DNA from: an uncultured virus (IMG/VR IMGVR_UViG_3300038314_001498)
Lineage: Duplodnaviria; Heunggongvirae; Uroviricota; Caudoviricetes; Crassvirales
Length of the DNA stretch: 20,000 nt
IMG/VR virus record: IMGVR_UViG_3300038314_001498
Direction: 5' to 3' (one strand)
Shown here: piece by piece, positions 1 through 20,000 of the stretch
Numbering within the stretch: position 1 is the stretch's first letter
Layout of the letters: every line of letters begins with the position of its first letter
Translations under genes and position numbers: made by a program
The notes under the pieces: model-generated
Seen by the model: the letters and a program-made list of their open reading frames with translations, nothing else
Told to the model about the DNA's origin: nothing
Databases searched by the model: none

Positions 1-218
1 TCATCTGAAGCAAAAGGTAATAAGCTTCCTGTAATAGAACAGAATGGTAATAATTTACCCTTACCTTTTTGCAAATGGACTTCACCAAGTAAGTCTGGCT
101 CATATTGCATAGCGTAAGTGTACGGATCGATATAATTGGCTGCTGTAGCCAACTGTCCGCTAGGCGAGGTTAATGACCCTGTGCCTAGGATATTGTTGTC
201 TTTTAATGTAAAAGCCAT
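1..218 (-). CDS. Major capsid protein, N-terminal part (runs off the window edge)
   Basis: Not in the ORF track. ATG at 218 opens MAFTLKDNNILGTGSLTSPSGQLATAANYIDPYTYAMQYEPDLLGEVHLQKGKGKLLPFCSITGSLLPFASD with no stop before base 1. It directly follows portal and scaffold. The NYxD...QYxP...GxxxPxxSD pattern resembles Bacteroidota podovirus capsid N-termini as I recall them. Confidence 0.75.
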   Translation of the reverse strand, partial: MAFTLKDNNILGTGSLTSPSGQLATAANYIDPYTYAMQYEPDLLGEVHLQKGKGKLLPFCSITGSLLPFASD

Positions 219-236
219 GTTAGTTTGTTTTTAAGA

Positions 237-1448
237 TTAAATATTAACTTTAACCCCAAAACTCTTTTGTTGTCCTGCAACTATCCCATCGGTAATTGTT
301 CCATAACCTTCTTCATTTTTAGGCGTTCTAACTGGTGGTGTGCGTCTAAAATTCTCATTGTTATCCGCAGCAGATAATTCGGCAATAACCTCGGCTCTTG
401 CTTGTTGCATTGCTGCAGAAATTACCTTTTTTTGGTTAGCTTCATCACCCCACCACAACCCTTTAACTAATCGGCTATGGTCAAAACCATCTTCGGTTTT
501 ATAACGTCTCTCTAACATGGCATCAATATCCGATCCGTCTGATAACATACTATGCTTATCTTGCTCAGAATAATCATACTTAAAGTTAGTGGTACGTTTT
601 TCACCATTATCGTTAAACTCAATTACAAACTCAGAAGGTGCAGCACTGCTCGCACCTTGCTTAATAGCGTTTAAATAATCGGTCTTAACTTGCGTAAGTT
701 CTTGTTGGTAAGCTTCTTTAGTTAACTGTCTACCGTCTGGTAAGGTTAACAAATTAGCATTACCTTGTTGCTTTGCACGCGCTTCATCGCTCAATGGCTT
801 CATGTATTCTTCTTGCTGTGCAAATAGTTGATCCTTAAATGGCTTAACAAAACCATTCAATTCTATTTTATCTGGACCAGATAATTCGTCGTCACTAAAA
901 TCTATTCCCAGTTTCTTTTCTAAATACTCTTGCGCCTCTTTGGTGCTTAAAGTTGCCATACCTGTGTCTTGTCGTACACGTTGTACAGCTAAGTCCATAG
1001 CAGACAAACTATTAATGTCTTGTTGTACAAAATCCCATTCCTTACGTCCTAATCCTGTATCGCGTTTAAACTTAAAATACGCTTCTTCGGACTCATCAAT
1101 AACATCTTCATAAGGATTAACAACTTTTTCAACTTCCTTAATAGTTGGTTCAGGTGTTTTTAAAAATGCATCTAAGCCATTAAACTCTTTATCTTGAAAG
1201 TACTTACTTTTTAAATAAGCTTCTACTTGTGCATCGTCAAGCTCAATTGGCTTTGGTGCGTCAGTAGCTTTTGGTTGCTCTGGCTTTGGATTTTGTGGTT
1301 TCGGTTGTTCTACAGGTGGTGTTGGCGGTGTTTCAACTTTTGGTTGTTCTGTTGGTTTAGCCGTCTCTTTTACCTCTGGTTGTTGTACTGGAGATAAACT
1401 TTCTTCTTGACCTGCTTTACTAAAATCTGCTTTAATCCCGAATGCCAT
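237..1448 (-). CDS. Putative capsid scaffolding/assembly protein
   Basis: 403 aa, acidic and helical, with a Pro/Glu/Lys-rich disordered N-terminus (EQPK repeats). Lies between portal and capsid genes. Confidence 0.65.
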   Translation of the reverse strand: MAFGIKADFSKAGQEESLSPVQQPEVKETAKPTEQPKVETPPTPPVEQPKPQNPKPEQPKATDAPKPIELDDAQVEAYLKSKYFQDKEFNGLDAFLKTPEPTIKEVEKVVNPYEDVIDESEEAYFKFKRDTGLGRKEWDFVQQDINSLSAMDLAVQRVRQDTGMATLSTKEAQEYLEKKLGIDFSDDELSGPDKIELNGFVKPFKDQLFAQQEEYMKPLSDEARAKQQGNANLLTLPDGRQLTKEAYQQELTQVKTDYLNAIKQGASSAAPSEFVIEFNDNGEKRTTNFKYDYSEQDKHSMLSDGSDIDAMLERRYKTEDGFDHSRLVKGLWWGDEANQKKVISAAMQQARAEVIAELSAADNNENFRRTPPVRTPKNEEGYGTITDGIVAGQQKSFGVKVNI

Positions 1449-1457
1449 TATTTAAAA

Positions 1458-1505
1458 TATTAATAGTTTTTACCAAAAGTATAGATAAAAACTATTAATA
1501 ACAAA
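1458..1505 (-). promoter_or_regulatory. Bacteroidota sigma-A type promoter inside a perfect 15-bp inverted repeat
   Basis: Minus-strand TACTTTTG (1481-1474) fits TAnnTTTG, and TTTG (1505-1502) lies 20 nt upstream. Arms are TATTAATAGTTTTTA (1458-1472) and TAAAAACTATTAATA (1486-1500). Confidence 0.7.
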
Positions 1506-1545
1506 ATATTTATACTAAAAATATGATTTAGTAGGATTTTTAATA

Positions 1546-1597
1546 GGTGTAATACTCTATAAAGTGCATTAAAACGCACCTTATATCATGTTGTAAC
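1546..1597 (+). repeat. Short attC-like hairpin recombination site (left junction)
   Basis: GGTGTAAT (1546-1553), then stem TATAAAGTGC (1558-1567) / GCACCTTATA (1576-1585) around loop ATTAAAAC, then GTTGTAAC (1590-1597). Resembles the Flavobacterial repeat family (Rfam Flavo-1-like, from recall). Confidence 0.7.
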
Positions 1598-1629
1598 CCA
1601 TTTAGCAGTACGTGGGAAGTGGAAAGAAA

Positions 1630-1756
1630 AAGCAAGAGGGTGGAAAGAATATTATTAGTGGATGACTAATGACCGCCAAGGTAGTTTTAGTCGGTGTAAT
1701 GAGCAGTGCTATTATGCCCTTGATGAAACTAATAATACTCTGAAATCCTCTTGCTT
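1630..1756 (+). ncRNA. Putative structured RNA (long closing stem plus three-way junction), family unknown
   Basis: Nested complementary arms: 1630-1639/1747-1756 (10/10), 1646-1659/1728-1741 (13/14), 1664-1669/1687-1692 (6/6), 1693-1700/1711-1718 (8/8 with two G-U pairs on the + strand). Confidence 0.55.
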
Positions 1757-1783
1757 AATATGTAAAGAACTAAATAAAAATGT

Positions 1784-2128
1784 ATGACAAATAAAGAACT
1801 TTTAGATAATAGTGAATTAAAGACCAATTATAAAGTATTAAAGTCAAATGCAAGAACTTTAATTTTATTCCCAATAGTTAGTTTAAATAAAAAACTAATG
1901 GCTATTAGCATTTTTAATGACGGACCGAAAAGAACTGAATATGAGTTGTCAGAAAACAACAATGGCGAATTAATATTCACTAATCTTTTGACTTCTCAGG
2001 TAAATGTTTTTGACATAACTGAATTAAATCTCGGTAAAATTCATTTTCGTTATGAAAATGGTCTTTGTGAGACATTTGAAGTGAAAGACCTAAAACAGTC
2101 AAGTGATTTGCAACAGTACTTGGTTTAA
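1784..2128 (+). CDS. Hypothetical protein (cassette cargo)
   Basis: 114 aa ORF with an A-rich leader typical of Bacteroidota, oriented as expected for a cassette gene. No recognisable motif. Confidence 0.55.
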   Translation: MTNKELLDNSELKTNYKVLKSNARTLILFPIVSLNKKLMAISIFNDGPKRTEYELSENNNGELIFTNLLTSQVNVFDITELNLGKIHFRYENGLCETFEVKDLKQSSDLQQYLV

Positions 2129-2246
2129 TAACCTCACCTTTTTCTTTAAGATTATTAAAAACATCTATTGAGGATTGAAATATCTCTTGAGGAGTGAAAA
2201 AAACATCCGAAATTAAATCAGAATTAATATCTTTAACATCTGACAT
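1980..2246 (-). CDS. Hypothetical protein (cassette cargo, antisense overlap)
   Basis: 88 aa from ATG 2246 (MSDVKDINSDLISDVFFTPQEIFQ...), with amphipathic helical composition. It fills the gap between the + ORF stop and the attC-like site. The track start at 2279 lies inside the hairpin. Confidence 0.45.
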   Translation of the reverse strand: MSDVKDINSDLISDVFFTPQEIFQSSIDVFNNLKEKGEVIKPSTVANHLTVLGLSLQMSHKDHFHNENEFYRDLIQLCQKHLPEKSKD

Positions 2247-2255
2247 AAAAAACGT

Positions 2256-2386
2256 GTTACAACAACGGCTATAAAGCATTGCTAGTTAATTACTGTTTGC
2301 AATATTTTACCTTAACCATTGTATGTCGTTGACCAAAATTTTAATCCCTAGCTACGCAACGACTTCATAGCCAAAAACGTTACACC
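2256..2386 (+). repeat. Long attC-like imperfect inverted repeat (right junction)
   Basis: Left arm GTTACAAC-AACGGCTAT-AAAGCATTGC-TAGTTAA (2256-2289) pairs imperfectly, with bulges, to right arm CTAGCTAC-GCAACGACTTC-ATAGCC-AAAAAC-GTTACACC (2348-2386). The site is bounded by AAC and GTT cores as in attC. Confidence 0.7.
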
Positions 2387-2429
2387 AAAAATAATACTTT
2401 TTTATACTAATTCCTAATAAATATGATTT

Positions 2430-4844
2430 TTAATTACCAAATATCCCTCTAAACAAATCCTCTTGCTCAAAATTTATAGGACCAGTATCATAATTACGTT
2501 GGGTAATCATCTTGCTTTGCTGTGTACTCTGCTTATCTACACGTTGGTCTTTACGGTCTTCTAAATACTTTTTACCATCCATTTCCGCAATGCTTTTTAA
2601 TTGTTCTAAAAAGACTTTTTCTTTAAACTCTCGTTCTTTTTCTGGTGCTTCTATTTGTTGCATGGCTTGTTTTTCTGCCAAGCGCAATTGTATAATCTTA
2701 GATTCTTTATCTACTTCAATCTGCGCTTCTACCATAGCCGACTGTGTTTTGGCTTGGGTGGCTGCAATATTAGACTTACGATCTTCCTCTGCTTTTTGTT
2801 TAGCCAACTTCATTTGCTCTTCCATACGTCTTTGATTTATTTTCTTAGCCATATAGAATAAGTATTGTGTTGCTAGCTTGGTATTGGTCTTAGCAATCTG
2901 TTGTGCTTCGTTTTTAACTGCAATAGACTCTATATCATTACCATTGGTTTGTATGAATAATGATAGGTCTTCTCTAAATTCTTTGAGCTCTTGCTGTGTT
3001 GGTAGCATATTTACGGTAAAACCAAAGTCGTGTAAGTGTCTGTCTTTCATCACTTCTAACACATCAATATTATGTTTACCTACGGCACGCTCATACATTT
3101 GCACAAGGTCTTTTGCACCTTCTTGTTTACTGCTAAATATTTGATGTAATCTTGTACTAATCAATTCAGCATGGGTTTTATTAAATGAAACACTGGTATC
3201 TACAATATGCTTGGTTGCTGTGTTACTCGCTAATTGTGCCATTTGGTTAACGCCTAACAACGCATCGTGTGGTAAACTACCATCTCGTGCCGGATTAATA
3301 CCTGTGGTTTCTCTAATGAGTTCATAGTATTTAACCCATTGATTTAATAATGCGGCTAATGCAGAACCTTGTTGACTTCCAGATGGTCTTGCTGCTTGTA
3401 CACGTTGTGTACCCATTTCACCTATATCAATGGTTTTCTCTATAATAACACCTTTAACGTTTAATAGGTTTAAGGTTTCTTGCCACATTTGTTGTTTTTT
3501 ACCACTACCAGATAAATCGGCTAAAGCGTCTTCATTAATAATGGTAAGGTCTGGCTTCAATTCAGCAGTTAAATGTTGCATTTTTAAGTGGATATACTGC
3601 AACTCTTGGTTTGGCACTTTAATATCATCCAAGAAACTATGCAATATATTCTTCTGAATATCGGTAGCCTTTACATTAAATGGTGCTAAGGCTTCATTGC
3701 GCTCATCTCTTATAATATTTTCACATTCTTTATAGTTATACACAAAATCACTGTCAATAATATAAGTGCCTTCCATCCAAGTGTCTTTTACATCTTGTAC
3801 TTTACCGTAGTCACTGCGTTCTGGTGGATTGTAGTTTTCGTCTTTTTCAACAACTTTATAAAAAGTACCTTTCTTTTTGTAAGCTTTATAAACTCTGGTT
3901 TTAGTGGTTTTAAATGCAAAACGTAGCACATGGACTTTATGACCTAATAAATCTCTAAAATCGCAACTGTCATAATACACGTTTTTCGCTTTATTGAGAT
4001 TAGCATAAGCCTTGGCAATCTCACGTAACTTTTTGTCATCAAAGTTACTTTCACGTTTTAGGTCGTCAATAGTAATAGTATCTACATAGCCATAGTAATA
4101 TACATCACTAAAATCGTTTCTACTCGTATAACTGTGTACAAGGTATTCCGGATCTACATATTCAAAACTCACACCATTGTAAGGGTCGGTCCATACACGT
4201 TCTGCAGAAATACCTATTTCTACCAAATCCTTATTCTTCTTTGCTTCGAGATAATCCTTTTTGTTAGTTTTGTCAATGTAGTCAATCATCAATTCCTCAG
4301 CAATCTCTATTTTAGGACGGTCTTTTATTTCACTGTATAAGCGTAGTTCTTCTTCATCTTGTGGAATAAAGCCTTGCGGAATAAGATTAATACCTAACTG
4401 TTCCTTAACTTTTTTAAGTAATGGCATAGAACGCATCGTGTTTCTGCGGTCTTCCATTTTCTTTTTCTTATTCATTAAAGATATACGGTCATTGGCTCTG
4501 ATATCTAAAGCATAATTTTCATCACTAATACCATTATATACAATACGACAAAACTTACCTGGTATGTTAACAGGTTTCCACGTAAGGTTTAGATAATCTA
4601 AATCACCTGTTTGTCTGGCCATGTGTTTTTTATAGTCATCGGTATTTTGCATACCTCTAACTAATAAGCGGTTGTCTATGATGTATTGCGAACGACTGGC
4701 ATACTCACAATTAGCAGAATTAATCATACCACCATTAAACCATTCTTTGGCAATAATGTGCTTGGCATAACTGGTGCCGTATTCAATAGATTGCTTCTCT
4801 TTCCAAGAAGCTAATGGATCTGGGTAAATGTTTTTCTGTGTCAT
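2430..4844 (-). CDS. Portal protein
   Basis: 804 aa directly downstream of terL. Motifs LNLTWKPVNIPGKF and RETTGINPARDG and a long C-terminal coiled coil are typical of P22-like/crAss-related portals. Confidence 0.85.
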   Translation of the reverse strand: MTQKNIYPDPLASWKEKQSIEYGTSYAKHIIAKEWFNGGMINSANCEYASRSQYIIDNRLLVRGMQNTDDYKKHMARQTGDLDYLNLTWKPVNIPGKFCRIVYNGISDENYALDIRANDRISLMNKKKKMEDRRNTMRSMPLLKKVKEQLGINLIPQGFIPQDEEELRLYSEIKDRPKIEIAEELMIDYIDKTNKKDYLEAKKNKDLVEIGISAERVWTDPYNGVSFEYVDPEYLVHSYTSRNDFSDVYYYGYVDTITIDDLKRESNFDDKKLREIAKAYANLNKAKNVYYDSCDFRDLLGHKVHVLRFAFKTTKTRVYKAYKKKGTFYKVVEKDENYNPPERSDYGKVQDVKDTWMEGTYIIDSDFVYNYKECENIIRDERNEALAPFNVKATDIQKNILHSFLDDIKVPNQELQYIHLKMQHLTAELKPDLTIINEDALADLSGSGKKQQMWQETLNLLNVKGVIIEKTIDIGEMGTQRVQAARPSGSQQGSALAALLNQWVKYYELIRETTGINPARDGSLPHDALLGVNQMAQLASNTATKHIVDTSVSFNKTHAELISTRLHQIFSSKQEGAKDLVQMYERAVGKHNIDVLEVMKDRHLHDFGFTVNMLPTQQELKEFREDLSLFIQTNGNDIESIAVKNEAQQIAKTNTKLATQYLFYMAKKINQRRMEEQMKLAKQKAEEDRKSNIAATQAKTQSAMVEAQIEVDKESKIIQLRLAEKQAMQQIEAPEKEREFKEKVFLEQLKSIAEMDGKKYLEDRKDQRVDKQSTQQSKMITQRNYDTGPINFEQEDLFRGIFGN

Positions 4845-4846
4845 GG

Positions 4847-7054
4847 CTATACGGCTTTACTATAATTACCACTATTGTCATAGGTAGTAAATGGGTTTCT
4901 TTTTTTCTTGGTTTCGTTATTTTGTTTAATGACGCGTTTTTGATTGCCTAAAGCAGCTAAACTACTAGAGATATAAGCATCATATTTTGTTCTGTCGTTA
5001 AGGTCTACATCTTTCCACTGACGTAATGTTCTGTTAAACACCATACTTCCCATAGTACCAATAGGACGTTTACGATTGTCTTTACTCACACCTACATGGT
5101 CGTCTATATAAGCTTCAATAGCATAAAACTGTTGGTCGGCTATTTTACTGTTTTGTGGCGGTGCACCACCTAATTTCTTTTCGGTTGGGTTTAAGTCTTT
5201 ATAAGGTTTAAATGGATTGTTCAAACTAAAATGCCTGTAACCTCTATCTCTTATGTATTGTAAAAACGCTTCGTTGGATAGCTCGGCAAGTACTGGAATA
5301 GAGTAGTACACCATTACCATAATCATTTCCTCAAAGAAATGTTTTACCTTACTTGGTCTGTCTATATACTCTAAAATATATTCCTCATTTGGTAAATCTG
5401 AGGTGTTATATTTGGTCTGTAAATGTATAGCACCTTTAGAACCTCTGCCATCAGCACCTACATCACGGTTATAAGGGTCAGCACCAAAACAACCAATATG
5501 ATCTGCAATTGGTGCCCAAGCTCTGATACCATACTGAAACTTCATTTCTTTTTTATTACGGTACTCTAATGGTGGATGACAACCTTTCTTAATCCAAAAA
5601 CGTCCTTTTGGATCTGGCGACCAAATCACTTCAGTGTCTTGTACACCATCTTTCCATCTAAAGTTACCGCGTTCTATTTCTTTACTACCATATTTGTCGT
5701 GTTCCAGCTCTTCCTCGTTATGGTCTATTTGCTCTATTAACTTCGGTAGGTTAAAAGCACAATCATCACTTTCATCCCTAAAAGCTTCTTTTGGTGTACG
5801 TGGGAATTGGCGTAATTGCTCGTTATAATCTTCTGGCTCGTCTTTTAAGGATTCTAATTCTACATTAAGATAAGTACGTGATCCTGTTTTTACATAACGA
5901 CCTTCATCAGTCATGATTGGTTTTTCTGGGTCTTCTACAATACTAAATCCATAAGTATCATATCGACCTTCTAATCCATATTCTGCAGATATAAATAACG
6001 AATATAACCCACTTGCGGTTTGCCCATTGGCATTGCGTTCTGTTGGATCAGATTGGTAAAATACCGTTTTAAATTCATCACCACCTTTTTTAAGTGAGTT
6101 TACTGTACTACCAACCATAGCTTTACCAACAATACGTGTTCCTTGTCGGTGTGAGGTTCTAATAATACGCCAATACTTAGCAAATGGTACTTGCTTAGGA
6201 AACTTACCACTTTCGTCCACAGCACTTCTAAACACCTTTTTACCACCATCCATAGAGTTGATTGCAGTTGTATAGTATCTAATGTAAGTATCTAACCCTT
6301 CATCTATATCATCTCTGGATTTGTTGGTTTCTTTCATTATGATTCTACTCAAGGTCTTATCATCCCAACTTGGCTGAAAGAATGGTGGTAGTTTCTTAAA
6401 CATAGAAAATGCAATGTCAAACATCTCTTTTGCATCATCATTGGTTTTAGAAACAATACCTAGCTTTTTATCTTTGTGTGTTGTGCCAGAATAAATCAAC
6501 TCAGCATCACAGATACTAGACCAACCAAAACGTCTGTTCTTTACATAGCAAACACCGTAACATCGATAATCAGCTTTACAAGCTTCCCAATAGATCATTA
6601 ACTCGTTTTGTATAATCCTAAAATTTGGATAGCCTTCGTCTAAGTGGCACCATTGGTAGAAATAATACGATAAACCAGTCATGTAAACCAATTCACCTTT
6701 TATAAAAATCCAAACACCTTCTCGTCTACGTCGTATCTCTTCTTTGATATATTCTCGATACTCAGCATCGTATTGTGTTTTTGCAGTAAGGCCTTTTGGC
6801 AATTCGGCACGTTTCCATCGTTGGTTCTTTTCGGTCTTATCCCAATTCAGAATATCTTTACGGTCTTCTGGTGGTTCTGGTAAACCAATATTGATACCAT
6901 TAACATTAAATATAGGGCCTAACGTACCATATTTAGAAATAATGATAGTATCGTATTCCTCGCAGTAACCATATTTCCAAGCTTTTTGTTGGTTTCTGTT
7001 TTTGCGAATCTTATCATCAACGCGATCATCACTATGTCCTAAATAAAATATCAT
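4847..7054 (-). CDS. terL: Terminase large subunit
   Basis: 735 aa. Walker A-like KNRRFGWS, Walker B SAVDESGK, coupling motif VGST, RNase H-like nuclease motifs FGADPY and KYDAYISS. Confidence 0.92.
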   Translation of the reverse strand: MIFYLGHSDDRVDDKIRKNRNQQKAWKYGYCEEYDTIIISKYGTLGPIFNVNGINIGLPEPPEDRKDILNWDKTEKNQRWKRAELPKGLTAKTQYDAEYREYIKEEIRRRREGVWIFIKGELVYMTGLSYYFYQWCHLDEGYPNFRIIQNELMIYWEACKADYRCYGVCYVKNRRFGWSSICDAELIYSGTTHKDKKLGIVSKTNDDAKEMFDIAFSMFKKLPPFFQPSWDDKTLSRIIMKETNKSRDDIDEGLDTYIRYYTTAINSMDGGKKVFRSAVDESGKFPKQVPFAKYWRIIRTSHRQGTRIVGKAMVGSTVNSLKKGGDEFKTVFYQSDPTERNANGQTASGLYSLFISAEYGLEGRYDTYGFSIVEDPEKPIMTDEGRYVKTGSRTYLNVELESLKDEPEDYNEQLRQFPRTPKEAFRDESDDCAFNLPKLIEQIDHNEEELEHDKYGSKEIERGNFRWKDGVQDTEVIWSPDPKGRFWIKKGCHPPLEYRNKKEMKFQYGIRAWAPIADHIGCFGADPYNRDVGADGRGSKGAIHLQTKYNTSDLPNEEYILEYIDRPSKVKHFFEEMIMVMVYYSIPVLAELSNEAFLQYIRDRGYRHFSLNNPFKPYKDLNPTEKKLGGAPPQNSKIADQQFYAIEAYIDDHVGVSKDNRKRPIGTMGSMVFNRTLRQWKDVDLNDRTKYDAYISSSLAALGNQKRVIKQNNETKKKRNPFTTYDNSGNYSKAV

Positions 7055-7647
7055 CCTTCTGCGGCAAGTACAGCCCAGCTTTTTTGTTTATTGGTTTCTA
7101 AATCTTCGTTATTTAATTTGGCTTCTAACTGGTCTATAACACCCAATACCCATTGGTTGTCTTCAACGGCTTTTTCTCGTGCCTTAATGACGTTAGCATA
7201 TTTATCTTCGCTTAAACCATCTGCTGGACCTAATTTTTTTAGAATACGCTTAGTAACATCTTTTCCAAACATTTGTTCTAGGTCTGGTTTTATAGTGTCT
7301 CTAAGGTTATCGTCCAAGTCTTCTTCATCTACATCTATATCTACCACCTTAAGGTTAATGTCAAACATCTGCTTAAGATGCTCAATAAGCACTGGTAAGT
7401 TTTGGTTAAAGTAACTCTCATCACTTTCTATCTTTAGTTCTTGTTCTATCTTATCAATAGAATTCATACTATTAATAGCTAACTCAGCAGCCATACGTCT
7501 ACCTTTAAGTACATTAAAAAACTTATCGCTACTCAAATCACGCTCTACGTCCTTGTTAACGATTTCTAGGTTTTTCTTTACCTGACTTTTTAGACTTGCT
7601 ATTAAGTCTGGAAGACGTTGTTTGCTATATGTTAGTTTTTTAGTCAT
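7051..7647 (-). CDS. Helical protein at the terminase small subunit position, with internal duplication
   Basis: Coupled to terL by an ATGA overlap at 7051-7054. Likely start is ATG 7647 (ATGA overlap with the upstream stop) rather than 7662. Two similar helical halves. The TerS function is inferred from position only. Confidence 0.55.
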   Translation of the reverse strand: MTKKLTYSKQRLPDLIASLKSQVKKNLEIVNKDVERDLSSDKFFNVLKGRRMAAELAINSMNSIDKIEQELKIESDESYFNQNLPVLIEHLKQMFDINLKVVDIDVDEEDLDDNLRDTIKPDLEQMFGKDVTKRILKKLGPADGLSEDKYANVIKAREKAVEDNQWVLGVIDQLEAKLNNEDLETNKQKSWAVLAAEG

Positions 7648-8246
7648 ACTGCTTTTGCCCAAATATCCTTAGTTCTCAACCATCTATACTCTTTACCATC
7701 AATCCAAAACTTTACACCATCTAAGGTTGGGTCTTTTATAACCGCATCACCTTTAGTTACACCAAGTGCTTCGATGTCTTTGTTTGGATATAATAATCGT
7801 ACACGTTCCTTTTCGTATTTAGGGCCTTGTGCGTTTTCTGGAATTATCAAACCACTAATAACTGGTGTGGTTTTGGTTTCAACCGGTTCTACTAATAAAT
7901 TCTGTCCAAAGCCTTTCCACTCATCATCTTCATCTTTACGATACAACACAATCATATTTGGTGTAATACGAAACAACTTCTGAGACTTGTCTATGTAATG
8001 CGTATAGTCTTGCTTTACACCTTGGTAAATCTGTTTATAGAGTATGGTAGGTTCAAACATCACTTCATAACCTTCCTCAATTGGGCAATCCATAAATAAT
8101 GGTACTGATTTTACCTTGGCAACTCTATTGCTTAATCGGTCTACACTAAAATCTTGGTGTGCAAAAAGTTCTGTGCCGTTTTCGGTTTTAAAAGTCTCGT
8201 TTAAGGGTTTTGGCAACTCTATAATAAAATCGTGTAAGCTTTGCAT
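7644..8246 (-). CDS. Tandem GroES/Cpn10-like domain protein
   Basis: C-half NLLVEPVE...SGLIIP...GVTKGDAV...IDGKEYRWLRTKDIWA matches the Cpn10 pattern. N-half SLHDFIIE...ENGTELF...AKVKSVP...IEEGYEVMF is a second, divergent copy. Confidence 0.7.
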   Translation of the reverse strand: MQSLHDFIIELPKPLNETFKTENGTELFAHQDFSVDRLSNRVAKVKSVPLFMDCPIEEGYEVMFEPTILYKQIYQGVKQDYTHYIDKSQKLFRITPNMIVLYRKDEDDEWKGFGQNLLVEPVETKTTPVISGLIIPENAQGPKYEKERVRLLYPNKDIEALGVTKGDAVIKDPTLDGVKFWIDGKEYRWLRTKDIWAKAV

Positions 8247-8247
8247 G

Positions 8248-8300
8248 TATAGATAAAATTTATTATTAAAACAAATTTAATAAATAAAATCTATAATAAA
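8248..8300 (-). promoter_or_regulatory. Putative promoter with dyad symmetry upstream of the packaging operon
   Basis: Minus-strand TAAATTTG (8279-8272) fits TAnnTTTG. Arms are TATAGAT (8248-8254)/ATCTATA (8289-8295) and ATTTATTA (8258-8265)/TAATAAAT (8278-8285). The -33 box is poor. Confidence 0.55.
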
Positions 8301-8325
8301 AGGCAATACTTTAATTTTGAATATT

Positions 8326-8691
8326 TTAGTTAGATATTACTATACCAAGAACCAGACCTCCAACAACACCAAGACTGGTAGGTAATATCCAGTTGCTTTT
8401 CTTTTTACGAAGTGCTTTTACAGAGTCATCCAATTGTATTTGTAGTTTTTCGCGTTGTTGTTCAGATGTTTGCATACGCTTAAAATACTCTAAATTACTA
8501 ATGATTAAATCATTTAGAGATTTAAGTTGTAAATCATAAGCTACACGCAAACTATCGCACTTACGGCTTTCTTTTGCCATAGATTTTAACGCTTTTTTAG
8601 ATATTGTAATACTATCTGTTGCCTTCGTGTTTTGAGATGAAAGCGTTAAGCTCATCATCATTAGGATTAGAGTTATCAATAATTGCTTCAT
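8326..8691 (-). CDS. Spanin-like protein (signal peptide, coiled coil, C-terminal hydrophobic segment)
   Basis: N-terminal signal MKQLLITLILMMMSLTLSSQ, coiled coil, C-terminal WILPTSLGVVGGLVLGIVI. Overlaps the upstream gene by 80 nt and follows the endolysin. Confidence 0.5.
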   Translation of the reverse strand: MKQLLITLILMMMSLTLSSQNTKATDSITISKKALKSMAKESRKCDSLRVAYDLQLKSLNDLIISNLEYFKRMQTSEQQREKLQIQLDDSVKALRKKKSNWILPTSLGVVGGLVLGIVISN

Positions 8692-8968
8692 CTTGCTTTA
8701 GTTTATCATTTATGGCTTTAGATTGTTTTTTGGTACTGGTTGTTTTGGTTTGCTGTTTTTGGGTCAAGTCTTTAATACGTAAATTAAGAGCGTCTAAACT
8801 ATCTTTTGCTACGTTGTATTGCTGCTCTACTTCTTTAAAGTACTTGTATTTATACACACCTTTTTGAATTGTAACTACTGAGCCATACACTAAAGCTACT
8901 GCAATAATCACCAGGAATAGTTTTTCTAGTGTGGTGCGTTGTTTCCAAAAGAATAATAGTGTGCTCAT
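8612..8968 (-). CDS. i-spanin (Rz)-like membrane protein
   Basis: Single N-terminal TM segment LFLVIIAVALVYGSVVTI followed by a coiled coil. Immediately downstream of the endolysin. Confidence 0.55.
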   Translation of the reverse strand: MSTLLFFWKQRTTLEKLFLVIIAVALVYGSVVTIQKGVYKYKYFKEVEQQYNVAKDSLDALNLRIKDLTQKQQTKTTSTKKQSKAINDKLKQDEAIIDNSNPNDDELNAFISKHEGNR

Positions 8969-8970
8969 TA

Positions 8971-9393
8971 TTATCGTTTTCTTTGAAAGTGTAGCACATC
9001 TACAAAGCCATCCTTTATATCATTTTTATTCCAGTCACCACCCCAAACATTATCTGGATGCAAACTTTCCCAATAATCACCAAGCGGTTTTATAAGGTCA
9101 AAATCATAAGTAAGTTTTCCGTCTATAAAAAAATTAAAATCTATAGCTAAACGATCACCATGACTAGATAAAAGTGTATTGCTTAACTTTCTAGATTTTA
9201 CTAATTTTAAGCCAAGGATTCCACCTTTTTTAACCTCATAACCAAAATAATTAAGCAACATCTGAGAGTTAGTTCTATGCGCTTCACCAAGCGTCAACTC
9301 AATGTTTAAACATTCATAAGAATAAGTAATTAACTTACCTACATCTCTTGTAAATTCTCTTTGTACTTCAGATAGTTGTTTCATACTAAACAT
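8971..9393 (-). CDS. Endolysin, M15 family zinc peptidase (L-Ala-D-Glu peptidase-like)
   Basis: EAHRT, SSHGDRLAIDF (SxH...AxD), WGGDW and DVLHFQ (DxxHF) motifs of Peptidase_M15_4. Confidence 0.85.
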   Translation of the reverse strand: MFSMKQLSEVQREFTRDVGKLITYSYECLNIELTLGEAHRTNSQMLLNYFGYEVKKGGILGLKLVKSRKLSNTLLSSHGDRLAIDFNFFIDGKLTYDFDLIKPLGDYWESLHPDNVWGGDWNKNDIKDGFVDVLHFQRKR

Positions 9394-9841
9394 CGTTTTT
9401 TTTTAAAAAATCACCTTCCCATCCAACCATTTTTGGGCGCCAATCTACCCTTATATCTATTTTAAAATCCACCAAACTCACCAACGCATGCATCATGTTC
9501 TTAGGCACTTTAAATACTGCTGGGTATTCTAAGAAATAAATATCTTCTTCTGTAACCCACTCTACTTTTGCACCTGGTGTTAACAACTCACAAGTTTCAG
9601 AAGCATAAGCATGTATATGTGTTGCAAAAATCCCTTTAGGACCTAACTCATATAAACACGAGGATCTATCATCATGTTCAGGTAAGTTTATACGTTCCCA
9701 ATAATCTGAAGCAGTACCAGGAAACAAACTTCTAGTTACTGGTATTTCTTGCACTTCTACAATTGGCACGTCTTTAAAATTTGCTAACATTCTGAGACGC
9801 AGCTTTGCTCGTTCCCTTTTTAAAAGCTCTTTATTGCTCAT
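9386..9841 (-). CDS. Cupin-domain protein
   Basis: Cupin motif 1 GIFATHIHAYASETCELLTPG (HxH...E) and motif 2 FKVPKNMMHALV (P....H). Confidence 0.65.
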   Translation of the reverse strand: MSNKELLKRERAKLRLRMLANFKDVPIVEVQEIPVTRSLFPGTASDYWERINLPEHDDRSSCLYELGPKGIFATHIHAYASETCELLTPGAKVEWVTEEDIYFLEYPAVFKVPKNMMHALVSLVDFKIDIRVDWRPKMVGWEGDFLKKNDV

Positions 9842-10215
9842 TTATTTTTCATTAAATGCGCATGTATATCATCTACTCTGGTTTTAATGCCTTCATTTAT
9901 AGCTTTCACTTCATTAACAACATTAATTTCGCTTTCAGAATTTTTTAAAACCGCATTTAAGATGTTTCCTGTGTCTGTAATAAGTTTAATATTGGCATTG
10001 TCTTGCGCCTTGTTATAATCTATTTCAGATTTTAATTGCGCTTTTAAGTCTGTTATTTGCAACTTAAAATCATCCATGCGTTTTGTGTTTTCATAACGCA
10101 AATAAACAAGTAACGCAGTGGCAAAAGCTACCAATACACCTATTACCCAACCTAACAAACTGTTAATATCATCAGTTGGCACATCTTCTATACATACAAT
10201 TAAATTTTGTAACAT
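9838..10215 (-). CDS. Single-TM membrane protein with coiled coil (holin/antiholin candidate)
   Basis: TM segment LLGWVIGVLVAFATALLVYL followed by heptad repeats, within the lysis block. Confidence 0.5.
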   Translation of the reverse strand: MLQNLIVCIEDVPTDDINSLLGWVIGVLVAFATALLVYLRYENTKRMDDFKLQITDLKAQLKSEIDYNKAQDNANIKLITDTGNILNAVLKNSESEINVVNEVKAINEGIKTRVDDIHAHLMKNK

Positions 10216-10277
10216 ATTTACTATTTATATTAAGCGTTCTTACCCTCATAAGCAGCTTAATAGCAAGAAAAAATATC

Positions 10278-10664
10278 TTAGTGTTTACAATTTTCATTGT
10301 GCACATGCATTTGCTGTTGCACTTTTTTACTTATTGGTTTTCGGTTTTGGTGCAACTTGTATTGAATAAACCCAGAGATCACAATCATCACAATTACAAA
10401 GTCTGTGGTTTCAGGTATGGTCCAATTAAGTTTATCTTCAGCAAGATGTAACACATAATCACCTAATCTCAGAATCACTAAAGCCCAAAACAAACCTTTT
10501 AAGACATCTACCAAATTATCATTTAACCAAAATTTTAGATTAAACTTTACATTGCTTGGTACATAGTATAGCTTTACTGCCAATATTCCTAAGAGCGACC
10601 AAAACATACCTGCAATCCAAACTTCTATTGCATATGTTCCTAATAATTGATGTATTAATTCCAT
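10278..10664 (-). CDS. Three-TM membrane protein, holin candidate
   Basis: Three hydrophobic segments and a basic C-terminal tail, upstream of the endolysin. Confidence 0.5.
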   Translation of the reverse strand: MELIHQLLGTYAIEVWIAGMFWSLLGILAVKLYYVPSNVKFNLKFWLNDNLVDVLKGLFWALVILRLGDYVLHLAEDKLNWTIPETTDFVIVMIVISGFIQYKLHQNRKPISKKVQQQMHVHNENCKH

Positions 10665-10670
10665 AGTTTC

Positions 10671-12398
10671 TTAATTACTTATTAATATTAATTTCAATTT
10701 TTTAGATGTACTAGAACCATTAGATCCACCACTAGAAACCTCATTAACCGTTACAACACAAGTGTCTGTAAAACCACCATCATTAGTGGTTACTGTTATA
10801 CTTACCGTGCCTTTTGCTGTAGCTGTTATAGTACCGTTTTGATCTACTGTAGCAACACTTGTATTGCTTCTGGACCATACAACGGTTTTGTCTGTGGCAT
10901 TAGCTGGTAAAACTTCTTCGGTAAAATCGTAAGTTTCGCCAACGCTTATAGTTAGTGTATCTGGCAAACCTTGTACGCTTGTTACGTTAACGGTAGGCGT
11001 TGGCTCTGCAATGTTATCATCGACTTGATTTAAAAACATCTCTAAGTTTGTGTAACCTACATCTAAATCATTACCATTATTATCTGCTACATTTGGATTT
11101 AAACCTTTAGCGGTTTCCCAAGTGTCTGGCATACCATCATTATCTGTGTCGTAACTTGCTGGTCTTGAAGCTGTGCTTAACGTAGGTGTAGGATATGGTC
11201 TGTCTGTAATAGCCGATCTTGTATCTGTGTTGATTTCATTCAACCAAGATGTGTCGTAACTATCTCTATTAACTGTTACGCTGCCATCTGCATTAAGACT
11301 TTTAAACGCACCAGCATTGTTAGGTATGCTATCTTTAGCTTCATCGGCTGTTATAGGTGTAAAAGTTCTACCTAATAATGTATATTGACTTAATGTTTGA
11401 TAATCTGTTGTTAATTGGTCGCCTCTATCTACCGTACCATAAGGAGTAGATGCTGTTAAAAACCACCTCCACATCAACCAATTATCTGCGTTCATTTCTG
11501 ATACAGTAGATGTCATAGAATATTCTGGCCTTGCATCTACACCATAAGGATTTGAAATTTTATTACCGTTGGTATAAATAGTAGGTGTAGATGTTGCACT
11601 ATAACTGTGCATATTAAAGTTCTCATCTTGTATAGATACACCATAATCATAGTAATTATTTATATGATTTAACTGATAGCTGCCATTACCTCTTACTAGA
11701 CGTTTTTCTGCGTTCCAAGAAACATTATTTATTAAATCTACTCTACCATCTAAAGCGAGATTAGGGTAACGTTGCTCATTATTATGAAACACATTACCGA
11801 TATAGCTTATATCTTCTATGTAATCCATATAGTTGTTAGAACCATCACCAACGATACCACCACCACTTTCGTTAACCCCAAAAAAGCAGTACTGAACGGT
11901 TAAATCGCTTGTGGTTAAAGATGTGTCACTGCCTACTGTCATTCCTTCATCATTACCAAATGAAATTGATAAATGATCTGCAATTACATTGGTTGCGTAG
12001 TATAGATTAAAACTATCTGAACTTGAAGAAGCACCCCTAAATCTTAAATACCGTATAATTAAGTTATCGCCTTTTAAAATTATAGTTTCACCTGTAAATG
12101 TAATACCATCGCCTGGTGCTGTTTGACCTGCAATAGTCACATTATTAATCGTAGTATCTATTGCACTTGACAAATTAATTACACCACTAACATCGAAAAC
12201 TATTGTTCTATTATCGCCAAGTGCAGCTCGAAAACTACCTGTACCACTATCATTAAGATTTGTTACGTGTACTACAGTAGAATATGCTCTACCACCTGTA
12301 GCATACGCACCAGCACCTAAAGCTGTTGGAAACGCTAACTGTTGCGCTGGTAACAATGCTAAAAAGAGTAATGCAAGTATTACTATTAGTTTTTTCAT
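10671..12398 (-). CDS. Secreted PL1-family pectate lyase-like protein with Ig-like (Big_2) domain
   Basis: AFPTALGAGAYATGGR...HVTNLNDSGTGSFR...RTIVFDVSGVI, TIAGQTAPGDGI, NLIIRYLRFR, DHLSISFGNDE, QRYPN, then DTDNDGMPDTWE...GYTNLEMFLN, then Big_2 (LPANATDKTVVWSRSNTSVATVDQNG). Likely start 12398 (ATGA overlap) gives signal peptide MKKLIVILALLFLALLPA-Q. Confidence 0.85.
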   Translation of the reverse strand: MKKLIVILALLFLALLPAQQLAFPTALGAGAYATGGRAYSTVVHVTNLNDSGTGSFRAALGDNRTIVFDVSGVINLSSAIDTTINNVTIAGQTAPGDGITFTGETIILKGDNLIIRYLRFRGASSSSDSFNLYYATNVIADHLSISFGNDEGMTVGSDTSLTTSDLTVQYCFFGVNESGGGIVGDGSNNYMDYIEDISYIGNVFHNNEQRYPNLALDGRVDLINNVSWNAEKRLVRGNGSYQLNHINNYYDYGVSIQDENFNMHSYSATSTPTIYTNGNKISNPYGVDARPEYSMTSTVSEMNADNWLMWRWFLTASTPYGTVDRGDQLTTDYQTLSQYTLLGRTFTPITADEAKDSIPNNAGAFKSLNADGSVTVNRDSYDTSWLNEINTDTRSAITDRPYPTPTLSTASRPASYDTDNDGMPDTWETAKGLNPNVADNNGNDLDVGYTNLEMFLNQVDDNIAEPTPTVNVTSVQGLPDTLTISVGETYDFTEEVLPANATDKTVVWSRSNTSVATVDQNGTITATAKGTVSITVTTNDGGFTDTCVVTVNEVSSGGSNGSSTSKKLKLILISN

Positions 12399-12784
12399 AG
12401 TGAAATAATTTTCCATTGGTTATCAATAAACACAGCCAAAGACACGCTATTATCTTCTGAAGCAACAAAAGCAACACCTATTTCATCTTTTTGTAATTTA
12501 TTAGGTAAATCATCTTGTTTAACAGGTTTTATTTCTAAAGCAGATAAAATGTCTTTTAGATTTGAATTTTCTGATGCTTTTTCTTTTAAAACATTCACTT
12601 GAACTGTGAGATCCTTTATTTGTGCTTTTAATTGGCTTAGTTCTCTGTATAATCTATAATTTTTTTCTTTTTCTAATTTTAGCAATTCTTCACTAAGTTC
12701 ATAAGATTTATCTATCAAGGAATAATCTTGTGCATTAGAAAAAACACAAAAGAATATAAAAAGGTATGTGATTAGTGTTTTCAT
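12395..12784 (-). CDS. Secreted coiled-coil hypothetical protein
   Basis: Signal peptide MKTLITYLFIFFCVFSNA-Q, followed by a central heptad repeat. Confidence 0.65.
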   Translation of the reverse strand: MKTLITYLFIFFCVFSNAQDYSLIDKSYELSEELLKLEKEKNYRLYRELSQLKAQIKDLTVQVNVLKEKASENSNLKDILSALEIKPVKQDDLPNKLQKDEIGVAFVASEDNSVSLAVFIDNQWKIISL

Positions 12785-12785
12785 C

Positions 12786-14567
12786 TTAATTAAGTTTAGT
12801 TACAGATACATTGTCAATAGTAAATGAGCCTCCTCCACCAGAGTTAGAACCTCTTATGCTTATAAGATTTGCATTTGCTTCAGTTGTTGTTAATGTGTAA
12901 GTAAATGTGTAGCTTCCATCACCTCTTATAGCTGTTGGAACTAAGGTTTCTCCACCACCACCACCATATTGGAATCTAAATCTTGATGCACCACTACTAT
13001 TACTAACATCTAAACTTATTTCAATTTCGTCGCCAGATACAATGTTCTCGCTTAATGTAAAAACAAAATGGTCTTCCCCACTACCATTGTAATTAGCAAC
13101 TCCACCAGAAACAGTCCAAGTAGCTGGAACTGTTAAATTTGTAGAATCATCAAAAGTGCCATTAAGATTTATACCACAACAACCGCTAGATGGTGCTGAA
13201 TAAGTATAATCACTAATAACCCAATCCGCACCATTTGCCCAAATAGTGTCTTGAGATACGCTAAATAATGAAGCACTACCTAAGTAATCTTTTGGCAGCA
13301 CGTATTGTCGTTGCGTTTTTGTACGCTTATCTATTACAACTGTACTATCTGGCACGATCTTAATGGCACTTCCAGAAATATTAGTAAATGATACCGCTAA
13401 CATTTCATTAGTTGGAGGCGCAATATCTCTAGGATATGTTATCGTTACCGTGTCGGCTTGTGTTGTACCATCAGCTCTATATGTCTCAATTATATGCGGT
13501 TTGTAAGCTAAGATGTCGGCTTCTTGTAATGTGTATATACTATCGGTTACGGTTACGTAGTTTAAGGCATTATCTGCACTTGTTGGATTTTGCCAAGAAG
13601 CATATTGATTGCTACCCATGGTTAAAACTTGCCCAGAAGTACCTCTTGTTTTTGGTAATCTATATCCTGCAGCATAAGTACCTACTCTAACTCCGCTTTG
13701 TTCAATAGCTAACTCTACAGCATTGCTAACTACAAATGAAATAGGAAAATTAGGAGTACCACCTAAAATTAATCCTGGTGAAGCTACATTGTTTGGATAT
13801 AAACTAATCGGAAATGTACCATTAGTATCTTCATCTACAGTTATTTGTAAACCTTGAGAAGGAGAAACATTACTGCTGTGTATTAAAAAAGAATTACCTA
13901 TACTCATACCTTGGTAACTGTCGTTTCCTGTGAGTAAAATACTATTTAAAGATGTGTTTGCAGTAACATAACTTTGCAAATAACCTAAATCTATTAAGCT
14001 TCTAGCTACATAATTAGAACTATAATCATCAGCATAAACTAAACCTCTATAATTTGGGTCATCTCCTCTTAATGTAGCTTGATAGCGACTTAATCCATAA
14101 GTTGAATAATAATCTTCTACACCACCATTTGTAAGCCCATATACCATTTCTGGTCGTGGGTCAGAAATTTCATTAAACCAAAAACCTGCTGTAGTATTTT
14201 CACTTACTAAAGCTATACTAGAATCTTCTCCGTCACCTGAAAAATCATTTCCAATATATCCTCTTCCAAATACAATATCACCTGTAACTGGACTTCCAAC
14301 TTCTGTACCTGTTAACGGAATATAACCATTAGCATTTAAAGACGACCAACTAGAACCATTCCAATATTCAAATTGCTCTGTTGTTTCGTTGTATATTAAA
14401 ACTCTATCTGTTGCACCGTAAGAAAAAGCATTTCTTTCCGTTGTGGTTAACGTTAAATATTCTATTAATGGTAATTTTACACCATTTCTAAACGGCGTAG
14501 GCACTTGAGCCTCTAAAAAACTAAAAGTGCTTAAAAAAATAATGATAAATAATATTAGCTTTTTCAT
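12786..14567 (-). CDS. Tail fibre/adhesin-like protein with signal peptide and C-terminal carbohydrate-binding-like beta-sandwich
   Basis: Signal MKKLILFIIIFLSTFSFLEA-Q. Fibre-type motifs LIYNETTEQFEYWNGSSW, YIPLTGT, LPKTRGTSGQVLT...SW. C-terminal NGTFD...FTIDNVSV (CBM4/9-like). Rich in G/S/T/N. Confidence 0.6.
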   Translation of the reverse strand: MKKLILFIIIFLSTFSFLEAQVPTPFRNGVKLPLIEYLTLTTTERNAFSYGATDRVLIYNETTEQFEYWNGSSWSSLNANGYIPLTGTEVGSPVTGDIVFGRGYIGNDFSGDGEDSSIALVSENTTAGFWFNEISDPRPEMVYGLTNGGVEDYYSTYGLSRYQATLRGDDPNYRGLVYADDYSSNYVARSLIDLGYLQSYVTANTSLNSILLTGNDSYQGMSIGNSFLIHSSNVSPSQGLQITVDEDTNGTFPISLYPNNVASPGLILGGTPNFPISFVVSNAVELAIEQSGVRVGTYAAGYRLPKTRGTSGQVLTMGSNQYASWQNPTSADNALNYVTVTDSIYTLQEADILAYKPHIIETYRADGTTQADTVTITYPRDIAPPTNEMLAVSFTNISGSAIKIVPDSTVVIDKRTKTQRQYVLPKDYLGSASLFSVSQDTIWANGADWVISDYTYSAPSSGCCGINLNGTFDDSTNLTVPATWTVSGGVANYNGSGEDHFVFTLSENIVSGDEIEISLDVSNSSGASRFRFQYGGGGGETLVPTAIRGDGSYTFTYTLTTTEANANLISIRGSNSGGGGSFTIDNVSVTKLN

Positions 14568-15814
14568 TAGTTATAATATATTACTGTTATAGTTGAATCG
14601 AGATAAGCACCATTCCCTAGTGTTAATACACCATCTTCATACGTCCAATCAATACAAAGAGCTTGTTCTTCAAAAACTAAGTGTAAATTTTCTGGGTTAT
14701 CACTAATTGTAAATTCTGTTTGATCTGCTGTTGCGGTTAGTTCTATTTTCTTTAGTTTAGTTTTTCGTTTTAAAACTAAAACCCCATTCTCAACTTCTGG
14801 GTTATAACCTTCTTTACCTGCGTAAGAATCATCAAAAGTATCTGCTAACCCTAAATACGTGTTGTTTAATACTAAATTGCCTACACCACTTACAATACGT
14901 ATATGGTCTATAAGAAAAGCTGCTAAATCAGCTTCTCTAACAAAAATATTTATACCATCAAAACCTGCAAGCCCTGTCATAGCTGACAATGGAATAACAA
15001 CACTTTGGTAAGTACTTGTGTTATTAAAGTCAAAACCGTAATAACTTCCGTTTATTGTAGCAAAAGTGCTTTCCTCCCCAGATGAATCCTCAAACAATTG
15101 TATATCTATTCTGGTTGCACTATTAGCTGCATTATTTACCTTTAAGTAAAGGTGTAGCTTCATTGAAGGATCATACTCAACGATTTCATCTTTATAAAAT
15201 CGAATTACTGTAGAATCTGTAGACTCTTCTTTTATAGAAATACATTTGGTGCCTATATATGGTGTGTCTTCAAAATCAAAATCAACTGCGCTAAAACCAG
15301 AAGTGCTATTCCCCCAATCTGTTTCTAGGTTATCGCTGTACACAATATCTTCAGAAACACCACTTGGCTCTGATGCACTTGCTTCTACCAATATAAATGT
15401 GATTAATACTTGAGAAGTATTATCTATAAGAGGTTTTACTGGATTTGGTGCTGGTTGTCCTTGCAATACTAATAATTGACCATTTGAATTTGCATATACA
15501 GCATCTATTCGAGAATATGTACTATCTGCATTTGGAAGGGTTACTTCTTGGGATTCAATTTCATAAACATTAGAGTTTAGCCAATATTGTATGTCCGAAA
15601 ACAAATAAGTTAATCCCTCTATCCATATAACTTGTCCACTTGTTAATGAATTAGTTAAAACAGAACCAATTTGACTAACTACTAAATTAACTAAAGCACT
15701 TACCTTGAAATTTTTTGTTTTTCTGACGTTTTCTGCGTCAAAACCTAATAATCCGTCGTTAACCGTTACATTGGTGTCAAAAGGATATATGGAAGTGTTA
15801 TTGTGCTTTGCCAT
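14567..15814 (-). CDS. Tail/structural protein with a galactose-binding-like (CBM11/CIA30-type) domain
   Basis: Tail-attachment-like motif LPNADSTYSRIDAVY...GQPAPNPVKP. CBM-like segment LHLYLK...YQSVVIPLSAM...FLIDHIRIV. No signal peptide. Confidence 0.55.
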   Translation of the reverse strand: MAKHNNTSIYPFDTNVTVNDGLLGFDAENVRKTKNFKVSALVNLVVSQIGSVLTNSLTSGQVIWIEGLTYLFSDIQYWLNSNVYEIESQEVTLPNADSTYSRIDAVYANSNGQLLVLQGQPAPNPVKPLIDNTSQVLITFILVEASASEPSGVSEDIVYSDNLETDWGNSTSGFSAVDFDFEDTPYIGTKCISIKEESTDSTVIRFYKDEIVEYDPSMKLHLYLKVNNAANSATRIDIQLFEDSSGEESTFATINGSYYGFDFNNTSTYQSVVIPLSAMTGLAGFDGINIFVREADLAAFLIDHIRIVSGVGNLVLNNTYLGLADTFDDSYAGKEGYNPEVENGVLVLKRKTKLKKIELTATADQTEFTISDNPENLHLVFEEQALCIDWTYEDGVLTLGNGAYLDSTITVIYYN

Positions 15815-15824
15815 GATTAACAGT

Positions 15825-15880
15825 ATAGATTATTTCTATCAATAGTAACAAATGTATTAATATAATCTATTGAATACAAA
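15825..15880 (-). promoter_or_regulatory. Bacteroidota sigma-A type promoter with dyad symmetry upstream of the tail/lysis operon
   Basis: Minus-strand TACATTTG (15856-15849) and TTTG (15880-15877) with a 20-nt spacer. Arms are ATAGATTAT (15825-15833) and ATAATCTAT (15862-15870). Confidence 0.68.
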
Positions 15881-15924
15881 TAATTTATATTTATTATGTA
15901 ATTTTATAGTACAATAAATGTTAT

Positions 15925-16503
15925 ATGGCTAAGAAAAACAGCGAATTTATACCAGGGTACAAGAAGAAAAAACTACGAGGTATAGAGATTAGACTTCGTG
16001 AGGATAACGAGAAATACTCTAAAAAGCAGTATGTTCAGATATATAAGGGCTACGATTTTTTAGAGAATATTATGGTAGTACGCAATTATATTCAAAAATA
16101 TTATGATATTGACTGGCAATGTTTAGAATTACTTTTAAAGCTTATGGGTATGCGTGCTTTTACAATAAGAGACTATACTGATTTACCAAAGGATTATAGC
16201 TACTCTAGGTTTAATAACATGCGAGAACGCGGTTTTATAGCTTTATTGCAAGAACATAACTCGGCAGAAAAAAGTCTGTTTTGTCTCAGTGCCAGAGGGC
16301 AGAATATATGCACTAATTTTTATGCTATGCTTAGTGGTGAAAAAAAGATACCAGAAGACTCAAGGCATAATCTTATGGCTAAGAAAGATGCAACACCTTT
16401 TGATAAAAAGAAAATGAAGCTAATTGAAAAACTCAACCAGCTTCCAGTAAAAGAGCATTTTAAAAAGTTGTTTTTATTTATATGGTTTATTCCAATGTTC
16501 TAA
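15925..16503 (+). CDS. Winged-helix (MarR-like) DNA-binding protein, candidate regulator
   Basis: IDWQCLELLLKL...FTIRDY...SRFNNMRERGFI...LFCLSARG fits the wHTH pattern (helix, xxxGxI, wing, LS/TxxG). It is the only core gene on the + strand and is divergent from the late operon. Confidence 0.6.
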   Translation: MAKKNSEFIPGYKKKKLRGIEIRLREDNEKYSKKQYVQIYKGYDFLENIMVVRNYIQKYYDIDWQCLELLLKLMGMRAFTIRDYTDLPKDYSYSRFNNMRERGFIALLQEHNSAEKSLFCLSARGQNICTNFYAMLSGEKKIPEDSRHNLMAKKDATPFDKKKMKLIEKLNQLPVKEHFKKLFLFIWFIPMF

Positions 16504-16563
16504 GGCTAGAGCTATTAAAGCAAAACCAACTACCCAAACTATAAATCCATAAATAATACTCAT
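16474..16563 (-). CDS. Small hydrophobic peptide (29 aa)
   Basis: MSIIYGFIVWVVGFALIALALEHWNKPYK, one TM segment, just downstream of groES. Below the ORF-track cutoff. Confidence 0.4.
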   Translation of the reverse strand: MSIIYGFIVWVVGFALIALALEHWNKPYK

Positions 16564-16588
16564 ATATGATAAATTTAAGGATTTTTAT

Positions 16589-16861
16589 TTAAAGTAGCGC
16601 AATCACTTCACCTTTAGCATGTTCGTCACCAACCTTTAATACAATAAGGTCGTCTTCGTCTTTGTATGGTAATGATTTACCTGCATGTTCATGGTATATT
16701 ACCACTTTACCTTCATAAAAGCGTTCGTCGGTGCATTTTTCACCTACCAATACTATTTTTCCTTTGCATTGCTTTTTTTGGTCGCTTGCCAATAGCCAAA
16801 TAGATCCGCTTTTTTCTTCTTTAATTGGTTTTACTAAAATTGTGTTGTGGAGTAGTCTCAT
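16589..16861 (-). CDS. groES: Co-chaperonin GroES (Cpn10)-like protein
   Basis: 90 aa. MRLLHNTILVKP...KSGSIWL...KGKIVLVG...EGKVVIYHEHAG...EVIALL follows the Cpn10 consensus. Confidence 0.8.
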   Translation of the reverse strand: MRLLHNTILVKPIKEEKSGSIWLLASDQKKQCKGKIVLVGEKCTDERFYEGKVVIYHEHAGKSLPYKDEDDLIVLKVGDEHAKGEVIALL

Positions 16862-17072
16862 TTTCTTCTTTTTTAATATATCGTGTTACGTCGTTTTTTG
16901 TCCATGTGAGCAATTTTAAAAATACGCTCATGGTAATTTCCTTTCCTTTACTTAGTCGGTATAGTGTATGCCTAGAGATTCCTATGTCGTTTACCAATTC
17001 GTTTTGTGATAAAGCATTTTGGTATTGGTGCTTTTTTAAATCTCGGTACATGCGGTCTGTATCGAATATCAT
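16821..17072 (-). CDS. Cro/C1 (XRE)-type HTH protein
   Basis: LSQNELVNDIGISRHTLYRLSKGKEITMSVFLKL fits the XRE helix-turn-helix. Confidence 0.8.
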   Translation of the reverse strand: MIFDTDRMYRDLKKHQYQNALSQNELVNDIGISRHTLYRLSKGKEITMSVFLKLLTWTKNDVTRYIKKEENETTPQHNFSKTN

Positions 17073-17426
17073 TTACCAATCTTTTATACCGTTGTTAAAC
17101 TTCTCTTCGTACAGTAAGCCAATACATTTGCCTTGGTATTGATTAATGAGGAAAATCTCTTCTACGTCATCATCAAAATGCAAATCAAAGTCCTTTACAA
17201 ACTTGTACTTATCGTCGTGCTCAGTAAACTGTATATTTTCCCTAGCAATACCAAGCATATCTGTTAGCTGAAATAGATCATCGTTGTTAATAGGTTTGTT
17301 ACCATACATCATAGTCGCTCGGCTTGTAGTGACAAACACCTCGGCACCAAGCTCTAAAAACTTTTTGCAAAGGGATTGTACTGGTTCTGTAGTTAGCGTA
17401 CTATCAAAATCAAAACTTACTTTCAT
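17073..17426 (-). CDS. Small HAD-superfamily phosphatase-like protein
   Basis: Motif I VSFDFDSTL, motif II VTTSR, motif III K, motif IV LHFDDD. Confidence 0.75.
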   Translation of the reverse strand: MKVSFDFDSTLTTEPVQSLCKKFLELGAEVFVTTSRATMMYGNKPINNDDLFQLTDMLGIARENIQFTEHDDKYKFVKDFDLHFDDDVEEIFLINQYQGKCIGLLYEEKFNNGIKDW

Positions 17427-17653
17427 TACACTCTATCATTTTTTAAGCGCCAAATAGATTCTACTACTTTTGTTGCAGTTTCCTTGGCTTGCTCTTCAGA
17501 TACGTTAAGACTTTTGGCTAATAATTGTAGGTCTAATTCTACTACTGTATGATATTCTCTACCATGTTTTTTGTGCCAATTCTTAAAAAGCAAGCTTCGG
17601 TTAACGTTTGGCATTTTTGTTGTTTTCCTATTGAATAAAAATTGTGGCATCAT
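17426..17653 (-). CDS. Hypothetical protein
   Basis: 75 aa ORF coupled to both neighbours by overlapping start/stop codons. Confidence 0.55.
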   Translation of the reverse strand: MMPQFLFNRKTTKMPNVNRSLLFKNWHKKHGREYHTVVELDLQLLAKSLNVSEEQAKETATKVVESIWRLKNDRV

Positions 17654-17823
17654 CTTTTTGGTTTATTATTCATTTTACGTTCCCAGAATTTAGTAGTGAG
17701 TTTACCTACAACATCACGTCTTACACCTAGCTCATTACTAATCCATGTATCTCCCTTACCTTCATTGGCGTATTTTTCTATATACACCTTATCTTGTTCT
17801 GTTAAGTCGTGTATGCCTTTCAT
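17650..17823 (-). CDS. Small HTH-like protein (57 aa)
   Basis: Not in the track. MKGIHDLTEQDKVYIEKYANEGKGDTWISNELGVRRDVVGKLTTKFWERKMNNKPKR, with ATGA overlaps at both ends. ISNELGVRRDVV resembles an HTH. Confidence 0.65.
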   Translation of the reverse strand: MKGIHDLTEQDKVYIEKYANEGKGDTWISNELGVRRDVVGKLTTKFWERKMNNKPKR

Positions 17824-18251
17824 AAGCCGTGTATTAACATGTAAGCATCACGTTGCTCTTGGTTGGTACGTCCTTCGTATTTTGTCATCATCTTAAACAT
17901 TTTAGCATTTACTTTGCTTTTTGTGGGTTTTACAACACCGTGTTTTATGTTTAAGTACTCTAGCATTTCTACAATCTTACGTCCTGTTTCGTGATTACGA
18001 CCTGTATGGTTTCCTATTTTAGCGTTTTTAGCAGCCGAGCCACTTTTATCTTTGTGCCAATTTCCTTTATTAAGCCATCCGGCTTCAACAATAACAAACA
18101 TAGGTACATCGTAAAACCGCATATCTTTAAGCTTATCAAACAACTCAAAAAACGTAAGGTTAAGTAAGGTGATTTCACCATTATGGTTAATTCCTACACC
18201 GCTTTTGTCCACATCTGGATCTATACCTATGAGAAGTTTTTGTTTAGCCAT
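17820..18251 (-). CDS. RuvC-like (RNase H fold) Holliday junction resolvase
   Basis: LLIGIDPD...SGVG, VIVE and C-terminal QEQRDAYMLI acidic motifs. Confidence 0.7.
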   Translation of the reverse strand: MAKQKLLIGIDPDVDKSGVGINHNGEITLLNLTFFELFDKLKDMRFYDVPMFVIVEAGWLNKGNWHKDKSGSAAKNAKIGNHTGRNHETGRKIVEMLEYLNIKHGVVKPTKSKVNAKMFKMMTKYEGRTNQEQRDAYMLIHGL

Positions 18252-18520
18252 TAATTAAAAAAGTTTATAAAAAACGGAAGTATTGAAAATCTTACAGGTC
18301 GTTTTATAGGTTTAGATTTTTTTTCAATAGCAGGTTTTGGTGATGTGACTTTTAAATACGTTTCTAATAAATTATTGTCAATCAAATTTTGATAAAACCT
18401 TTTGTTTGATTCCCTCTGCATTTCTAGTTCTTTCATTCTGCGTTCACCTTCAAGTATATATAAAGGTGTTACCCTAAAAGATAATTCGCTCATTAAATGT
18501 ATTTCTGTGGCATCTTTCAT
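18251..18520 (-). CDS. Hypothetical protein
   Basis: ORF in track to 18550. ATG 18520, just after the upstream stop at 18525, is the more likely start. Confidence 0.55.
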   Translation of the reverse strand: MKDATEIHLMSELSFRVTPLYILEGERRMKELEMQRESNKRFYQNLIDNNLLETYLKVTSPKPAIEKKSKPIKRPVRFSILPFFINFFN

Positions 18521-18524
18521 AATT

Positions 18525-18845
18525 CTATTCTTCTTCAAGTTCTGCAGCAAATGGTCTATAATGGTCCATCCATTTTAAAAACCAGTCGTTGTCAAAATCT
18601 ATGTTATGCAGTTGCAATTGGCGTTTGTGTATTCTTAATAAGAAATACATATACTTTTTTATCTCGCCATAATCGTTGTGTTCCTGTCTGGTAACAGCCA
18701 TTAGATTCTCAATTCTATCTTCTCTAGTAACGATATGATGAATGTCAACCGATTTCTCACCACTAATTTCACTTGGTATTGATGTAGTATGGTCGTCTAC
18801 ATCATAACCAAAAGCCTCTGCGTATATTTTTTTGTAGGGTTTCAA
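18525..18845 (-). CDS. HNH endonuclease-like protein
   Basis: SVDIHHI...IENLMAVTRQEH (HH...N...H). TTG start overlaps the upstream TGA. The usual Zn-binding cysteines are absent. Confidence 0.65.
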   Translation of the reverse strand: MKPYKKIYAEAFGYDVDDHTTSIPSEISGEKSVDIHHIVTREDRIENLMAVTRQEHNDYGEIKKYMYFLLRIHKRQLQLHNIDFDNDWFLKWMDHYRPFAAELEEE

Positions 18846-18964
18846 TTTTTAATATGTAACTCTTTATAATTTTTTGGTTTGTATTGTCTACAATAACACT
18901 CTGCACAAAACTTTTTAAGTCTTGAACAAATGCTACAGTCTTTTTTATACTTAGTTTTTGACAT
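18842..18964 (-). CDS. Small Cys-rich putative zinc-binding peptide (40 aa)
   Basis: Not in the track. MSKTKYKKDCSICSRLKKFCAECYCRQYKPKNYKELHIKN has two CxxC motifs, with TAATG and TTGA couplings to its neighbours. Confidence 0.55.
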   Translation of the reverse strand: MSKTKYKKDCSICSRLKKFCAECYCRQYKPKNYKELHIKN

Positions 18965-19320
18965 TAACTATTTAATTCCTCAAGTTCAACTTTAAAAAAG
19001 CTTTCCCAATCCTCTCTATGATTAGAATAGTGTTGGTGTATTTGGTTAATCATTACCATATCGTGCACATCACACTGTGCCAATTTTTCGCAAAGCTCTT
19101 CAATATTCTTAAGAACGTTATGGTACATTTCTGGCTGTGCATTGTACACGGCATCGGTTTGTTTTATGGCTCTACCCAACTGATTGATGTACTGTTTACC
19201 AAACACTTTTAGTTTGCCTTTGTACATGTTGGTGTCTTTAATATCGTCGTTGGCTTCAATAAGCAATTGCGATAGTATAATTACCTTTAGGGTTTTCGCT
19301 TGTGTGTCGCTGTTATTCAT
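18964..19320 (-). CDS. Hypothetical protein
   Basis: 118 aa helical ORF in a tightly packed operon. Confidence 0.65.
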   Translation of the reverse strand: MNNSDTQAKTLKVIILSQLLIEANDDIKDTNMYKGKLKVFGKQYINQLGRAIKQTDAVYNAQPEMYHNVLKNIEELCEKLAQCDVHDMVMINQIHQHYSNHREDWESFFKVELEELNS

Positions 19321-19633
19321 CTTCTTTTGGTTTTACGTAGAAGTATTCTACTTCAATCATTTTAATTAAATCGTTCCATAGGTCGTCTATAGTTCGGTTG
19401 GCTTTTCTTCCAAAGTCCTGGTCATAAACAAAGAATGAAATTTCTGCCATTTGGTCTATAGAGAAAATGTCGTTAAACATTAAGAACACCGCTTCTACAA
19501 CTTTAGAGTTATCAGTCGGGTCTATATCGGCACCGTATATGTCACTCAATAATTTAGCGCGGTTATTATCGTTGTCTTGTTGCTCTTGCAGCTTTGCAAT
19601 AACTTGTTTAAATATGCTTTCAGTTAGCTTCAT
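19313..19633 (-). CDS. Hypothetical protein
   Basis: 106 aa ORF overlapping both neighbours. Confidence 0.65.
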   Translation of the reverse strand: MKLTESIFKQVIAKLQEQQDNDNNRAKLLSDIYGADIDPTDNSKVVEAVFLMFNDIFSIDQMAEISFFVYDQDFGRKANRTIDDLWNDLIKMIEVEYFYVKPKEDE

Positions 19634-19889
19634 TTAATAAAATATTAGCTTTTAGTAGTTGTGATTTTAGCCATTGAGCACCTTTTCTATATCCAGTCCT
19701 ATGCTCAATATGTTCTTCTAATTCAAATGATTTTTCATGTATAATATCATCTGTTATACTCTCTACTTTAGCTTTATGGTAGGCTTCGGCGAACTCTAAC
19801 ATATCAGATTCATTCCAACCCTCTGACCAATATTCGTAGTCATTGTCTTTACACCATTTTTCTACTGTTAAATTATTATCTACTGTCAT
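19620..19889 (-). CDS. Hypothetical phage protein
   Basis: 89 aa with FAEAYHK and GYRKGAQWLK motifs of the kind seen in small Bacteroidota phage proteins (from recall). Confidence 0.6.
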   Translation of the reverse strand: MTVDNNLTVEKWCKDNDYEYWSEGWNESDMLEFAEAYHKAKVESITDDIIHEKSFELEEHIEHRTGYRKGAQWLKSQLLKANILLNEAN

Positions 19890-20000
19890 AGTAACTGTAT
19901 TTGGTTTTTAACCGTTTTCGTTTTCATAAAACCCAGATCCACTAATACACTTTTTGTAACCCATGGCAGTAGCTACACAATCTGTTCTACTAAACTCTGA
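19875..20000 (-). CDS. C-terminal fragment of an upstream hypothetical protein
   Basis: The only minus frame open from the window edge: SEFSRTDCVATAMGYKKCISGSGFYEKRKRLKTKYSYYDSR*. Confidence 0.35.

Follow-up and report, generated by a model that had tools for sequence, protein, structure and literature searches.

A probable integron-like cassette module of Flavobacteriaceae type in the head operon of an uncultured phage

Our analysis of a 20,000 nt stretch of DNA from an uncultured marine flavobacterial phage (hereafter the window) points to a two-site, one-cassette module of a Flavobacteriaceae integron-like system at positions 1544–2387, in which the cassette would have been inserted into a short attC-type site by an Xer-like recombinase. 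We place the probability of this reading at about 60 %. The identity of the module's parts is very probably correct, and capture of the cassette inside the phage has roughly an even chance of being right. The features discussed are collected in Table 1.

Table 1. Features of the cassette module and of the phage locus that surrounds it
Feature	Position	Strand	Description
403-aa head-module gene	237..1448	-	Left border of the cargo locus; adjoins the portal gene; counterpart of phi18:3 gp103
Perfect 15-bp hairpin	1458..1500	-	Overlaps the promoter-like motif, directly upstream of the 403-aa gene
Left copy of module-flanking direct repeat	1509..1529	+	Repeat families D11, D14, D16
Short attC-type site	1544..1598	+	R'' ending AAT, 11-bp stem, 8-nt loop ATTAAAAC, R' GTTGTAAC; putative crossover G1590/T1591
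Gene cassette, 789 nt	1591..2379	+	Leader, ORF114 and its own long site as far as the G of GTT
Structured 5' leader	1620..1775	+	Long outer stem around a three-way junction
ORF114, cargo gene	1784..2128	+	114 aa, predicted eight-stranded beta barrel
Antisense open frame, 99 aa	1980..2279	-	Overlaps the 3' end of ORF114
Long attC-type site	2255..2387	+	R'' ending AAC, 14-bp bulged stem, variable centre of ~80 nt, R' GTTACACC; putative crossover G2379/T2380
Right copy of module-flanking direct repeat	2401..2429	+	Repeat families D11, D14, D16; 8 extra nt; abuts the portal stop codon
Portal gene	2430..4844	-	Right border of the cargo locus; phrog_6547

All four octamers were found where the original prediction had placed them (GGTGTAAT at 1546–1553, GTTGTAAC at 1590–1597, GTTACAAC at 2256–2263 and GTTACACC at 2379–2386), and the pairing it described, across the sites rather than within them, was confirmed. 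Complementarity is 8/8 between 1590–1597 and 2256–2263 and 7/8 between 1546–1553 and 2379–2386; by letter count over 9-mers it is 8/9 and 7/9, compared to 4/9 and 6/9 when each site is paired with itself. A model of the long type (R1), built from 11 sequences with the window's own long site among them, scored that site at 96.5 bits (E 8e-18). The short site reached 48.8 bits (E 1e-9) with a model of the short type (R2), which was built from 12 host copies only and models 3+11 pairs, whereas the long-site model gave it only 16.4 bits (E 0.13). These scores, together with the cassette copies described below, uphold the earlier view of an integron-like recombination module with one integrated cassette. 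Alignment of the 11 long sites gave 17 pairs with 98.4 % of cells paired and 8 pairs with compensatory change; stem covariation was as high in 0/500 shuffles, and slid controls gave 24–41 %. The paired R''/R' and L''/L' boxes, bulges, unpaired spacer and variable centre of attC sites were all present, in the window sites too. The 8-nt loop of the short site is conserved, and the core of this site (1550–1585) is 82–93 % identical to short attC-type sites within host arrays, which speaks against the phage-specific landing pad that had been proposed. Both window sites belong to host site families, and the left hairpin is an ordinary host attC class and no invention of the phage.

Folding energy gave no support for the hairpins, as DNA folds of 1540–1603 and 2250–2392, on either strand, had z values of -0.27 to -1.54 relative to shuffles. 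The family models were therefore used as the test of both hairpins, and it is membership of the R1 and R2 families, not folding energy, that supports them. The boxes had also been said to fit the RYYYAAC...G/TTRRRY consensus; in its strict form it does not hold, with only AAC and GTT invariant, pyrimidines at the RRR positions of the window boxes GTTGTAA and GTTACAC, and a short-site left box that ends in AAT. The suggested Rfam check, Flavo-1 included, returned 0 matches at gathering in the window and 6 weak, unrelated hits in 1400–2500, none of them Flavo-1 or an attC-like family, and in two host arrays (L005 and L006) it returned one weak, unrelated hit and no Flavo-1.

The long site type occurred in 133/151 sampled Flavobacteriaceae genomes and the short type in 49/151, and the two are interspersed and co-oriented in the same host arrays. 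Two host arrays follow a boundary rule by which each site ends in 9 nt that are the reverse complement of the 9 nt opening its successor (10/10 successive pairs), and in genome G038 a short site obeys this rule with the preceding long site at 9/9 positions. The hairpins have multicopy homologs bounding variable genes in Flavobacteriaceae, as the original prediction had anticipated.

Copies of the cassette with other neighbours were also recovered. A public metagenome contig (run X12) equals window positions 1590–2381 with 0 differences and diverges outside them, where the cassette is preceded by the end of another long site and followed by other DNA. In an isolate-type run (X16) there is ~95 % identical cassette DNA, beginning at 1590 after another long site. 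Because the X12 contig matches exactly and has other flanks, the cassette ends at G1590 and G2379, with breakpoints at the G/TT cores, just where these had been foreseen. Compared to array cassettes of Algibacter and Hyunsoonleella, ORF114 and its long site show 71–73 % identity, and the homology stops at GTTAC. The cassette at 1591–2379 therefore looks like a discrete mobile unit. A cassette-loss joint or empty allele was found in none of the 4 runs searched, which are contigs, so that absence means little; in run X9 the module-bearing allele was covered in pieces with no joint, and run X13 yielded nothing beyond short, dissimilar fragments.

The cassette begins with 9 nt of which 8 agree with the reverse complement of its own site's R''. 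The RNA fold of 1598–1783, which spans the leader, has an energy of -53.7 kcal/mol (z -5.9). G154 has a leader homolog (76 % identity, E 4e-20) immediately behind the GTT of a long site and ahead of a different ORF, and comparison of the two copies gave 42 predicted pairs, 7 of them compensatory and 0 broken. The leader had no Rfam match. Its two-sequence model (R3) found 0/151 genomes in a sample without G154, the sole known holder, so this blank proves little; either the leader is rare or the model is too narrow. ORF114, on the strand opposite to the head operon, has 5 homologs (63–98 % identity, 113–115 aa) and no Pfam or PHROG match. Its AlphaFold2 model (pLDDT 90, pTM 0.80) drew only weak lipocalin-like matches in a fold search (best E 8e-3), and therefore no function is claimed for it. 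The antisense frame is doubtful as a gene: it is also open in L005 and L006, a 32-nt deletion (2215–2246) takes out its start region in the X16 copy, and it had no family match and one chance-level tblastn match in phages (E 0.9).

The module lies in the spacer between the portal gene and the promoter-like motif of the 403-aa head-module gene. It had been described as an insert between portal and scaffold, of which the portal stands (phrog_6547, E 1.2e-175) and the scaffold label is not borne out, the 403-aa gene matching phrog_16786 (E 2.9e-56), a family without a function label. This gene has 39 homologs found and 32 % identity to the hypothetical protein gp103 of phi18:3; relatives of 75–92 % identity exist outside the set of alleles compared at the locus. 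The hairpin at 1458–1500 (fold z -4.75, 0/200 shuffles as good) has an equivalent with CAAATGTA-type letters in the short gaps of relatives and is phage sequence outside the cassette module. Its minus-strand motif (TTTG, spacer, TAnnTTTG) we take to be the Bacteroidota-type promoter-like consensus and a candidate promoter. The direct repeat copies on either side of the module have in common one 10-nt and one 11-nt exact block, and the repeat scan of the window also showed a pair of 24-nt imperfect inverted repeats (I1, 79 % complementary). A terminator scan of positions 1–5000 returned 0 sites.

Different cargo at the same locus in a related phage had been expected, and this is the case in L035, a distantly related phage with the same order of short site, cargo and long site. 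Its long site (59 bits) is next to the portal; its short site, at 28 bits (E 4e-4), is next to the head gene. The start of its cassette matches its own site at 9/9 positions, and the second reciprocity, between the R'' of the short site and the tail after the long site, reaches only ~4–5/9. A sibling that is near-identical in both flanks, L034, is without the whole module, short site included, and the indel ends at an 8-nt exact direct repeat, not at GTT. The empty compact hairpin that excision was predicted to restore was absent from 6/6 short-gap relatives, L034 among them, whose gaps gave no match with R1 or R2. By letter reading, host copies (up to 93 %) resemble the window short site more than the short site of L035 does, which weakens the case for an old phage-resident pad. 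The portal-to-head-gene gap varies elsewhere (~2.1 kb in phi18:3, 1,710 nt in L033 and 995 nt in L037), with cargo that has no attC-type matches. G001 and L003/L004/L031 come from the same phage with identical sequence and have no comparative value. At E ≤ 0.1, Polaribacter phage P12002L had 9 matches to R1 and 4 to R2, with three places common to both models and several matches beside its methyltransferase genes, and weakly repeats the short-cargo-long layout with one cassette. A blastn search with the long site against 50,697 phage records gave no match; as the R1 and R2 models found members of the site family in phages JQ and P12002L, blastn is too insensitive here.

An Xer-like recombinase lies directly upstream of the arrays in 4/5 well-assembled host genomes, and is co-directional with the array in the 4/4 genomes that have one beside it. 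These proteins score 182–197 bits with TIGR02249 against a cut-off of 265, in two matched stretches that leave model positions 181–239 unmatched, and the best solved relative is the XerC-like 4a8e. The original prediction saw no integrase in the window and invoked a recombinase acting in trans from the host or a distant source. Its first part holds, as none of the 29 window ORFs scanned gave a tyrosine recombinase (Phage_integrase) match; the enzyme need not be the host's, however. Contig G404, which over 8,505 nt shows 100 % identity to the genome type of the window, encodes an Xer-like recombinase beside two further cassettes, ~11 kb left of the window if colinearity beyond 8.5 kb is assumed. 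This protein (~260–270 aa, 68 bits with TIGR02249) has as its closest homolog the annotated 'integrase' of Cellulophaga phage Ingeline (66 % identity), and its primary role may be another one; near the Ingeline integrase no site rose above noise (best 18.3 bits, E 0.05). In the G404 locus the recombinase is divergent from the array, with ~40 nt between its start codon and G/TT, and both cassettes show a 9/9 boundary match. Neither the host array recombinases, which do not have the IntI-specific segment, nor the phage recombinase is a classical IntI.

Under the favoured reading, the cassette would move when folded attC-type sites recombine site-specifically at G/TT. It would have entered a short attC-type site that originally had GTTACACC as its right box, giving the hybrid sites now present. 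The substrate would be single-stranded folded DNA and the catalyst an Xer-like tyrosine recombinase without the IntI-specific segment; either the recombinase heading the host arrays or the phage's own beside its two further cassettes may act at the module. We infer that the short site was already in the phage when the insertion took place, and the slot may still be active. A bolder proposal is that the phage encodes a complete platform of its own, made up of an Xer-like recombinase with an attI-like junction and two cassettes, that a satellite attC slot in the head operon is added to it, and that the phage swaps cassettes with host arrays at G/TT during infection, so that cassettes of 100 % identity circulate between virus and cell and are ferried between genera; this is tentative, its chances falling a little short of even. 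Import of the module as a block is also possible, with odds that lean more clearly against it. Here a two-cassette circle from a bacterial array, consisting of a ~100-nt ORF-less mini-cassette ending in the short site and the ORF114 cassette, would have entered by a single crossover at short shared letters, and the slot would be a fossil with no attC-type recombination in the phage. Direct repeats such as a circle crossover would leave flank the module in L035 (8 nt exact) and in the window (10+11 nt), where they suggest that the module came in whole, and the empty allele L034 is without the short site too. The short site is an ordinary host class within arrays, as its boundary in G038 illustrates, a circular two-cassette product explains the 7/8 match of the outer boxes, and by letter count the outer segments are alike in both phages (left 15 and 13 nt, right 21 and 32 nt). 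However, block import requires 21 nt common to host cassette and phage spacer, which is unexplained, and 0/401 searched hosts had the window's outer flank contiguous to a short site. The one-cassette, short-cargo-long layout recurs in the window, L035 and, weakly, P12002L, and the phage contig has its own recombinase and array, so that site-specific events in the phage are feasible.

Two other explanations fare far worse. A non-autonomous transposable element, either an IS200/IS605-derived palindrome element or a MITE inserted by a transposase, is very improbable. IS200/IS605-derived palindrome elements have subterminal hairpins served by a TnpA (HUH) transposase, and their copies are bounded by the hairpins. 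The subterminal hairpins here, the GTTAC/GTAAC ends, the flanking direct repeats, the I1 pair and the 8-nt duplication in L035 recall such elements, but the duplications differ in length (8 nt compared to 21–29 nt), unlike a transposase footprint, and no TnpA- or TnpB-like ORF was found. The mobile unit is bounded elsewhere by GTT cores, inside the repeats, and the site families to which the hairpins belong form arrays, follow the integron boundary rule and have their crossover at GTT. This reading was rejected on these grounds. The idea of an ordinary moron, that is, a small, independently transcribed gene between terminator-like palindromes, brought in by illegitimate recombination and with octamers that match by chance, is scarcely credible. 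It would account for folding energies no better than shuffles, for a gene on the strand opposite to the head operon and for the variable gap with other cargo in phi18:3, L033 and L037, yet both palindromes belong, with significant scores, to multicopy host families that show covariation, the identical cassette occurs elsewhere with GTT breakpoints, and the terminator scan was empty.

Integron-type gene capture is usually seen as a bacterial, mostly proteobacterial, matter, and phage CALINs have so far been a short list of predicted sites. Our data suggest that phages and bacteria trade integron-like cassettes directly. The present case differs in that a cassette in a phage structural operon has an array-type copy to which it corresponds in every letter and whose breakpoints fall at the crossover point. 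The system to which the window sites belong is found in most of the sampled Flavobacteriaceae genomes (133/151), yet is barely described in print; it is set apart too by associated recombinases that are not IntI and by a phage contig that encodes one beside its own cassettes. If exchange occurs during infection, phages would be both vectors and users of the cassette pool, and this would bear on the trade in defence and counter-defence genes between marine Flavobacteriaceae and their viruses. Two defined junctions and one small cassette offer an experimental handle. The nearest isolated relatives of this phage group infect a culturable genus, Cellulophaga.

The nearest described systems are phage CALINs and rAID-1 arrays. 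In the usage attributed to Cury 2016, a CALIN is reportedly a group of two or more neighbouring attC sites that has no integrase in the vicinity; the window has two sites 657 nt apart and no integrase match in its 29 ORFs. Qi et al. 2023 (PMC9892861) describe CALINs, as attC clusters lacking an integrase, in virulent and temperate phages. The accessible part of that paper counts 17 CALINs, has P12002L among its examples, reports that IntI1 recombined P12002L_attC2 into attI1 and quotes the attC core consensus RYYYAAC / GTTRRRY; Tenacibaculum phage JQ is not named in the main text. Like the window, the CALINs described there have at least two attC-type sites with cassettes in a phage genome and no adjacent integrase. 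As presented in that part of the paper, their sites came from proteobacteria-trained attC models and no donor cassette was traced, whereas for the window's cassette an exact copy with GTT breakpoints was found in an array-type context. The window's sites are, in addition, tied to a Bacteroidota system with a non-IntI recombinase, and the same phage contig has a recombinase and array. The P12002L CALIN sites of Qi et al. very likely belong to the same site family as those of the window.

Ross et al. 2019 (bioRxiv 10.1101/471110) define, in the accessible text, the rAID-1 clusters of gut Bacteroidales by identity to one B. fragilis recombinase (at least 44 % to BF9343_RS08045) and by immunity-gene content; in these clusters a 5' XerD-like recombinase is followed by at least two genes in the same direction, with repetitive sequences between genes. 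This layout is seen in the host arrays with relatives of the cassette, though not in the window itself. No crossover point, folded-site structure or phage carriage is described in that text (10.1101/471110).

With classical integrons the sites share folded imperfect palindromes in which the AAC and GTT triplets are conserved, the stems bulged and the unpaired spacer asymmetric, and the arrays share the G/TT crossover and cassettes whose first bases are complementary to the start of their own site. In our data the cassette boundaries agree at 9/9 in 10/10 host pairs and at 8/9 in the window, with the X12 and X16 breaks at 1590 and 2381. Both kinds of host array are also long runs of small, mostly unknown genes, defence-type included. 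The recombinases differ in having no IntI-specific segment, and the box letters depart from RYYYAAC/GTTRRRY. In a classical platform the integrase gene is divergent from the array, with attI between them; the host recombinases here are co-directional with their arrays, whereas the second phage locus is divergent. According to the accessible part of PMC9024848, published surveys report almost no integrons in Bacteroidetes. Complete integrons are known from Vibrio anguillarum phages, P1 and a Shewanella prophage (Qi et al. 2023, PMC9892861, in the part available), and, like the second locus on G404, they have a recombinase gene, an adjacent attI-like junction and cassettes. As far as that account goes, they carry a true IntI and proteobacterial attC sites, whereas the G404 locus has an Xer-like protein instead.

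Our analysis revealed that the 981-nt gap between the portal gene and the 403-aa head-module gene holds a short attC-type site, a cassette and a long attC-type site, and the identity of these parts is secure. The octamers lie where the original prediction placed them, with cross-complementarity of 8/8 and 7/8. Taken alone, the DNA folding energy of both hairpins was unremarkable (z -0.27 to -1.54), and a search of Rfam returned no family for either. The long site (2255-2387) scored 96.5 bits with R1, a model of 11 long sites that include this one, and the left hairpin reached no more than 16.4 bits with the same model. The core of the left hairpin (1550-1585) is 82-93 % identical to elements of many host genomes, and 12 host copies served to define a short attC class, ~57 nt in length, whose ATTAAAAC loop is invariant. 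The model R2, based upon these host copies only, gave window positions 1544-1598 a score of 48.8 bits (E 1e-9). The short class turned up in 49 of the 151 genomes, where its members are scattered among the long sites of an array and share their orientation, and a short site of host genome G038 showed a 9/9 boundary match to the preceding long site. Because of the R2 score, the host copies, their co-occurrence in arrays and the boundary rule in G038, we regard the left hairpin as a normal host attC type, and the proposal that it is an invention of the phage was rejected.

When the 11 long-element copies are aligned, the AAC and GTT triplets are invariant and the 14-bp stem, which is bulged, covaries (98.4 % of cells paired, with compensatory change at 8 pairs); none of 500 shuffles paired as highly and slid controls reached 24-41 %. 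In all 10 successive pairs of the Algibacter and Hyunsoonleella arrays, one element closes with 9 nt from GTT onward, and these are perfectly reverse-complementary to the first 9 nt (to AAC) of the next, the pattern left by cassettes that recombine between G and TT. Among the cassettes of these two arrays are ones for an ArsR/MerT pair, a lipocalin-like protein and an ATPase-nuclease of the OLD family. Of the 151 Flavobacteriaceae genomes sampled, 133 contain the R1 family, with arrays reaching ~70 kb. A tyrosine recombinase of 376-398 aa, Xer-like in type, lies immediately upstream of the array and on the same strand in four of five well-assembled genomes. These proteins fell below the IntI cut-off, left the IntI-specific part of the model unmatched and had an XerC-like protein as their best solved relative, and on sequence grounds the host-array recombinase is Xer-like, not IntI. 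Downstream of all seven host recombinase genes inspected (L039-L043, L007 and L008), a spacer of ~10-120 nt was followed by TATA-rich letters, 4-7 nt and GTTG, a candidate attI-type junction; a short hairpin with TATA-type arms was seen by eye in five of these seven regions, and the junction had no match with R2. The nearest system in print, as far as its available text describes it, is rAID-1 of gut Bacteroidales, in which an XerD-like recombinase precedes co-directional genes with integron-like intergenic repeats (bioRxiv 10.1101/471110). Integron surveys, in the portion of text available, hold next to nothing for Bacteroidetes (PMC9024848), and none of the papers listed in literature searches on Flavobacteriaceae with attC or chromosomal integrons describes these arrays.

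Five homologs, equal in length to the cassette ORF, share 63-98 % identity with it, and its product was confidently predicted as an eight-stranded barrel (pLDDT 90). The ORF is encoded by two Flavobacteriaceae contigs, one from an uncultured Algibacter and one from a Hyunsoonleella. At the DNA level, the window and these host contigs are homologous from ~10 nt ahead of the start codon as far as GTTAC (2379-2383), and the homology is closed by a ~135-nt element that is multicopy in both contigs, between small co-oriented ORFs. Strong folding (z -5.9) was also predicted for positions 1598-1783, the 5' part of the insert, which include a structured leader. In host genome G154, a homolog of the leader begins directly after a long-site GTT, the ORF that follows it is a different one, and 7 compensatory pairs distinguish the two copies; because the homolog starts another cassette in this way, the leader belongs to cassettes. 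It appears to be a rare structured element, with no Rfam match and no match in 151 other genomes. A 1,012-nt contig from public sequencing run X12 was identical to window 1590-2381, with the 3'-terminal part of a different long site before 1590 and unrelated sequence after 2381, and a contig of a named organism from run X16 carried the cassette at ~95 % identity, starting at 1590 after a long site. The breakpoints originally predicted, G1590 and G2379, were thus borne out. The X16 copy lacks 32 nt (2215-2246) just before the long site, and with them the start of antisense frame 1980-2279, a deletion that argues against this frame being a gene.

The phage itself is ~75 kb, with nearly all window genes on the minus strand, and is related to Cellulophaga phages phi18:3, phi13:2, phi46:3 and phi19:3 (Pachyviridae), to which its portal and terminase genes are 64-66 % identical by blastn. 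A hairpin with a TAnnTTTG-like motif, on the coding strand, in its loop or flank precedes the head gene in the window and in the gaps of related loci L026, L028, L032, L034, L036 and L038, and is probably a conserved late promoter. Two separate window genes carry Cpn10/GroES-like domains, and at the corresponding position a single co-chaperonin is annotated in phi18:3.

Coordinates of features in the window, in related loci and on contig G404 of the same phage
Feature	Position	Strand	Remark
403-aa head-module gene	237-1448	-	phrog_16786; virion structural gene next after
Hairpin	1458-1500		z -4.75; sole strongly folding hairpin near the two sites; in putative promoter region of 403-aa gene; recurs in relatives
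Direct repeats flanking module	1509-1529 and 2401-2429		10+11 nt shared, 8-nt insert
Imperfect inverted repeats	1516-1539 and 2409-2432		24 nt
Structured leader	1620-1775	+	~155 nt; inside cassette; homolog L044 1146-1298 (genome G154)
Cassette ORF	1784-2128	+	
Portal	2430-4844	-	
Large terminase	4847-7054	-	
Cpn10/GroES-like domain genes	7644-8246 and 16589-16861	-	
G404 recombinase/cassette locus	L069 2218-3031 and 3071-4783 (= G404 14717-17282)	- and +	~11-13.5 kb left of window position 1 (colinearity assumed)
Spacer with other cargo	L033 3291-5000		1,710 nt; no attC-type sites
Spacer with other cargo	L037 3715-4709		995 nt; no attC-type sites
Spacer with other cargo	L001 3354-5474		phi18:3, ~2.1 kb, exonuclease gene; no attC-type sites

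Comparison of the portal-to-head-gene gap across ten related loci gave lengths of 84, 102, 144, 186, 201 and 283 nt in six, 995, 1,391 and 1,710 nt in three, and ~2.1 kb, with an exonuclease gene inside, in phi18:3; taken as a whole, this spacer appears to be a general insertion hot spot. The six short gaps contain a predicted terminator and head-gene promoter, and had no match to R1 or R2; by eye, a terminator follows the portal gene in four of them (L028, L032, L034 and L038). Site matches in the gap were confined to one of the ten loci, L035 (head gene 45 % and portal 58 % identical), where a long site (59 bits) adjoins the portal and a short site (28 bits, E 4e-4) adjoins the head gene, in the order and orientation seen in the window; two other ORFs lie between them, and the cassette start matches its own site at 9/9. 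Locus L034, whose two flanks are nearly the same as those of L035, has no part of the module, short site included, the indel being bounded by an exact 8-nt direct repeat. The empty compact hairpin expected by the original prediction was therefore not found among the relatives: the short gaps have no site matches and L034 lacks the entire module.

No integrase was found in the window, where none of 29 scanned ORFs matched a tyrosine recombinase. Contig G404, which shows 100 % identity to the window over its first 3,744 nt, and over 8,505 nt to the genome type that the window represents, encodes an Xer-like recombinase of ~260-270 aa (PF00589, 83.9 bits; a masked run of 10 N interrupts the start of the gene), ~11 kb beyond the left end of the window if colinearity past 8.5 kb is assumed. 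This protein shares 37 % identity with a host array recombinase, 66 % with the integrase annotated in Cellulophaga phage Ingeline and ~40 % with those of Polaribacter phages. Divergently from its start codon, a G|TT junction at ~40 nt is followed by two cassettes: one carries a lipoprotein-like 256-aa ORF and a small ORF, and in the other a 71-aa ORF runs in reverse. Both end in a long site (73 and 55 bits) and have a 9/9 boundary match. Phage genes lie on both sides, and the locus has the composition of a complete integron-like platform in the phage.

As to origin, attC-by-attC capture with an Xer-like recombinase is the favoured reading. The 7/8 match of the outer boxes suggests that the cassette entered an intact short site, while the flanking repeats and the all-or-nothing difference between L034 and L035 suggest that the short site itself arrived from outside; the outer module junctions are not at GTT. 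Either the short site would have come first, as a tiny ORF-less cassette at which the present cassette was captured later, or a two-cassette circle would have arrived in one step. Whether such capture took place inside the phage is a matter of about even odds. The 21 letters shared by the window repeats are explained by none of the mechanisms considered.

The site family extends to other phages. The isolated Tenacibaculum phage JQ (MT002873.2) carries six sites (two short, four long) within 3.4 kb (L071 3995-7385), around two DNA methyltransferase genes and small ORFs, with successive boundary matches of 3, 8, 5, 9 and 7 of 9; the main text of the 2023 paper on phage CALINs (attC clusters lacking an integrase), in the part available, makes no mention of it (PMC9892861). 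Polaribacter phage P12002L is listed there among phage CALINs, and one of its sites is reported there to have been recombined by IntI1 (Qi et al. 2023, PMC9892861). We found nine R1 and four R2 matches in P12002L at E up to 0.1, three places being common to both models. In two stretches of this genome (L072 14497-15244 and 30002-39250), four methyltransferase genes and a Mom-like gene are flanked by several members of the family, and between tail genes a long site is found with the reversed ORF gp24 and a short site of weak score (E 0.028), echoing the window layout; this tail region may carry a short-ORF-long module.

In kind, the module is best described as a phage CALIN, of a Bacteroidota non-IntI system. 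What goes beyond phage CALINs is a traced donor-type copy of the cassette and a recombinase that the phage encodes together with an array. Compared with published phage CALINs, the Bacteroidota non-IntI system, the donor-type copy and the phage recombinase are the features that distinguish this module and its phage.
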